Source of the DNA: Anaeromyxobacteraceae bacterium | GTDB taxonomy: Bacteria; Myxococcota; Myxococcia; Myxococcales; Anaeromyxobacteraceae | Length of the DNA stretch: 64,000 bases | Reading direction: 5' to 3' | Assembly: GCA_047602405.1 (NCBI GenBank) | Contig: JASGHJ010000002.1 | Location: 1,280,001-1,344,000 of the forward strand | Shown here: positions 1-64,000 of the stretch, piece after piece | Layout: each line of letters opens with the position of its first letter | How positions within the stretch are numbered: the stretch's first letter is position 1 | Translations under genes and position numbers: made by a program | Notes under the pieces: model-generated | The model's input: the letters and a program-made list of their open reading frames with translations, nothing else | What the model was told of the DNA's origin: nothing | The model's database searches: none

Positions 1-1592
1 TCGGGCTCGAGCGCGCCGGTCGGCCCCCGGCCCAAGTCGCCGCCCAGGGGCGCCGTGAAGGAGACGGTGCGGGTCTCGCCGCCCGCGACCGCGAGCTCGA
101 ACTCCAGGAGGGCAGACGCGTGGAGGAGGGGATCCGTGAGCTCGCCGAGGTCCGGCGCGCCGCGCAGCGCGCGGAGGTCGATGCCACCCTCCATGCCGAG
201 CGCGGTGACCTTCGCGGGCCGGGTCGAGAACGTCGGGCCCGGCCGGCCGTTCACCTCGAGGCGCGGGGGCGCCCAGCGGAGCCGGTCGATGCGGCTCGCA
301 CCCCCGGGCGTGGTGAGGAACTGCTGCGGCGGGTTCACCTGCCAGGGGCGCACCGCGAGGAGGAGCCGGACCGTGCGGGCGTCCCGGCCGCGGTTCACGA
401 TCGCGTAGCGCACGAGCAGGCGAGGCGCGACGCCCGGGCCCTCCGCGGCGGCAGCCACCTCGAGCTCGAGCGAATGGGACACGGCGAAGCGGACCTCGGG
501 CATCGGGAGGTCGCCGTCGCGCAGGCGGTGCGAGATCCCCGCGTCAGCCCAGGTGACGAGCCGCCCGTCCTCGAGCACGAGCGCCGGCTCGACGCTGTAG
601 CCGCCGCGGCCGAGCTCCACGGCGCCGTCCTCGGACAGCAGCGCCGATCGCTCGCCGCCGCCGTCGACCCCCACGAGCGCCCAGAAGTTCTGCTCGCCGA
701 GGAACGCGCGCGGGACGTGCCCGCGCGGCGTGCGGCGGGCGAGCTCGGACAGCGCCGCGTTGAGGTCCTTCCACTGCGTCCGGTCGCGCAGCTCCACGAG
801 CCGCGGCGGCTCGCCGCCCTGCGGCAACCTGAAGCGCAGCACCCGGGCCTCGGTCTCGGGGAGGTGGGCGACCTCGAACCCGGCCGCCGTCCGGCCCACC
901 TTCCGGAGCGTCGTGAAGCGCCGCCCGTCCACGGAGCCCTCGAGCTCGTAGCCGCCGGGCGCGCCGCGGGCGGGCCAGGTGATGGCGACGCCCTCGAGGT
1001 CGCGGACGCGACCGAAGTCCCAGTCGACGGCGCCTCCGGCCCCGCGGCGCACGGTGGGCTCCGGCCAGGCGGCCGGGTCGGGCTCGCGCGGCTCGAGGCT
1101 CACGCCCGTCGTGCAGAGCGCGCCCTTGCCGCCCTCCCGGGCCGCGACGACGAGCTCGAGCGCCTCGGTCCGGCGGAGCGTGCGGTCGGAGATTGGGCCC
1201 CAGGCGAAGCCGAAGTGGCCGCTCTTGAAGGTCACACCCGAGAGCGCCGCGGGGCCCGCCCACGCCGGCCGGTTCACCCACCAGACGTTGTCGCCGGAGG
1301 CGTCGACCACCTTCACCTGCAGGTCGTTCACGGGGCCGCGCGCCTTCAACCTCGTCCTGAGCGCGAACGCCGCCGGCCAGTCGACCGGCCAGGCCCGGCG
1401 GAGCACCGCGTAGCCGGAGACGCCGTGGAAGTCGTACTCGAGGCAGAGGCTGCCGTCGGGATCGCGCGCGAGCCGGGCCTCGACCGCCTCCGAGGCGGTC
1501 GCCGTCCATGCGGCCGGGTCGCGCACGTCGAGCGGGGCGGGGAGCGCAGGTGCGGCGGTGAGCCAGGCGAGGAGGAGCCCGAGCGCGGTCAT
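1..1592 (-). CDS. Secreted discoidin (F5/8 type C) domain-containing protein, partial (runs off left edge)
   Basis: Manual translation from ATG at 1592 (ATGA overlap with permease stop): signal peptide MTALGLLLAWLTAA, then motifs DASGDNVWW, FGFAWGP, WDFGRVRDLEGVAITW, EQNFWALVGVDGG, RPWQVNPPQQFL. Absent from ORF track because there is no stop in the window. Confidence 0.8.
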   Translation of the reverse strand, partial: MTALGLLLAWLTAAPALPAPLDVRDPAAWTATASEAVEARLARDPDGSLCLEYDFHGVSGYAVLRRAWPVDWPAAFALRTRLKARGPVNDLQVKVVDASGDNVWWVNRPAWAGPAALSGVTFKSGHFGFAWGPISDRTLRRTEALELVVAAREGGKGALCTTGVSLEPREPDPAAWPEPTVRRGAGGAVDWDFGRVRDLEGVAITWPARGAPGGYELEGSVDGRRFTTLRKVGRTAAGFEVAHLPETEARVLRFRLPQGGEPPRLVELRDRTQWKDLNAALSELARRTPRGHVPRAFLGEQNFWALVGVDGGGERSALLSEDGAVELGRGGYSVEPALVLEDGRLVTWADAGISHRLRDGDLPMPEVRFAVSHSLELEVAAAAEGPGVAPRLLVRYAIVNRGRDARTVRLLLAVRPWQVNPPQQFLTTPGGASRIDRLRWAPPRLEVNGRPGPTFSTRPAKVTALGMEGGIDLRALRGAPDLGELTDPLLHASALLEFELAVAGGETRTVSFTAPLGGDLGRGPTGALEP

Positions 1593-2425
1593 CCCTTCAC
1601 GCTCCCGACGAGGAGGCCCTGGATGTAGTGGCGCTGCAGGGCCAGGAACAGCACGAGCACCGGCAGGATCGTGACGACCGAGCCCGCCATCATGAGCTCG
1701 ACGTCCTGCACGTGCTCGCGGGAGAGGGCGGCGAGGGCGACCGGCAGGGTCTGGACGTCGCGCTCGGTGAGGATGATGAGCGGCCACATGAAGTCGTTCC
1801 AGGCTCCCAGGAACGAGAGGACCGCGATCGTGGCGATGATGGGGCGCAGCAGCGGCACCACCACCCTGAGGAAGATCGAGCCCTCGCCGGCGCCGTCGAT
1901 CCGGGCGGCCTCGAGGATGTCGTCGGGGATGCCGAGGCAGTACTGGCGCACGAGGTAGATGCCGAACACGCTCGCGAGCCAGGGCACGAGCACGCCTGCG
2001 TAGGTGTTCACGAGCCCCATGTTCTTCAGCATGAGGAAGAGCGGCATCATCGTGACCTGCGCCGGCACGACGAGCGCCCCGAGGAGGAGCCGGTAGATGC
2101 GGTCGCGCCCGGCGAAGTGGAGCTTCGCGAACGCGTAGCCCGCCATCAGGTTGCAGGTGAGGGAGAGCGCGGTCGCCAGCAGCGACACCATCACGCTGTT
2201 CGCCGCCTGGCGCACGATGCCGTGCTCGGTGAAGAGGAGCCGGTAGTTGTCGAGCGTCGGGTGGGCGGGGAAGAACGGGGGCGGGAAGTTGCTCGCCTCG
2301 CCCGCGCGCATGAAGGAGGCCGAGAGCATCCAGACGAGCGGGATGAGCGTCAGCACCGCGACGACGACGAGCGCGCCGTTCACCGCCACCGCGGGGCCCG
2401 AGAGACGGAGCGAGCGGCCGTTCAC
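1589..2425 (-). CDS. Carbohydrate ABC transporter permease (MalG-like)
   Basis: C-terminal part of ORF 1589..3397. GTG start overlaps upstream stop. TM helices and EAA motif ILEAARIDGA. Confidence 0.92.
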   Translation of the reverse strand: MNGRSLRLSGPAVAVNGALVVVAVLTLIPLVWMLSASFMRAGEASNFPPPFFPAHPTLDNYRLLFTEHGIVRQAANSVMVSLLATALSLTCNLMAGYAFAKLHFAGRDRIYRLLLGALVVPAQVTMMPLFLMLKNMGLVNTYAGVLVPWLASVFGIYLVRQYCLGIPDDILEAARIDGAGEGSIFLRVVVPLLRPIIATIAVLSFLGAWNDFMWPLIILTERDVQTLPVALAALSREHVQDVELMMAGSVVTILPVLVLFLALQRHYIQGLLVGSVKG

Positions 2426-3300
2426 ATCGCCCCCTTCGCGCGGCCGACGCGCGCCTGGAGCAGCGTGAAGCCGAACATGAAGACGAAGAGCACGAAGGCG
2501 ACGGCGGAGGCGGCGCCCAGGCTCCACCACTTGAAGCCGTCCTCGTACATCAGGTAGAGGACCGTCACCGTGCGCTGGGCGGGTCCACCCTGGGTCATCA
2601 CGTACGGCTCGGCGAAGAGCTGGAAGTGCCCGGCCATGGTGAGGATGCTCACCATGAGCAGCATCGGGCCGAGCTCGGGCAGCGTGATGTGGCGGAAGGT
2701 CGAGCGCCGCCCCGCGCCCTCGAGGTGCGCCGCCTCGTAGAGCTCGGCCGGGATCGCCTGCAGGCCCGCGAGCAGGATGATCATGTTGTAGCCGAAGTTC
2801 TTCCAGACCGAGAGCAGCACGATGGCCGGCATCGCCCAGGCCGGGTTGCCGAGCCAGTCGACCGAGCCGAGGCCGAGCGCCGTGAGCCCGTAGTTCACGA
2901 GCCCGTAGCGCGTGTGGAGGAGGACCTTCCAGACCACCGCCACCGCGGCGAGCGTCGTGATGACCGGGACGAAGAGCGCGGTGCGGAAGAAGCCCTTCCA
3001 GCGCGCGAGCGGCGAGTGGAGGAGGAGCGCCGCGCCGAGGGAGGCGCCGATGGAGAGCGGCACGCCCACCACCACGAAGAACATCGTGTTGAGGAGGGCC
3101 TGCCAGAAGAGCGGGCGGCGCAGCAGCTCGAGGTAGTTGTCGAGGCCGATGAAGCGGACGTTCCGCCAGGAGGCGAGCGCGTACAGGTCGAAGTCGGTCG
3201 CGCTCATGAGGAGCGCGCCGGCGACGGGCACCACGAAGAAGACCGCGATCGCGAGGAGCGCGGGGGCCGCGAAGAGCCAGCCGGCGAGGGCGCGCCTCAC
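2422..3300 (-). CDS. Carbohydrate ABC transporter permease (MalF-like)
   Basis: FIGLDNY, LYEAAHLEGA EAA loop, multiple TM helices. Confidence 0.93.
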   Translation of the reverse strand: MRRALAGWLFAAPALLAIAVFFVVPVAGALLMSATDFDLYALASWRNVRFIGLDNYLELLRRPLFWQALLNTMFFVVVGVPLSIGASLGAALLLHSPLARWKGFFRTALFVPVITTLAAVAVVWKVLLHTRYGLVNYGLTALGLGSVDWLGNPAWAMPAIVLLSVWKNFGYNMIILLAGLQAIPAELYEAAHLEGAGRRSTFRHITLPELGPMLLMVSILTMAGHFQLFAEPYVMTQGGPAQRTVTVLYLMYEDGFKWWSLGAASAVAFVLFVFMFGFTLLQARVGRAKGAM

Positions 3301-4565
3301 CCGGCCCTCCGGCGGTCGAGCATGAAGCGCCGCTTCTCGAGGAGCCGGTCGGCGCGGGCGTCCAGCTCCTCGGGCACCTTCGACGCCGGGAGGTCACCGT
3401 GCACGACCTTCTCCATGAGGAGGCGCAGCTCCGTCGCGATGCGCTCCCACTCCGGCACCTGCGGCACCGGCCGGACGCGCTCGAGCTGGTCGCGGAAGGC
3501 CTGCGCGTAGGGATCGGCCGCGAGCGCCGGGTCGGCCCAGGCGGAGCGGCGCGCCGGGAGGTTTCCGGTGGTCCGGTAGAACTCCTGCTGGACGGCGGTG
3601 CGCGAGAGGAACTCGACGAGCTTCCAGGCGGCGTCCTTCTTCCGGGAGCGCTTGAAGAGGACGAGGCTCGAGCCGCCGGCGATGGAGGCGCCCGGGCCGG
3701 TCGGGCCGGGGAGGGGCGCGGTCATCCAGGTGTGCTGGAGCTCGGGCGGGAGGCGGCGCTTGAACTCGCCGATCTGCCAGGGGCCGGAGATGTAGAAGGA
3801 GAAGTAGCCCCGCCCGAACTCGTTCCAGACGTTCGCGACCTCGTTGTTGGTCATCGGCGGCGCGAGCTTGCGCTCGTAGACCGAGAGGTAGAAGCGCAGC
3901 GTCCGCAGGAAGCCCTCGCTCCGGAAGTTGCCGAAGCGGTTCCCGTCGCGCAGCAGCGGCTCCGGCTGCTGCAGCCAGAGCGCGACCATCGGCTCGTACT
4001 CGTTGAGCGGCAGCAGGAGCGCGTAGTTGCCGGCGCCGCCCCGGGCCTTGAGCGCCTCCATCATCCGGAGCCACTCGTCCCAGTCGCGCGGGGGCGCGGG
4101 GTGGCCGGCCGCGGCGAGGAGGTCCCGCCGGTAGAAGAGGAGGCGGGTGTCGACGTACCAGGGCACGCCCCACTGCAGCCCCTCGACGACGTTCGTGTCG
4201 ACGATGCCGCGCGGGTAGTCGGCGAGGTCGACCGCCGAGCCGCGCAGGCGCCCGTCGAGCGGCTCGAGCGCGTCGAGCGCCACGAACTCGGGCAACCAGG
4301 TGTTGCCCATCTGCGCGAGGTCGGGCGTGGCGTCGCCGGCGAAGGCGGTGAGGAGCTTCTCGTGGGCGGCGGTCCAGGGGAGCTGCTCGACCCGGACCTT
4401 GATCCCCGGGTGCTCGCGCTCGAAGGCGGAGAGCAGCTTCGTCGCGACCTCGCCCTCCCGGCCCATCGCCCAGAACCGGAGCACCTCGTCGCCGCCGCGC
4501 GCGCACGCGGACGCGGCGAGCGCGGCGCCGCCCTGCAGGAACGCGCGGCGCGACCAGCCGGTCAT
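3297..4565 (-). CDS. Sugar ABC transporter substrate-binding lipoprotein (Tat signal)
   Basis: MTGWSRRAFL...AASAC twin-arginine lipoprotein signal. Motifs FWAMGREG, PDLAQMGNTW, PWYVDTRLLFYRRD. Confidence 0.92.
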   Translation of the reverse strand: MTGWSRRAFLQGGAALAASACARGGDEVLRFWAMGREGEVATKLLSAFEREHPGIKVRVEQLPWTAAHEKLLTAFAGDATPDLAQMGNTWLPEFVALDALEPLDGRLRGSAVDLADYPRGIVDTNVVEGLQWGVPWYVDTRLLFYRRDLLAAAGHPAPPRDWDEWLRMMEALKARGGAGNYALLLPLNEYEPMVALWLQQPEPLLRDGNRFGNFRSEGFLRTLRFYLSVYERKLAPPMTNNEVANVWNEFGRGYFSFYISGPWQIGEFKRRLPPELQHTWMTAPLPGPTGPGASIAGGSSLVLFKRSRKKDAAWKLVEFLSRTAVQQEFYRTTGNLPARRSAWADPALAADPYAQAFRDQLERVRPVPQVPEWERIATELRLLMEKVVHGDLPASKVPEELDARADRLLEKRRFMLDRRRAG

Positions 4566-6036
4566 CCGAGCCATCCGCCGGTGAAGCCGGCCCCGAGGAG
4601 CCCCTTCCGGATGGCGGGGTGCTGGCGGGTGCGCTTCCAGACGAGCTCGCCGTCGGCGTTCGCGATCATCGCGAGGAGCGGGCCGAGCTCGATGCCGAGG
4701 AAGTCGGTGTTCACCCAGCCGAAGCCGGGCTCGTGGCGGCCCTGGGTCGGCGAGGCGCCCGCGAACTCGAAGGTCGGGTTGAAGGCGAAGAAGCCGTACT
4801 TGCCCCAGATGGCCTTGCCGTACCGGGAGTGCATCGCGACGAGCGCGGGCTCCACAATCTCGGGGGCGTGCGGCAGCGACGAGCCCGCCGCGTAGGGCGC
4901 GATCGTGCCGTCGTCCACGCCGCCGGGCCCGCGGGCCGCGTAGCCGTGGAACTGGCGCGAGATCCCGTTCACGACCCTCGCGACCTCCGCCGGGCCGTCG
5001 CAGGCGGTGAGGCCCCAGACGTCCGGGCCGTACGCCGCGCAGCGGGCGGGGTTCGCGATCGCGTAGGCGCGCTGGGCGAGCGTCGCGCGGCGGGTGTTCT
5101 CGAAGGCGTCGAGCCCCTTCGCCCTCAGGTAGGCATCCTGCACGCCCCGCAGGTCGATGAAGCACTGCGGGAACTGGTGGCCGAAGAGGGGCGGGAAGGT
5201 GAGGTACGTCTGGCCCCACTCGGTCTTGAACTGGTTCCAGGCGTCGAGCTTGCTCGTCCAGGCCGCCCAGGCGTCGGCGCCGAGCGGGTTCGTCGGGGCG
5301 CCGATGGCGAGGAGGTAGAGGAGGCCGCCCTCCGAGTTGCCAATCCAGTCGTAGGTCGAGAAGCCGCCCTCCGGGCTCCAGGCGAGCGCGATGGCGGCGC
5401 CGCGCTGCTGCATCCACTTCCAGTCGATGCGGTCGTAGATGGTGTCGACGGCGGCGCGCAGCTCCGCCTCGTCGGCGGCCGCGCCGTCGAAGAAGGCCTG
5501 GGCGTGCAGCATCCCCGCGAGGAGCAGCGCCGTGTCGATCGGCGAGAGCTCGCAGGTGCCGACGCGCGTGCCGGCCGGGTAGGAGAGGAAATGGTAGTAG
5601 AAGCCCTTGTAGCCGGTGATGCCCGTCGCGCCCGGGCCCATCGGCGCGTCGCGGAAGAAGCGCACGGTGGTGAGCGCGCGCGCGAGCGCCTGGGCGCGGG
5701 TCACGTAGGCGCGCTCGACGCCGATGCAGTACGCGGTGAGGGCGAAGCCGACCGAGGCGATGGAGGAGCCCCAGTCGTTGGGCCAGCGGTCCGGCACGAG
5801 GCCGGTGCCCGCGTGCGCCGTGTCCCAGAAGAAGTCGAAGGCCCGCCGCTCGAATCTGCGGGACGAGCTCTGCCGCGGTGAGGGCGGGCAGCGTGAGAAT
5901 CGGGAGGGGGTGAGGCCGGAGGTGAGGAGCTTCCCTTCCCGCAGTTCGCACATCCGGTCAGGGAGGCCGCGGCGAGGCCCCGGAGGAGCTCCCGCCGCGT
6001 GAGGCCGGCGGGGCCCGCGCTGTGGACGCTGGGCAT
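4562..6036 (-). CDS. Glucoamylase-family / GH144-like endo-beta-1,2-glucanase, Tat lipoprotein (two apparent +1 frameshifts near 5855 and 5900)
   Basis: Motifs FDFFWD, GLVPDRWP, SIASVGF, GYKGFYYHFL, ELSPIDTALL, PLFGHQ, WGLTACDGP, DDGTIAP. N-terminus (TRRELL...LTGC) lies in another frame. Length 1475 = 3n+2. Confidence 0.85.
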
Positions 6037-6114
6037 GGCTTCTCCAGGAAGGCTGGGGAAACTCGCCCGCGCAGGCGCCACCTCCGACGCCTGCGCGGGC
6101 GCTCCCTGGCTACA

Positions 6115-9055
6115 CTAGAAGCTGTACGTCCCGGTGAGCTTCACCGTCCGCATCGGGCCGCGCATCGCCGTCGGGATGTCGACCGACAGGTTGTCGAGGC
6201 CGAAGCGGTTCGCCGGGGCGCCGGCGCCGGGCTGGCCGCCGGCCCAGTCGTTGGTCCCGAAGGCGTAGTTCGCCTTGTTGAGGACGTTCAGGACGTCCGC
6301 GCGGAGGACGAAGCCGCCCGGGCCGGCCTTGAAGGTCTTCTGGAGGCCGACGTCGACCTGCGCGAAGTTCGGCTGATCCGAGGAGTACTCGGCGCAGCCC
6401 GTGCTCGGGCAGCCCACGAGGCGGCGGGTGAGGCCGGAGCCCCAGGTCCACCGGCCGGCGAGCTGGACGTCGCCGGGCAGGTCGGCCATGGCGGCCGCGA
6501 CGATGCGGTGCTTGTCGATGAGCGTGGAGTCGTTCCAGGCCCGGTTCGTCTTGCCGTAGCTCCAGTCGAAGATGTCGTCGTTCCAGTCGCGGTGCTTCGT
6601 CTTCGGGTCGGAGAGCGTGTAGGCGATGCTCGCGGTCCAGCGGGAGGCCGCGGAGTACGGCTTCTCGGCCCGGAGGAGGAGGCTGCGGGTGCGGGTCTCG
6701 CCGACCGTGTCGCCGAGGATGAGGGAGCCGTAGCCGTTGGGGCCGCCCCAGAGCGGGTCGAACACCGGCTGGGTGGCCCAGCCGCCGTTCGCGTCGCGGT
6801 TGCCCGAGAACCACTGGAACTGGTTCTTGCCGTTGATCTGGCTCACCGACGCCTCGGCGTTCACGAACGCGATGGCCTGCCGGATGCCGAGGCTCGCCTG
6901 GTCGGCGTACGGCATCTTGAGATCGTTCCGGATGAGCCGAGATCTCGCCGCCCGCCTGCGCGTTCTTCTGCTTCTCGTCGAGCGCGTGGTTCGCCATCGC
7001 GCGGTCGTAGGAGCGGCCCCAGCCGCCGAAGAAGACCGTGTTCCTGTCACCGAACAGGTCGTACGAGGCGCCGACGCGCGGGGCGATGGCGCCGGCGAAG
7101 GACTTGCGGGACTTGCCGTCGGAGATGTAGTCGCCGATGTTCACGCCGCCCTTCGCGAGCGACTCCGCGTAGGTCTGGCCCGCGGGCGGGGTGATGCCCC
7201 ACCGCGCGACGTCCGGCGCGTAGATCGCCGCGACGCGGTCGGCCGGGGTGACGTACGAGTTGTTCAGCATGTTCGTCTCGTAGTCCCAGCGCGCGCCGAT
7301 GTTGACCTCCAGGCGGCTCGTGACCGCCCAGTCGTCCTGGGCGTAGAGGCCGAACTGGGCGTTGTCGAGGGACACGCCGGCCGGGGCCAGCGCGCGGTCA
7401 ATCTGGCACTGGTCGGAGTTCGCGCCGTTGTTCGTCACGTTGTTGCCGGTGCAGTTCGTCCCGTCGAAGAACGGCAGCCCCGTCGCCGGGTCGAGGATGG
7501 TGCGGACCACGTCCACGGACCGGGAGGTGCCGGAGAGCGCGTAGTTGAGCAGGGAGGCCTTGAGGCCGCCCTTGATGACGTTGGAGCGGACGCCCGTGAA
7601 GGTGACGTCCTGGGCGAGGGTGAACCCGCTCTGGGCGCGCTTCTGGTTGTCCGGAGAGCCGCCGTCGTACAGCACGTTGCCGCTCACGGAATTGATGCTG
7701 TTCGTGGGCGAGTACAGGTACTTCATGAGCGGCTCGCTGGCCGCGCTGTGCGGATTCCAGAGCGCGTACTGGTACGACAGCTTCGTCTCGGAGACGAGGT
7801 CGGAGCTGTAGTTCCACTCGTGGACGGCGTCGAACCTGAAGTCGTTGTTCGCGCGGTCCTTGTTGTTGCCCCGCGCCGACCAGGTGCGGTCCTCGGGCAC
7901 GTTGTCGGCCTCGAAGCGCGTGCGGACCGAGGCCCAGACGGTGCGGTTCTCGCCCAGGCGGGCGCTCACCTTGCCGAAGACGAGGTGCTCCTGGAAGGGA
8001 TCCACGAACGCGCCGGTCTTGGAGAGGAGGTCGGGCACGATGCCCTTGTTCGGATCGTACTTGTCCTTCTGGCCCATCGCGACGGTGCGCGAGTCGTCGA
8101 TGTTCTTGTAGTCGTAGGCGAGGAAGTAGTTGATCGCGTCCTCCTTGATCGGGCCGCCGACGGAGACGCCGGCCTCGTTCTTGGAGGAGAAGGGGAGCGT
8201 CAGGCCGTTGCGGGCGTTGTTCCGCTCGAGCGGGGACTGGGAGCGCCACCGCGTCTCGAACCGGTCGAAGTACGCGTCGCCGTGGAGCTCGTTGCCGCCG
8301 GACTTCGTCACGGCGGTGATGGCGGCGGAGGAGACCTGGTCGTACTCGGCCTTGTAGTTCTGGGTGAGGACCTTGTACTCGGCGATCGCCGACTGCGGGA
8401 ACGGGTTGCCGCGGGAGGAGTCCTGGCCCGAGGCGCCGCCGCGGATGATGTTGTTCTTCTGGCTGATGCCGTCGATGAAGACGTTGGAGTTGTTGCGGTC
8501 GGCGGCGCCGGCCTGGAGCTTCGTGTAGCCCGTGCCCTCGTCCACGAGGTAGGCGACGCCAGGGGCGAGCTCCGCGCCCGCGAGGAAGTTGCGGGTGGCG
8601 ACGGGCATCGCCTGCGCCATCTTCTGCGACACCACCGTCCCGACCTCGGAGGTCTTCACCGCCTTGCGGCGGGTGGTCCCGGTGACGACGATCTCCTCCA
8701 CCTTCTCGGCGGACTTGCCGCCCATGGAGAAGTCGACCGACGCCGTCTCGCCGACCGCGAGGGTGATCGCCTCGGTCTTCGCGACGCCGTCCGCGGCGGT
8801 GATCCGGATCTCGTAGTTGCCCGGGGGCAGGCTGGTGAGGACGTAGCCGCCGTCCGCCTGGGTGGTGGTGCGGTAGGTGAAGCCGCTCGCCTTGTTCACG
8901 GCGACGACCGCCGTGCCGGCCGGCGCGACCGTATCACCAGAGGTGATCATGCCCTTGATCGTGGCGGTGCTGACCTGGGCGTACGCCGTGCCGGCGAGGA
9001 CCAGGGCAACCGCCGCCGCGAAGGTACGGCTGCGGAGCACTCGGGAAAGTCTCAT
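6115..9055 (-). CDS. TonB-dependent receptor, probably for oligosaccharides (one apparent +1 frameshift near 6940)
   Basis: Signal peptide, carboxypeptidase-regulatory-like N-domain, plug (EYKVLTQNYKAEY...TKSGGN), barrel motif YAQDDW...NIGARWD. C-terminus GTYSF is in the second frame (ORF 6115..7050). Confidence 0.9.
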
Positions 9056-9187
9056 CGCTGCCTCCATCGACGTCGGGAGAGTGACTGCGGGTTCTTGCGG
9101 GGCGGCGCCGAGGCGCCGGGCTTCTGTGCTGCTGCTGCTGCGCGGTTGTCGAGCGACTGCGTGACGCGTAGGCAGATGGAACGAGTC

Positions 9188-9208
9188 AATTCGGGTAGTG
9201 GTCGAATT
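9188..9208. promoter_or_regulatory. Candidate ROK-repressor operator AATTCG-N9-CGAATT
   Basis: Perfect 6-bp inverted repeat with 9-bp spacer in the AT-rich intergenic region between the receptor and the divergent ROK gene. Same geometry as NagC/Mlc/XylR operators. Confidence 0.55.
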
Positions 9209-9369
9209 AATCTCACATCTGTTACTGTGTGTTCTACCGGGATAAACCCAAGACCCACCTGTGATTCCGGATGTTACCCCAAGAAGCGGTGCGTCACGGT
9301 AATTCACCCTGTGGAAATGCGCAGATGCTGCGTTTTGCCGCAGGGTAGTGGCGACGGGGATGGAGCGCG

Positions 9370-10575
9370 ATGAGCGGCGACCAGGGCCTCCTGAAGCGCA
9401 TCAACCGCATGGCGATCGTGCGCTACGTCCGCGCTCGCCCCGGGCTCGCCCGCGGCGAGCTGGCGGAGCTCACCGGGCTCGCCGACTCGACCGTGAGCGT
9501 CCTCGTGAAGGGGCTCATCGAGGAGGGGTGGCTGCGCGCGCACGCGCTCGCCGAGAGCCGCGGTGCCGGCCGCCGCCCGCAGGTCCTCTCGACCGACACG
9601 ACCCGCCTCGCGCTGCTCGGCGCCGAGGTCGGCGTCGACTACGTCGCCGTCGCCGCGTGCAACATCCAGGGCGACCTCCTCTTCTCCCGCATGGAGAACT
9701 ACCGGCACGAGGGCGTGGAGCGGTCCGTCCGCGACATGGCCGCGATCGTGGCGGAGGCGCGCGCGCGGATGGTCGGCGAGGGGCGCCTGCCGCTCGGCCT
9801 CGGCGTGGGCCTGCCCGGCATGGTCGAGCTCGACGGCACGCTGCGCCTCGCGCCCAACCTCGGCTGGCGCGACGTCTCGATGCCGCCGCTCATCAGCGCT
9901 GCGCTCCAGCGCCTCGGCTGCGGCGACCTGCCCGTCTTCGTGCTCAACGACGCGAACGCGGGCGCGCTCTCCGAGCACGTCTTCGGCGCCTCCGACGCGA
10001 CCCAGTCGATGGTGTTCCTCTCGCTCGGCTTCGGCATCGGCGCCGGCGTCATCCTCGACTCGGGCCTGCACCTCGGCCGCGCGGGCCTCGCCGGCGAGGT
10101 CGGTCACTCGGTCGCGCAGCCCGACGGGCTCCCGTGCACGTGCGGCCGGCGCGGCTGCTTCGAGACCCTCATCTCCCAGCGCGCGATCAGCCGGAGCGCC
10201 ACCGGGCGGGAGGATCCGATCCTCTCGGTGGAGGAGCTCGGCGTGCGCGTCGCGCGCGGCGAGCCCGGCGCGGTCGCGGCCGTCCGCGCGGCCGGCCTCC
10301 ACCTCGGCCTCATGGTCCACAACCTCGTGGTGGCCGTCGACCCGGCGGTGGTGGTGCTGGGCGGGCCGCTGAGCCGCCTCACGCTGCTCGTGGACACCGC
10401 GCTCGACGAGGTGAAGCGGCTCGCCGGCGATTCGCCGCACCACCGCGCGACGATCCGCACCTGCCGCTTCGGCATCCACGCCGGCGTCTGCGGCGCGGCC
10501 GCGAGCGTGCTCGACCACCTCCTGCACCCGCTCGACCGCGGGGCGGGCGTGCGCGAGGCGGCGAACCTCTCGTGA
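9370..10575 (+). CDS. ROK family transcriptional regulator
   Basis: N-terminal HTH (ARGELAELTGL), NDANAGALSE, GIGAG, GEVGH, CTCGRRGCFE zinc motif. Confidence 0.95.
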   Translation: MSGDQGLLKRINRMAIVRYVRARPGLARGELAELTGLADSTVSVLVKGLIEEGWLRAHALAESRGAGRRPQVLSTDTTRLALLGAEVGVDYVAVAACNIQGDLLFSRMENYRHEGVERSVRDMAAIVAEARARMVGEGRLPLGLGVGLPGMVELDGTLRLAPNLGWRDVSMPPLISAALQRLGCGDLPVFVLNDANAGALSEHVFGASDATQSMVFLSLGFGIGAGVILDSGLHLGRAGLAGEVGHSVAQPDGLPCTCGRRGCFETLISQRAISRSATGREDPILSVEELGVRVARGEPGAVAAVRAAGLHLGLMVHNLVVAVDPAVVVLGGPLSRLTLLVDTALDEVKRLAGDSPHHRATIRTCRFGIHAGVCGAAASVLDHLLHPLDRGAGVREAANLS

Positions 10576-10832
10576 GCGAGCGGCGGAGCACGTCCGGCGC
10601 CCAGCGCCGCCCGCACGGCCAGTGGGCCAGGCGGGGCGTCGGCCCCGGGCTCCGGCGCGCCTCCGCCCGGCTCCGCCTCGAGCTCCGCCGCCGCGTCCCG
10701 CGCCGCGCCGGCGTGGCGCCCGCGCCCGTGCCGGAGCTCGCCGGGGCGCCGCGCGGGGGCGGGGGGCGCACGCTCGCAGCGCTCGTCGCCGCCGGGATCC
10801 TCGGCGCGGCGGCGATCGCGCTCCTGCGCTGA
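10572..10832 (+). CDS. Possible small basic protein with C-terminal TM helix
   Basis: GTGA overlap with ROK stop. Ends with hydrophobic LAALVAAGILGAAAIALLR. Confidence 0.35.
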   Translation: MSERRSTSGAQRRPHGQWARRGVGPGLRRASARLRLELRRRVPRRAGVAPAPVPELAGAPRGGGGRTLAALVAAGILGAAAIALLR

Positions 10833-10970
10833 GCGGCGCGCTGCTTCATTCGTTGCCATCCGGGCCGGTTTCCAGCAGATTCACCTGTCCGGTGCTGCCG
10901 GACGGGGGCGGGTCCGTTCATCCCGAGCGTCGGCCCGCGCAGCGGGCCGAAGTCGAGGGACGAGCCCCCC

Positions 10971-11913
10971 GTGGAGGACAGCGTGGCCGAGGAGAAGAAG
11001 GGCATCGAGGAGGGGGCGCTCGCGCCGGTCGTCGAGGCGCTGTGCCGCGAGGCGACCCGGCTGTCCGGCTTCGCCGCCGACGGCCGCATGGCGCTGCCCT
11101 CGCGGGACGCGGTGATCGGCGTGGTCGAGGACCTCCGCTCCGTGCTGTTCCCGGGCTACTTCGGCACGAGCGACCTCCACGACGAGAGCCTCCACTACTT
11201 CATCGGCGCGACGCTCGCCCGCGCGCTGCGCGCGCTCGAGGCGCAGATCCGCCGCGGCATCGCCTTCGCCGAGCGGCACGACGCGGACACCTGCGGTCAC
11301 TGCGCCGAGCTCGCGACCCGCACGACGCGCGCCTTCCTCGCCCGCCTGCCCGACGTGCGGCGCCTCGCGGCCTCCGACGTCGAGGCCGCCTACGAGGGCG
11401 ACCCCGCGCTCAAGACCCGCGACGAGGCGATCTTCGCGTACCCCGGCATCTTCGCGGTGACGAACCAGCGGCTCGCCCACGAGCTTCTTCGCGATGGACG
11501 TGCCGCTCATCCCGCGCATCATCACCGAGCACGCGCACAGCATCACCGGGATCGACGTCCACCCGGGCGCGCGCATCGGCGAGAAGTTCTTCATCGACCA
11601 CGGCACCGGCGTCGTCATCGGGGAGACCGCGGTCATCGGCAACCGGGTCCGCATCTACCAGGGCGTCACCCTGGGCGCGAAGAGCTTCCCCCTCGACGCG
11701 CAGGGCAACCCGATCAAGGGCGTCGACCGCCACCCCATCGTCGAGGACGACGTGGTGATCTACGCCGGCGCCACCATCCTCGGCCGCATCGTCATCGGCC
11801 GCGGCTCGTCGATCGGCGGCAACGTGTGGGTGACCCAGAGCGTGGCCCCGAACTCCCGGGTCACGCAGGTCCAGGCGCGCGAGGCCCCGTTCGGCGACGG
11901 CGGCGGCATATAG
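10971..11913 (+). CDS. cysE: Serine O-acetyltransferase (EpsC/CysE type; apparent +1 frameshift near 11486)
   Basis: AAYEGDPA...AYPG in the first frame. [43 protein letters not shown] hexapeptide repeats in the second frame. Confidence 0.9.
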
Positions 11914-11940
11914 AACGCAGTTCCCCCTCCAGGAGGCACC

Positions 11941-12588
11941 TTGGCTCACCATCCGTGGCACGACGTGGAGCTTCCCCGCTACATCGAGGAGCCGATCCCG
12001 GCGATCATCGAGATCTCGACCGGCTCGAAGGTGAAGTACGAGCTCGACAAGAAGTCCGGGCTCCTCCTCGTCGACCGCATCCTCTTCTCGTCGGTCCACT
12101 ACCCGGCGAACTACGGCTTCGTGCCGCGCACCTACTGCGACGACGGCGACCCGCTCGACATCCTGGTGCTCTGCTCCGAGCCCATCCAGCCGCTCTCGAT
12201 CATGCGCGCGAAGCTCATCGGCGTGATGAAGATGCGCGACGAGAAGGGCGAGGACGACAAGCTCATCGCCGTGCACGCCGACGACCCGAACTACCAGGAG
12301 TACGGCGACGTCTCGGAGATCCCGGCCCACCGCCTGCGCGAGCTGAAGCGCTTCTTCGAGGACTACAAGACCCTCGAGCACAAGAAGGTCGAGGTCGCCG
12401 AGCCGCAGGGCCGCTCCGCCGCGCTCCAGGTCCTGCGCGACGCGATCAAGCTCTACGATCAGGAGATCGACCGGCTCGTGGGCGTCCCCGCCGACGGCCC
12501 CCCGAAGCCGCGCTCGAAGGACCGCAAGCCCGTGAAGGGCGCGAAGGCCGCGAAGGCGGCGAAGCCGGCGAAGGGCAAGCGCGGGTAG
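11941..12588 (+). CDS. ppa: Inorganic pyrophosphatase (family I) with Lys/Ala-rich tail
   Basis: KYELDK, YPANYGFVP, DGDPLD, DDKLIAV. RBS AGGAGG before TTG start. Confidence 0.95.
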   Translation: MAHHPWHDVELPRYIEEPIPAIIEISTGSKVKYELDKKSGLLLVDRILFSSVHYPANYGFVPRTYCDDGDPLDILVLCSEPIQPLSIMRAKLIGVMKMRDEKGEDDKLIAVHADDPNYQEYGDVSEIPAHRLRELKRFFEDYKTLEHKKVEVAEPQGRSAALQVLRDAIKLYDQEIDRLVGVPADGPPKPRSKDRKPVKGAKAAKAAKPAKGKRG

Positions 12589-12643
12589 GGCAGCACCGGG
12601 CGGCGTCGCGAACCCTCTCGCCGCCGCCCGGCTCTCACGGGCG

Positions 12644-12856
12644 ATGCCGATCTACGAGTACGCCTGCACCCCCTGTGCGAGGTCCTTCGAGGAGCTCGTG
12701 ATCCGCAAGAGCGACGAGGCCGAGGTCCGCTGCCCGACCTGCGGCAGCCCGGACGTCGCCCGCCAGATGTCCCGGCCCGCCTCGGTGGGCGGCGGCGGGG
12801 GCGGGGAGCCGTACGGCGGCGGGCGCTCCGCGCCCTCCTGCGGCCCGATCGGTTGA
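12644..12856 (+). CDS. FmdB family zinc-ribbon protein
   Basis: MPIYEYACxxC...CPTCGS. Confidence 0.9.
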   Translation: MPIYEYACTPCARSFEELVIRKSDEAEVRCPTCGSPDVARQMSRPASVGGGGGGEPYGGGRSAPSCGPIG

Positions 12857-13005
12857 GGCATCTGACCCCTCGCCCGGTCGGGCGAGTCGCGCAGGGCCGC
12901 GCGGGCCGCCCGGCAACATCGGGCGAAATCGGGCTCACCCGCGCCCACATCCCGGCGGCCCGCCGCGCACTTCGGCGCGCCGACCGCCCGGGGTAGACTC
13001 CGCGC

Positions 13006-14837
<1,832 letters not shown>

Positions 14838-14841
<4 letters not shown>

Positions 14842-16364
14842 ACACGCTCGCGCGCGAGATCGCGGAGCTCTGGTCGGCGGGCACCCCGCTCGTCTACGTC
14901 GTCACCAGCGAAGAGGACCGGGCGGTCGCCACCTGCCGCGCCGCCGCGGCGGGCTTCGGCGCGCGCTGCGCGGTCTGGTCGAGCTTCCGCGGCCTCGAGG
15001 GCATCGCCCCGGCCGCGAAGGACGCCCCGGCGCTGCTCGACGCCGTGCTGCGCGCCCCGGCGCCGATCCTGGTCGCCGCGCTCGATCTCCACGTCGCGCT
15101 CGCCGATCCCGCGGTCGCGCGCCAGCTGCGCGACGCCTTCCCGAAGCTGGCCGCGGAGGGGCGTTGCCTCGTCGTGGTCGCGCCCCGGCTCGCGCTGCCC
15201 GACGGCCTGGCCTCGGAGGCGGCGGTGCTGCGCCTCCCGCTGCCCGACGACGAGGAGCTCGCGGCGGTGCTCGAGCGCGTGCTCGCCGGGATGGGCCCCG
15301 CCGCCCAGGCGAAGGGCCAGCCGGCGCCGCCGCTGGCCCCGGAGCTCCGGCACCGCGCGCTCGTCGCGGCGCGGGGGCTCTCGGAGGCCCAGGCCCGCCG
15401 CGCCTTCACCCGCGCGCTGCGCGCCGACCCGGCGTTCGGCCACGCCGGCCAGGCGGTGATCGCCGCGGAGAAGAAGCGGCTCCTCGCCCGCGACCTCGGC
15501 CTCGAGCTCGTGGAGAGCGCGGAGACCCCCGAGGACCTCGGCGGCCTGCCCGCGTTCAAGCAGTGGATGGACGAGCGCGCGCTCGCCTTCGACGCCGACG
15601 CCTCGCGCTACGGCCTGCCGCCCCCGCGCGGCGTGCTGCTCGTGGGCGTGCAGGGCTGCGGGAAGTCGCTCGCCGCGAAGGCGGCGGCGGCCCGGCTCGG
15701 CGTGCCGATCCTCCGGCTCGACCTCCCGCGCGTGCTCGGCGGGGCGGGGCAGGCCGAGGAGCGGCTCGCCCTCGCGCTCGAGGCGGCGGAGGCGCTCTCG
15801 CCGGTGGCGCTGTGGGTGGACGAGATCGAGAAGGGCTTCGCGGGCAGCTCGCCGTCCGACGGGGCCGATCCCCGCGCGGCGCGCCTCCTCGGCGCGTTCT
15901 CGACCTGGCTGCAGGAGCGGCGCGGACCGGTGTTCGTGGTCGCGACCGCGAACGACGTGTCCCGGCTGCCGCCCGAGCTGTTGCGCCGCGGCCGCTTCGA
16001 CGAGCTGTTCTTCGTGGACCTGCCCGACCCGGAGGCACGGCGGGAGATCCTCGAGCTGCACCTCCGGCGCCGCGGCCGCGCGCCGGAGGGGCTCGACGTC
16101 GGCGCCATCGCCGAGCTCACCGGGGACTACTCCGGCGCGGAGCTCGAGCAGATCGTGGTCGGCGGGCTCCACCGCGCGTACGCGCTCGGCCGCGAGGTCG
16201 AGACCGGGGACCTCCGCCGCGTGGCGCAGGATCTCGTGCCGCTGTTCCGGACCTACGAGGAGCAGATCAAGGCGCTCCGCGAGTGGTCGCGCGGGCGCGC
16301 CCGGGTGGCCGGCCGCGCCGGCGCGGTGGTGGATCTCTTCCGGCGCGCGACGCAGGGTGCCTGA
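14838..16364 (+). CDS. AAA ATPase, Ycf46-like
   Basis: GTGA overlap with upstream stop. PRGVLLVGVQGCGKS, LWVDEIEKGF, TWLQE...FVVATAN, PPELLRRGRFDELFFVDLP. Confidence 0.88.
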
Positions 16365-16366
16365 CC

Positions 16367-18439
16367 GTGGCGAGCGGCGACCCGAGGCCCGGGAAGCCGT
16401 TCCCGCTCGGCGCCGCGCCGACGCCCGAGGGCACGAACTTCTCGGTCTGGGCCCGCGACGCGGCCCGGCTCGAGCTGTGCCTGTTCGACCGGGCGGAGGA
16501 CGCGCGCCCGAGCCGGGTGGTCGCGCTCGATCCGCGCCAGCACCGCACCTACCACTACTGGCACGTGTTCCTGCCGGGCGTGGGCGCCGGCCAGCGCTAC
16601 GGCTGGCGGGCGCACGGGCCGTTCGACCCCGCCCACGGCCTGCGCTTCGACGGGGAGAAGCTGCTCCTCGATCCCTACGGCCGGGCGGTGGACCTGCCGC
16701 CCACCTACGACCGGCAGGCGGCCGCCGCCCGCGGCGACAACGCGGGCAAGGCCATGAAGTCGGTGGTGGCCGACCTCTCGCGCTACGACTGGGAGGGCGA
16801 CGAGCCGCTGCGCCGGCCCTTCGTGCGGACGGTCGTGTACGAGGCGCACGTGCGCGGCTTCACGCGCCACCCGGGCTCGGGCGTGGCCGAGGCGCGGCGC
16901 GGCACCTACGCCGGCTTCGTCGAGAAGCTCCCGCACCTCGTGGCGCTCGGGGTCACGGCGGTGGAGCTGTTGCCGGTGTTCGCCTTCGATCCGCAGGACG
17001 CGCCGGCCGGGCGGACCAACTACTGGGGCTACTCGCCGGTGTCGCTCTTCGCGCCGCACCCGGGCTACGCGGTGGGCGGCGACCCGCTCGGCGCGGTCGA
17101 CGAGCTCAGGGACCTCGTGAAGGCCTGCCACCGGGCGGGCCTCGAGGTGATCCTCGACGTCGTCTACAACCACACCGCCGAGGGCGACGAGCACGGCCCC
17201 ACGCTCTCCTGGCGCGGCCTCGACAACCGCTCCTACTACCTGCTCGACCAGGACTGGTCGAGGTACGCGAACTACACCGGGACCGGCAACACGCTGAAGG
17301 CCCACCACCCGACGGTGCGCCGGCTCATCCTCGACTCGCTCCGCCACTGGGCCTGCGACCTCCACGTCGACGGCTTCCGCTTCGACCTCGCCTCGATCCT
17401 CTCGCGCGACGAGGCGGGCAACCCGCTCGCCGACGCGCCCATCGTGTGGGAGATCGAGAGCGAGCCCGTGCTCGCCGGGACGAAGCTCATCGCCGAGGCC
17501 TGGGACGCGGCCGGCATGTACCAGGTCGGCCGCTGGGTCGGGGACGCCTGGAAGGAGTGGAACGGACGGTTCCGCGACGACGTCCGCGACTTCGTGCGCG
17601 GCGCGCCGGGCACCGTGAGCCGGTTCGCGAACCGGCTCGTCGCGAGCCCCGACCTCTACGAGCAGGAGGCGCGCGAGCCCGAGCAGAGCGTCAACTTCGT
17701 CACCTGCCACGACGGCTTCACCCTCGAGGATCTCGTCTCGTACGACGTGAAGCACAACGAGGCGAACGGGGAGGGGAACCGCGACGGCGCCGACGACAAC
17801 CGCTCCTGGAACTGCGGGGTGGAGGGGCCGAGCGACGACCCCGCGGTGGAGCGGCTGCGCGTGCGGCAACAGAAGAACCTCCTCGCGGTGACCCTGCTCT
17901 CGGCGGGCGTGCCGATGCTCACCATGGGCGACGAGGCCCGCCGCACCCAGCGCGGGAACAACAACGCCTGGTGCCAGGACTCCGAGCTGTCCTGGCTCGA
18001 CTGGTCGCTCATGGAGCGGCACGCCGGGCTGGTCCGCTTCGTGCGCGAGCTCGTGCGGCTGCGCTGCGCGGAGATGCCGCTCGTCGACGCGGGCGCGACC
18101 CTGCGGGAGACGTTCGATCTCTGGAAGGTCGAGTGGCACGGGGTGCGCCTGTGGGCGCCGGACTGGTCGGAGGGGTCGCGCTCCATCGCGATGGGGTTCA
18201 CCTCGCGCGACGGCGACGCGCGCCTGCACGCCATCTTCAACGCCTACTGGGAGCCGCTCTGGTTCGAGCTGCCCCCGGCGCAGCGGGGCTGGCGGCTCCT
18301 CGTCGACACCGCGCTGCCCGCGCCGCACGACGCGCCGGGCTGGGCGGACGGGCCGATGATGCCGGGCCCGACCTACCGGGCCGAGGCGCGCAGCGTCGTG
18401 GTGCTCGGGACGGGCGAGCAGTCCGGTCCCCGGGGCTGA
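16367..18439 (+). CDS. glgX: Glycogen debranching enzyme
   Basis: PLGA...GTNFS, YEAHVRGFT, NYWGYSP, DVVYNHTAEG, DGFRFDLAS, NFVTCHDGFTL. Confidence 0.95.
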   Translation: MASGDPRPGKPFPLGAAPTPEGTNFSVWARDAARLELCLFDRAEDARPSRVVALDPRQHRTYHYWHVFLPGVGAGQRYGWRAHGPFDPAHGLRFDGEKLLLDPYGRAVDLPPTYDRQAAAARGDNAGKAMKSVVADLSRYDWEGDEPLRRPFVRTVVYEAHVRGFTRHPGSGVAEARRGTYAGFVEKLPHLVALGVTAVELLPVFAFDPQDAPAGRTNYWGYSPVSLFAPHPGYAVGGDPLGAVDELRDLVKACHRAGLEVILDVVYNHTAEGDEHGPTLSWRGLDNRSYYLLDQDWSRYANYTGTGNTLKAHHPTVRRLILDSLRHWACDLHVDGFRFDLASILSRDEAGNPLADAPIVWEIESEPVLAGTKLIAEAWDAAGMYQVGRWVGDAWKEWNGRFRDDVRDFVRGAPGTVSRFANRLVASPDLYEQEAREPEQSVNFVTCHDGFTLEDLVSYDVKHNEANGEGNRDGADDNRSWNCGVEGPSDDPAVERLRVRQQKNLLAVTLLSAGVPMLTMGDEARRTQRGNNNAWCQDSELSWLDWSLMERHAGLVRFVRELVRLRCAEMPLVDAGATLRETFDLWKVEWHGVRLWAPDWSEGSRSIAMGFTSRDGDARLHAIFNAYWEPLWFELPPAQRGWRLLVDTALPAPHDAPGWADGPMMPGPTYRAEARSVVVLGTGEQSGPRG

Positions 18440-18480
18440 GGCGGCTCCCCCGCGCCGCCGGCCGACGCTAGGATGGGGCG

Positions 18481-19146
18481 ATGCCCCCCTTCACGTTCCG
18501 CCCGCTGACGCCCGACCGCTGGCCGGACCTCGAGCGCCTGTTCGGCCCGAACGGCGCCTGCGAGGGCTGCTGGTGCACCTTCTTCCGGTACCCGAAGCCG
18601 GAGTGGCGCACCGGGAAGGGGGAGGGGAACCGCGCGCGGCAGCGCGCGTACGTGGACGCGGGCCACGTGCCCGGGCTCCTCGCGTACGACGGCGACGCGC
18701 CGGTGGGCTGGGTGGCGGTCGAGCCGCGCGAGGCCTACCCGGTCGTGCTCGCCTCGCGGCTCACGCGGCCGGGGCCCGGGCGCGAGGCCGGGGGCACGTG
18801 GGCCATCACGTGCTTCTACGCCCCGCGGGCCTCCCGCGGCCGCGGGCTCATGCGCGCCCTCGTCGACGCGGCGGTCGCGCACGCGCGGGCGGGGGGCGCC
18901 GCGCGCGTGGAGGCGTACCCGGTCGATCCCGACGGCCGCACCGACGCGGGCGCGCTCTACCACGGCCACGCGCGCGTCTTCCGCGCCGCCGGGTTCCGCG
19001 TGCTCGGGCGGCCGTCCCCGGCCCGCGCGATCGTGGTGCGCGAGCTCAGCGCCCCGCGAGGCCGGCGAGCACCCGCTCGTGCACGAGCCCGTTCGACGCC
19101 ACGCACGCGCCGGAGCCGATCGTCGCCTTCCCGTCGAAGTCGGTGA
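18481..19146 (+). CDS. GNAT family N-acetyltransferase
   Basis: CWC motif, WAITCF, RGRGLMRAL, VEAYP. 3' end overlaps the convergent gene. Confidence 0.8.
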   Translation: MPPFTFRPLTPDRWPDLERLFGPNGACEGCWCTFFRYPKPEWRTGKGEGNRARQRAYVDAGHVPGLLAYDGDAPVGWVAVEPREAYPVVLASRLTRPGPGREAGGTWAITCFYAPRASRGRGLMRALVDAAVAHARAGGAARVEAYPVDPDGRTDAGALYHGHARVFRAAGFRVLGRPSPARAIVVRELSAPRGRRAPARARARSTPRTRRSRSSPSRRSR

Positions 19147-19837
19147 ACCGGCCGCCGGCCTCCTCGACGAGGATCTTGAGCGGCCCGAGGTCCCACACCT
19201 GCACGCCGGCCTCGACCCACGCCTCGGCCTGGCCCTTCAGCACGAGCGCGCACCCGGCGATGTCGCCGTAGCAGCGCGCGGTCTGCGCCGTGAGCGCGAG
19301 CGCGGCGACGCGCTCGAGGTACGGCGGGCGGAAGAGCACGTGCGGCTCGCCGAGCGAGAGGGTCGCGTCCTCCCACGCCGAGATCGCGGAGACCCGCAGG
19401 CGCGCCGGCTCGCCGTCCCCCGTCCTCAGCCACGCGCCGTGGCCCTTCGCCGCCCAGTAGGTCTCGCCGAGCGGCGGCAGCGCCATCGCCCCCGCGACGA
19501 TCTCGCCCTCGACCTCGAGCGCGACGAGCGGGCCCCAGAAGCCGCGGCCGCGGGTGAAGCCCTTCGTGCCGTCGACCGGGTCGACGATCCAGCGCGCGGG
19601 CGCCGTGCCGGCGCGCGCGCCGGTCTCCTCGCCGAGGAAGCCGTGGTCGGGGAAGGCCGCGGCGACCACCCGCTGCACCGCGGCCTCGGCCTCGCGATCG
19701 GCGATCGTCACCGGCGTGCGGTCGGGCTTCTTCTCGACGCGCACGCCCTTCTGGAAGTGGACCATGGCGGCGGCGGAGGCGGCCTCCGCGGCGCGGCGGG
19801 CGACGTCCATGGCGTGGGCGAGGTCGAGGGGGCTCAT
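19046..19837 (-). CDS. hisN: Inositol monophosphatase family / histidinol-phosphatase
   Basis: KPDRTPVTIADR, GEE, WIVDPVDGT, WDLGP. Confidence 0.8.
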   Translation of the reverse strand: MSPLDLAHAMDVARRAAEAASAAAMVHFQKGVRVEKKPDRTPVTIADREAEAAVQRVVAAAFPDHGFLGEETGARAGTAPARWIVDPVDGTKGFTRGRGFWGPLVALEVEGEIVAGAMALPPLGETYWAAKGHGAWLRTGDGEPARLRVSAISAWEDATLSLGEPHVLFRPPYLERVAALALTAQTARCYGDIAGCALVLKGQAEAWVEAGVQVWDLGPLKILVEEAGGRFTDFDGKATIGSGACVASNGLVHERVLAGLAGR

Positions 19838-20072
19838 GGCGCGAGTCTAGTCGAGATCGGCGCGCCCGAGCGGCGACCGAGCGTGCCGGCGCCCCCGGCG
19901 TGACCGAGGGTGATCCCGCCGGCCGTGCGGCGAGTCCCGCTCGCTGCTCGGCGCGGCCCGGCGCCGGATCCGCCCGGCCGCGGCGGAATGCCCGCGGCTA
20001 CCTTCCACTCGAGCCCTGACCCGCGCGAGCGCCGCCTGCCCGTGCGGGGTCCAGCGGCCGAACGGAGGAACC

Positions 20073-23000
20073 ATGAAGCGAGCCCTGACGTGCCTCGCGC
20101 GCCTCGCCACCCTCGTGCTCGTCACGGGGACGGCGTCGGCGCAGACCACCGGCACCCTGATCGGCGTCGTGACCGACGCGGCGACGGGGAAGCCCGTCGC
20201 CGGCGCCGTCGTCATCGCCACGAGCCCCGCCCTCCAGGGCGAGCAGACGGCGGTGACCGACGGCAACGGCAACTACCGCATCACGCTCCTGCCCCCGGGC
20301 GAGTACAAGCTCTCGGTCCAGCTCGAGGGGTTCAAGCCCTCCGAGCGGGCGGACATCCGCCTGTCGATGGACAAGGTCCTCCGCGCCAACCTGGCCGTCG
20401 TCCCCGAGGCCGTGCAGATGGAGGAGCAGCTCGTGCGCACCGGCACGGCGCCGGTGGTGAACGTGGGCTCCGCCGAGGCGGGGGCGGTCATCTCGAGCGA
20501 GTTCGTCTCCTCGGTGCCGATCGGGCGCAACTTCGAGCAGATCGCGCTGGTCGCCCCGACCGCCACCGCCGACGCGTTCGGCACGAGCTTCGCGGGCGCG
20601 GGCTCCCCCGAGAACGCCTACATCCTCGACGGCCTCACCGTGAGCGACCCGACCTTCGGGAACAACAACGCGCTCATGCTCTCGAACTTCGTCCAGGAGA
20701 TCGACGTCAAGACCGGGAACTTCTCGGCCGAGTACGGCCGCGCGACCGGCGGCGTGGTGAACGTGGTCACGAAGTCGGGCTCGAACGAGCTCCACGGCTC
20801 TGTGTTCGGGAACTTCTCGCCCTCGTGGCTCGTGCAGCCGGACGGCAAGGTCGGCGGCAACGACGGCGAGGCGATCGGGTTCCGGTCGACCCCGCGCAAG
20901 GGCGACCTCGACCTCGACTTCGGCTTCGAGGTGGGCGGCCCGATCATGAAGGACCGGCTCTGGTTCTTCGCCGGGTTCGCGCCGGTGCTCACCGAGCGGA
21001 ACGGCGACCGCTTCTACCGGGCGAACGTGCTCGACGGGAGCGGGAACATGCAGCGCGACGCGGACGGGTTCGTGGTGAACCAGAAGATCCAGGGCACCGA
21101 CCAGTACTACAAGGCCACCACCACGACCTACCAGTTCGCCGGGAAGCTCACGTTCCTCGTCGACGAGAACAACCAGCTCTCCGCCTCGGCGTACGGCACC
21201 CCCACGAACGGCACGACCATCAACTCGGTCCTGGGCGAGTCGACGCGGCGGTACCTCGACACCGACACCGGCTCGACGAACGGCCTCGCCCGGTACGCCG
21301 GCAAGTTCCTCGACAAGCGGCTCATCGTGGAGGGGCTCGTCGGCTACCACCGGTCGGCGGTGAACGACCGGACCACCGGCCCCGGCCGCACGCTGCCCCA
21401 GATCCAGTGGCGGCAGCCGACCCAGCTCACCGCGTTCAACGTCGCGGCCTCGGACGGCAAGGTCTACGAGCCGCTCTCCGCGGCGGCGGTCGCGGCCTGC
21501 TCCGGCGACCCCGACCTCTGCTGGATGACGAACTACACGACGGGCGGCGTGGGCCCGGCGGCGGACTACACCTCCGACCGCCTCAAGACCACCTTCTCGG
21601 CGGCGTACCTCCTCGACGCGTTCGGCTCCCACAACGTGAAGGCGGGCGTCGATCTCGAGCGGATGTCCTACGACGTGACGAAGTGGTACTCGGGCGGCGT
21701 CATCCTGCGCGCCGACTCGGCCACCGCCTCGAACGATCTCACGATGCTGCGCGGCTACGCCCGCGTCCTCGACGACGCCGGCAACCCGGCCCTGACCGGC
21801 AACACGCTCGAGTGGCTCCCGGTCTCGAAGTCGCAGTCGGTCAACAACTCCTTCGCGTACTACGTGCAGGACGCGTGGACCCTGAGGAACACCGGCGTGA
21901 CGCTCCAGGCGGGCCTGAGGCTCGAGACCCAGACCATGGAGGCCACGAACAAGGGCGGCGTGCGCGGGATCGACGTGACGAACATGTGGTCCCCGCGCGT
22001 GCAGGGGGTCTGGGACTTCACCGGCACCGGCCGCGGCAAGCTCGGCGTCGCGTACGGCCGCTTCTACTACGCGATCCCGCTCGACATGGGCGACCGCGCC
22101 TTCGGCAACGAGCAGCAGGCCTCCACGGGCTGGAACTGCGACCAGGCCCTCACGCCTTCCTCGCTCACCCGCGACCCGCGCGCGCAGGCGTCCTGCGCGA
22201 TCGAGGCGGGCTGGGCCGACGGTACGAACGCGTACGCCAACACCGGCGGCATCACGCCCGTCCAGAAGGGCCTGAAGGGCATCTACGACGACCAGTTCGG
22301 CGCACAGCTCGAGTACGAGCTCCTCGCCGACCTCTCGGTCGGGCTCGACTACCAGGGCCGCCGGCAGGGCTCGATGATCGAGGACATGTCGGACGACGAC
22401 GGCACCACCTACTTCATCGCGAACCCGGGGCAGGGGAACCCGTTCCCCGCCACCTACCTGCCGGGCACCGCGAACTCCTTCACGGTCACGAAGAACCCGA
22501 AGGAGGTCACCGCGCTCGACACGTTCACCCGCCGCACCGTGAACGTGAAGATGCCGGCGCCGGTCCGCGACTACGACGCCCTCACCTTCAAGCTCACGAA
22601 GCAGTTCTCGAAGAACTGGCTCGCGCAGGCCTCGTACACGTACTCCTCGCTGGTGGGGAACGTGGCGGGCGTGTTCGATCCCATCACCGGCCAGCTGGAC
22701 CCCGGCATCAACGCGGAGTACGACCTCGCGACGCTGATGGCCAACAAGAAGGGGCGCCTGCCCGGCGACCGGCCGCACGCGTTCAAGGCGTTCGGCGCCT
22801 ACGGGTTCCAGGTGAACCCGAAGGCACGCCTGACGACCTCGGCGGCGTTCACCGCCACGTCCGGCACGCCGATCGGCGCGAACGGCCGCCACCCGCTCTA
22901 CGGCAACGGGTACGCGTACATCGTGCAGCGCGGCGGCGCGGGGCGCACGCCCTTCAACACCCAGCTCGATCTCGGCGGGCGCTTCGAGTACACGATCACG

Positions 23001-23309
23001 CCCCCGTACGCGGTGAAGGTCTCGGTCGACGTCTTCAACGTGCTCAACACCCAGGACACCCTCGCCCTCGACACGAACTACACGTTCGACAACGTCCAGG
23101 TCGTCTCGAACATCAAGTGCGACACGAACGCGGGCGGGGCGAAGGACCCGATCTCGCACCTGCAGAACGCCTGCCCGCAGCTCAAGTACCTGAAGACCGT
23201 CGACGGGCGCCCCGTCACGGTGAACCCGAGCTACGGCCGGCCGTTCGGCGCCGCGCCGTCGTTCCAGGCGCCGCTCTCGCTGCGGATCGGCGTGGCGCTG
23301 ACGTTCTGA
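20073..23309 (+). CDS. TonB-dependent receptor (Oar-like)
   Basis: Signal peptide, carboxypeptidase-like N-domain, AEYGRATGGVVNVVTKSGSNE, YYVQDAW, C-terminal ALTF. RBS GGAGG. Confidence 0.92.
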   Translation: MKRALTCLARLATLVLVTGTASAQTTGTLIGVVTDAATGKPVAGAVVIATSPALQGEQTAVTDGNGNYRITLLPPGEYKLSVQLEGFKPSERADIRLSMDKVLRANLAVVPEAVQMEEQLVRTGTAPVVNVGSAEAGAVISSEFVSSVPIGRNFEQIALVAPTATADAFGTSFAGAGSPENAYILDGLTVSDPTFGNNNALMLSNFVQEIDVKTGNFSAEYGRATGGVVNVVTKSGSNELHGSVFGNFSPSWLVQPDGKVGGNDGEAIGFRSTPRKGDLDLDFGFEVGGPIMKDRLWFFAGFAPVLTERNGDRFYRANVLDGSGNMQRDADGFVVNQKIQGTDQYYKATTTTYQFAGKLTFLVDENNQLSASAYGTPTNGTTINSVLGESTRRYLDTDTGSTNGLARYAGKFLDKRLIVEGLVGYHRSAVNDRTTGPGRTLPQIQWRQPTQLTAFNVAASDGKVYEPLSAAAVAACSGDPDLCWMTNYTTGGVGPAADYTSDRLKTTFSAAYLLDAFGSHNVKAGVDLERMSYDVTKWYSGGVILRADSATASNDLTMLRGYARVLDDAGNPALTGNTLEWLPVSKSQSVNNSFAYYVQDAWTLRNTGVTLQAGLRLETQTMEATNKGGVRGIDVTNMWSPRVQGVWDFTGTGRGKLGVAYGRFYYAIPLDMGDRAFGNEQQASTGWNCDQALTPSSLTRDPRAQASCAIEAGWADGTNAYANTGGITPVQKGLKGIYDDQFGAQLEYELLADLSVGLDYQGRRQGSMIEDMSDDDGTTYFIANPGQGNPFPATYLPGTANSFTVTKNPKEVTALDTFTRRTVNVKMPAPVRDYDALTFKLTKQFSKNWLAQASYTYSSLVGNVAGVFDPITGQLDPGINAEYDLATLMANKKGRLPGDRPHAFKAFGAYGFQVNPKARLTTSAAFTATSGTPIGANGRHPLYGNGYAYIVQRGGAGRTPFNTQLDLGGRFEYTITPPYAVKVSVDVFNVLNTQDTLALDTNYTFDNVQVVSNIKCDTNAGGAKDPISHLQNACPQLKYLKTVDGRPVTVNPSYGRPFGAAPSFQAPLSLRIGVALTF

Positions 23310-23368
23310 GCCGCCCGGGTGGCCGGCGGTCCACGCGCCGGGCGGCGCGTGGATCGTCCGGCCAGGGG

Positions 23369-25948
23369 TCACGCCGGGAAGTGCGGTCGGACCCCGTCGA
23401 GGATGCCGGCGAGCCTCGCCGCGCCGCCCTCGGCGAGCGCGACCTTGCCGTCCTTCGCCGCGAGCACGCCCTGGGTGGTGAGCCAGGCGATCGCGTTCTC
23501 GAGCGTGGCGCGGGAGAGCGCCTCGCGGAGCGCGACCCGCCCGGAGAGGAAGTCGGCGCGGCCGCGCTCCTGGACCTGGCCGACGAGCGCCCTCCTCTCG
23601 ACGGGCGCCGCGCCCTCCGCGCCGAGGAGCGCCTGCACCGCCTCGCCGGTGAGCCGGTACGCCTCGAGGTACGCGCGGATGAACTCGGCGAGGAAGGCGA
23701 GGTGGCCCTGCTCCTTCCCGGGGGCGAGCCGGTACGCCTCGCGCGCGACGGCGCCGATGCGCTCGAGGAAGGAGAGGTTCCAGTCGAAGATCTCGTCGAA
23801 CGTCGCGCCCGGCCGGTACATGAACTCGAGCTTGAAGAGGCGGGAGAGGAAGAGCGCGCGCTCGTGGGCCGCGTCGAGGGTGGTCGAGCCGCCCCCCGCC
23901 ACGATCGCGGCCGAGACGAGCGCGGGCGCGACGAAGCGGTGGATGACGGCGTTGCGGTGGTAGTCGAGGACGAGGCGCTTGTCGTCGGGGACGATGTAGA
24001 TGGTCTCGCCGGCCGCCACCTCCACCGTCACGAGCCCGCCGGCGGCGAGCACGCCCACCGCGTCGGCGATCGGCCCCTCCTCGCGCGGATCCGACGGCGC
24101 GCCGGCGAGGTCGCGTGCGAAGCGGGCGCCGCCCTCGGCGGCGATGTAGCGCAGCAGCTCCACCCGGCGCGCCACCTCGGGCGCGCCGAGCCCGCGGCGG
24201 GCGTGGGAGAGCAGGGTGGCCGCCACGAGCCCGATGGGGGTGACGGTGACCGCGCGGCTGATGCCGTACGCGATGCGGTTGCCGAGGGCCTGCACGAGCT
24301 GGCGCTTCGCCTCCGCGGGCGCGCCGCGCATGCCGGGCGCGAGCGGCGGGGCGAGCGCGGCGGTGGCCTCGCCGCCGCTCCAGGCCTCGTCGAGGGTGAG
24401 GGCGCTCGCGCGCTCGCCGAGGCGCTCCTCGGCGACCTGGCGCAGGGAGATGGGCTCCTCGAACTGCACGTAGAGCCGCTGGTACCGGCGCAGGAGGACC
24501 TTCGCCGAGCCGAGGAGCGCGCCGAAGGACTCCTTCTGCTTCTCCGCGCCGGACAGCTCGCGCACGTAGCTCGAAGCCTCGATGAGCCGCTCGTAGTCGA
24601 TGGAGACCGGGACGAAGACCACGTCGTCGGCCGCGCCGTCGAGCCAGGCGTCGACCTCCATCGAGATGAGGCCGGTCTTCGGGAAGAGGAGCTTGCCGGT
24701 CCGGCTGCGGCCGCCCTCCACGTAGAACTCCTGGGGGAAGCGCTCCTTGAGGAGGTGCTTCACGTAGGCGCGGAGCACCGCGGTGTAGATCTTGTCGCCC
24801 TTCACGGTGCGGCGGATGAAGAAGGCGCCGCCCTTGCGGGCGATCCCGTCGAACGGCCAGAACGCGAGGTTGATGCCCGCGGCGATGTGCGGCGGGGTCA
24901 TCCCGTTGTCGAAGAGCAGCCACGAGAGGACGAGGTAGTCGATGTGGCTCTTGTGGCTGGGGCAGAGCACGATCGGCCGCTCGGCCGCGAGCTTCTTCAG
25001 CCGCGCGAGCCCGGCCTCGTCGACCTCGACCGAGGTGTAGAGCCGGCCGAAGACCCAGGCGAGGAAGGCGCGCGCGACCTGCACGAGGCGCGGGTCGTAG
25101 CGGGCGGAGATCTCGGCGAGGTCCTTGCGCGCCTCGGCCTCGACCGCCGCCGGCGCGCGGCCGGACTCGGCGGCGACGGCCTCGATCGCGGCCCGCAGCG
25201 TCCGGTCGCGCAGCACCTTCTCGCGCACCCGCGACGGGGTCTTGAGCCGGGGCCCGACCGCGGTGCGGAACTGGCGGGCGAGGTGCTGGTGGAGCGCGCC
25301 GCGCGCCTTGCGGGCGATGACCGCGTCGGGCTCCGCGCCCTCCTGGACGACGGCCACCGAGAGGTCCAGCGCGCGGCCCACGTTGAAGAAGGCCTGCCGG
25401 AAGCTGCGCAGGAAGGAGAGGGCGGTCGCGAACGGCGTCGGCGCCTCCGCCGAGCCGTAGAGGATGTCGGCGGCCGTCGGGCGGAGCTTCTGCGCGCGCA
25501 GGCTCCACACGAGCAGCACCGGGACGAGGAAGATGGGCGCCGGGCGGGCGCGCTGCAGCTCCACGAGGAGCGGGAACGGATCCCGGGGGCCGCGCCCGCC
25601 GAGGAAGACCACGGCGCCCTCGCCGCGCGACACGGTCTCCGAGAAGGCCCGGCGCGATCGCCACACCCGCGCGATCCAGCCGCGGAAGCCCGGGAAGCCC
25701 TGGGCGGCGCGCAGGGGCGGGAGGCCGTTCCGGTGCAGGAACCAGCGCAGGTACAGGAAGTTGAGCAGGCCCGGGGCCCGCATCACGTAGACGAGGCTGC
25801 CGCGGGCGGCGAGCGCGCGGAGCTCGTCCGGCGCGTCGCGGGTCACGCGGATCGGAGCGAACCAGCGATCGAGGAAGGCTCGAGGTGCCGCGGGCGGCGG
25901 CGCGCCCGCGGCGCGGGCCTGCGGAGGGGACCCGGGGGCGTCCGTCAC
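23369..25948 (-). CDS. plsB: Glycerol-3-phosphate acyltransferase (PlsB-like)
   Basis: PSHKSHID (HX4D), GAFFIRR, FYVEGGRSRTG, FVPVSIDYE. Start approximate. Confidence 0.85.
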   Translation of the reverse strand: MTDAPGSPPQARAAGAPPPAAPRAFLDRWFAPIRVTRDAPDELRALAARGSLVYVMRAPGLLNFLYLRWFLHRNGLPPLRAAQGFPGFRGWIARVWRSRRAFSETVSRGEGAVVFLGGRGPRDPFPLLVELQRARPAPIFLVPVLLVWSLRAQKLRPTAADILYGSAEAPTPFATALSFLRSFRQAFFNVGRALDLSVAVVQEGAEPDAVIARKARGALHQHLARQFRTAVGPRLKTPSRVREKVLRDRTLRAAIEAVAAESGRAPAAVEAEARKDLAEISARYDPRLVQVARAFLAWVFGRLYTSVEVDEAGLARLKKLAAERPIVLCPSHKSHIDYLVLSWLLFDNGMTPPHIAAGINLAFWPFDGIARKGGAFFIRRTVKGDKIYTAVLRAYVKHLLKERFPQEFYVEGGRSRTGKLLFPKTGLISMEVDAWLDGAADDVVFVPVSIDYERLIEASSYVRELSGAEKQKESFGALLGSAKVLLRRYQRLYVQFEEPISLRQVAEERLGERASALTLDEAWSGGEATAALAPPLAPGMRGAPAEAKRQLVQALGNRIAYGISRAVTVTPIGLVAATLLSHARRGLGAPEVARRVELLRYIAAEGGARFARDLAGAPSDPREEGPIADAVGVLAAGGLVTVEVAAGETIYIVPDDKRLVLDYHRNAVIHRFVAPALVSAAIVAGGGSTTLDAAHERALFLSRLFKLEFMYRPGATFDEIFDWNLSFLERIGAVAREAYRLAPGKEQGHLAFLAEFIRAYLEAYRLTGEAVQALLGAEGAAPVERRALVGQVQERGRADFLSGRVALREALSRATLENAIAWLTTQGVLAAKDGKVALAEGGAARLAGILDGVRPHFPA

Positions 25949-26049
25949 GGCGCGCAGTCTACCCCGAGGACGCTCCGTGGCGCGGGTCGCGGCACGAGGC
26001 CGCGCGCCCACGGGTCACGCCGCGCTGCGTCGTAAGCGGCGCGGACGCT

Positions 26050-26795
26050 TCAGCCGAGCTTCTTCACCCGGCCCTCGCGGTCGAGGTGGTACGGCGGGGC
26101 GATCAGGGCCTCCACCGACGGCCGGTGGCCCTTCACGTCGGCGCCCATCGTCGCGAGCGCCTCGAAGACCTCGCCGCGGACGCGCGCGTTGTCCTTGTCG
26201 CGCAGGAGGAGCGCGATGAGCGCGTCGCGGGACGCCTCGCCGCGCGAGGCCACCGCGAGGCCGCGGGTCGCGAGGATCCGGACGTCGTCGGAGAAGTCCT
26301 CGAGGAGCGGCAGGAGGGCGGCCTCCACCTCGGCCGCGGGCGCGCCGGCGTGGTGCTCGCGCAGCCAGGTGAGGAGCGTGATCTTCTTGTCGGGGTCGCG
26401 CACGTACTCGCGCCCGAGCTTCGTGAGCTCCTTCAGGACGACGCCGAGCAGGCGGTCGGGCGCGGACTCCTGGAGGACGCGCAGGCCCCAGGAGACGCCG
26501 TCCTCCTGGCCGTGGATGAACGCCTCGACCGAGGGGACCGCCCGGTCCCCCGCGGCGACGAGGAGGCGCTGCGCGGTCTCCTTCTCCTCCTGGTCGGTGA
26601 TGCCGGGCTCCGAGAAGATGGTGAAGCGCAGGCAGAGGGTCGCGTAGGCGCCCGGCGTGTCGAGCTCGCCGAGCTGGTCGATCGCCTTCTGCCGGTTCTC
26701 GGGGGGGCCGTACTTCTCGGTGACCTTCTTCCCGAGCTTCTCGAGGGTGCTCCTCTCCCGCTCTCCTTCGACCCGAACAGCCCGAACAGTGCCAT
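26050..26795 (-). CDS. HEAT-repeat-like protein (one base apparently missing near 26765)
   Basis: MALFGLFGSKE start in one frame. Continuous helical-repeat frame from ~26760 to stop 26050 (DFSDDVRILA, NARVRGEVFEAL). Length 746 = 3n-1. Confidence 0.7.
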
Positions 26796-26826
26796 GGCGA
26801 GAGATGCCCTCCGGTGGGCCACGTGT

Positions 26827-27813
26827 TTACAACGAGATCCCCGCCCGCGGATCGGCGGAATAGAGCTCGGCGAGGGCCCTGGCGGCCTTCTCGAGCGCGG
26901 GGCCCTTCGGGGGCAGCACGATCTGGACGACGGCGTAGAGGTCGCCGCGGGCGCCCCCACGGAGGTCGGGGAGGCCCTTGCCGCGCAGGCGCAGCTTCGT
27001 GCCCGAGGAGGTGTTCGGCGGCAGGCCGAGCGCCACGGGGCCCTCGAACGTGGGCAGCCGCACCTCTCCGCCCGCGATCGCCTCCGGGACCGTGACCGGG
27101 AGGTCGACGTAGAGGTCCTTGCCCTCCCGGCGCACGTGCGGGTGGGGCTCGAGCTTCACGCCCAGCAGGAGGTCGCCGGCGGCGGCGCCGCGCCCGCCCG
27201 GGCGGCCCTGCCCGGCGAGCCGGATCTGCGAGCCGTCGAGCACGCCCGGCGGGATCTTCACGCGCAGCGTGCGGCCGTCCACGCGCACGTCCCGCTGGGC
27301 GCCGAGCACGGCGTCGCGGAGCGGGACGGCGAGCTCGGCCTCGACGTCCTGGCCGCGCGCGGGCGCGCCCGCGGCGCCGCCGAAGGGGCCGCCCGCCGGG
27401 CCGCCGGCGCCGCCGCGGCGGAAGAGGTCGCCGAAGATGGAGCCGAAGTCGAAGGAGCCGTACTCCCCGACGTCGACCCGCGAGAAGTCGCCGAAGTCGA
27501 AGGGCACCCGGCCGCCCGCCGCCCCGCGGCCGCCCCCGTGGGCGCGCCAGCGGCGCACCTCCTCGGCCCGCTTCTCGTCGAACCCGGTCCGGAGGGCGTC
27601 CGGGCCGAACTCGTCGTAGAGCTTGCGGCGCTTCGGGTCGGAGAGGACCTCGAACGCGGCCGTGACCTCCTTGAAGCGCTCCTCGGCCTGGCGGTTCCCC
27701 GGGTTCATGTCCGGGTGGAACTGCCGGGCGAGGCGCCGGTAGGTCTTCTTGATCTCGGCGTCGCTCGCGGTGCGGGCGACGCCCAGGATCTCGTAGAGAT
27801 CGCGCTCTGGCAC
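26827..27813 (-). CDS. DnaJ-class chaperone (CbpA-like, no zinc finger)
   Basis: J-domain with HPD, G/F-rich linker, DnaJ C-terminal domain. Confidence 0.92.
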   Translation of the reverse strand: MPERDLYEILGVARTASDAEIKKTYRRLARQFHPDMNPGNRQAEERFKEVTAAFEVLSDPKRRKLYDEFGPDALRTGFDEKRAEEVRRWRAHGGGRGAAGGRVPFDFGDFSRVDVGEYGSFDFGSIFGDLFRRGGAGGPAGGPFGGAAGAPARGQDVEAELAVPLRDAVLGAQRDVRVDGRTLRVKIPPGVLDGSQIRLAGQGRPGGRGAAAGDLLLGVKLEPHPHVRREGKDLYVDLPVTVPEAIAGGEVRLPTFEGPVALGLPPNTSSGTKLRLRGKGLPDLRGGARGDLYAVVQIVLPPKGPALEKAARALAELYSADPRAGISL

Positions 27814-27889
27814 CCGGGCAAGGTAACGCGCGTTCCGCGACAGTCAAACGCGCGGCGTCACGCGGGGCCGGCTCGCATAGAATAGTCCC

Positions 27890-28534
27890 GTGATCCCGCT
27901 CCTGCTCGCCGTCCTCGCCGCCCAGCCCGCGCCGCCCGGAGGTGACGTCGTCGAGGAGGTGGTGGCGGTGGTCCGCAACCCGGCGGGTTCGCCGCCCCGG
28001 CTCGTGACCCGCACGAAGCTCGAGGAGGAGGCGCGCATCGCGCTCGTCTCGCGCGGCGCGGTCGAGGCCGCGGTGAGGCCGCTCGACGCCCCGGCGCTCG
28101 CGGCGGCCCTGCAGTGGCTCCTCGACGAGACCCTGGTCGCGGACGAGGCGGCGCGCCTGAGGCTCGACGACCTCGACCGGGACACGGTCGACCGCGAGGT
28201 GGCGCGCTTCGCCGCGCGGTTCCCGGCACCCGCGGAGTATCGCGCGTTCCTCGCCCGCGCCGAGCTGCCGGAGGAGGAGCTCGCGGTGACGCTCGCGCGC
28301 GGCCTCAAGGTGCGCCGCTACCTCGAGTCGCGGGTGGGCCGCGCCGCGCGGGTGAGCGAGGCCGACGTCGACCGCGCGCTGGCGGCGCGCGGCGCGGCCG
28401 GGGCGTCGCCCGCCGTGCGCGAGGCCGTCCGCGGGGAGCTCGCCGAGGCCGCGGCGCGCAACCAGGTGGCCGCGCTCGTCGCCGAGCTCCGGGCGCGCGC
28501 CGACATCCGCGTCCTCAGGGAGCCGGGCGCGTGA
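27890..28534 (+). CDS. Secreted hypothetical protein (SurA N-terminal-like)
   Basis: Signal peptide, VVEEVVAVV start and LRARADIR end typical of SurA-like chaperone domains. TAGAAT just upstream. Confidence 0.6.
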   Translation: MIPLLLAVLAAQPAPPGGDVVEEVVAVVRNPAGSPPRLVTRTKLEEEARIALVSRGAVEAAVRPLDAPALAAALQWLLDETLVADEAARLRLDDLDRDTVDREVARFAARFPAPAEYRAFLARAELPEEELAVTLARGLKVRRYLESRVGRAARVSEADVDRALAARGAAGASPAVREAVRGELAEAAARNQVAALVAELRARADIRVLREPGA

Positions 28535-29025
28535 GGCGCCCCGTCCCCCCGCCGTCGCCGTTCCGGTTCCGCCCGATGCGGCCGGCCGACCTCGACCGCA
28601 TCGTCGAGATCGAGAAGGAGGGCTTCCTCCACCCCTGGTCGCGCGACCTCCTCGAGCGCGAGATGTCGCATGCGTGGTCGCACGTCCTCGTGGCGCTGGA
28701 GGCCTTCGAGGAGGCGGGGCAGGGCGACCCGATCATCGGCTACGTCGTCTTCTGGCTCGTCCACGACGAGGTCCACGTGCTGAACCTCGGCACCGCGCTC
28801 GCCGCCCGGCGCCGCGGCGTGGGCCGGGCGCTCATGGAGGAGGCGCACGCCACGGGGCGCAAGCGGGGGGCCGCGCTCTCCACGCTCGAGGTGCGGCGCT
28901 CGAACCTCGCCGCGCTCGCGCTCTACCGTGACCTGGGGTACCGGCAGGTGGGGGTGCGGCCGAACTACTACGCCGAGGAGGGGGAGGACGCGATCGTGAT
29001 GGTGCGCGACCTCACGATCGGCTAG
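28531..29025 (+). CDS. rimI: Ribosomal-protein-alanine N-acetyltransferase
   Basis: EVHVLNL, RRRGVGRAL, LEVRRSN...LY...G...RPNYY...EDAIVM. Confidence 0.9.
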   Translation: MRRPVPPPSPFRFRPMRPADLDRIVEIEKEGFLHPWSRDLLEREMSHAWSHVLVALEAFEEAGQGDPIIGYVVFWLVHDEVHVLNLGTALAARRRGVGRALMEEAHATGRKRGAALSTLEVRRSNLAALALYRDLGYRQVGVRPNYYAEEGEDAIVMVRDLTIG

Positions 29026-29040
29026 ACACTCCGGCCCCGC

Positions 29041-30153
29041 ATGTTCCTCTGGCCCGCCCTCCGCTGGTCCCTCTTCCGGCTCGATCCCGAGCAGGCGCAC
29101 GCCGTCGCGGCGGCCGGCCTGCGCGCGATCCCGCTGCCGGTCGCGCGGGCCGTGCGGCCGCGGGCGCCGGAGGCGCTCCGGACGCGCTGCCTCGGGCTCG
29201 ACCTCGAGGGGCCCATCGGGCTCGCCGCGGGCTTCGACAAGGGCGAGGTGTTCCTGCCCGGGCTGTTCGCGATGGGCTTCTCGCACGTCGAGATCGGCAC
29301 CATCACCCCGCGCCCGCAGCCCGGGAACGACCGGCCCCGCGCGTTCCGGCTCGTCGAGCACAAGGCGCTCATCAACCGGATGGGCTTCAACAACGACGGC
29401 GCGGAGGCCTGCGCCGTACGCCTCGAGCGGCTGCCCCGCGCCGCCCGCCTCGGCGCGGTGGGCGTGAACGTCGGCAAGAACAAGGTGACGCCCAACGAGG
29501 AGGCGGCGGCGGACTACCTCGCCTGCATCGACCGCCTCCACGCGGTGGCCGACTACCTCGTCGTGAACATCTCGTCCCCCAACACGCCGGGCCTGCGCGC
29601 GCTGCAGGAGGCGGACAAGCTCGCCGCGCTGCTGCAGGCGTGCGTGACCCGCGTGCGCGAGCGGTCGCCGGGGAAGGCGCTCCTCGTGAAGCTCGCGGCC
29701 GACCTGCCCGCGCAGGCCCTCGACGAGGCGGTCGACGTCGCGCTCTCCGCGGGCGTGAGCGGGCTCATCGTGAGCAACACCACGGTCTCGCGCGCCGGCG
29801 TCGAGCGCCACCCGCGCGCGACCGAGGCAGGCGGCCTCTCCGGAGGGCCGCTCTCCGCGTCGGCCACCGCCGCCGTCCGCCGCTGCGCGGCCCGGGTGGC
29901 GGGGCGCGCGGTCGTGGTCGGCTCGGGCGGCGTCATGAGCGCCGCGGACGCCTACGCGAAGCTCCGGGCGGGGGCGAGCCTGGTGCAGGTCTACACGGGG
30001 TTCATCTACGGCGGCCCGACGTTCGTCGCGGACCTCCACCGCGGCATCGCCCGCCTCCTCGAGCGCGACGGGTTCTCGACCGTCGGCGAGGCGGTGGGCG
30101 CAGACCTGAGGGGTGAGAAACCCACCCCGGGGATGGTCACGGCAGGGGCCTGA
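29041..30153 (+). CDS. pyrD: Dihydroorotate dehydrogenase (quinone, class 2)
   Basis: GLAAGFDK, INRMGFNN, NISSPNTPGLR, GGLSG. Confidence 0.96.
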   Translation: MFLWPALRWSLFRLDPEQAHAVAAAGLRAIPLPVARAVRPRAPEALRTRCLGLDLEGPIGLAAGFDKGEVFLPGLFAMGFSHVEIGTITPRPQPGNDRPRAFRLVEHKALINRMGFNNDGAEACAVRLERLPRAARLGAVGVNVGKNKVTPNEEAAADYLACIDRLHAVADYLVVNISSPNTPGLRALQEADKLAALLQACVTRVRERSPGKALLVKLAADLPAQALDEAVDVALSAGVSGLIVSNTTVSRAGVERHPRATEAGGLSGGPLSASATAAVRRCAARVAGRAVVVGSGGVMSAADAYAKLRAGASLVQVYTGFIYGGPTFVADLHRGIARLLERDGFSTVGEAVGADLRGEKPTPGMVTAGA

Positions 30154-30232
30154 GCTGACGTTCCACCACAGGTCGGCTGCGACCCGGGACACCCCTCGAG
30201 ACCCGGCGAGTGGGGGACCCTACTCTCGGTCT

Positions 30233-30261
30233 TTGACGACGCTAACGCGCCGCGTTAGGTT
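30233..30261 (+). promoter_or_regulatory. Sigma70-like promoter TTGACG-N17-TAGGTT overlapped by palindrome CTAACGCG-C-CGCGTTAG
   Basis: Read directly from the sequence. Palindrome at 30242-30258. Confidence 0.6.
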
Positions 30262-30312
30262 GGCCTCGACGGCGACGACCGCCGGTCAAAAACTTCCGTC
30301 GAGGTGGTCAAC

Positions 30313-30774
30313 ATGGCGAACTCAAGGGCGACGAACGGGCGGACGGCCGCGATGGGCGACCTCTTCAAGGATCAGGTGATGACCGCCCAGGCCAGGGTCG
30401 AGGTGCTCGAAGGTGAGGCGAAGCGGGTGCTCGAGGATCTCATGGCCAGGGGACGTGAAAGCCGCCGCGATCTCGAACATTTGTTGCAGCGGCTGTCGAG
30501 GCAGGACTGGTCGTTCCCGGAGGTCCGGGAGCGCATCACGAGGCTCAAGGGGCAGGGCGTGGAGCTCCGCGGCAAGGCGGAGGCTTTCAGGGCGGAGGCG
30601 GTCGAGCGGGTGATGGAGCTGCAGGGCCGGGCCATCCAGTTCCTCGGGGCAGCCTCCCGGGATCAGGTCGATGAGCTCTCGCGCGAGCTGGACAAGCTCG
30701 CCCGCCGGCTGGACCGGGCGGAGTCGAAGCGGGGCAAGAAGGGCTCGACGAAGCCGTCGAGCCGGGGCGTCTAG
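30313..30774 (+). CDS. Coiled-coil hypothetical protein, phasin-like
   Basis: Helical, with LGAASRDQVDELSRELDKL resembling phasin/PhaF C-terminal helix and a basic tail. Confidence 0.55.
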   Translation: MANSRATNGRTAAMGDLFKDQVMTAQARVEVLEGEAKRVLEDLMARGRESRRDLEHLLQRLSRQDWSFPEVRERITRLKGQGVELRGKAEAFRAEAVERVMELQGRAIQFLGAASRDQVDELSRELDKLARRLDRAESKRGKKGSTKPSSRGV

Positions 30775-30801
30775 GGCGGTCGGTAGAGAAAGGGAGGCGG
30801 A

Positions 30802-31500
30802 GTGAGGAGACCGGGACTCAGAGGGGTGATCGGGGCGATGGTGGCGGCCGGCGCGTTCGCCGTCGCGCTCCTCGCCCCCGCGCACGCGGGGGAGGGGCCT
30901 CGGCCGCTCGCGCCCGCCGAGCGGGGCCCCTCCGCGTGCCCGGCCCGCGGGTGCGACCCCGCGCCGGCCGGCTTCCTCGCCGACCTCGAGCGCGAGGTCG
31001 CCTCCCGGATGCCGGCCCTCGACGCCGCCACCCGTCGCGCGCTCGCGCGGACGGTGCTCGCCGAGTCGCGCCGGGCCGCCATCGACCCGCTCCTCGTGCT
31101 CGCCCTCATCGAGGTCGAGTCCTCCTTCGAGCCCGACGCCCGCTCGAACCGGGGCGCCCAGGGCCTCATGCAGCTGCGCGAGGAGACGATGCGCGCCGAG
31201 CGCGAGCGGAGCGGCCTGCCGCCCGCGGACCCCGCGGATCCCATCGCGAACGTCCAGTCGGGCGTGCGGTACCTGCGCCGGCTGCTCGACTCCTTCGAGC
31301 GCGAGGACGTGGCGCTCATGGCCTACAACGCGGGGCCGAACCGGATCCTCGGCTACCTGCGCGAGGGCGGGGTCCCGGACCGCTTCCACGCCTACCCCCG
31401 CAAGGTCCGCTCCGAGCTCCGGCGCCTGCGCCGCACGCTCGGGCCGCCGCCGCCGGCGTTCGCGGCGGCGGGCGGGGCCGACGCCGCCCAGGCGCGCTGA
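30802..31500 (+). CDS. Lytic transglycosylase (SLT domain)
   Basis: IEVESSF, GAQGLMQL, ALMAYNAGP. Confidence 0.9.
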   Translation: MRRPGLRGVIGAMVAAGAFAVALLAPAHAGEGPRPLAPAERGPSACPARGCDPAPAGFLADLEREVASRMPALDAATRRALARTVLAESRRAAIDPLLVLALIEVESSFEPDARSNRGAQGLMQLREETMRAERERSGLPPADPADPIANVQSGVRYLRRLLDSFEREDVALMAYNAGPNRILGYLREGGVPDRFHAYPRKVRSELRRLRRTLGPPPPAFAAAGGADAAQAR

Positions 31501-31527
31501 GCGCCCGCGGGTTATCGAAGCCAGCGG

Positions 31528-32161
31528 ATGCGGGTCACCGAGATCTTCCACAGCCTGCAGGGCGAGGGCACCCGGGCCGGGCGCCCCTGCGCCTTCGTCC
31601 GGTTCACGGGCTGTGACCTCCGCTGCGGCTACTGCGACACCGCCTACGCCTTCCACGGCGGCCGGGAGCTCTCCCGCGAGGAGATCCTCGCGGAGCTCGC
31701 CCGCTGGCCCACCCGCCTCGTGCTCCTCACCGGCGGCGAGCCGCTCCTGCAGCGGGAGCTGCCCGAGCTCGCGCGCGACCTGGTCGCGCGCGGCTACGAG
31801 GTCACCGTGGAGACGCACGGGCAGCGGCCGACCGAGGCGCTGCCGCCCGAGGTGATCCGCATCGTGGACGTGAAGACGCCGGGCTCCGGCGAGGCGGCGA
31901 CCGACCTCGCCTACCTCGACGCCCTGCGCCCCCACGACGAGGTGAAGTTCGTCGTGACGGGCGAGGAGGACTTCCGCTGGTCGGTCGACGTCGCGCGGCG
32001 CCACCGGCTCGAGGGGCGGGTGGAGCTCCTCTTCTCCCCGGTGTGGGACCGGGTGAGGCCCGCCGAGCTCGCGCGCTGGCTGCTCGAGAGCGGATTGAAT
32101 GCCCGGCTCTCGCTCCAGGTCCACAAGGTGATCTCGGGGAGCCGACGTGCGCGGCGTGTAG
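31528..32161 (+). CDS. queE: 7-carboxy-7-deazaguanine synthase, radical SAM (apparent +1 frameshift near 32135)
   Basis: EIFHSLQGEG, CDLRCGYCDT, TGGEP, LQVHK. Removing one C restores the end HKVIWGADVRGV-TAG at 32159-32161. Confidence 0.88.
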
Positions 32162-32220
32162 CCGGGCCCGGGGAGCCCCGTCCTTGACGCGCCCCGCCGT
32201 GCGGGGCTACCAAACGAGCG

Positions 32221-32844
32221 ATGCGCGCACTCCTGCTCCTCGTCGCCGCCGCGGCGCTCAGCGCCGGCGGAGCCGCGCGCGCGGGCCCCGCGGTCACGCT
32301 GAACGGCGTGCCCATCGACGGCGTGACCGGGCAGAAGATCGAGAACGCGACCGTCGTCATCGACGACCGGGGCGACATCCACATCACCGCGAAGGGCTAC
32401 GCGGTCCGCTCCGACGAGCCGGCTCCCGCCACCGCCCGCGCCGCCCCGGTGCCCGCCGGCGGCGCCCCCGTGCCGGCCGCGCCCACGGCGCCCGCCGCGG
32501 TGACCCGCCGGTACTTCCTCGCGACCGAGCACGCCGCGCCGGGGACCGGGTTCGACCTCGCCATCTTCATCAACTCGCAGTGGATCCGGGAGGTGAAGGC
32601 GAACGAGCCGCAGGTGGTCATGGAGATCACGAAGTACCTGCGGCCGGGCCAGAACCGCCTCGTCCTCTCCGCCACCCGGAAGGGCGACCGCCCCTCCACC
32701 TCGAAGGACGTGACCTTGCGGGTCGTGGTCGGGGAGGGGAACATCGGCGGCGACCACGTGATGATCGACGAGACGCTCGTGGAGGCCGTCCGCACCGCCG
32801 CCGAGGAGAGCCGCAGCGAGGAGTTCGTCGTCCAGGCCCGCTGA
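32221..32844 (+). CDS. Secreted hypothetical protein
   Basis: Signal peptide, host-like codon usage, two beta-rich domains with Pro/Ala linker. Confidence 0.75.
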   Translation: MRALLLLVAAAALSAGGAARAGPAVTLNGVPIDGVTGQKIENATVVIDDRGDIHITAKGYAVRSDEPAPATARAAPVPAGGAPVPAAPTAPAAVTRRYFLATEHAAPGTGFDLAIFINSQWIREVKANEPQVVMEITKYLRPGQNRLVLSATRKGDRPSTSKDVTLRVVVGEGNIGGDHVMIDETLVEAVRTAAEESRSEEFVVQAR

Positions 32845-32857
32845 GCCCGAGGAGCGC

Positions 32858-33490
32858 ATGTTCCACCCCGAGCCGACCCTCACCTGGGTGCCCGCCACGA
32901 AGGACCAGATCGTGGCGATCATCGAGAGCATCAACCAGCCGCAGGTCTCGATCCCGGGCAAGCCTCCGCAGACCGTCACCGGGCACCTGTGCGCGCTCCG
33001 GAACGCCAACGGCACCTTCTCCATCTACGTCGCGCTCCACGTGCCCCGCACCGGCGAGAACGTCGTGTACGTGCACGAGCGGCGGCAGGTGACGCTCGAG
33101 GAGTACCGGGACGTCGAGATCGAGGGGCTCCAGTTCCTCGAGTCGATGGGCTTCATGCTCGACAACCTGAACTTCCGCAACCTCGCGGCGGACGTGCAGG
33201 AGCAGACCATCCGGCGGATCCCGCTCTTCGGCGGCCGCCCCGCGGGGCGGCCCGCGCCCGCGCAGCCCGCGAAGACCGCCATGGGCGTGCCGGCGATGGG
33301 TCAGACCGGGATGATGCCGGCGATGAGCGCCGCCTTCCCCCAGATCAGCTCCACCTCGCTCGGGATCCCGGCCCTGGCGGCCCCGGCGCTCGCGCCCGCC
33401 GCGCCGGCCCCGGCCCCGCCGCCGTCCGCCTCCCCCGCGCTGGGGCCGCGCGAGGCCTCCGCCCTCGCCCGGCTGCTCGCCTCCTTCTGA
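32858..33490 (+). CDS. Hypothetical protein upstream of tgl
   Basis: RBS GAGGAG. Globular N-domain (FLESMGFMLDNLNFR), low-complexity linker, C-terminal LARLLASF. Confidence 0.78.
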   Translation: MFHPEPTLTWVPATKDQIVAIIESINQPQVSIPGKPPQTVTGHLCALRNANGTFSIYVALHVPRTGENVVYVHERRQVTLEEYRDVEIEGLQFLESMGFMLDNLNFRNLAADVQEQTIRRIPLFGGRPAGRPAPAQPAKTAMGVPAMGQTGMMPAMSAAFPQISSTSLGIPALAAPALAPAAPAPAPPPSASPALGPREASALARLLASF

Positions 33491-33504
33491 GGTCCACCCG
33501 ACCG

Positions 33505-34275
33505 ATGGCCACCACACCCCCGCGCGCCCGCCCCACCCTCGCCGCCGCCGCGCTGCTCGCCCTCGCGGCCTGCGCGCACGGCCCCTCGCCGAAGGACCGG
33601 CGCGCCGCCGAGATCCACCACGACCTCGGCGTCGAGGCGCTGCGCGCCGGGCGCAGCCCCCCCGACGCGCTCAAGGAGTTCGACGCCGCCCTCGAGCTCG
33701 ACCCGGCCTTCGCCGACGCGCACCGCGGCCGCGGGCTCGTGCTCGACTTCGGCTTCGGCCGCGCCGACGAGGCCGAGCGCGAGTACCGCCGCGCGATCGA
33801 GCTCAAGACCCCGTACCCGGAGGCCGAGAACGATCTCGGGCAGCTCCTCGCGAAGCGCGGGCGGCACGAGGAGGCCCTGAAGCACCTCGACGCCGCGCTC
33901 GCGGAGATGACCTACCGCGAGCCGTGGATCGCCCGCTGCAACAAGGGCCAGGTGCTCTGGCAGATGGGCCGCAAGACCGAGGGCATCGCCGAGCAGCGGG
34001 CCTGCCTCACCCTCGCGCCGCGGTTCTGCAAGGGCCGGCGGGAGCTCGGGCGCATCCTGCTCGAGGACCGGCGCGTCGCCGAGGCGATCGAGGAGCTGTC
34101 GGCCTACGCCCGCACCTGCGACAGGACGCCGGACGCGCACCTCCAGCTCGGGCTCGCGCGCGTGAAGCAGGGCGACCTCGCGGGCGCGCGGGAGGCGCTG
34201 CAGCGCTGCGTCGAGCTCGGCGCGAACAGCGTCGAGGGCGACGAGTGCAAGAAGACGCTGGAGCTCCTCCGGTGA
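33505..34275 (+). CDS. tgl: TPR lipoprotein, type IV pilus secretin pilotin (Tgl/PilF-like)
   Basis: Lipobox LAAC, TPR repeats (EAENDLG), paired Cys as in myxobacterial Tgl, followed by a RodZ-like HTH gene. Confidence 0.78.
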   Translation: MATTPPRARPTLAAAALLALAACAHGPSPKDRRAAEIHHDLGVEALRAGRSPPDALKEFDAALELDPAFADAHRGRGLVLDFGFGRADEAEREYRRAIELKTPYPEAENDLGQLLAKRGRHEEALKHLDAALAEMTYREPWIARCNKGQVLWQMGRKTEGIAEQRACLTLAPRFCKGRRELGRILLEDRRVAEAIEELSAYARTCDRTPDAHLQLGLARVKQGDLAGAREALQRCVELGANSVEGDECKKTLELLR

Positions 34276-34682
34276 GCGAGGGGCGCGGCGGCCCGGACGG
34301 CCGCGCGGGCGGGCCGGAGGGCGAGCTCGCCGAGGCCGATCGCCTGGCGGCGTTCGGCCGCTGGCTCCAGCGGGAGCGGGAGCTCCGCGGGCTCACGCGC
34401 GAGGAGGTCACGCGCGCCACCCGGCTCGCGCCCGGCGTGGTGGAGGCGCTCGAGGGCGGCGACCGCGCCCGCCTGCCTCCCCGCGCCTACGCGGTGGGGT
34501 ACCTGCGCGCGGTGGCCGCGGCCGAGGGGCTCGACGCCGACGAGGTGGTGCTCCGCTGGGAGGAGGCGATCGCCGACACGCCCGCGCCCGAGGGGCGCCC
34601 CGGGACGCCCGTCCGCTGGCTCGTGCTGGGCGCCGTCGCGCTCGTCGCGGCGGGGGCGGCGGCCCTGCTGATGCTCCGCTGA
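34272..34682 (+). CDS. RodZ-like HTH membrane protein
   Basis: FGRWLQRERELRGL...ALEGG...YAVGYLR plus C-terminal TM helix. Confidence 0.8.
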   Translation: MSEGRGGPDGRAGGPEGELAEADRLAAFGRWLQRERELRGLTREEVTRATRLAPGVVEALEGGDRARLPPRAYAVGYLRAVAAAEGLDADEVVLRWEEAIADTPAPEGRPGTPVRWLVLGAVALVAAGAAALLMLR

Positions 34683-34775
34683 CCCGCCCGCGGCGTGCCC
34701 GGGGACGACCTCGAGGGCACGACGCGCACGTCTCCCGCAGGCGCGGACCGTCGGTCGGGGTAACATGGCCCCTGC

Positions 34776-35387
34776 GTGAGCTCCCCCCGGCCACCCCTGC
34801 CGCGCGTCGACGCCTACCTCGCGGGCCTGCCCGACGGGTTCGCCTCGCACCCGGGCTGCCTCGCGAAGGGAGCGGTCGTCCGGAACGCCTACGAGGACGT
34901 GCCGGACCACGCCGCGCTCGCCGACGCGCTGCCGCCCGAGCTCGCCCCGCTCGTGCGCGAGCCGCCGCTCGCCGGGGAGTGGGTCCCCGAGGTCCAGCTC
35001 GTGGCGCTCGTCCACGGGGTCGCCGACGTCCTCGGGCTCGACGACGCGGCCGCGGCCGCCCGGATCCGGGCCCGCAACCGCGTCCTCTTCGACAGCCCCA
35101 CCTACCGCATCCTCATGGCGGTCTTCTCGCCGGCGACGCTCGTGCGCTTCTCCGGGAAGCGCTGGAACAACTTCCACCGCGGCAGCGCGCTCGACGTCTC
35201 CGGGGTCTCCGACGACGGCGTGCGGTTCACGCTCAGCTTCCCGGCCGCGCTCTTCGACGCGCGCGTCCTCGCGCTGTACGCGCAGGCCTTCGCCGCGGCC
35301 CTCGAGCTCTCCGGCGCGAGGTCGCCGGACGTGCTCGTCGAGGAGGCCGGGCCCACCCGCTGCCGGTACCGGGCGGTCTGGGGCTGA
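34776..35387 (+). CDS. Hypothetical protein, DUF2378-like (myxobacterial)
   Basis: EWVP, WNNFHRG and C-terminal YRAVW pattern. Family assignment tentative. Confidence 0.6.
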   Translation: MSSPRPPLPRVDAYLAGLPDGFASHPGCLAKGAVVRNAYEDVPDHAALADALPPELAPLVREPPLAGEWVPEVQLVALVHGVADVLGLDDAAAAARIRARNRVLFDSPTYRILMAVFSPATLVRFSGKRWNNFHRGSALDVSGVSDDGVRFTLSFPAALFDARVLALYAQAFAAALELSGARSPDVLVEEAGPTRCRYRAVWG

Positions 35388-35441
35388 GCGCCGGTGCTGG
35401 CGCCGGTGGCGCGCCGGGCCGGGCTCCGCTACGGTCCCCGG

Positions 35442-36240
35442 GTGACCGTCCGCTCGAGCCTCACCGCCATCGTCCTGCGCACCGTCGACTACGGCGAGTC
35501 GGACCGGGTGGTGACGCTCTTCACGCGGGAGCGGGGCAAGGTGGCCGCCTTCGCGCGGGGCGCCCGGGCCTCGAGGCGCCGCTTCGGCGGCGGGCTCGAG
35601 CCGTTCACGCTGCTCTCCGCCGAGGTGCGCGAGCGCGCCGGCTCCGACATGCTCGGGCTCGACTCGGTCGCGGTGCAGCGCGGGTTCGGCGGCATCCGCG
35701 GCGACCTCGCGCGGATCGCGTGCGCCGGCTACGCGGCGGAGCTCGCGCGGGAGCTCGTGCGCGACCACGAGCCTCACGACGATCTCCTGGACGCTCCTCG
35801 CCGGCTACCTCGCCGCCCTCGACGCCGCGCCCGCGACGCCCGGCGCGCTCCGCGCGTTCGAGCTCGGCGCGCTCGCGGCGGCCGGGCTCGCCCCGCGCCT
35901 CGACGCCTGCGCGCGCTGCGGCGGGCCGCTCGGCGAGGCCGGCGAGGCCGGCCCGATCCCGCCGGGCCGGGCGCGCCGGTTCGATCCGGCGCAGGGTGGG
36001 GTGCTGTGCCCGGCCTGCGGGCCCGCCGCGGGGCCGGGGAGCGTCGACCTCACCGCGCCCGGGCTCGCCGCGCTCGTCCGGCTCTCCGACGGCGGGCTCG
36101 CCGCGGGCGCGGCGCCGCTCGCGCCCGTCGAGGCGCGCGAGCTGAAGGAGGCGCTGACCCGCTTCGTCGAGCACCACCTCGGCCGGCGCCTCAAGGCCCG
36201 GGGCTTCCTCGACGAGGTCGGCCCGGTGCTGGGAGGATAG
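35442..36240 (+). CDS. recO: DNA repair protein RecO (apparent +1 frameshift near 35787)
   Basis: AIVLRTVDYGESDRVVTLFT...ARGAR.SRRRFGG. Second frame has CARCG and LCPAC zinc motifs and HLGRRLKARGFL. Confidence 0.9.
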
Positions 36241-36243
36241 GGC

Positions 36244-37200
36244 GTGGGCGGCGCGCGCGACCTCGACGTCGTCTGCCTGGGCGAGGCGCTCGTCGACTTC
36301 CTGCCCGATCGCCCGGGCGCGCTCCCGGACGTGGAGGCGTTCCGGCCCTGCGCGGGCGGGGCCCCCGCGAACGTCGCCACCGGCCTCGCGCGCCTCGGCC
36401 GCCGCGTCGCGTTCACCGGGGTGGTCGGCGACGATCCCCTCGGGCGGTTCCTCGCGCGGCGCCTCGCCGACGAGGGCGTCGAGCCGGTCCTCCGGTTCTC
36501 GCGCGAGCGTCCGACCGGCGTGTGGTTCGTCGCGCTCGAGCCCGGCGGCGAGCGCAGCTTCTTCTCGCCGAACGCGCGGTTCTCCGCGGACAAGCTCTTC
36601 GCGCCGCCGGACGTGGCCCCCGCGCTCCTCGCGCGCGCGGCCTGGCTGCACGTGGGCTCGTCCGCCCACGTCCTCCCCGCCGGCCGGGAGGCGCTCCGGG
36701 CCGCGGTGGCCGCGGCGCGCGCGGCGGGCACGCGCGTCTCGTTCGACCCGAACGTGCGCGCGCACCTCTGGGACGATCTCGAGGACTGCCGCCGGCTCTG
36801 CGCGGCGGTGATCCCGTCGTGCGACCTCGTGAAGCTCTCCGAGGAGGAGGCGCCGCTCTGCACCGGCGAGCACGAGCCGGAGCGCGCGGCGGCCCGCCTC
36901 GTGGAGCTCGGCGTCGGGCTCGCGTGCGTGACCCTCGGCGCGCGGGGCGCGCTCTTGCGGCGGGGGGACCTCGTCGTGCGCGTCCCGGCCGCGCCCGCGG
37001 ACGTCGTCGACACGACGGGCGCGGGCGACGCCTGGGTGGCGGGCGTGCTCGCGTCGCTCGCGACCGCCGAACCCCTCGAGGCGCTCGGGGCGCCGGCGCT
37101 CGCGGCGGCGGGGGCGCTCGGGGCGCGGGTCGCGGCGCGGGTGGTGGCGCAGCCGGGCGCGGTCGCAGGGCTGCCGCGGATCGGGGAGATTTCCGTTTGA
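36244..37200 (+). CDS. PfkB family carbohydrate kinase
   Basis: GEALVDF, GGAPANVA, FDPNVR, DTTGAGDA. Confidence 0.93.
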   Translation: MGGARDLDVVCLGEALVDFLPDRPGALPDVEAFRPCAGGAPANVATGLARLGRRVAFTGVVGDDPLGRFLARRLADEGVEPVLRFSRERPTGVWFVALEPGGERSFFSPNARFSADKLFAPPDVAPALLARAAWLHVGSSAHVLPAGREALRAAVAAARAAGTRVSFDPNVRAHLWDDLEDCRRLCAAVIPSCDLVKLSEEEAPLCTGEHEPERAAARLVELGVGLACVTLGARGALLRRGDLVVRVPAAPADVVDTTGAGDAWVAGVLASLATAEPLEALGAPALAAAGALGARVAARVVAQPGAVAGLPRIGEISV

Positions 37201-37361
37201 CAGCGGGGGGTTGGGCGACCTACCGTCGCCGGTCCTCGCGGTGCCCCGAACCCCGGGCCGCGCGCGGGCGGAACAGTCCGCGCGCACGCGCGTTCAACGA
37301 GTCCGAGCGGAGGACCTCGACCTTGACCACCAGCGACGCCGACGGCTACGGTGCGCGCCCC

Positions 37362-38687
37362 ATGCCGGCCCGTCCCCTTGGCCTCCTGGTCCTCGCGGCG
37401 CTCGCCGCGACGGCCTGCACCCCCGTCGAGCGTCCTCCGGGTCCTCTCGACAGGTTCACGTTCCCGACGGGCCTCGCGCTCGCGAACGACCGCCTCCTCG
37501 TGGTGTCGTCGAACTACGACCTCACCTACGAGGACGACAAGGGCGGCTCGGTGCTCGCGGTCGACCCGTCCGCCTCGGAGCGGCAGGACGGCACGGTCGG
37601 CGGCCCGCCCCGCGTGACGAGCGCGGTGCGGATCCCGAGCTTCGGCGGGGAGGTCCGCGTCGCGGGCGCGAGCGCGTGCGGGCTCGCGCGGGACGAGGCG
37701 CTCGTCCCGAACCGGCTCACCGGCGAGCTCCTGCGCCTCGGGTTCGGCGCCGACGGCGCCCTCAGCTGCGGCGCCGACTGCCACATCCCGCTCGCCGGGA
37801 CGGGGGAAGGGGATCCCTACTCCGTGGAGGTCGTGTGCCGGCCCGGGAAGCCCTTCGCGTACGTGGGCTGGCTGCGCTCCCGGAAGGGCACGCAGTGCCC
37901 GAACGGCATCTCGAGCACCACCTGCGCGGTCCTGAGCGAGGTGCCGCTCGACGGCTCCGACGCCCCGGCCACCGGCAACGTGCTCCTCAACGCGGGCGGC
38001 GTCCGGCGGGTGCGCTACGAGCCGCAGACCGGGCTGCTCTTCTTCGCCACCACCGGCTCCGACCTCGGCTGGCTGGACCTCTCCGGCGGGTGCAGCGTCG
38101 CGTCCTCCGACCACCCGTGCCCGACGCAGTCGATCGACCTCTCGACCTCCGTGCGCGGCCTGCAGCTCAGGTCGGTGGGCTTCTCCTCGCCCGGCCTCCC
38201 GCTGCGCGTGTTCGTCACCGGGAAGCTCTACGACCCCTCGCTCCTCGCCGCGGGCGTGGAGTTCGACGTGGGCGGCGTGCTCCTCGTCCTCGGCTTCGAG
38301 CCGTCGGCGTTCGGCGGCTACAACGTCACGGTGCAGCGCACGATCCCGATCGGCACCGACGCCGCCGAGGTGGCGGTGATCCCGCGCGCGGGGCAGCGCG
38401 ACCTCGTCGTCGTGAGCGCCACCGCGGACGGCGAGCTCTGGTTCTGGGACGACGAGCTCGGCACGATCTCGGGCGTCGTCGCCCGGACGGCGCTCGGCAC
38501 GTCCGAGGTCGGCGCCCAGCCGTACGGCCTCGCCTTCGTCGACCGCAAGGCCGGCGCGCTCCCGGTCCGGCTCTACGTGGGCAGCTTCGGGGACGGCGTC
38601 GTCTCCGTGGTCGACCTGAACCCGCTCGCCCCCGACCCGCTGGCCCAGACGCCCGGCGTGGTGATCCGCGGGCGCATCGGAGAATGA
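37362..38687 (+). CDS. Hypothetical lipoprotein (probable beta-propeller)
   Basis: Lipobox ATAC. Motifs FPTGLAL, PYGLAF, LYVGSFG..VSVVDL. Cys pairs. Confidence 0.75.
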   Translation: MPARPLGLLVLAALAATACTPVERPPGPLDRFTFPTGLALANDRLLVVSSNYDLTYEDDKGGSVLAVDPSASERQDGTVGGPPRVTSAVRIPSFGGEVRVAGASACGLARDEALVPNRLTGELLRLGFGADGALSCGADCHIPLAGTGEGDPYSVEVVCRPGKPFAYVGWLRSRKGTQCPNGISSTTCAVLSEVPLDGSDAPATGNVLLNAGGVRRVRYEPQTGLLFFATTGSDLGWLDLSGGCSVASSDHPCPTQSIDLSTSVRGLQLRSVGFSSPGLPLRVFVTGKLYDPSLLAAGVEFDVGGVLLVLGFEPSAFGGYNVTVQRTIPIGTDAAEVAVIPRAGQRDLVVVSATADGELWFWDDELGTISGVVARTALGTSEVGAQPYGLAFVDRKAGALPVRLYVGSFGDGVVSVVDLNPLAPDPLAQTPGVVIRGRIGE

Positions 38688-41300
38688 CCTTGCGGACCCG
38701 CTCCCTCCTTCGCGGCCTCGCCGCCGCGAGCCTCGCCGCGGCGCTCGCCGCCTGCGGCAGCACCTCGCTCAAGTCCTCGGTGGGCTTCGCCCGGCCCACG
38801 GCCGTGGCCGTGTTCTTCGGCGTCACCTCCAAGAACGCGGACGTCCACCCGTACGCGGCGATCGCGAACGGCGCCCGCGACGACCTGACGCTCATCGACG
38901 CCCTCGACGACCGGCCGGTGGTCTCGCCGGTGCTCGTCCGGGCGCTCGCCGTCCCGACGCGCTCGCGCCCGTCGACGCTGGTCGCCGGATCGCTCGCCGA
39001 CGGCGACCCGGCCGACCTCAAGTCCGGGCACAAGCCCGACCTCCTCGCGGTGATCCCGGCCGGCTCCTCGATCGTCCAGGTCGTGAGGACCTGGAGCGCC
39101 GACACCCGGACGGTCGACGCGCTCGAGGTCGACCTCTCGACGGCCGCGCCGGGCGCGGAGATCCTGAGCGCCGTGGCCGTCCCGGTGCCGCTCGCGGGCT
39201 CGGGGAATCCGACCCCCGGCAAGGTCTGGCTCGTGCTCGGCCTCACCGGCGGGCGCGTCGCGGTGCTCGAGTACGTGCGCGACCCGGGCGACGCCGCCGG
39301 CCTCGCCATCGCGCTCGGCGCCGCCCCGGTCGTGCAGGCGGTGGGGTTCGACGCGGTCTCGCTCGCGCCGGCCCCGGGCGACGCGCGGCTGCTCTACGCG
39401 GCGACGCCGGACGACCTGCCGGCCGGCAGCGGGAACCACGGCGTCGTCGAGCTCGAGCTGTCGGCGGGCGCCGGGGCCTTCGCGGCCGCGCTCCTGCCGA
39501 CGCGCGCCCCCACGCGGCTCGTGGCGGCGGTGCGCACGACCGAGCGGGTCTGGGCCGACAACGACGCCGACGCCCTCGACGCCCCGCCGGCGCTGCGCGT
39601 GTTCGCCGCCCTCGACAACGCCGGCTGCGGCCCGGAGAAGGCCATCGACTGCGGCGTGGTGACGGTGGACCCGTCCGCCGGCGTCCGGGGCATCGCGCCG
39701 GACCCGATGGGCGAGCTCCCGTACCAGCCGCCGATCCGGCTCCCGGCGGAGCCGATCGCCATGCTGGCGGCCATCCCGCCCTCGACGGAGCCCACGGGCC
39801 TCCTCGACGGGTACTTCAACATCCAGACCGGCCTCGGCACGCGCGAGACGACGGGCGCGATCGGGGTCGCCTGCGCCGACGGGCGCCTGTACACGATCGA
39901 CGCCGCCCGGCGCACGGTCCACAACGACCAGTCGATGCTGCGCGACCTCAGCGGGACCACGCAGACGCGCGTGCGCGCCGACTCGGTCGAGTTCTTCGCC
40001 GTGACCGACCCGCCGCCGAAGATGCCCGACGGCAAGACCGACAAGACGCAGGGCGTGCAGGTGGCCGTCTGCACCTTCATCACGACCACGACCGGCAGCG
40101 GCAGCGAGACGCATCCCGAGTGCAAGCTCGTCAACACCTCCGAAGCCGAGGGGGGCATCCAGGTCACCCCGGGCTACACGCGCGACGACCAGTTCAACCT
40201 GGCCTACCAGGCGGTGCTCACCGGGCTCGCCGGGCGCGCGGTCGATTCTCGGGTCCTCCTCGGGCGTCCTCACCGTCGCCTACCAGGAGCGGAACGGCAC
40301 GGCCATCGCCAACGTGGGGCGGGTGTACGACCCCGCGCTCGGCGTGCACGTGGGCGACAGCCTCCAGCTCGCGGTGAACGGCAAGCTCGAGGCGTGCGAC
40401 GTCCTCGACAACACGGCCTCGAAGAACACCGACGAGTCCGAGGCCGACGTGCACGAGTACACGATCACCGGGATCGCGCCGCCCGACGCCACCGCGCCCG
40501 GAGGCAAGCTCGAGCTCGCCGACGACGGGGGCGCCTGCTACGCGGCGCTCGCCGCGCAGCGGCCCGGCGGCGTCACGGGCACGATCCGGGCCGCGGGCTG
40601 GCTGATCAAGGGCACGCTGCTCGGCTACGTCGGGCGGCCCCAGGTGACGACCAGCGCGGACGGCAAGGACCTGTTCGCGCACGCCCGGCTCGCCTGGGAG
40701 GACGAGAGCGCGCTCTCCTGTCCGCTGTCGCCGTGGCCGGCGAACCCGGCGGCGGTGAGCTGCGACGCGGCCTGCCGCGACCGCTGCGAGCGGCTCTCGA
40801 TCGCGCGGAAGGTCCGCCGCTGGTACACGGTGCCGGACTCCTGCGACAACGCGGACGCCACGAACTCGCAGGACTCGGGGTGCACGTCCCGCTGGGGCGG
40901 CCCGACGATCGTCCCCGGCTTCGGCACGGGGCCCTCGTTCCCGACCGCGACCGAGGGGCCGGCCACCACCTTGCCGCCGAACGCCTTCGGGCCGTTCTTC
41001 GACTTCTGGTTCACCGTCCGGCAGCGCAACGTCTCGCCGGCCGGCGCGGTGACCATCGACTACCCGACGCTGCCCCTCAACCGCGACACGGGCATGAACT
41101 TCAAGACGCACTCGGGCCACAGCCCCACGGTGCGGTACCCGCTCACGGGCTCCATCGTGATGCCCACCGGGCTGGCCGCGTTCGATCGCAGCCCGTGGGA
41201 CCCGACGGCGACGTACCGGTTCTGGGTGTCCTACACCGGCGACTTCGCCCTCGACTTCTCGCCGGGCCTGCTCCTCAACTCGCCGGTCACCATCCGCTGA
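38684..41300 (+). CDS. Large hypothetical lipoprotein (apparent +1 frameshift near 40246)
   Basis: ATGA coupling to previous gene, lipobox LAAC. Continues in ORF 40314..41300. Length 2617 = 3n+1. Confidence 0.75.
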
Positions 41301-41390
41301 CCCCGCGCGCGTCGACGCGCCCGCGCCTGCTCTGGTAGCCTGATGGCCGTCGCCCGCGCGCACCCGCGCGCGGGGGCAGGGAGGTCACGG

Positions 41391-41954
41391 GTGAAGTCAG
41401 CGCGCACCGTCCAGATCGCCGATCACCTGTGGGCGGCGCTCGACCGCATGGCGGAGGAGATGGGCTCCGACCGCGAGGCGCTGCTCAACCAGGCCATCCA
41501 CGTCCTCGCCCGCCTGAACGGCTACGTGGTGCCCGGGCCCGCCTTCCGGGAGATCCCGACCGGCCCGCACCCCACCGAGCCGGAGCGCAGGGCCGTCGCC
41601 GAGCAGGTGCTCGAGACCGCCGCGCGCCTCGAGCGCGCCATGCAGGCGCCCCCGCCCGTGCCGGTCACCGGCACGGCCTCGCTCGTCGTCGTGCGCGAGG
41701 ACGGGACCGAGGAGCTGGTCTCGAAGGAGCGCTTCGTCATCGGCCGCGGACGGCACTGCGATCTCGTGGTCGACAGCGGCAAGGTGTCGCGCGAGCACGC
41801 GGTGCTCGTGCGGGAGAACGGCGGCTGGTTCATCGAGGACCTCGGCTCCTCGAACGGCACCTGGTTCAGGAAGGAGCGGATCCAGCGGCGCCGCATCGAG
41901 GACGGGGACGAGTACTTCGTCTGCTCCGAGAAGCTGCGCTGCCAGCTCCGGTAG
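41391..41954 (+). CDS. FHA-domain protein with N-terminal ribbon-helix-helix-like segment
   Basis: IGRG...VSREHA...EDLGSSNGTW. N-terminus RTVQIADHLWAALDRMA. Confidence 0.88.
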   Translation: MKSARTVQIADHLWAALDRMAEEMGSDREALLNQAIHVLARLNGYVVPGPAFREIPTGPHPTEPERRAVAEQVLETAARLERAMQAPPPVPVTGTASLVVVREDGTEELVSKERFVIGRGRHCDLVVDSGKVSREHAVLVRENGGWFIEDLGSSNGTWFRKERIQRRRIEDGDEYFVCSEKLRCQLR

Positions 41955-42026
41955 CCCCGCGGCTCGACCGAGGCGGTCCCGTTTTTCGCTGCCCGGCGTC
42001 GGGGGGCGGGGATAAGGTCCCCGCCG

Positions 42027-44726
42027 ATGCCGACCCTCACGCTCATCGACGGCTCGGGCTTCGTCTACCGGGCGTTCCACGCCTTGCCCGGGCTCACCAC
42101 GACGAAGGGCCTCCACACCAACGCCGTCTACGGCTTCACGACGATGCTGCTGAAGGCGCTGCGCGAGCACGCGCCCACGCACGCCGTGCTGGTGCTCGAC
42201 GCCGGCCGCCGGAGCTTCCGCAACGACATCGACCCCACCTACAAGGCGAACCGCCCCGAGGCGCCGGACGAGCTGCGCGAGCAGTTCCCGCTCGTGCGCG
42301 ACGTGGCGCGGGCGCTCGCCGTGCCGCTCCTCGAGGAGCCCGGCTTCGAGGCGGACGACATCATCGGCACGCTCGCCTGCAGGGGGCGGGAGGCCGGGTT
42401 CGACGTGGTGGTCGTCACCGGCGACAAGGACTTCGCGCAGCTCGTCGACGGCAAGGTCTCGCTCTACGACCCGATGGCCGAGGCGAGCGGGCGCGGCGGC
42501 TGGACGGGGCCGGCGGAGGTGGAGAAGAAGCTCGGCATCCGCCCGGATCAGGTGGTCGAGTACATGGCGATCCTCGGGGACAAGATCGACAACGTCCCCG
42601 GCATCCCCGGCATCGGCGAGGTCACCGCGGCCGCCCTCGTGAAGCACTTCGGGACGGTCGAGGAGATGTTGAAGTGCCCGGAGGAGATCCCGGCGGCGGT
42701 GGCGCGCGGCGGCGAGAAGGTGAAGGCCAAGATCGTCGACAACGCCGGGCGCATCCGCACGAACCGCGCGCTCGTCACCATCAAGTGCGACCTCGAGGTG
42801 CCGTGGGATCCGGCCGCGTTCGCGCGGCGGGCGCCCGATGACGGAAGAGTCCGTGCGCTCTTCACCGAGCTCGAGTTCTCCCGGCTCCTCAAGGACCTGC
42901 CGGCGCCGCCGCCCGCGCCGCGCGCCGAGAAGGCGGAGCTCGTGCTCGACGCCGCCGCGCTCGAGGGCATGGCCGCCGCGCTCGCGGCCGCCCCGGACCT
43001 GGGCGTCCTGCCGGTGCTCGCCGGCGACGCGCCGCGCACCGAGCCGCTGGTCGGCCTCGGGCTCGCGGGCGGGGGCCGCGCCTTCTACGTGCCGCTCTCG
43101 CACCGCTACCTCGGCGCCCCCGCGCAGCCGAAGGCGGACGCCGTCGCGGCCGCGCTCCGGCCGGTGCTCGCCGGGGCGAGGCCGGTGCACGCCCACGGCC
43201 GCAAGGCCGCGCTGCACGCGCTCGCGGGCATGGGCCTCGCCCTGCCGGACGCGGGGCTCGACACCGAGCTCGCGAGCCGGCTCCTCCTGCCGACGCGCCG
43301 GGAGCACGCGCTCGCCGACGTGGCGCGGGAGCGGCTCGGGAACGAGCTGCCGCGCGACCCGAGCGGCTCCGACGCCAACCGGAAGTCGGAGCGGATGGCG
43401 CCGGACGGGATCGAGGTCGAGCGCACCGGCGCCTGGGCCGCGGCGAGCGCCGCCGCGATCGTGGAGCTCGCCGGGGCGCTCGGCCGCGCGCTCGACGAGG
43501 AGGGGGTGGGGCCGCTCTACCGCGACGTCGAGGCGCCGCTCGTCCCGGTGCTCTTCGACATGGAGCGCACCGGGGTGCTCGTCGACCGCTCCGCGATGGC
43601 CGGCATGAGCGAGGAGTTCGGCGCCTCGATGGCGGACCTCGAGACCCGCATCCACGGGCTGGCCGGCCACCCCTTCAACATCGCCTCCACCCGGGAGCTC
43701 GCGCAGGTGCTCTTCGTGGAGCTCGCGCTGCCGGTGCTGAAGCGGCTCAAGACCGGGCCCTCGACGGACCAGGACGTCCTCGAGAAGCTCGCCGAGCAGC
43801 ACGAGCTGCCGCGGCTCGTGCTCGAGCACCGCGCGCTCTCGAAGCTGAAGGGCACGTACGTCGACGCGCTCCCGCAGCTCGTCGATCCGGCCGACGGCCG
43901 GATCCACACCACCTTCCACCAGGCCGGCGCCGCGACCGGCCGGCTCTCCTCGACCGATCCCAACCTGCAGAACATCCCCGTGCGCACCGAGCTGTCGCGC
44001 CGGATCCGGGCCGCCTTCGTGGCGCCGGAGGGCTGGCGGATCCTCTCCGCGGACTACTCGCAGATCGAGCTGCGCATCCTCGCCCACTACTCCGGCGACC
44101 CCGCGCTCGCCGAGGCGTTCCGGAACCGCGAGGACGTGCACACCCGCACCGCCGCCGAGACCTTCGGCGTGCCGCCCGGCGAGGTGACCGCCGACCAGCG
44201 CCGCATCGCGAAGGTGCTCAACTTCGGCATCGCCTACGGCCTGTCGGCCTTCGGCCTCGCCCAGCGCCTCGATCTCCCCGGCTCGACCGCGCAGGGGATC
44301 ATCGACCGGTACTTCGCGCGCTACGCCGGCGTGAAGCGCTACGTCGAGAAGTCGGTCGAGGACGCCCGCGCCGCCGGCGAGTCGCGCACCCTGTTCGGCC
44401 GCGTCCGCGCCATGCCCGACCTCGCCGCCCGCAACCCCGCCCTGCGCAACGCCGCCGAGCGCACCGCGATCAACACGCCCATCCAGGGCACCGCCGCCGA
44501 CATCGTGAAGGTCGCGATGATCAAGGTCCACCGCGCGCTCCGCGAGGAGCGCCGGGCGGCGCGCCTGCTCCTCTCGGTCCACGACGAGCTCGTGCTCGAG
44601 GTGCCGGAGGGGGAGCTGCCGGTGATCGAGGCGCTCGTGCGGCGCGAGATGGCGGGCGCCGCGGAGCTCAGCGTGCCGCTCGACGTCGAGGTCGGCCACG
44701 GGCGGAGCTGGGCGGAGGCGCACTGA
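42027..44726 (+). CDS. polA: DNA polymerase I
   Basis: LIDGS..YRAFHA, EADD, TGRLSSTDPNLQNIP, DYSQIELRILAH, VHDEL. Confidence 0.98.
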   Translation: MPTLTLIDGSGFVYRAFHALPGLTTTKGLHTNAVYGFTTMLLKALREHAPTHAVLVLDAGRRSFRNDIDPTYKANRPEAPDELREQFPLVRDVARALAVPLLEEPGFEADDIIGTLACRGREAGFDVVVVTGDKDFAQLVDGKVSLYDPMAEASGRGGWTGPAEVEKKLGIRPDQVVEYMAILGDKIDNVPGIPGIGEVTAAALVKHFGTVEEMLKCPEEIPAAVARGGEKVKAKIVDNAGRIRTNRALVTIKCDLEVPWDPAAFARRAPDDGRVRALFTELEFSRLLKDLPAPPPAPRAEKAELVLDAAALEGMAAALAAAPDLGVLPVLAGDAPRTEPLVGLGLAGGGRAFYVPLSHRYLGAPAQPKADAVAAALRPVLAGARPVHAHGRKAALHALAGMGLALPDAGLDTELASRLLLPTRREHALADVARERLGNELPRDPSGSDANRKSERMAPDGIEVERTGAWAAASAAAIVELAGALGRALDEEGVGPLYRDVEAPLVPVLFDMERTGVLVDRSAMAGMSEEFGASMADLETRIHGLAGHPFNIASTRELAQVLFVELALPVLKRLKTGPSTDQDVLEKLAEQHELPRLVLEHRALSKLKGTYVDALPQLVDPADGRIHTTFHQAGAATGRLSSTDPNLQNIPVRTELSRRIRAAFVAPEGWRILSADYSQIELRILAHYSGDPALAEAFRNREDVHTRTAAETFGVPPGEVTADQRRIAKVLNFGIAYGLSAFGLAQRLDLPGSTAQGIIDRYFARYAGVKRYVEKSVEDARAAGESRTLFGRVRAMPDLAARNPALRNAAERTAINTPIQGTAADIVKVAMIKVHRALREERRAARLLLSVHDELVLEVPEGELPVIEALVRREMAGAAELSVPLDVEVGHGRSWAEAH

Positions 44727-44905
44727 GGGGAGGGGGCTGAAGGTGGGGCGGGGGAGGGCGCGCGAGGGCGGCTCCGGGAGCAGCCCACCGAAGCGAGCCG
44801 AGCCGCTCCCGGGAATTCAGGTGGTTGCGCTGCCTGGCGAGCACGGAGCCCTCTCGCGCGGAGGCCGGTCGCGCGAGGCCCGCGCGAGCGGCGAGGGATC
44901 CCGCT

Positions 44906-44939
44906 GTTCACCAACTGTAACTTGATTGGGCGGACGTTG
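44906..44939 (+). repeat. Left inverted repeat GTTCACCAACTGTAACTTGATTGGGCGGACGTTG
   Basis: Inner 20 bp are the exact reverse complement of 46067-46086. Confidence 0.9.
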
Positions 44940-45324
44940 CCGCGGGGGAGAAGCCGCGTTCTCGGGCCTCAGTCCGCAGGTCGAGCTGCCAGGAGCCCTC
45001 CTCCCAGCGTTTCAGCGCCTCTCCGGCCGAGAAAGCAGCGAGCCCCTTGCCCCGCGCGAGTTCCTGCAGGACGCGACGAGCCTCGGCGTGCCGATGGCGG
45101 AGCAGGAATGCGGCGGCCATCACTCGGACGTGGGGTCTCGCCGTGAACATGAGGTGAGCCAGCGCATCGCGCCCCGCGTCACCCAGCGCCCGCAGTTCCT
45201 GGAAAGCTCGGAGGGCGAGCTGCGCGTGCTGGCTGCCGGTCTTCGCGTCGCCCTTCCAGATGGCGTCGGTCTGGGCCGCGACGTTGTCGGCGAAGCTCCT
45301 GACGAGCGTTTCGATCGGCCTCAT
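44908..45324 (-). CDS. DUF2019-like protein (putative polymorphic-toxin immunity protein), orphan
   Basis: FADNVAAQTDAIWKGDAKTG...GDAGRDAL...VRVMAAAFLLRH...ALKRWEEGSWQLD matches the myxobacterial DUF2019 pattern as I recall it. True stop may be the TGA near 44969. Confidence 0.7.
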   Translation of the reverse strand: MRPIETLVRSFADNVAAQTDAIWKGDAKTGSQHAQLALRAFQELRALGDAGRDALAHLMFTARPHVRVMAAAFLLRHRHAEARRVLQELARGKGLAAFSAGEALKRWEEGSWQLDLRTEARERGFSPAATSAQSSYSW

Positions 45325-46040
45325 GGGTCAGCGTCCGCGGCAGGCGCGTGGAGGGACGTATCTGACCGAGGGTGCGGACGGAAGCTCGAGCGGCCCCTTC
45401 GGCCCGCCGCTGCCCAGGGCTCGCAGCGGGTCAGCAACCACGTGCGTGGGGAGGAGACCGCGAAAGGCCGGCCGTCCGGCGCGAGCGCGGCGGCCGTCGA
45501 GAAGCGGTCGGCGTCCGCCTCCTGGACGGGCTCTCCCCGCCGCGAGGCGTGCGAGGCGAAGTTGTCGAGTACGTAGCGGAGCGCGTTCCGGACCTCGGCT
45601 GGGGTCCGGAGCAGGTGTGCGTGGTAGCGGTCCGCGAACACCTGGCCGCGGCGCTCCATCAGCGCGTTGAGCCCCTTCGCGAGACGGCCGGCGAGGGCGC
45701 GCATGCCCTGTGCGAGGGCTCCGGCGTCGGCGGCCTCCACGATGACGTGCAGATGGTTGCCCTGGACCGACAGGTGGATCACGCGGAAGTCCTCGCGGCT
45801 CCTGACGCCCTCGAGCGCAGCGGCGATCACCCGCCACGAACGCAGGCTGCGGAGGTTCCAGACGTGCTCGCGGACGCGGAGGGTCACGTGGACGGGGGTC
45901 CATCTGCCGAATCGGAGCGTGCGCCGATGGGAGACCCCGGGGCGTTCTCCGGAAGCCTTCCGCCCGGCGCCCGCCCGCTCCCCGCCCCAGCCGTTCACGG
46001 GCGGCAGGTCGAATGCGAGCTGCGGAGGGCGGGCGGACAC
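45321..46040 (-). CDS. REP-associated tyrosine transposase-like (Y1 HUH, IS200 superfamily)
   Basis: VHVTLR, HUH motif QGNHLHVIVEA, GQVFADRYHA, catalytic Tyr in NALRYVLDN, N-terminal GGERAGAGRK. Confidence 0.85.
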   Translation of the reverse strand: MSARPPQLAFDLPPVNGWGGERAGAGRKASGERPGVSHRRTLRFGRWTPVHVTLRVREHVWNLRSLRSWRVIAAALEGVRSREDFRVIHLSVQGNHLHVIVEAADAGALAQGMRALAGRLAKGLNALMERRGQVFADRYHAHLLRTPAEVRNALRYVLDNFASHASRRGEPVQEADADRFSTAAALAPDGRPFAVSSPRTWLLTRCEPWAAAGRRGRSSFRPHPRSDTSLHAPAADADP

Positions 46041-46066
46041 GCACGGATTGTCTCACCCGGGCCTGA

Positions 46067-46100
46067 CAACGTCCGCCCAATCAAGTCACTCAAGGTGAAC
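46067..46100 (-). repeat. Right inverted repeat
   Basis: Reverse complement reads GTTCACCTTGAGTGACTTGATTGGGCGGACGTTG. Confidence 0.9.
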
Positions 46101-46135
46101 GTCGACCGTCCCGGGCGGGCCGGCCGACCCGAGGC

Positions 46136-46219
46136 CATCCTTCGACTTCGGGGTGCGCGGGCTGTCCAGGCGCCTCCGGACAGCCCGGGGCGGCGCGCCC
46201 CTACGCTCAGGATGAACGG
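46136..46219. repeat. REP-like nested palindrome (CATCCTTCGACT...CTACGCTCAGGATG)
   Basis: Nested stems CATCCT/AGGATG, GGGGTGCGC/GCGCGCCCC, CGGGCTGTCC/GGACAGCCCG. Confidence 0.6.
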
Positions 46220-46260
46220 CCAGGTGGGTGCTGCGGTACCGCCGCCATTGCTCCGCCCCG

Positions 46261-46332
46261 CTACTCCGCCTTCTTCGACCTCGCGGACGCGGCGAGCGGG
46301 ACCGGCTCCTCGCGCGGCTCGCGGAAGGCCTC
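46261..46332 (-). repeat. Displaced duplicate of the divIVA 3' end (att-like direct repeat of 51436-51507)
   Basis: 66/72 nt identical. Both copies encode EAFREPREEPVPLAASARSKKAE-stop. Confidence 0.92.
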
Positions 46333-46344
46333 CTCCCTCTCCCC

Positions 46345-49176
46345 CTACGGCACCCCCACCGGCGACGGTCGCAGTGCCCCGCCGTCGCCGAGCTGGGAGG
46401 CCGAGTCGTCGCCCCAGGCCCACAGGGTTCCGTCGCGCCTCACCGCGAGGGTGTGCCTGCCGCCGGCGCTCACCGCGGCCCACGTGGCGTCCGTCCCGAT
46501 CTGGACGGGGGCCCTGCGCTCGGCGACGGTGCCGTCGCCGAGCTGGCCCGACGAGTTGTCGCCCCAGGCCCACAGGGTGCCGTTCGCCTTCAGCGCCACG
46601 GTGTGGCTCCACCCGGTCGACACGCCGACCCAGTCCGCGTCGGCGCCGACCTGCGCGGGGACCGTCCGCCCGGTGCGGGTGCCGTCACCGAGCTGGCCGC
46701 TGCCGTTGTAGCCCCAGGCCCAGAGCGAGCCGTCGGCGCGGAGCGCGAGCGTGTGCTTGTTCCCGGCCCACGCGGCGGCCCAGCCCGCGCCGGCGGGGAC
46801 CTGGACCGGCGCGGTGCGGGGGGCCGTCGTGCCGTCGCCGAGCTGGCCGTGCCCGTTCGCCCCGAAGGCCCAGAGCGTGCCGTCGCCCTTCACCGCGACG
46901 GTGTGCTGGTCGCCGGCGGAGGCGGACGCCCAGCTGTCCCCGGCGACCGGGCCCGGCGCCGCGCGCCGCGCGACGGCGGGGTCGCCGAGCTGTCCGGAGG
47001 CGCCGTCGCCCCAGGTCCAGAGCGTCCCGTCCGACCGGACGCCGGCGGTGTGCGCGGTGCCCGCGGACACGGCGAGCCAGGGCCCCGCGTCGATCGTGGC
47101 CGGCCCGAGCTGGAGCTCCCAGCCACCGGTGCCCACCTGGCCGAGGGCGTTCGCTCCCCAGCCGCGGAGCGCGCCGCCTCCGGTGAGCGCCGCGGAGTGG
47201 AGGCTGCCCGCGGAGACCGCGCCCCAGTCGCGCTGGTCCCCGACCTGGGCCGGCGTCCGGTGCGTCGGCAGGGGACCGAGCCCGAGCTGCCCCCGCGCGT
47301 GGTCGCCCCAGGCGTGCAGCGTGCCGTCGCGGGCCAGGCCGAGGGAGTGGAGGCCGCCGAGCGCCACGGCCGCGGCGGGCGCGCCGCCGACGAGCGTCGG
47401 TGTCGCGAGGTCCGCAGTGCCGCCCACGCCGAGCTGCCCGGAGCCGCCCGCGCCCCAGGTGAAGAGCGAGCCGTCCGCCTTGCCCGCCGCCGAGTGCGTC
47501 GCGCCCGCGGCGACAGTCGCCCAGGGGCCACCGGGGACGGACACGGGCCGCGTCCGATCGAGCGAGGACCCGTCGCCGAGCTGGCCGTTGCCGTTCCAGC
47601 CCCACGCCCAGAGCGAGCCGTCGGCGGCGAGCGCGAGCGTGTGGAACCCGCCCGCTGCGACGGCGACGAAGCGCGTGCCGGTCGCCCTCTGGACCGGCGC
47701 GCTCCGGTCGTCGAAGCTCGCGTCTCCGACCTGGCCGTAGAAGTTGAAGCCCCAGACCCAGAGCGAGCCGTCGGCCCTCAGCGCCGCGGAGTGCCCGTCC
47801 CCGGCGGAGACGGCGGTCCAGCTCGCGTCGGTCCCGATCCGGACCGGCGTGCTCCGCGCGGCGGTGCTGCCGTCGCCGAGCTGTCCCGACTCGTTCGCGC
47901 CCCAGGCCCACAGCGTGCCGTCGGCCTTCAGCGCGAGCGAGTGGGAGCCGCCGGCCGCGACCGCGGCCCACTCCCCGGCGGCCCCGACCCGCACCGGTGC
48001 CGGCCGCTCCACCGCGGCCCCGTCCCCGAGCTGGCCCGCGACCCCCTCGCCGAAGGCGAGGAGAGAGCCGTCCGCCCGCAGCGCGAGCGTGTGCGCCCGG
48101 CCCGCGGACACGTGCGACCAGCCGTTCGAGGTCCCCACCTGCCGGGGCGCGTCGGCGCGCGCGGTCGCGCCGAGGCCGAGCTGGCCGCTCGCGCCGTCTC
48201 CCCAGGTCCACAGGGTCCCGTCCGGCCGGATCCCGGCGGAGTGCCGCGCTCCCGCGGCGACCTCGAGCCAGGCGCCGCGGCAGTTCACCACGACGTCCTC
48301 GACGCCTCCGGCGGGCACGAGGCCGGCGCCGGCGGCCACCTCGCACCGCTGGGCGGGCTGCTCCGGCTGCGCGACGACGGTCACCGCGAAGGCCGCGCCC
48401 ACGTCCCGCCCCAGGGCGAACGCGAAGGTCGTCGCTCCCGCGGCGACGGCGAGGTCGGGCAGGCCAGGACAGGCGAGCACGAGCCCGCTCCCGGCGAGGC
48501 CGACCACCGTCCCGCCCACGGTCGCGGTCTCGGGCGGGAGGAACTCGACCGAGGTCCTCGCGACGACCTCGCCGCCCACCTCCGCGCTGACCTCCTGCGT
48601 CCCGGCCACCGGGGACGTGATCCGCGCCGAGGCCTCGCCGGCCGCGTCGGTAGCGCCCGAGGGCGGATTGAGCGTGGCCCCGCCGGAGGCCGCGAACGTC
48701 ACGCGGGTGCCGGGGGCGACGGGGGCGCCACCGGCGTCGAGGACCGTCGCGACGAGCAGCGCCCCCGCGCCGCCCGTCCGCGCCACGCCGGGGATCGCCG
48801 CCAGCACGGAGGTGAGCGGGGAGGGGGCGCCGTGGGCCGGGAGGACCTCGACGTCGACCTCGCGGGAGGCGGACCCGGCGGCGTTGCTCGCGGTGAGCGT
48901 GTAGCGGGTGGTGACGGCGGGGCGCACCACGGTTCCGGCGCCGGAGACGGCGCCGGGCCCGGGCGCGATCGTGACCACGTCGGCCCCGCGCACCGACCAC
49001 GCGAGCGCGGCGGCCTCGCCGGCGCGGATCAGCGCGGGCGTGGCCCTGAACGCCTCGATGACGGGCGGAGCCCCGGGCTCCTGCCCGCCGCCGCCGCAGG
49101 CGGCGAGCCACAGCGCGAGCCCCGCGATCCCGAGCGCCGCCCGGGCCGGGGAGGCGATCGCCGTCCGCGCGCGCAC
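46345..49176 (-). CDS. RCC1-repeat lipoprotein with Ig-like domains
   Basis: Lipobox LAAC. Ig/Big_1-like segments. 13 repeats of VxAGxxHxxxxxxDGxLWxWGxxxxGQLG counted by eye. Confidence 0.9.
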   Translation of the reverse strand: MRARTAIASPARAALGIAGLALWLAACGGGGQEPGAPPVIEAFRATPALIRAGEAAALAWSVRGADVVTIAPGPGAVSGAGTVVRPAVTTRYTLTASNAAGSASREVDVEVLPAHGAPSPLTSVLAAIPGVARTGGAGALLVATVLDAGGAPVAPGTRVTFAASGGATLNPPSGATDAAGEASARITSPVAGTQEVSAEVGGEVVARTSVEFLPPETATVGGTVVGLAGSGLVLACPGLPDLAVAAGATTFAFALGRDVGAAFAVTVVAQPEQPAQRCEVAAGAGLVPAGGVEDVVVNCRGAWLEVAAGARHSAGIRPDGTLWTWGDGASGQLGLGATARADAPRQVGTSNGWSHVSAGRAHTLALRADGSLLAFGEGVAGQLGDGAAVERPAPVRVGAAGEWAAVAAGGSHSLALKADGTLWAWGANESGQLGDGSTAARSTPVRIGTDASWTAVSAGDGHSAALRADGSLWVWGFNFYGQVGDASFDDRSAPVQRATGTRFVAVAAGGFHTLALAADGSLWAWGWNGNGQLGDGSSLDRTRPVSVPGGPWATVAAGATHSAAGKADGSLFTWGAGGSGQLGVGGTADLATPTLVGGAPAAAVALGGLHSLGLARDGTLHAWGDHARGQLGLGPLPTHRTPAQVGDQRDWGAVSAGSLHSAALTGGGALRGWGANALGQVGTGGWELQLGPATIDAGPWLAVSAGTAHTAGVRSDGTLWTWGDGASGQLGDPAVARRAAPGPVAGDSWASASAGDQHTVAVKGDGTLWAFGANGHGQLGDGTTAPRTAPVQVPAGAGWAAAWAGNKHTLALRADGSLWAWGYNGSGQLGDGTRTGRTVPAQVGADADWVGVSTGWSHTVALKANGTLWAWGDNSSGQLGDGTVAERRAPVQIGTDATWAAVSAGGRHTLAVRRDGTLWAWGDDSASQLGDGGALRPSPVGVP

Positions 49177-49184
49177 GCCCCCGC

Positions 49185-51203
49185 CTAGTGGCAGCCGAAG
49201 CAGGCCGACCGGAACACCGGCCGCACGTCGAGGGACCCGTTCCGGTGGAGCGTCGCGCAGGGTGTGCGGCCGCCCGGGTCGCAGGTCGTGGCCGTGCTCA
49301 GGGTCGTGTCGAGGCTCGGGCCGGTGGGCGTCTCGATGCCGAGCGCGTCCGGGTGGCAGAGCTGGCAGCGGTTCCCGCCCGCCGCCCCGTGCCAGCCGCT
49401 GTGCCAGGTGTAGCGTCCGCCGCCCGGCGCGGTGAGGTCGTGGCAGGCCGTGCAGCCGCCGGAGGGCGGCGCGTACCAGGACGGCGTCGTGGCCCCGCCG
49501 CCGTAGGCGGCCGTGGCGAGCACCGGCTCGCCGTCGCCGCCCGGGAAGGCGTAGGTGTACTCGCCGGGCGGGACGGAGTGGCAGGCGACGTTCGAGCAGG
49601 TCTTCGCGATGGGATCGAACGTCGGCGCCGGCAGCGAGGCGCCGGTCGCGGGGCCGGCGGGGTCGAACCCGACCACGCCGATGACGGCGACGTGGCAGGC
49701 GGCGCAGCCGATGTTCCGGGCGAGGTGGAGCGGGTGGGCGCCCGCGGGCAGCGCGGCCACGGTGTGCGGGTCGTGGCAGCCGGTGCACCCGCCCGTCGCG
49801 TCGACGGAGAAGGGGTGACCGGTCACGACCCCGGCCTGGACGTGGCAGCCGACGCAGCTCGCGGCACCCGAGCGCGCCGCGTGGGCGTCGCCGTGGCAGC
49901 CCGCGCAGTTGCCGGGGGTGCCGGGGCCGGACGCGTGGACGGACGCGGCGAAGTCGCTGACGATCTGCGGGGCCGTGGCGTGGCAGCCCGCGCAGAAGCT
50001 CGAGCCGACCGGGTTGCCGCGGGTGGCGAACTTCCAGGTGAAGTCGGTGCTGCTGACGGTGCCGGCCGAGACGTCCCCCGGGTGTCCACCCGCGTTGGCG
50101 CCGACGTGGCACGCGAAGCACATGACGTAGCGGGCCGCGTGGTCGGAGGCGGACCAGTTCGCGAAGACCTGGGTGCTCGCCCCGACGCCGACCGCGGAGT
50201 GACAGCTCTCGCACTGGGTCTGGGCGACGCCCGCCGGGTTCGAGGTCACGATCACGGTGGTGTTGGAGAACGAGCCGCCCGGCTGGACGGTCAGCGTGAA
50301 GGTGTAGGTGCCCTCCGTCGCAGGCGCGACGAAGGTGGTCGCCGCGGCGCCCGGCGGATACAGCGCGACCGGCGCCGGGGTCGAGTTGACCTGCGCCCAG
50401 GCGTAGGAGCTCACGGGCGGCGTCGTCGCGAGGGTGCCGCTGCCGTCCAGGGTGACGAGGGCGCCCGGCCGGACCACCTGGCCGGCGCCGGCCTGCGCGG
50501 TCGGATTGCCCGCGAAGCTCGCGAGCACCTGGATGTCGGAGGTCTGGACGGCGGCGGTCACCTTCACGCTGGCGTTCGCGGCCCAGGGGCCCGTGCATGC
50601 GACGCCGTTGCAGGTGAAGACGGTGGAGCCCGTGACCTGGATGGCCGTGACCTTCCAGCCCGAGATCGGCTGGAACGTCACGGAGGCGGAGTTCCCGTAG
50701 TAGTAGAACGAGGCCGGGGCAGCCGAGACGGAGCCGCCCGGCCCCGCGGTCGGGGTGAGCTTGTACTGCACGGGGGTGAAGCTCGCGGTGATGGCGACCG
50801 TGGCGTTCGCCACCGTGGCCGCCGGGGCAGACCCCGACCACGTCGCGCCGCCCGAGGCGACCGTGACGTTGTTCACCTTCACGTACGAGATCACGTAGCC
50901 GGCGTTCGCGGTCACGGAGACCGGGATCGTGTCGAGGTTGAAGCCGCTCCTCGTCACCGTGCCGCTCGTGCTGGTCTGCCCGGTCATGACAGGCGTCGTC
51001 ATCGAGCCGCCACCGGACATCGCGCGCGCAGAGATCCAGTACGTGTAGCTCGTGACCGCCCCGGAGCTCTGGCCCTGGCCACCCGGCCGGGTGTCGCCCA
51101 CGTCGCAGCCCGCCAGCGCGGCCGCGAGCGCCAGGGTCGCGACGACCCCTGCGCTCCGGCGTCCACTCCGGACGCGGCGAAGACCTCTCGGCTCGATCAT
51201 CAT
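49185..51203 (-). CDS. Multiheme c-type cytochrome lipoprotein (CxxxxCH/CxxCH type)
   Basis: Lipobox LAGC. N-terminal beta-sandwich/PKD-like repeats. 10 CxxCH plus one CSNVACH. Confidence 0.9.
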   Translation of the reverse strand: MMIEPRGLRRVRSGRRSAGVVATLALAAALAGCDVGDTRPGGQGQSSGAVTSYTYWISARAMSGGGSMTTPVMTGQTSTSGTVTRSGFNLDTIPVSVTANAGYVISYVKVNNVTVASGGATWSGSAPAATVANATVAITASFTPVQYKLTPTAGPGGSVSAAPASFYYYGNSASVTFQPISGWKVTAIQVTGSTVFTCNGVACTGPWAANASVKVTAAVQTSDIQVLASFAGNPTAQAGAGQVVRPGALVTLDGSGTLATTPPVSSYAWAQVNSTPAPVALYPPGAAATTFVAPATEGTYTFTLTVQPGGSFSNTTVIVTSNPAGVAQTQCESCHSAVGVGASTQVFANWSASDHAARYVMCFACHVGANAGGHPGDVSAGTVSSTDFTWKFATRGNPVGSSFCAGCHATAPQIVSDFAASVHASGPGTPGNCAGCHGDAHAARSGAASCVGCHVQAGVVTGHPFSVDATGGCTGCHDPHTVAALPAGAHPLHLARNIGCAACHVAVIGVVGFDPAGPATGASLPAPTFDPIAKTCSNVACHSVPPGEYTYAFPGGDGEPVLATAAYGGGATTPSWYAPPSGGCTACHDLTAPGGGRYTWHSGWHGAAGGNRCQLCHPDALGIETPTGPSLDTTLSTATTCDPGGRTPCATLHRNGSLDVRPVFRSACFGCH

Positions 51204-51435
51204 CCCCCCCTGCACCGCAGGTCGACCCACACCTGCCAGCGCCGGACCAACGGGGGAGGCGCGGATCGCGGGCGATCCGGAGGGCTGGCCGGGCAGCGCT
51301 GGGGCATAAGCCCCAGCGGGCCGGCCGGTGGGGCATATCACGCACCCACAGTTCACTGACCGTGAGTCAGACGGCGGGTGTCAGGAACGGACGGTGATTC
51401 ACGTGCGGTGATGGGTCCCGGGCGGCGCCGGGGCG

Positions 51436-51936
51436 CTACTCCGCCTTCTTCGATCGGGCGGAGGCGGCGAGCGGCACGGGCTCCTCGCGCGGCTCGCGGA
51501 AGGCCTCGAGCAGCTTGAGGTGGCTCTCGACGATCATGCGGATGTTGCTCTCGAGCTGGACCCGCTGGCGCTTCAGCTCGTTGATGTCGTCGACGATCCG
51601 GAGGAACCGGCCGTGGGCGCCCTGGACGATCTTCTCCGCCTGGAGCTCGGCGTCGGCGAGGCGGATCTCGGTCTCCTTGCGGGCGGAGTCCTTGATGTCC
51701 TCGGAGGCCTTCTGCGCGGTGACGAGCGTCTCCTGGAGGATGCGCTCCTTCTCGCGGAAGGTGGCGATGTCCTCGGCCTTGCGCTGGTTGTCCTCGCGCA
51801 GGGAGGTGTTCTCCTTCACGAGCGCCTCGAACTCGGTGGCGATCATGGCGAGGAAGGCCTCGACCTCCTCCCGCGCGTAGCCGCGGAAGGCCCGGGGGAA
51901 CTGCTTCTGGGTGATGTCGAGGGGGGTGACGTTCAT
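51436..51936 (-). CDS. divIVA: DivIVA domain protein
   Basis: MNVTPLDITQKQF...FRGY..EEVEAFL followed by coiled coil. Confidence 0.92.
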   Translation of the reverse strand: MNVTPLDITQKQFPRAFRGYAREEVEAFLAMIATEFEALVKENTSLREDNQRKAEDIATFREKERILQETLVTAQKASEDIKDSARKETEIRLADAELQAEKIVQGAHGRFLRIVDDINELKRQRVQLESNIRMIVESHLKLLEAFREPREEPVPLAASARSKKAE

Positions 51937-52074
51937 GGATCGCTCCTGCCGGGCGGGGAGGCCCTTCCCGATGATAACGGGGGAAGGGGGGCTGTCCATT
52001 TCGCCCACCCCGCGCACACCCTCGCACCCGGGGCCCCGGCGCCGGTATGATCCCCGGGACCCCGGACCCCGGAG

Positions 52075-53472
52075 ATGACCGCCCTCCTCGTCCTCTCGCT
52101 GGCCCTCGCGTGCGCGCTCGCCGCGACCGCCGCCACGCTCGGCCGCGCGCGCGCCCGCGTGCGCGTCGCCGAGGAGGCGCTCGGGGCCGCGGGGCGGGAG
52201 CGCGACGACGCGAACCGGGCCGCCGAGGAGACGGTCCGCGCGGCGGAGGCGGAGCGCGCCCGCGCCGAGGAGGCGCGGGCGCTCGCCCGGGCGCAGGCCG
52301 ACGACGCCCAGCGCGCGAAGGACGAGTTCATCGCCACGGTCTCGCACGAGCTCCGCACGCCGCTCAACGCGGTGCTCGGCTGGGCGCGGCTCCTCAGGCT
52401 CGGGCGGATGGACCCCGAGCGCACCGCGCGGGCGGTCGAGGTCATCGAGCGCAGCGCGTCCGCGCAGGCGCAGATCGTCGACGACCTGCTCGACGTGTCG
52501 CGGATCGTGCGCGGCGAGCTGAAGCTCGACGTGCGCCCGCTCGAGCTCCTCACCGTGGTCGAGGCCGCGGTGGAGGCGGTGCGGCCCGCGGCCGAGGCCC
52601 GCGGGATCGGGCTCGGCGCGGCGCTGCTCCCGCACACGGCCCGCGTGGCGGGCGATCCGGGGCGGCTCCAGCAGGTGTTCTGGAACCTGCTCGTGAACGC
52701 GATCAAGTTCACGCCCCCGGGCGGCCGCGTCGAGGTCCGCCTCGAAGAGCGCGGCGACGAGGTGGTCGTCGAGGTCGCCGACACCGGGGCGGGCATCGAC
52801 CCCGCGTTCGCGCCCCACCTCTTCGAGCGGTTCCGTCAGGCCGACTCGTCCTCGACGCGCGTCCACGGCGGCCTCGGGCTGGGCCTGTCGATCGTCCGCC
52901 AGCTCGTGGAGGCGCACGGCGGCACCGCCGGCGCGGCGAGCCCCGGACCGGGGAGGGGATCGGTCTTCACGGTGCGGCTGCCGGCCGTGAAGGGGCGGCC
53001 GCGGCGGAGCGCCTCGTCGCCGGCGGTGGCGCCGGCCGGCCCGGCGCCGCGCGCGGCGCTGGCGCCACTCGACCGGCTGCGGATCCTGGTGGTGGACGAC
53101 GACGAGGACAGCCGCGAGGTCCTCCGCGCGATCCTCGAGGACGCGGGCGCCGCCGTCACGGCCGCCGGCTCGGTCCAGGCGGCGCTCCAGCACTTCGACG
53201 GCGCGCCCCCGGACCTGCTCGTCTCGGACATCGGCATGCCGGGCGAGGACGGCTACGCCCTCATCCGCCGGGTGCGGGCGCTGCCGCCGGAGCGGGGCGG
53301 GCGGGTGCCGGCGGCGGCCCTCACCGCGTACACGCAGGCCGAGGACCGGGAGCACGCGCTGGCGGCGGGGTTCCACGCCTGGCTGACGAAGCCCATCGAG
53401 CCGGCCGACCTCACCGCCGCGGTGGCGCGGCTGGCGGGGAGGGACCCGGAGCACGCCTCGAGGACGGCCTGA
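52075..53472 (+). CDS. Hybrid sensor histidine kinase / response regulator
   Basis: SHELRTPLN, NLLVNAIKFT, DTGAGI, GLGLGLSIV, receiver domain SDIGMP...KP. Confidence 0.93.
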   Translation: MTALLVLSLALACALAATAATLGRARARVRVAEEALGAAGRERDDANRAAEETVRAAEAERARAEEARALARAQADDAQRAKDEFIATVSHELRTPLNAVLGWARLLRLGRMDPERTARAVEVIERSASAQAQIVDDLLDVSRIVRGELKLDVRPLELLTVVEAAVEAVRPAAEARGIGLGAALLPHTARVAGDPGRLQQVFWNLLVNAIKFTPPGGRVEVRLEERGDEVVVEVADTGAGIDPAFAPHLFERFRQADSSSTRVHGGLGLGLSIVRQLVEAHGGTAGAASPGPGRGSVFTVRLPAVKGRPRRSASSPAVAPAGPAPRAALAPLDRLRILVVDDDEDSREVLRAILEDAGAAVTAAGSVQAALQHFDGAPPDLLVSDIGMPGEDGYALIRRVRALPPERGGRVPAAALTAYTQAEDREHALAAGFHAWLTKPIEPADLTAAVARLAGRDPEHASRTA

Positions 53473-53520
53473 AACCGCCCGGCCGCGTGGGGGGTGGCGT
53501 GTTATGTTCCGCCGCCCGCC

Positions 53521-54570
53521 ATGCCGTTCTCGGAGATCATCGGACAGGACCGGGCCGTCGGCGCCCTCCGCGCGGCGCTCTCCCGCGGCGCGCTCCACCA
53601 CGCCTACCTGTTCGGCGGCCCGGAGGGCGTCGGGAAGGCGCGCGTGGCGCGGCTGCTCGCCCAGGCGGCCAACTGCGAGGGGCCGGTGGCGGGGGAGGCG
53701 TGCGGGACCTGCCGCCCCTGTCACAAGATCGCCGCCGGCAACCACCCCGACGTGCTCGAGGTCTGGACCGAGGCCGAGATGGCCCGGGCGAAGCGCTGGG
53801 AGCCGGCCGGGGGGAAGACGCCCTCGAAGTTCATCGTGGTCGACCAGGTGCGCGACGTGGTCGAGCACCGCCTCGCGCTCCGGCGCTTCGAGGGCCGGCG
53901 ACGGTTCGTGATCTTCGACCCCGCCGACCGGATGAACCCGCAGGCGCAGAACGCGCTCCTGAAGACGCTCGAGGAGCCGCCGCCGGAGACCACGCTCGTC
54001 CTCGTCTCCTCGAGCCCCGACTCCCTCCTCCCGACGATCCGCTCGCGCTGCCTCCGGGTGGCGTTCGCGCCGATCCCGGAGGCCCTCGTCGCCTCGCGCC
54101 TCACCGACCCATCGGTCCTGAAGAAGCCGCTCTCGCCGGCGGACGCGCGGTTCCTCGCGGCGCTCTCCGGGGGCTCGCTCGGCCGCGCGCTCGCGCTCGC
54201 GAAGGACCCCGACCACCTCGCGGAGGAGCGGGCGCTCGTCGAGGAGGCGGCGGCCCTCGACCCGGAGGACGCCGGCACCTGGCTCGCGTTCGCCGGACGG
54301 CACGGGAAGGACCGCGAGGCGGCGGGCGAGACCTGCGACCTCCTCGGGCTCTGGCTCCGGGACGTGCTCGCGGCGCAGGCGGGCTCGGCCGAGCTCGCGC
54401 TCGCCGACGTGGCCGAGGCCACCCGGCGGGTCGCCTCGCGGGTGACGCCCGCCGAGGTGCTCCGCCGGCGCGAGCGGGTCGCCCGGGCGCGGGAGTCGCT
54501 CGTCCAGAACGCCTCGCCGGTGCTCGCGCTCGAGGCCATGCTCGTGGGGTGGTTCCATGGCCGGGCCTAG
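53521..54570 (+). CDS. holB: DNA polymerase III subunit delta'
   Basis: HAYLFGGPEGVGK, CGTCRPC, NHPD, NALLKTLEEPP, TIRSRC. Confidence 0.93.
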   Translation: MPFSEIIGQDRAVGALRAALSRGALHHAYLFGGPEGVGKARVARLLAQAANCEGPVAGEACGTCRPCHKIAAGNHPDVLEVWTEAEMARAKRWEPAGGKTPSKFIVVDQVRDVVEHRLALRRFEGRRRFVIFDPADRMNPQAQNALLKTLEEPPPETTLVLVSSSPDSLLPTIRSRCLRVAFAPIPEALVASRLTDPSVLKKPLSPADARFLAALSGGSLGRALALAKDPDHLAEERALVEEAAALDPEDAGTWLAFAGRHGKDREAAGETCDLLGLWLRDVLAAQAGSAELALADVAEATRRVASRVTPAEVLRRRERVARARESLVQNASPVLALEAMLVGWFHGRA

Positions 54571-55933
54571 CTTCAGGGGGCCACCGCGCGCGGCGAAGGC
54601 CACCGGGGCCACGCTCGAGTCGTGCCTCGAGGACGTGAAGGCCGGCGCGCCGTCGCCGGTCTACCTCCTCGACGGCGACGCGTTCCTCTCGCTCCGCGCC
54701 GCGCGCGAGCTCGTGGCGGCGCTCGTCCCCGAGGCGCAGCGCGCCCTCAACGTGGTGGAGGCCGACGCCGCGACGTCGCCGGCGGAGATCGCCGCGGAGC
54801 TCGCGACGGGCGGCCTCTTCGGCGGCTCGAAGGTGGTGCTGCTCGTCGAGCCGGCGTTCCTCACCTCGAAGGAGGAGGTGGGGGAGGCGTTCGCGCGGGC
54901 GCGCGGCCAGTGGGAGAAGGGCGCGCAGCGCGACGGCGCGCGGCGGGTCCTCGCGCTCGCAGCGAAGGCGGGCTGGCAGGCGAAGGACCTCGTCGCCGAC
55001 GCGGCCCCGGACCTCGGGGCGTTCGAGAAGGACCTCGATCTCCGGCTGGGCCCGGAGGACCTGAGGTTCGTGCAGGAGGCCGCGGCCTGGGCGGTCGAGC
55101 GCGAGCTCAAGGTCGGCAAGGACGACGGCGGCCCGCTCGAGGCGCTCCTCGAGCGGGGGTTGCCGCGCGGGCACGTGCTCGTGGTGGCCGCGGGCAAGGT
55201 CGACGGGCGGCTCCCGCTCGTGAAGAAGCTCGCGGCGGCGGGGCGCCGGGTGACCTCGGAGATTGCGAACGTCGCCGAGCGCCCGTGGGACCCGCCGAAG
55301 TACGACCTCGCCCCGGTGATCGCCGACCTCCTCGCCGGAACCGGCAAGAAGGTCGACGCCGGCGGGCAGGCGCGCCTCGCGGCGCTCGTCGCCGACGACG
55401 CCCGCACGCTCGCCTCGGAGGTGGCGAAGCTCGCCGCCTACGCCGGCGACCGCAAGGTCATCACCGCCGAGGACGTGGACGCGGTCGTCACCCGGGTCGC
55501 CGAGGACGAGTTCTTCGCGCTCGGCAACGCGGTCGAGGCGCGGGACCTCGCCGCGACGATGGGGGTCCTCGACCGGGCCTTCGCGGACGGGGTGACGTCG
55601 TACCAGCTCGTCGGCATGCTGGCGGGCACGGTGCGGCGGCTCGTGGTGGAGCGGGAGCGCGCGCGGCGGGTGGCGGGCGAGGAGCCCCTCCGCTCGTCGC
55701 GCGACTGGGAGGCCCGGGTCTTCCCGGAGATCCCGGAGGACGAGCGGAAGGGAAAGAAGCCCTACGGCTTCTGGATGAAGTACCAGGCGTCGCTCCGGTT
55801 CGGGCGCGGCGAGCTCCTCTCGGCGCTCGCGGCCCTGGCGGACGCGGACGTCGCGATGAAGAGCGGGTTCGACGGGAGGCTCGCGCTCGAGCGCGTCCTC
55901 CTCGGCCTCCTCGGTGAAAGGAATCGAACGTGA
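54557..55933 (+). CDS. holA: DNA polymerase III subunit delta
   Basis: PVYLLDGD, GLFGGSKVV, SEVAKLAAY...ITAEDV, ADVAMKSG. Confidence 0.82.
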   Translation: MAGPSFRGPPRAAKATGATLESCLEDVKAGAPSPVYLLDGDAFLSLRAARELVAALVPEAQRALNVVEADAATSPAEIAAELATGGLFGGSKVVLLVEPAFLTSKEEVGEAFARARGQWEKGAQRDGARRVLALAAKAGWQAKDLVADAAPDLGAFEKDLDLRLGPEDLRFVQEAAAWAVERELKVGKDDGGPLEALLERGLPRGHVLVVAAGKVDGRLPLVKKLAAAGRRVTSEIANVAERPWDPPKYDLAPVIADLLAGTGKKVDAGGQARLAALVADDARTLASEVAKLAAYAGDRKVITAEDVDAVVTRVAEDEFFALGNAVEARDLAATMGVLDRAFADGVTSYQLVGMLAGTVRRLVVERERARRVAGEEPLRSSRDWEARVFPEIPEDERKGKKPYGFWMKYQASLRFGRGELLSALAALADADVAMKSGFDGRLALERVLLGLLGERNRT

Positions 55934-58044
55934 GCGAGAAGATCCTGGTGACGAGCGCGCTGCCCTACGCGAACGGCTCGGCGCACCTCGGCCACATGGT
56001 CGAGTACGTCCAGACCGACGTGTACGTGCGGTACCGCCGCCTCTGCGGCGACCACGTCACCTACGTCTGCGCGGCGGACTCGCACGGCACGCCCATCGAG
56101 GTCAACGCGGCGAAGGCCGGGATGACGCCGAGGGCGTTCACCGAGAAGTACCGCGCCGAGCAGCACGCGGACTTCAAGGCGTTCGGGGTCGACTTCTCGA
56201 CGTACTACACGACCGACTCGGAGGAGAACCGGCGCTGGGCGCAGCGGGTCTACCGCGCGCTCAAGGCGAAGGGGCTCGTCTACAAGAAGTCGGTCGAGCA
56301 GCTCTACTGCGAGAAGGACGGCCGGTTCCTGCCCGACCGGTACGTGAAGGGCACCTGCCCCAAGTGCGGCACGCCCGACCAGTACGGCGACGCCTGCGAG
56401 AAGTGCGGCACGACCTACGATCCACGCGAGCTCAAGGACCCGCGCTGCGTCCTCTGCGGCACGCCGCCGGTGCCCCGCACCTCCGACCACGCCTACGTGA
56501 ACCTCCGCGAGGCGGGCGTACACGAGGTCATCCGGCGCTGGGTGGAGGCCGACGGCCACCTCGAGCCCGGCGTGCGCGAGCAGGTGAAGGGCTGGGTGGC
56601 GGACCTGCAGGACTGGTGCATCACCCGCGACGCGCCCTACCACGGCTTCCCGGTGGACGACCCGGAGTTCCCGGGCAAGTTCCTCTACGTCTGGGTGGAC
56701 GCGCCGATCGGCTACCTCTCGAGCGCCGAGCACTACTTCGCCGCCGAGGCGCCCGCGGCCGAGCGGCTCTCGCCGACGGCCTACGAGCAGCTCTACCTCG
56801 CGGAGGGCGCGCCGACCCGGCTCGAGCACTTCATCGGGAAGGACATCCTCCGGTTCCACGCGGTCTTCTGGCCCGCGATGCTCTGGGCGACCGGGTTGCG
56901 CCGCGCCGACCGCCTCAGCGTGCACGGCCACCTCACCGTGAACGGCGAGAAGATGTCCAAGTCGCGCGGGACGTTCATCACCGCGCGGACCTACCTCGAC
57001 ACCGGCCTCGACCCGGAGCTGCTCCGGTACTTCTACTCGGCGAACCAGGGCGCCGGGGCCGGCGACCTCGACCTCTCGCTCGAGGAGTTCAGGAACCGCA
57101 TCAACGCCGACCTCGCGAACAACGTCGCGAACCTCGCCTCGCGCACGGCGACCCTGCTCGGCCGCGCGGGCGCCGAGCCCGCGGACGGCCCGGATCCGGA
57201 GATCGCGAAGGCCGTCCGGGAGGCCCTCGCCGGCGCGCGCGCGGCGTACCGGGCGCTCGAGTACCGCGACGTGGTCCGGCTCGTGTCCGCGGCGGCGAGC
57301 GTCTGCAACCGGCGCATCCAGGAGGGGAAGCCCTGGGAGGATCCGACGAGCGAGGCGTCGCGGCGGCTCCTCCACTCGGTGGGCCGCGCGCTCGTGGGGC
57401 TCTCCGTGGCGCTGCACCCGATCATGCCCCGGTTCACCGCCGCGCTCGCGGCGGCGTTCGGCACGGCCGGGCTGCCGCGCTGGGACGAGGGGCTCGATCC
57501 CTTCGCCGGCCCCGGCGTGACCGCCGCCGGGAAGCCCCCGCAGATCGCCCGGCTGGACGCGAAGTCGGTCGAGAAGCTCGTCGTCGTCCAGGGCGAGGCC
57601 GCCGCGCCGGCGCCCGCGCCGCAGAAGGTGGCCCAGAGGGTGGCGAAGTCTGCGAGCCCGGCCGAGACGGCCACGAAGGCGACCGCGAAGCCCGCGGCCG
57701 CGCCGCCGGTGTTCGGCGTCATCCAGTACGACGACTTCGCGAAGGTGGAGCTCCGCGTCGCCGCGGTGAAGGCGGCCGAGAAGGTCGAGAAGGCCGACAA
57801 GCTCCTCAAGCTCACGGTCGACGCGGGGGAGGGGACGCCGCGCACGATTGTGGCGGGCATCGCGCTCGCGTTCCCCGACCCGCAGTCCCTCGTCGGGAAG
57901 CACATCGTGGTCGTCGCGAACCTCGAGCCGCGCGCGCTGCGGGGCATCACCTCGCAGGGCATGCTGCTCGCGGCCGGCGAGCCGCCGAACCTCTCGGTGG
58001 TGTCGGTGCCGGACACCATCGCGCCGGGCACGCGGGTGAAGTAG
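55930..58044 (+). CDS. metG: Methionine--tRNA ligase
   Basis: ALPYANG..HLGH, zinc knuckles, YVWVDAPIGY, KMSKS, C-terminal tRNA-binding OB domain. Confidence 0.97.
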   Translation: MSEKILVTSALPYANGSAHLGHMVEYVQTDVYVRYRRLCGDHVTYVCAADSHGTPIEVNAAKAGMTPRAFTEKYRAEQHADFKAFGVDFSTYYTTDSEENRRWAQRVYRALKAKGLVYKKSVEQLYCEKDGRFLPDRYVKGTCPKCGTPDQYGDACEKCGTTYDPRELKDPRCVLCGTPPVPRTSDHAYVNLREAGVHEVIRRWVEADGHLEPGVREQVKGWVADLQDWCITRDAPYHGFPVDDPEFPGKFLYVWVDAPIGYLSSAEHYFAAEAPAAERLSPTAYEQLYLAEGAPTRLEHFIGKDILRFHAVFWPAMLWATGLRRADRLSVHGHLTVNGEKMSKSRGTFITARTYLDTGLDPELLRYFYSANQGAGAGDLDLSLEEFRNRINADLANNVANLASRTATLLGRAGAEPADGPDPEIAKAVREALAGARAAYRALEYRDVVRLVSAAASVCNRRIQEGKPWEDPTSEASRRLLHSVGRALVGLSVALHPIMPRFTAALAAAFGTAGLPRWDEGLDPFAGPGVTAAGKPPQIARLDAKSVEKLVVVQGEAAAPAPAPQKVAQRVAKSASPAETATKATAKPAAAPPVFGVIQYDDFAKVELRVAAVKAAEKVEKADKLLKLTVDAGEGTPRTIVAGIALAFPDPQSLVGKHIVVVANLEPRALRGITSQGMLLAAGEPPNLSVVSVPDTIAPGTRVK

Positions 58045-58869
58045 ATGCCCGCCCCGCGCAGCGAGGGCGGCGCGACGCTGATCGACGCCCACGCGCACCT
58101 CGACGCCGATCGCTACGGGGAGGACCTCGAAGCGGTCGTCGCCCGGGCGAAGGCGGCGGGGCTCGAGCGGATCGTCTGCGTCGGGGTCTGGCAGCCGGCG
58201 GACCCCGCGGCGGGCACCTCGAGCGGCTTCGGTGACGCCGTGAAGCTCGCGCGCCGGGAGCCCGGCTACTTCGCCGCGACCGTCGGGTTCCACCCGCACG
58301 AGGCGAAGGCGGTCCAGGCCGCAGACTGGGCGGAGGCGGAGGCGCTCGCGCGCGACCCCGCGGTCGTCGCCATCGGCGAGGCCGGGCTCGACTACCACTA
58401 CGACCTCTCCCCGCGGGACGTGCAGGCCGAGGTCTTCCGCCGCTGCATCCGGCTCGCGCACGCCGCGGGGAAGCCCCTCGTCGTGCACACGCGGGAGGCG
58501 GACCAGGACACGGTGAAGATCCTGGAAGAGGAGGGCGTCCCCGCGAGGGGCGCCGTCATCCACTGCTTCACGAGCGACGCGCCGGCGGCGAAGGCTTACC
58601 TCGCGCTCGGCCTGTACATCTCGGTCGCGGGCATCGTGACCTTCAAGACCGCCGAGCCCATCCGCGAGGCGGTGAAGCTCGTGCCGCGGAATCGGCTCAT
58701 GGTCGAGACCGACTGCCCGTACCTCGCGCCGATCCCGCACCGCGGGAAGCGCAACGAGCCCGCGTTCGTGGCCCACACCGCCGCGAAGGTGGCCGAGGTC
58801 TGGGGCGTCGCGCCGGACGAGGTCGCGCGGCTCACGACCGAGAACGCGAGGCGGTTCTTCGGGCTGTAG
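58045..58869 (+). CDS. tatD: TatD family hydrolase
   Basis: DAHAH, GFHPH, IGEAGLDY, HTREA, HCF, ETDCPY, RGKRNEP. Confidence 0.95.
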   Translation: MPAPRSEGGATLIDAHAHLDADRYGEDLEAVVARAKAAGLERIVCVGVWQPADPAAGTSSGFGDAVKLARREPGYFAATVGFHPHEAKAVQAADWAEAEALARDPAVVAIGEAGLDYHYDLSPRDVQAEVFRRCIRLAHAAGKPLVVHTREADQDTVKILEEEGVPARGAVIHCFTSDAPAAKAYLALGLYISVAGIVTFKTAEPIREAVKLVPRNRLMVETDCPYLAPIPHRGKRNEPAFVAHTAAKVAEVWGVAPDEVARLTTENARRFFGL

Positions 58870-58969
58870 GGGAGACGGATCCGGAGGACGGAGCCCGCGG
58901 CGTCTCGCCGCCCCCGTCGGCGCGCCGCCCCTCCTTGCCTCGCCAGGAACCGCCGTGTTCCATGGGGGC

Positions 58970-59737
58970 ATGAGGTTCGCTCCCTGCCGGTGCGCCGCGC
59001 TCGTCTCGACGCTCCTCCTGCTCGCGGCGTGCGCTGGTGGGGCAGGGCAGCAGGCCCAGGATGGGCCGCTCCCCCGGCGTCCGCTCCGTCCCTCGCTCTC
59101 CTCTTGCGTGTCGCTCGACGGGGCTCCTGCGCCGTCCATCGAGCGCCTGCCCGGCGCGGTGCGCGACGCGAGCGGCTGGCGTGCCCGGGTGACCGGGACT
59201 CCCGTCGTGCCTCCGCCTCCGGCGCCGCTGTTCTGCAGCCGCGGCGCCTCGCAGACCGTCGGGGTCGACTCCGGCGGACATCGCTGGGTGTTCGGCTACG
59301 CCCTCATCGACGGCGGCGCCGACGTCACGCCGTCGCTCGCCCCGCCGTCCGGGGAGGTCACGCTCACGCTGCGGGTCGAGGACTCGTTCGCGGCGTTCCA
59401 GAGCCTCGCGCTCACGGACGAGGGCGGAATGCTCGCGGCGGTGAATGCCGGTGCGCTGCTGCTCGACCCGGCGGACACCGGCGGCGTCGTCATCGAAGGC
59501 AAGGAGGCGGTGGCGCCGACCTATTCCGGTGACTGCGGGCGGACGCGCGACCGGGTGGTGTCGTTCGACGCTCCGGGGCTCCCTCCGGCGGAGCTGCGTC
59601 CCGGGGAGCGCGCGGAGCTGGGTGCGGCCGGGCCGAACGCCTGGAACGTCGACGCGTACACCTGGCTCGGCACGGTCTCGTGCACGGACCTCACCGAGGT
59701 CGCGATGACGCTCGCCTGGCGGTCGCCTCCGCCGTAG
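58970..59737 (+). CDS. Hypothetical lipoprotein
   Basis: Lipobox LAAC. Fills the gap between tatD and the HAD gene. More A/T-ending codons than neighbours. Confidence 0.6.
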   Translation: MRFAPCRCAALVSTLLLLAACAGGAGQQAQDGPLPRRPLRPSLSSCVSLDGAPAPSIERLPGAVRDASGWRARVTGTPVVPPPPAPLFCSRGASQTVGVDSGGHRWVFGYALIDGGADVTPSLAPPSGEVTLTLRVEDSFAAFQSLALTDEGGMLAAVNAGALLLDPADTGGVVIEGKEAVAPTYSGDCGRTRDRVVSFDAPGLPPAELRPGERAELGAAGPNAWNVDAYTWLGTVSCTDLTEVAMTLAWRSPPP

Positions 59738-59748
59738 CGTTCGCGGCG

Positions 59749-60480
59749 CTACCCGCCCCAGCTGCCCCACTCGTCGGCGACGTCGCCGGCCTCGGTCTCG
59801 CCCGGGCGGCCGCGCTCGCTCCACGCGACGACCTCCCAGCCGCGGCGCTCCGCGACCTCGCGGAACGGGGCCTTCGGGTTCACGACGACGGGGTTGCCGA
59901 CCGTCTCGAAGAGCGGGATGTCGGCGATCGAGTCCGAGTAGAGGTAGCTCTGGGCCGGGTCGAGGTCCATCCGGTCCATGGTCGCCTCGACGGCGGCGCG
60001 CTTCCCCTCGCGGAAGACGACCGGCGGGATGATCTCGTCGGTGATCTTGCCCTCGACGATGCGGGTGCGGGTGCCGATGGCCGCGTGCACGCGCAGGTGG
60101 CGGCCCACCTCGTCGATGATGAACTGCGGCGAGCCGGACGCGATGACGACGAAGTGGCCGGAGAGGAGGTGCTTCCTGATCTGGCGGATGCCGCCAGAGG
60201 TGATGCGCTTCCTCAGGTGGCGCTCGAAGCAGCGGTGCGCGTGGCCGCGGACGTCGTCGGCCCAGAGCCCCTGCTGGCACTTCGAGCCGACCTCGACCAT
60301 GTCCTGCTCGGTGAGCCGGTCGCGGGCGTACTCGTAGATGATGCGCGGGATCCTCGCCCGGATGTCCGGGAGCATCACGCGCTCCCGGTACAGGTACCAG
60401 CTGAAGATCGTGCCGGCGTTGCCGTCGAGCAGCGAGTCGTCGACGTCGAAGATGGCGGCGGTTCGGCGGAAGGGGACCAT
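59749..60480 (-). CDS. HAD-IB family hydrolase
   Basis: FDVDDSL, IASGS, GK, YSDSIADIPL...VVNP. Confidence 0.9.
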   Translation of the reverse strand: MVPFRRTAAIFDVDDSLLDGNAGTIFSWYLYRERVMLPDIRARIPRIIYEYARDRLTEQDMVEVGSKCQQGLWADDVRGHAHRCFERHLRKRITSGGIRQIRKHLLSGHFVVIASGSPQFIIDEVGRHLRVHAAIGTRTRIVEGKITDEIIPPVVFREGKRAAVEATMDRMDLDPAQSYLYSDSIADIPLFETVGNPVVVNPKAPFREVAERRGWEVVAWSERGRPGETEAGDVADEWGSWGG

Positions 60481-60534
60481 CGGTCCCCTCCATCCTAACC
60501 CGGCCGCCCTTCGACGCGCTCCTGCCGCGCTGCG

Positions 60535-62076
60535 CTACTCCGCCGGCTTCTCGCCCGCGGGGGCCTCGGCCGCCGGGGCGGGCTCGCTCGCGGCGGGCGG
60601 CTCGGGGGCCGGCTCCGCGGCGGCGGGCGCCTCGGTCGCCTTCGACGGGTCCTCGAGCTTGGCGGCGAGGGCGGCGAAGGGGTTGTGGGTCAGGTTGCGG
60701 GGCTTCTCGGGCGGGCGGTGCGGGCCCTTGTCGCCCGGGAGCCGCGGGCCCTGGTAGCCGCGCTTCTTGTCGCCGAACCCGCCGGGGCCGCGCGGACCGC
60801 CGCGGTCGGGCGGGCCGCCGTGCGGGCGGCGCTCGGGGCGGGCCTCGGCGGCGGGCGCGCCACCCTCGGCGGGCTTCGCCACCGGGGCCGCGCCGGCCTC
60901 GCCGGCCGGGGCGGCCTTCTCGCCCTCGGCGCGCGGGGGCCTGGGCTCGCGCTTCGGCTTCGGCGGACGCTGCTCCTTCCGCTTCTGGGCGTTCTGGCCG
61001 CCACCGCCGCCGCCGTGCTGGCCGTCGCGGGGCACGTAGATGACCGGGGTCATCACCTCGGCGGGCGGGCCCTTCTTCTCGGCCTGCACCGTCGGCAGGG
61101 CGCCGCGCCAGATCGGCTGCTCGTAGACGTTGTCCGAGCTCGTCCAGCGGCGGTGGCCGCCCTCCTTGCCCATCAGGTTGAGCCAGGAGTTCACGCGGGA
61201 GTCGATCTCGTCGATCTCGTGCGTGAGGAGCGCCTCGAGCGTCATCGGCACCTTGGGCGAGCCGTACTCGAGCTTGCCGTGGTGGGCGAGGACGAGGTGG
61301 ACGAGCTGGTGCTCGAGCTCGCGCGGCACGCCGAGGCGGCGGGCGCGGTCGTGGATCCACTGCGCCGTCATGACGTGGTGGCCGACGAGGCGGCCCTCGT
61401 CGGAGTACTCGGGGCTCCGCTCCGAGCCGAGCTCGCGGATCTTGCCGAGGTCGTGGAAGAACGCGCCCGCCACGAGGAGGTCGCGGTCGACCTGCGGGTA
61501 CTGGTCGGCGAGGCGGTGCGCGAGCTTCAGGCACGCGACGGTGTGCTCGAGCAGGCCGCCCGGGTAGGCGTGGTGGACGGACTTCGCGGCCGGCCAGCGG
61601 CGCAGCCGGGCGGCGATGTCGTCGTCCTCGACGAACGACTGCACGAGCGCCTTCACGTGCGGGTCGACGATCGGCTCGACGAGCGCGAGGAGCTCCTTCC
61701 ACGGGCCGTCCTCGTGCTCGGCCGGGGCCGGCTTCTCGGGCTTCTTCACCTCGGGCGGCGGGACCCACACGAACTCGGCGGCGTCCACCGAGGCGGGGTC
61801 GGCGAGCTTCGCGATGGTCTCGATCCGCAGCTGCGGCTTGCCCTGGAACGTGCCGACGATGCCCTCCACCTCGACGAGGTCCTTCTCCTCGAAGAGGGCG
61901 GCGAGCTCCTCGACCTTCTCGAAGGCGCGCGCCTCGAGCTCGCCCGTCTTGTCCTGGAAGGTGGCCGCGAGGTACGTCTTGCCGCTCTTGGCGGTCTGGA
62001 TCGCCTTGCGAGCGACGAGGAAGACGCTCTTCGGGCGCTCTCCCTCCTTGACGTCCTTCACCCAGATCTTGTCCAT
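60535..62076 (-). CDS. yhaM: 3'-5' exoribonuclease YhaM family (OB + HD) with long disordered tail
   Basis: OB fold (QDKTGEL), HHAYPGGLLEH, HDLGK, HHGKLEYGSP. Confidence 0.88.
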   Translation of the reverse strand: MDKIWVKDVKEGERPKSVFLVARKAIQTAKSGKTYLAATFQDKTGELEARAFEKVEELAALFEEKDLVEVEGIVGTFQGKPQLRIETIAKLADPASVDAAEFVWVPPPEVKKPEKPAPAEHEDGPWKELLALVEPIVDPHVKALVQSFVEDDDIAARLRRWPAAKSVHHAYPGGLLEHTVACLKLAHRLADQYPQVDRDLLVAGAFFHDLGKIRELGSERSPEYSDEGRLVGHHVMTAQWIHDRARRLGVPRELEHQLVHLVLAHHGKLEYGSPKVPMTLEALLTHEIDEIDSRVNSWLNLMGKEGGHRRWTSSDNVYEQPIWRGALPTVQAEKKGPPAEVMTPVIYVPRDGQHGGGGGGQNAQKRKEQRPPKPKREPRPPRAEGEKAAPAGEAGAAPVAKPAEGGAPAAEARPERRPHGGPPDRGGPRGPGGFGDKKRGYQGPRLPGDKGPHRPPEKPRNLTHNPFAALAAKLEDPSKATEAPAAAEPAPEPPAASEPAPAAEAPAGEKPAE

Positions 62077-62150
62077 GGTCCGCGCAAGCTAGCTCAGGCC
62101 GGATGCGAGGACAACCTGAAGCGACGGGCCTTTCGCGCTAGGAACACGCC

Positions 62151-62783
62151 ATGGACATCGACCCCCGGACCGACGCCCTGATCGTCGTGGACGTGCAGCA
62201 CGACTTCCTCCCGGGTGGCGCCCTCGCCGTGCCCGACGGCGACGCGATCCTCCCCGGGCTGGCCCGGCTCGCGCCCCGGTTCGGGACCGTCGTCGCCACC
62301 CAGGACTGGCATCCGCTGGCGCACGTCTCCTTCGCGTCCAGCCACCCGGGCGCGGCGGCGTACGGGACGATCGCGCTCGCGCAGGGGCCCCAGGAGCTCT
62401 GGCCGGACCACTGCGTGCAGGGCACGCGCGGCGCCGAGCTCCACCCCGCCGTCCCGGAGGAGCCGGTGACGCTGAAGCTGCGCAAGGGCACCCGCCCCGA
62501 CGTCGACTCCTACAGCGCCTTCCGGGAGAACGTCGGGCCGGACGGCACCCGGCCGACGACGGGGCTGGGCGCGTGGCTCGCCGCCCGCGGCGTGCGCCGG
62601 GTGTTCGTGGCCGGGCTCGCGCGCGACTTCTGCGTCCGCGCGACCGCCGTGGACGCCGCCGCCGAGGGCTTCGAGACCCTGGTGATCGACGGCCTCACCC
62701 GCGCCGTCTTCCCGGACCGAAAGGCCGATATCGACGCCGCCTTCGCGCGCGCCGGGGTGCGCGTCATCGCACAGGTCGGGTAG
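62151..62783 (+). CDS. pncA: Nicotinamidase/pyrazinamidase
   Basis: VDVQHDF.PGGAL, DWHP, WPDHCVQGT, YSAF, GLARDFCV. Confidence 0.94.
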   Translation: MDIDPRTDALIVVDVQHDFLPGGALAVPDGDAILPGLARLAPRFGTVVATQDWHPLAHVSFASSHPGAAAYGTIALAQGPQELWPDHCVQGTRGAELHPAVPEEPVTLKLRKGTRPDVDSYSAFRENVGPDGTRPTTGLGAWLAARGVRRVFVAGLARDFCVRATAVDAAAEGFETLVIDGLTRAVFPDRKADIDAAFARAGVRVIAQVG

Positions 62784-62827
62784 GCCCGGTTCTTGACCCT
62801 TCCGGGCTGCGGCGCTTCACTCGCGGG

Positions 62828-64000
62828 GTGAGCCAGGTCCCGCCTCCGCACCGCACCGCCGCAGGGGTGCCCGCCCCGGGCGCCGTCGCAGGCCCCCGCC
62901 CCGACGCGACCACGGGGCTCTCGCCCGCGCACACCGAGGAGGGCCGCGCGGCGGGCGCGTTCGTGGCCGCGCTCGGCAAGGCCGCGCGCGCGTTCACGCT
63001 CTACGACGCGAACAACAGCCTCGTCCGGCAGTTCATCGGCGACTACAAAGCGCGGGCCGAGGAGGCCACCGCCCAGGGCGCGCTGCCGCTCGACGTGCTC
63101 CCCTTCGACCTCGCGCGGTCGGGCGAGAGCGTCTACCACGAGGACGATCGCGAGAAGTCGCTCGCGTTCAGGCTGTTCCGCGACGGCGTGCGGCGGTTGA
63201 CCTTCGCGCCGGGCGTGCCGTTCGAGGAGCTCCTCCGGCTCCTGCAGATCCTCGCGGTCCGCTTCAGCGGCGTGCGCCAGGCCGAGGAGGACGTGGTCAC
63301 GCTGCTCCGCAAGGCGGAGTTCAAGGCCATCACGCTCGTCGCGGTCGAGGGCTACGTGCCCGACGAGGACCTGCCCGAGGCCGACGCGGCCGCCGCGCGC
63401 GGCGACGCGGGCGTGCACCCGCCGGCCGGCTTCGACCGCCCGTTCCCGAAGCTCCCCGCGCCCGGGGCGCCCGAGTGGAAGCCGGTGCCCGAGGCGGCCC
63501 TGTCCGCGCTGCGGGCCGAGGAGGTCGAGGCGATGCTCGCGCCGAACGCGCTCCGGCTCGCGAGGGAGCTCCTCGCGCTCGGGGCGCGCGGCGCGCTCGA
63601 CGCCGGGGAGGTGGGGGCGTTCCTCTCCGAGCTCAGGAACTTCCTCGTCGCGGACGCCCAGCTCGAGCCGCTCGCGATGCTCGCCGAGCTCGCGACCGCC
63701 CAGCCGGCGGGCAAGCTGCGCGACGCGGTGCTGCGCGGGCTCGCCGATCCGCGGCTCGTGGACGCCGTGCTCGCCGCCATCCCGCCCGGCGCGGCCCAGC
63801 TGCCGCCCGAGGCGGTGAAGCTCCTGCCGTTCGTCCCGGGCGGCGCGGTGCTGGACCGGCTCGCCGACGAGCGGGACGCCGACCGCCGCCGGGTCCTGGT
63901 GCGGCTCGCCTCCGCGCGCCTGCCCGCCGACGCCGACGCGGTGGTCGCCCGCTTGCCCGGGCTCACCCCCGAGGCCGCCCGCGAGCTGTGGGCGGCGGTC
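62828..64000 (+). CDS. Helical/HEAT-repeat hypothetical protein, partial (runs off right edge)
   Basis: Manual translation from GTG 62828: ALGKAARAFTLYDANN...SLAFRLFRDGVRRLTFAPG. No stop seen before window end. Confidence 0.7.
   Translation, partial: MSQVPPPHRTAAGVPAPGAVAGPRPDATTGLSPAHTEEGRAAGAFVAALGKAARAFTLYDANNSLVRQFIGDYKARAEEATAQGALPLDVLPFDLARSGESVYHEDDREKSLAFRLFRDGVRRLTFAPGVPFEELLRLLQILAVRFSGVRQAEEDVVTLLRKAEFKAITLVAVEGYVPDEDLPEADAAAARGDAGVHPPAGFDRPFPKLPAPGAPEWKPVPEAALSALRAEEVEAMLAPNALRLARELLALGARGALDAGEVGAFLSELRNFLVADAQLEPLAMLAELATAQPAGKLRDAVLRGLADPRLVDAVLAAIPPGAAQLPPEAVKLLPFVPGGAVLDRLADERDADRRRVLVRLASARLPADADAVVARLPGLTPEAARELWAAV

Follow-up and report, generated by a model that had tools for sequence, protein, structure and literature searches.

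A Y1/HUH nuclease clade with its own hairpin-free motif and variable adjoining DNA: a candidate cut-and-join system in myxobacteria

Downstream of polA, a gene for a Y1/HUH nuclease and a DUF2019-like gene are enclosed by two inverted repeats, and this arrangement raises the question of what brought the two genes together. The window, i.e., the whole stretch of DNA that was analysed, has a length of 64,000 nt and derives from a genome of 6.16 Mb, called G000 here; the other G numbers denote genomes of relatives. With a probability of about 0.58, the nuclease gene is a resident member of its Y1/HUH clade accompanied by its own motif copies, and its enzyme would bind the motif on single-stranded DNA, cut nearby and re-join other DNA to it. 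The following features were assigned:

42027..44726, plus strand: polA, the left neighbour, which converges directly on divIVA in most relatives (empty site)
44906..44939, minus strand: downstream motif copy, which reads AACGTCCGCCSAATCAAGTYAC-N5-GTGAAY (extended form) along the gene strand; the same motif is found in G010
44908..45324, minus strand: DUF2019-family gene, a predicted orphan SitI-type immunity protein according to homologues and a sub-threshold Pfam match
44940..45431, no strand: replaced segment of 492 nt, from W201-L-L of the nuclease to the motif, in place of ~35 unrelated nt in G010
45321..46040, minus strand: Y1/HUH nuclease of a distinct Myxococcota-centred clade, assigned by motifs, fold and tree
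46067..46100, plus strand: upstream motif copy, reversed relative to the nuclease gene, assigned by repeat comparison and alignment with G010
46139..46219, plus strand: copy of an abundant palindromic repeat, a neighbour outside the element, whose family is clustered around a GIY-YIG-like gene

The two repeat arms (44906-44939 and 46067-46100) are 34 nt long and 85% complementary; they are non-palindromic with a perfect core of 20 bp, as described in an earlier sequence-only reading of this DNA. Both open reading frames, of 239 aa for the nuclease and 138 aa for the DUF2019-like protein, are located between them on the minus strand. The ATGA overlap of the nuclease stop and the DUF2019-like start is present as reported, the stop codon of the DUF2019 frame is supplied by the downstream motif copy (44906..44939), and no target duplication is seen at the repeat-bounded locus. 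The short hairpins which the same reading had placed at the inner side of each repeat do exist, but they fold no better than shuffled sequences (z -0.44 to +0.06 for four longer segments) and are absent from the flanks of other motif copies. Since their folding is at shuffle level and conservation is lacking in the sequences flanking 52 motif instances, they are not part of the system and were ruled out as recognition sites. Beyond the element, a 74-bp, 92%-identical duplication of the divIVA 3′ end (window positions 46259-46332 and 51434-51507) brackets a 5.1-kb insert that is absent from G010. Two genes of this insert were named by eye, one for an RCC1-like repeat protein and one resembling a multi-CxxCH cytochrome.

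The nuclease carries the HUH and tyrosine residues H96-L-H98 and Y156, and H96, H98 and Y156 are invariant across 28 aligned clade members. Its score for Pfam Y1_Tnp is 20.2 bits, below the cut-off of 23, and 40.8 bits were obtained for NCBIfam NF047646 (REP_Tyr_transpos; cut-off 80), a model matched by all 28 aligned members with a best E of 8e-12. An AlphaFold model (pLDDT 79.7) has its top Foldseek matches among IS200, ISDra2, TnpA-REP and IS608 structures, the top entries including 2f4f, 2xm3 and 4er8. Homologues and fold support the Y1 and DUF2019 assignments, whose Pfam scores are sub-threshold, and sequence and modelled structure place the nuclease as a predicted member of the TnpA-Y1 (HUH) superfamily.

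The signature of the clade consists of GWGGxRxGAGRK, HVTLR, WNLRS, NHLH, RYH, YVLxN (YVLDN here) and W-L-L, followed by a variable tail, and the N-terminal extension GGxRxGAGR is characteristic of it. The last ~35 codons of the nuclease in the window are a read-through into foreign DNA. Y-x-x-x-N is found in 119 of 120 near matches and in 129 of 148 representatives, and P follows N in 0 of 248 scored Y motifs. The nuclease lacks the Y---Q seen in classes 1 and 3, and neither Pfam nor the structure model gave a C-terminal HTH. In a tree of 44 rows, which contains IS200 as one long-branch row and was built without E. coli RayT and four other intended references, a long branch (support 99/99, length 2.75) places the 28 clade rows on a side of their own, apart from the 2.1-like (Y[IV]HLNP), other Y---NP and RAYT-like rows. 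In this tree the nuclease belongs to a distinct clade, in support of the distinct HUH system suggested before.

The clade comprises 1813 matches among 7996 scored candidates, and 1814 clusters at 50% identity (E up to 1e-30). The best named relatives of the nuclease are from Anaeromyxobacter. A clade gene was detected in 34 of 301 sampled genomes of the phylum, mostly in the family of the source genome (15/39), and in one of 115 genomes of family f6. The search on plasmids gave no match, and of 55 candidates on viral contigs none was confirmed. Another Y1 clade, multi-copy and marked by the motif YxLANP, is common in the genus and has its own tree branch (L335-L352, with L338 at G000:C2:3137187-3137420).

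The repeats belong to a motif with the non-palindromic core AxRTCYGCCSAWTCAAG, of which TCAAG is the most conserved part. The exact 20-bp core occurs twice in the 6.16-Mb genome. A profile search with the 33-bp form gave 13 copies scoring above 53 in G000 (peak of the reversed-genome control: 22), and the family profile gave 28 matches, 27 clear and one borderline, with none in the reversed control. The 13 copies of the extended type are the two described here, five solo copies and a six-copy 157-bp array, and a sister type accounts for 14 copies, arranged as direct repeats around two nuclease paralogues (46-49% identical). Across 52 instances, the extended motif has clear-cut boundaries; the five bases of its spacer vary, and the sequence on either side is random. 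The motif has no hairpin stem, its folding being no better than that of shuffles. A search of Rfam gave no match.

The profile was trained on one set of 47 loci and tested on 60 other clade loci. The core was found near 23 of these 60, seven of them in one assembly, vs. none of 72 control loci (238 kb), so that the repeat accompanies homologous nucleases elsewhere, as had been anticipated. Among 201 genomes of the order the motif is present in 14, all from the family of the source genome, with no control matches; ten of the motif-bearing genomes have a clade gene and one a gene fragment, in G023 and G063 motifs are present and no clade gene was found, and G164 is the remaining one. Of the 47 training loci, 20 have a direct upstream copy and 18 an inverted one, and in nine no upstream copy was detected. 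Direct copies often extend over the start codon. A downstream copy is present in 14 loci and missing in 33, and in four genomes of the genus the motif is located only at the gene start. Paired copies carry common element-specific variants. Eight of 11 paired loci are inverted and three direct, and both paralogues in G000 also have direct repeats, so the inverted orientation emphasised before does not define the system.

Several further arrangements of the motif were observed. The six-copy 157-bp tandem array (G000:C2:3676040-3677040), composed of the motif and a palindromic repeat linked to a GIY-YIG-like gene, lies beside a hexamer simple repeat, is a single unit in G010 and has a two-copy version with a period of 159 in G023. 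In G066, five or six motif copies form BIME-like head-to-head clusters (L392/L393). A motif-like 31-mer with one mismatch lies in frame within a long ORF of G023 (L162:694-2266, L174:766-2335), which by eye resembles an IS4-family transposase and is present in two copies, 99% identical. In G015, three nuclease paralogues (L090, L079, L054) share a conserved leader, ~55 nt long, on the 5′ side of the motif, and both solo and downstream copies are lacking; these paralogues are possibly a more sedentary sub-type. Replication-strand bias was uninformative, as GC skew is weak and motifs are found on both strands in both skew zones. Furthermore, dif, IHF, LexA and FNR sites were dropped as candidates, since the motif follows the nuclease and not replication or regulons.

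The closest comparison is offered by G010, whose identity to G000 is 93% in blocks totalling 707 kb. It likewise has, next to polA at the same site, the nuclease (77%) and both motifs without the DUF2019 gene, and the distance from W-L-L of the nuclease to the downstream motif is ~35 nt, vs. 492 nt in G000. The outer flanks of the element are unrelated between the two genomes, and homology stops exactly at the outer GTGAAC end of the upstream motif. The gene and its repeats are thus inherited at this site without the cargo, and the 1.2 kb is not the spreading unit that had been suggested. No clade gene was seen at 18 other polA loci of the genus, with divIVA within the fetched stretch in 13. 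G001, in turn, has after polA a 54%-identical clade member in an inverted-repeat element of opposite orientation.

Replacement of DNA at the motif edge recurs at other loci. At one orthologous site of G097, G123 and G151, the nuclease is common from the first base of the motif and the surroundings differ, and G063 has the motif alone there. Homology breaks at the motif edge between G123 and both G097 and G151, between the array and G010, between L220 and L221 and at the window locus. Two contigs of G029 are 94-95% identical and differ by an additional ~355 nt, whose end lies 3-4 nt short of the motif, and at one nuclease paralogue the genes found between two direct motifs are not the same in G000 and G010. 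The spacers between gene and motif range from 46 to 1188 nt (14/47 loci) and contain unrelated DNA, such as opposite-strand fragments of EcoEI-R and IS66, and small membrane proteins; Pfam scores were above cut-off for three of 19 cargo ORFs. Homologues therefore enclose variable DNA, as the sequence-only reading had supposed, and the cargo is not specifically of the toxin-immunity kind.

These comparisons also bear on the idea that the inverted repeats bound a 1.2-kb cassette which excises, inverts or transposes as a unit. Such a cassette would fit the eight inverted pairs among 11, the oppositely oriented element of G001 and a 1.38-kb nuclease insert of G015 at a site that is empty in G007. 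However, loci with direct repeats or a single motif are common, the outer flanks are replaced rather than kept, no clean empty site is found at the repeat ends, and near-identical genomic copies are lacking, given paralogues of 46-49% identity. Since the G001 nuclease is only 54% identical, an independent arrival is as likely there as an inversion. Neither target duplications nor fixed transposon ends were found at 11 junctions examined or at the G015/G007 site. Altogether, we consider a unit cassette highly improbable.

The DUF2019 gene itself appears foreign to its surroundings. Its Pfam score (PF09450) is 21.4 bits vs. a cut-off of 23.3, so the proposed HMM confirmation was not obtained directly, but PF09450 is annotated in many of its homologues (54-69% identity). 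Of the genomes of family f6, 44 of 69 contain homologues, vs. 2 of 68 (weak) in the family of the source genome; the gene is typical of Myxococcaceae, with named close homologues in Archangium and Corallococcus. The protein consists of a ~116-aa domain and a 22-aa read-through into the motif. Homologues mostly stop two residues past W-x-L-D (67 of those scored), where the G000 copy reads on, possibly due to a 1-nt frameshift or an assembly slip. In Myxococcaceae the genes usually overlap the stop of a long upstream ORF or follow another copy as tandem orphans, and the single upstream ORF tested matches SitA5_escort (E 7.6e-34; a partial match, below cut-off). SitA/SitI pairs are described as myxobacterial toxin-immunity operons in the text considered (PMC8546572). 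As its homologues follow long ORFs, of which the one tested is SitA5-like, and SitA/SitI pairs form toxin-immunity operons, the gene likely encodes an orphan immunity protein, in line with the immunity-like character proposed before. No cognate toxin was recognised either, the sequence upstream of DUF2019 being unlike Myxococcaceae toxin C-termini in any frame (by eye). The tail of the nuclease was ruled out as a remnant of a toxin gene, because no likeness was found in three frames. In the preferred reading, the DUF2019 gene is a passenger and not a functional partner of the nuclease.

Whether the nuclease brought in such passengers can be approached through the motif copies away from it. All 14 non-nuclease motif sites of G000 are located within, or directly beside, DNA that has no counterpart in G010. 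With sites treated as independent and one genome pair (G000/G010) compared, ten of the 14 lie in gaps of at least 400 bp (9/13 without the array, counted by hand), against a base rate of 46 in 463 gene junctions (crude gene calls) and 15 in 77 convergent junctions. The larger unshared side is 5′ of the motif in 9/10 (8/9 without the array, counted by hand), and the far ends of the inserts are ragged, without duplications. Exceptions to the 5′ polarity are C2:2968388, the G010 site L207 and the genes 3′ of motifs at both paralogues. A translocated fragment is suggested by L187:3152-3395, a piece of 244 bp which lies 80 nt past a solo motif and has its match in G010 (83%) at a different locus.

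The palindromic repeat linked to the GIY-YIG-like gene provides a comparison. It has 276 strict copies in G000, which cluster around this gene; the gene (G000:C1:1892746-1893161) lies within an array of the repeat. The GTAG-containing copy at 46139-46219 was ruled out as a cognate REP of the Y1 nuclease on account of this clustering. The repeat does co-occur with the motif in a fixed orientation: at 8 of 22 clear motif sites it is found on the TCAAG side, always oriented alike, at a distance of 60-165 nt.

It can be argued from this repeat that the nuclease spreads only its motif, in the manner of the TIRtrons discussed below, and that foreign genes accumulate independently at permissive sites, DUF2019 being incidental. 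The repeat lies in gaps of at least 400 bp at 11 of 21 sites (Fisher p 0.22 vs. the motif) and is also found near edges of lineage-specific inserts. Because this unrelated repeat is equally enriched, hot intergenic sites could give the pattern of the motif. In addition, the two repeats frequently co-occur, the motif is present in two of 48 inserts of at least 400 bp (805 kb) and missing from the other 46, and the element is adjoined by a separate insert of 5 kb that contains no motif itself. On the other hand, the cargo replaced only ~35 nt between two shared elements, such replacement with unrelated DNA recurs at many loci, the junction of the G029 pair is 3-4 nt from the motif, and the polarity of 9/10 contrasts with 7/11 outward for the GIY-YIG-linked repeat. 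We regard independent accumulation as rather unlikely.

For the preferred reading of a resident nuclease that cuts and re-joins DNA at its motif, the steps can be outlined by analogy with TnpA-REP. The nuclease would bind its cognate motif on single-stranded DNA, possibly through the N-terminal GGxRxGAGR segment, which we take to be AT-hook-like and whose role is a guess. Cleavage would occur close to the motif, and strand exchange via a 5′-phosphotyrosine would join the motif to other DNA. New DNA would arrive preferentially at the 5′ (AAC) side of the motif and leave ragged far ends without target duplication. Such cut-and-join activity would account for the dispersal of motif copies as well as for the foreign DUF2019 gene in the gap between gene and downstream motif. 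Against this reading speak the equal enrichment of the GIY-YIG-linked repeat, the motif-free majority of large inserts, the exceptions to the 5′ polarity, the 33 loci missing a downstream copy, the four genomes whose motif is confined to the gene start, the motifs of G023 and G063, and the need of known Y1 enzymes for hairpins, which the motif lacks. Of the earlier proposal of a distinct HUH system handling cargo, the distinct clade and the enclosed variable DNA were observed; that the nuclease itself captures the cargo is something we infer from TnpA-REP as probable.

The polarity could have a different origin. Nick sites of phiX174, pC194 and IS91 read CTTG/A (the slash marking the nick), and Helitrons and ISCR elements copy DNA beyond one end up to a ragged stop. 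The opposite strand of the motif, YAACTTG/AWT, presumably resembles these sites, and a nick there could start one-ended rolling-circle copying past the 5′ end. The conservation of TCAAG, the bias of foreign DNA to the 5′ side, the ragged ends without target duplication and the six-copy 157-bp tandem array would all be consistent with it. The inserts, however, do not end at CTTG but usually have 30-250 nt of unshared DNA beyond it, the extended subtype conserves 15 nt beyond CTTG, and the enzyme is of the Y1 type with an IS200 fold and not an IS91 Y2 Rep. This makes rolling-circle copying improbable.

A stronger form of the preferred cut-and-join reading is that the clade acts as a polarised gene-capture machine, which loads foreign genes and fragments at the 5′ edge of the hairpin-free motif, at the nuclease locus and at solo copies across the chromosome. 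We put this forward tentatively and consider it somewhat unlikely; if true, it would constitute an integron-like cassette system in myxobacteria without an integrase or a structured att site. The pairing of the clade with a linear motif of 18-33 nt would extend the ways in which HUH enzymes find DNA, and the clade would be a compact candidate for a tool that cuts and joins single-stranded DNA. Capture might also be a possible route for orphan immunity genes across myxobacterial families. With a defined enzyme and motif, a pair of genomes with and without the cargo and predicted junctions, the locus makes the capture idea directly testable.

Comparisons with known systems refer to the parts of the cited papers considered here. 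Y1 genes with terminal inverted repeats that are not REPs, also found as solos, dimers and clusters, were described as TIRtrons/TIRYT (Di Nocera et al., 2013, PMC3733652), and Quentin et al. (2018, PMC6006769) connected TIRYT with subclass 2.1 of TnpA-Y1. The architecture, which had seemed distinct, is therefore not new. The system described here is like TIRtrons in the non-REP inverted repeats flanking a Y1 gene, in solos, dimers and clusters and in its modest copy number. TIRtrons differ by the repeat motif GGGGWSAS, the Y---NP and the C-terminal HTH, none of which is found here, and, compared by text description, TIRYT belong with the subclass 2.1-like proteins from which the clade is separate in the tree. 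Unlike in TIRtrons, the motif is direct as often as inverted, often lies over the start codon and is adjoined by variable DNA. The function of TIRYT, as non-REP relatives of RAYT, is an open question; gene capture has been proposed and not demonstrated in the literature compared.

REPtrons and RAYT share with this system a low-copy Y1 gene inherited at its site, an own repeat with nuclease-specific variants, tandem and head-to-head repeat clusters and variable flanks. Recognition of REPs depends on a hairpin and GTAG (PMC8266576), and characterised Y1 nucleases recognise hairpins in the sources compared. REPs have a GTAG foot, a hairpin and hundreds of copies, whereas the motif has neither foot nor hairpin and tens of copies. 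RAYT also differ in the cut-off of 80 for NF047646 (40.8 here) and in Y---NP, which is absent here, and the GGxRxGAGR extension is found in this clade; the class signatures Y---Q and Y---NP are those of Table 1 of PMC6006769. E. coli TnpA-REP cuts at a distance on either side of its site and recombines, and sequestration of flanking genes by this enzyme was proposed (PMC3333891), so the idea of capturing flanking genes, too, had been put forward before.

TnpA proteins of IS200/IS605 have the same fold, the HUH/Y catalytic set and no target duplication, as here; their Y---Q, subterminal hairpins, near-identical copies and fixed ends are all absent. Prochlorosin genes are associated with TnpA-REP of subclass 2.1, for which diversification was proposed and the causal claim withdrawn by the authors (10.1101/2020.03.09.984088). 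That system is alike in having Y1 genes with variable neighbour genes and differs in its subclass and in a single cargo family vs. the unrelated cargo here. In the portions of the literature found, including 10.1101/119735 and PMC12077181, the clade, a hairpin-free motif in either orientation and polarised turnover of adjacent DNA are undescribed; the figures and supplements of Di Nocera et al. could hold a member, and none of five myxobacterial names appears in the supplements of Quentin et al. (2018). The protein clade and its motif are thus apparently undescribed, and the architecture is of the TIRtron/REPtron kind.

What the first reader, a model, noticed from the sequence alone, without database searches (positions are those of the whole stretch)
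46261..51507. Integrase-less island inserted into divIVA that restores the gene with a synonymously recoded 3' end
Seen: the last 72 nt of divIVA (51436-51507) recur at 46261-46332. All 6 differences are synonymous (CCC/CCG, GTG/GTC, GCC/GCG twice, CGA/AGG), so both copies encode the same 23 residues plus stop. The gene-proximal 29 bp are identical. Between the copies lie only a multiheme cytochrome and an RCC1 lipoprotein, whose stop is 12 bp from the displaced copy. Known: elements that integrate into coding genes carry a replacement 3' end. Inference: a circular cassette entered through the 29-bp core, by a trans-acting recombinase or by single-crossover recombination with a related donor. 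Purely synonymous divergence implies both tails were under selection as divIVA ends. I do not know divIVA as a described integration site.
Basis: partly seen in the sequence, partly recalled or inferred. Interest (0 to 1): 0.85.

Follow-up and report, generated by a model that had tools for sequence, protein, structure and literature searches.

The report
Integrase-free insert with duplicated divIVA end
A 5.2-kb, two-gene piece of DNA sits at the end of the cell-division gene divIVA, between a new copy of the gene's last 24 codons and the pushed-aside original; it likely came from a sister bacterium by ordinary recombination, a known and here one-off kind of event.

Summary
A sister genome (G010, about 93% identical) has the empty site, and its tail and downstream bases side with the distal copy, so that copy is the original end and the expressed end came with the insert. 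The 'recoding' and the 29-bp 'core' are not att-site signatures: sister-species divIVA pairs without any insert show the same pattern. None of 111 other genomes examined has a divIVA tail duplication, phage, plasmid and viral searches found no tail match, and the genome's non-Xer integrases lie near tRNA genes. Best reading (0.6): capture of sister-lineage chromosome by one homologous crossover in divIVA plus one illegitimate join. A trans-acting or lost integrase is the main rival (0.25). The anatomy fits the published class 'insertion with long target duplication' and e14 at icd. The scan noted the same anatomy on other DNA before (nucS, smc, and once at divIVA with a shorter repeat; unchecked). 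Real, but ordinary in kind.

The parts
51436..51936 (-). divIVA, 166 aa, intact
   Evidence: Pfam PF05103 E 5.9e-38; 96.9% amino-acid identity to G010
51436..51507 (-). Expressed divIVA tail (23 codons + stop), inferred to have come with the insert
   Evidence: Agrees with G010 at only 2 of 6 informative sites; bases after the stop do not match G010 beyond 2 nt
51479..51507 (-). 29-nt block identical in both copies (second copy 46304-46332) and in G010; not diagnostic of an att core
   Evidence: control pairs
46333..51507 (.). Inserted DNA, 5175 nt (one repeat copy counted), absent from G010
   Evidence: Colinear blastn blocks end at 46332 and resume at 51434
51204..51435 (-). 232-nt spacer upstream of the cytochrome; no homologue found in the genome or in the loci held at that time
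49185..51203 (-). Multiheme cytochrome c, 672 aa, 10 CxxCH, PKD-like domain; lipoprotein-like N-terminus judged by eye
   Evidence: Pfam PF22352, PF14522 above cut-off; motif count; C-terminal part 57% identical to a paralogue at G000 C2:737112
46345..49176 (-). Big_1 + RCC1-repeat protein, 943 aa, about 12 repeats, ends at a natural repeat end; lipoprotein-like N-terminus judged by eye
   Evidence: Pfam PF00415, PF13540, PF25390, PF02369
46333..46344 (-). 12-nt purine-rich spacer; its end is the one non-homologous junction of the event
46261..46332 (-). Displaced original divIVA tail, not joined to any upstream divIVA sequence
   Evidence: Agrees with G010 at 4 of 6 informative sites and over the 9 nt after the stop
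46137..46213 (-). REP-like palindromic repeat downstream of the displaced tail (outside the insert; label recalled)
   Evidence: Many short matches across the genome
45321..46040 (-). RAYT-like Y1 transposase gene, outside the insert, also present at the G010 empty site
   Evidence: Pfam PF01797 20.2 bits, below the cut-off of 23; 76.7% amino-acid identity to G010

Best explanation
The 5.2-kb cytochrome/RCC1 block is an insertion that carries its own copy of divIVA's last 24 codons, and it was likely captured from the chromosome of a sister lineage by host recombination, without an integrase. Shown: insertion, empty site, which tail is original, no recombinase inside. Inferred: in the donor the two genes sat directly behind divIVA, a spot that holds variable cargo in many relatives. 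One end of the incoming fragment recombined by homology within divIVA. The other end, 12 nt after the RCC1 stop, was joined illegitimately to position -72 of divIVA, either by first closing the fragment into a circle that then crossed over once, or as a homology-anchored illegitimate join. The result is a whole gene with the donor's tail, then the cargo, then the old tail. The differences are synonymous because both tails were working divIVA ends in separate lineages until the event, and the old copy has not yet decayed.
For: Empty site in G010: divIVA-RAYT-polA. The distal copy sides with G010. The tail peptide EAFREPREEPVPLAASARSKK(A/S)E was seen only in G000 and G010 among the 30 loci, so the donor was close kin. 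The 5 of 14 synonymous codon changes equal what sister pairs show (3-5 of 14-15), and those pairs also keep codons 144-152 almost unchanged. The divIVA-polA gap is over 700 nt in 9 of 27 genus genomes where both genes were seen, without tail duplication; the ORFs called in the 12 long gaps inspected looked like ordinary cargo by eye. No duplication in 31 other genus genomes, 80 further genomes of the class or 16 metagenome divIVA loci. No tail match in phages, plasmids or viral contigs. Five non-Xer tyrosine recombinase loci lie at or within 12 kb of tRNA genes, and no large serine recombinase was found. Only 12 nt separate the cargo from the repeat. Cargo GC3 is 0.96-0.97, host-like though in the lower quartile. 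comEC, dprA and Ku are present. Published models give this outcome without an integrase (PMC2935791, PMC5361080, PMC2853133; passages read).
Against: No donor was found: the cargo has no close relative (best 45-57% over parts) and was never seen behind divIVA elsewhere. 29 identical bases lie at the roughly 30-bp threshold for RecA quoted in PMC2884548, so the circle version is inefficient. Homology-facilitated illegitimate recombination is rare (PMC5361080) and, from recall, usually deletes recipient DNA instead of duplicating it. 0 of 23 other clean indels between G000 and G010 show a flanking repeat, so the outcome is exceptional here too. The crossover position cannot be located with one outgroup. 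The empty site has an imperfect 8-bp inverted repeat around the junction (5% background), weakly in favour of a site-specific enzyme.
Confidence: 0.6

Rival explanations
1. A site-specific element of the e14/phage 21 type entered at the 29-bp block, and its integrase either acts in trans or has since been deleted.
For: Same geometry as e14 at icd (PMC6379469, passages). Sharp left border. Imperfect inverted repeat of 8-bp arms (7 of 8) around a 10-bp spacer at the empty site, seen at 79 of 1500 matched control positions. The genome has 7 tyrosine recombinase loci and 4 resolvase matches.
Against: No integrase remnant; both cargo genes are whole and fill the insert to within 12 nt. 0 of 111 genomes and 0 of 16 metagenome loci show an element at divIVA. 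No tail match in 50,697 phage and 72,556 plasmid records or in the viral contigs. The non-Xer integrases lie near tRNA genes. The identical block is equally conserved in insert-free pairs.
Confidence: 0.25
2. The neighbouring RAYT-like nuclease nicked single-stranded DNA near its REP-like repeat and so triggered or carried out the insertion.
For: The junction is about 120 nt from a REP-like repeat and 290 nt from the RAYT-like gene, which is also at the empty site. That gene is only 77% identical to G010's against 93% for the flanks, a sign of other exchange here.
Against: No REP-like sequence was seen inside the insert or at the junction. A 72-nt diverged duplication is not a known RAYT product (recall). 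G010 and G001 have the gene in this interval with no duplication.
Confidence: 0.06
3. Assembly chimera of two strains.
For: The genome shows frameshifts typical of long-read assemblies (for example a second flagellin). No reads could be examined (one search listed none).
Against: The junction after the RCC1 stop shares no sequence with divIVA upstream of -72, so there is no overlap for a mis-join. Both flanks are colinear with G010.
Confidence: 0.05
4. Local duplication of the tail inside this lineage, followed by drift and later gain of cargo.
For: Both G000 copies share the Ala22 codon where G010 has Ser.
Against: A silent copy drifting freely would give six synonymous changes out of six with p about 6e-4.
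Confidence: 0.04

Closest known systems
[quoted passage not shown]
   Same: Insert under 20 kb, unique duplicated target over 30 bp, empty site in a relative, no other mobile genes; most published cases are in naturally competent species, and competence genes are present here.
   Different: Cargo is a cytochrome and an RCC1 protein, not a restriction-modification system. The repeat is a whole coding 3' end and is 92% identical, against 44/46 to 49/49 in their Table 2.
e14 (and phage 21) at icd of E. coli (PMC6379469 and PMC12540744, passages read; Hill 1989 and Wang 1997 not seen)
   Same: The incoming DNA supplies a replacement 3' end of a protein gene and leaves the old end (163 bp for icd) downstream.
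   Different: No integrase or phage genes, no recurrence at the site, no attP found.
Rhs C-terminal displacement (Jackson 2009, PMC2935791) and T6SS effector-immunity displacement by homology-facilitated illegitimate recombination (Kirchberger 2017, PMC5361080); passages read
   Same: Integrase-free entry by homology to a gene's 3' part; the old end is shunted downstream; limited to close kin.
   Different: There the tips are non-homologous and arrays build up. Here the tip encodes the same peptide on a housekeeping gene and occurs once. Both published mechanisms are themselves proposed models.

Membership tests
Insertion with long target duplication | Duplicated target longer than 30 bp, unique in the genome | tested here: met
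   72-74 nt, two copies only
Insertion with long target duplication | Single-copy target (empty site) in a related genome | tested here: met
   G010
Insertion with long target duplication | Insert under 20 kb with no other mobile element | tested here: met
   5.2 kb, two genes
Insertion with long target duplication | Cargo of restriction-modification genes (criterion of the RM survey, not of the anatomy) | tested here: not met
   Pfam: cytochrome c and RCC1/Big_1. It is filed under the anatomy only, not under RM mobile units.
Integrase-mediated island or prophage (e14 type) | Replacement 3' end with displaced original end | tested here: met
Integrase-mediated island or prophage (e14 type) | Integrase encoded next to an att site | tested here: not met
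   No PF00589, PF07508 or PF00239 match in the window
Integrase-mediated island or prophage (e14 type) | Recurrent use of the same attB by independent elements | tested here: not met
   0 of 31 genus, 0 of 80 class genomes, 0 of 16 metagenome loci within the stretches read; only one genome of the immediate clade was available
Integrase-mediated island or prophage (e14 type) | Dyad symmetry around the crossover | tested here: inconclusive
   8-bp arms, 7 of 8, 10-bp spacer; 5% background
Integrase-mediated island or prophage (e14 type) | Excised circle and re-formed attB | not testable with these tools
   No sequencing run listed
Homology-anchored capture (HFIR or Rhs-type circle) | Donor is close kin with homology on one side only | tested here: met
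   Clade-specific tail peptide, sister-level divergence, non-homologous second junction
Homology-anchored capture (HFIR or Rhs-type circle) | Donor allele with the cargo behind divIVA, and microhomology at the join | tested here: inconclusive
   No donor found
Homology-anchored capture (HFIR or Rhs-type circle) | RecA dependence | not testable with these tools
   Needs an experiment

The most novel reading that the evidence does not exclude
The insert is one instance of a widespread, unnamed class of integrase-free 'gene-tail cassettes': cargo hitched to the last codons of a housekeeping gene, which pops out as a circle by recombination between the two tails and re-enters sister lineages at the same gene without harming it. 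This would extend Rhs-type C-terminal displacement to core genes and explain the many similar cases the scan has noted at nucS, smc, rps4e and once more at divIVA.
Probability: 0.2. Interest if true: 0.6.

Novelty: new member of a known kind. Interest (0 to 1): 0.27.

Why it matters
As a single locus it is a clean, recent snapshot of how an accessory cytochrome operon entered an Anaeromyxobacter-like genome without breaking a core gene. It also carries a caution: a short identical block plus synonymous-only differences is what two sister alleles look like, and is no proof of an att site. It would matter more if such cassettes proved to excise and spread by host recombination alone, because island finders that need an integrase would miss them.

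Tried and rejected
Clade-specific tail pattern in metagenome contigs: 0 hits. Broader pattern: 18 loci, 16 divIVA, none duplicated, most short and two near-identical to genomes already held. Viral contigs: 0. Six extra pattern hits in genus genomes were chance matches in other genes. Genome-wide scan of 5194 called genes for duplicated 3' or 5' ends: the other long hits were paralogues, internal repeats or REP-like repeats, and the flagellin hit is a second flagellin gene. A 28-nt match in G007 lies 12.7 kb away, beyond polA, and was set aside as chance. A tail-duplication scan of 186 held loci gave no second clear case in the part of the output shown; the middle of that output was cut. The higher divergence of the expressed tail against the gene body (Fisher p 0.006) was rejected as evidence for the crossover position, because insert-free pairs show it too. 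Cytochrome relatives in named genomes were distant, mostly 23-39%. No sequencing run was listed; that is no evidence either way. Literature: two searches for divIVA as an integration site listed no such paper by title or abstract start (2 of 2 and 20 of 51 listed). Searches returned 0. The primary HFIR and phage 21 papers were not held, so what I say of them rests on citing papers or recall. No supplements were read; tables of island target genes in supplements could list divIVA.

Full report
Observation. The two 72-nt segments are as described: same 23 residues and stop, 6 differences in 5 codons, all synonymous, first 29 nt identical. The repeat extends 2 nt past the stop and the offset is 5175 nt. 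The 29-mer has exactly two matches in the genome at up to 3 mismatches. Six of six changes being synonymous has p about 6e-4 under random placement. Between the copies lie a 672-aa, 10-heme cytochrome c and a 943-aa Big_1/RCC1 protein. No tyrosine, large serine or resolvase family match falls in the window. The names polA, XerC/XerD, RAYT and REP are my labels from sequence and context, not from a call; the Y1_Tnp and DUF2019 Pfam hits are below their cut-offs.

Empty site and polarity. The nearest relative, G010, is colinear at about 93% on both sides and lacks exactly the insert: divIVA is followed by the RAYT-like gene and polA. At the 6 sites where the two G000 copies differ, G010 agrees with the distal copy at 4 and with the expressed copy at 2. 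At a seventh site both G000 copies differ from G010. The 9 nt after G010's stop match those after the distal copy. So the distal copy is the original end, and the expressed end arrived with the cargo.

Is the 29-bp block an att core? I compared divIVA in close pairs that have no insert. In the four closest pairs from different genomes (three of them among the same three genomes, so not independent), codons 144-152 had 0, 0, 0 and 1 synonymous changes. The last 14-15 codons had 3-5, and the gene body 5-11 of about 140. The two G000 tails differ at 5 of 14. An identical block followed by a diverged tail is thus the normal picture for two sister alleles of this gene. The tail peptide was seen only in G000 and G010 among 30 loci, so the donor belonged to this clade. 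The crossover may lie in the 29 nt or anywhere upstream. One feature favours a site-specific enzyme: the empty site has 8-bp imperfect inverted arms around a 10-bp spacer at the junction, a pattern found at 79 of 1500 control positions.

Is divIVA a recurrent site? Not in what I read. Of 36 other genus genomes, 33 had a divIVA match and 31 were examined: none has the duplication. Of the 27 with polA in view, 18 have a gap of at most 300 nt and 9 a gap over 700 nt; the window, as positive control, was detected. In 80 further genomes of the class, picked from the listed rows of 279 matches, 69 with at least 8 kb downstream, none has it. Islands longer than about 19 kb, or broken by contig ends, would be missed, and only one genome of the immediate clade was available. 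Sixteen metagenome divIVA loci were negative, though only 8 reach polA. Phage, plasmid and viral collections gave no tail match. Twelve long gaps inspected held assorted genes without a tail repeat longer than 15 nt. The divIVA-polA junction is a variable cargo spot, usually without duplication.

Is there a helper? The genome has 9 PF00589 matches at 7 loci. Two look like XerC and XerD. The other five lie at, or within 1 kb (four) or 12 kb (one) of, tRNA genes. A genome-wide scan found no second gene with a displaced 3' end. In 450 kb of G010 aligned to G000 there were 29 gaps of at least 300 nt. Leaving out this locus and 5 replacements, 0 of 23 clean indels had a flanking repeat. Small accessory indels are common between these two genomes, and the duplication is the exception. 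comEC, dprA and Ku are present, which makes DNA uptake and end joining plausible but does not show them.

Cargo. Both genes have scattered relatives in the genus at other loci: 14 of 36 genomes for the RCC1 N-terminal part and 5 of 36 for the cytochrome, at about 36-59% identity over parts. In the five loci inspected they are not paired. GC3 is 0.96-0.97 against a genome median of 0.98. No donor configuration was found.

Mechanism. Most likely (0.6), a fragment of a sister lineage's chromosome, with the two genes behind divIVA, entered by one homologous crossover in divIVA and one illegitimate join at -72, directly or through a circle. This explains the kin-specific tail, the synonymous-only differences, the 12-nt spacer and the lack of recurrence. 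Its weak points are the missing donor, the short perfect homology (about 30 bp is the RecA threshold quoted in PMC2884548) and the rarity of such joins (PMC5361080). A lost or trans-acting integrase gets 0.25, RAYT involvement 0.06, assembly chimera 0.05, local duplication 0.04.

Known kinds. Furuta et al. 2010 (PMC2853133, passages) define insertion with long target duplication: over 30 bp, under 20 kb, no other mobile element, mostly in competent species. This locus meets those anatomical criteria but has no restriction-modification cargo. e14 at icd gives the same geometry with an integrase (PMC6379469, passages; PMC12540744, passages). Rhs tip displacement and T6SS module displacement are proposed integrase-free routes that keep the old end downstream (PMC2935791; PMC5361080; passages). 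PMC3784515 (passages) concerns large transformation-induced duplications and served only as a source of references. Two searches listed no paper on divIVA as an integration site; subscription journals and supplements were not covered. The scan's earlier notes list 8 similar integrase-free cases in other genomes and one at divIVA with a 49-bp repeat. I did not check them, and they are not independent support.

Verdict. Real, recent, one-off insertion with a duplicated gene end; new member of a known kind; interest 0.27. The bolder reading, a general class of self-renewing gene-tail cassettes moved by host recombination, is not excluded (0.2; interest 0.6 if true).

Noticed in passing
window 45321-46213 (-): RAYT-like Y1 transposase gene with a REP-like repeat, just downstream of the displaced tail. 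Present at the G010 empty site but only 77% identical against 93% for the flanks, suggesting allele exchange; also in this interval in G001.
   Followed up: partly
window 44908-45324 (-): Small DUF2019-like gene (below Pfam cut-off), GC3 0.81, absent from G010: a second small insertion between polA and the RAYT-like gene.
   Followed up: partly
window 46333-46344: The 12-nt spacer is four codons long, so the displaced tail is in frame with the RCC1 gene behind its TAG stop; it is purine-rich like a ribosome-binding site, as if a next donor gene was cut off. One-in-three chance for the frame.
   Followed up: no
window 51270-51345: Palindromic and repeated GGGGCATA motifs upstream of the cytochrome, possibly a regulator site (self-match).
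   Followed up: no
G000 C2:1361254-1365150: Flagellin gene whose last 176 nt recur 3066 nt downstream at 94%; the second copy belongs to a second flagellin gene with a one-base frame break, possibly a sequencing error.
   Followed up: partly
L097 (G013) and L045 (G018), between divIVA and polA: 1.2-2.0 kb without called genes; in G013 an array of 97-98% identical repeats of about 130-250 nt.
   Followed up: no
G000 C2:915085-921017: Small tRNA-Arg-linked element with a tyrosine integrase and a resolvase; four more integrase loci lie near tRNA genes.
   Followed up: no
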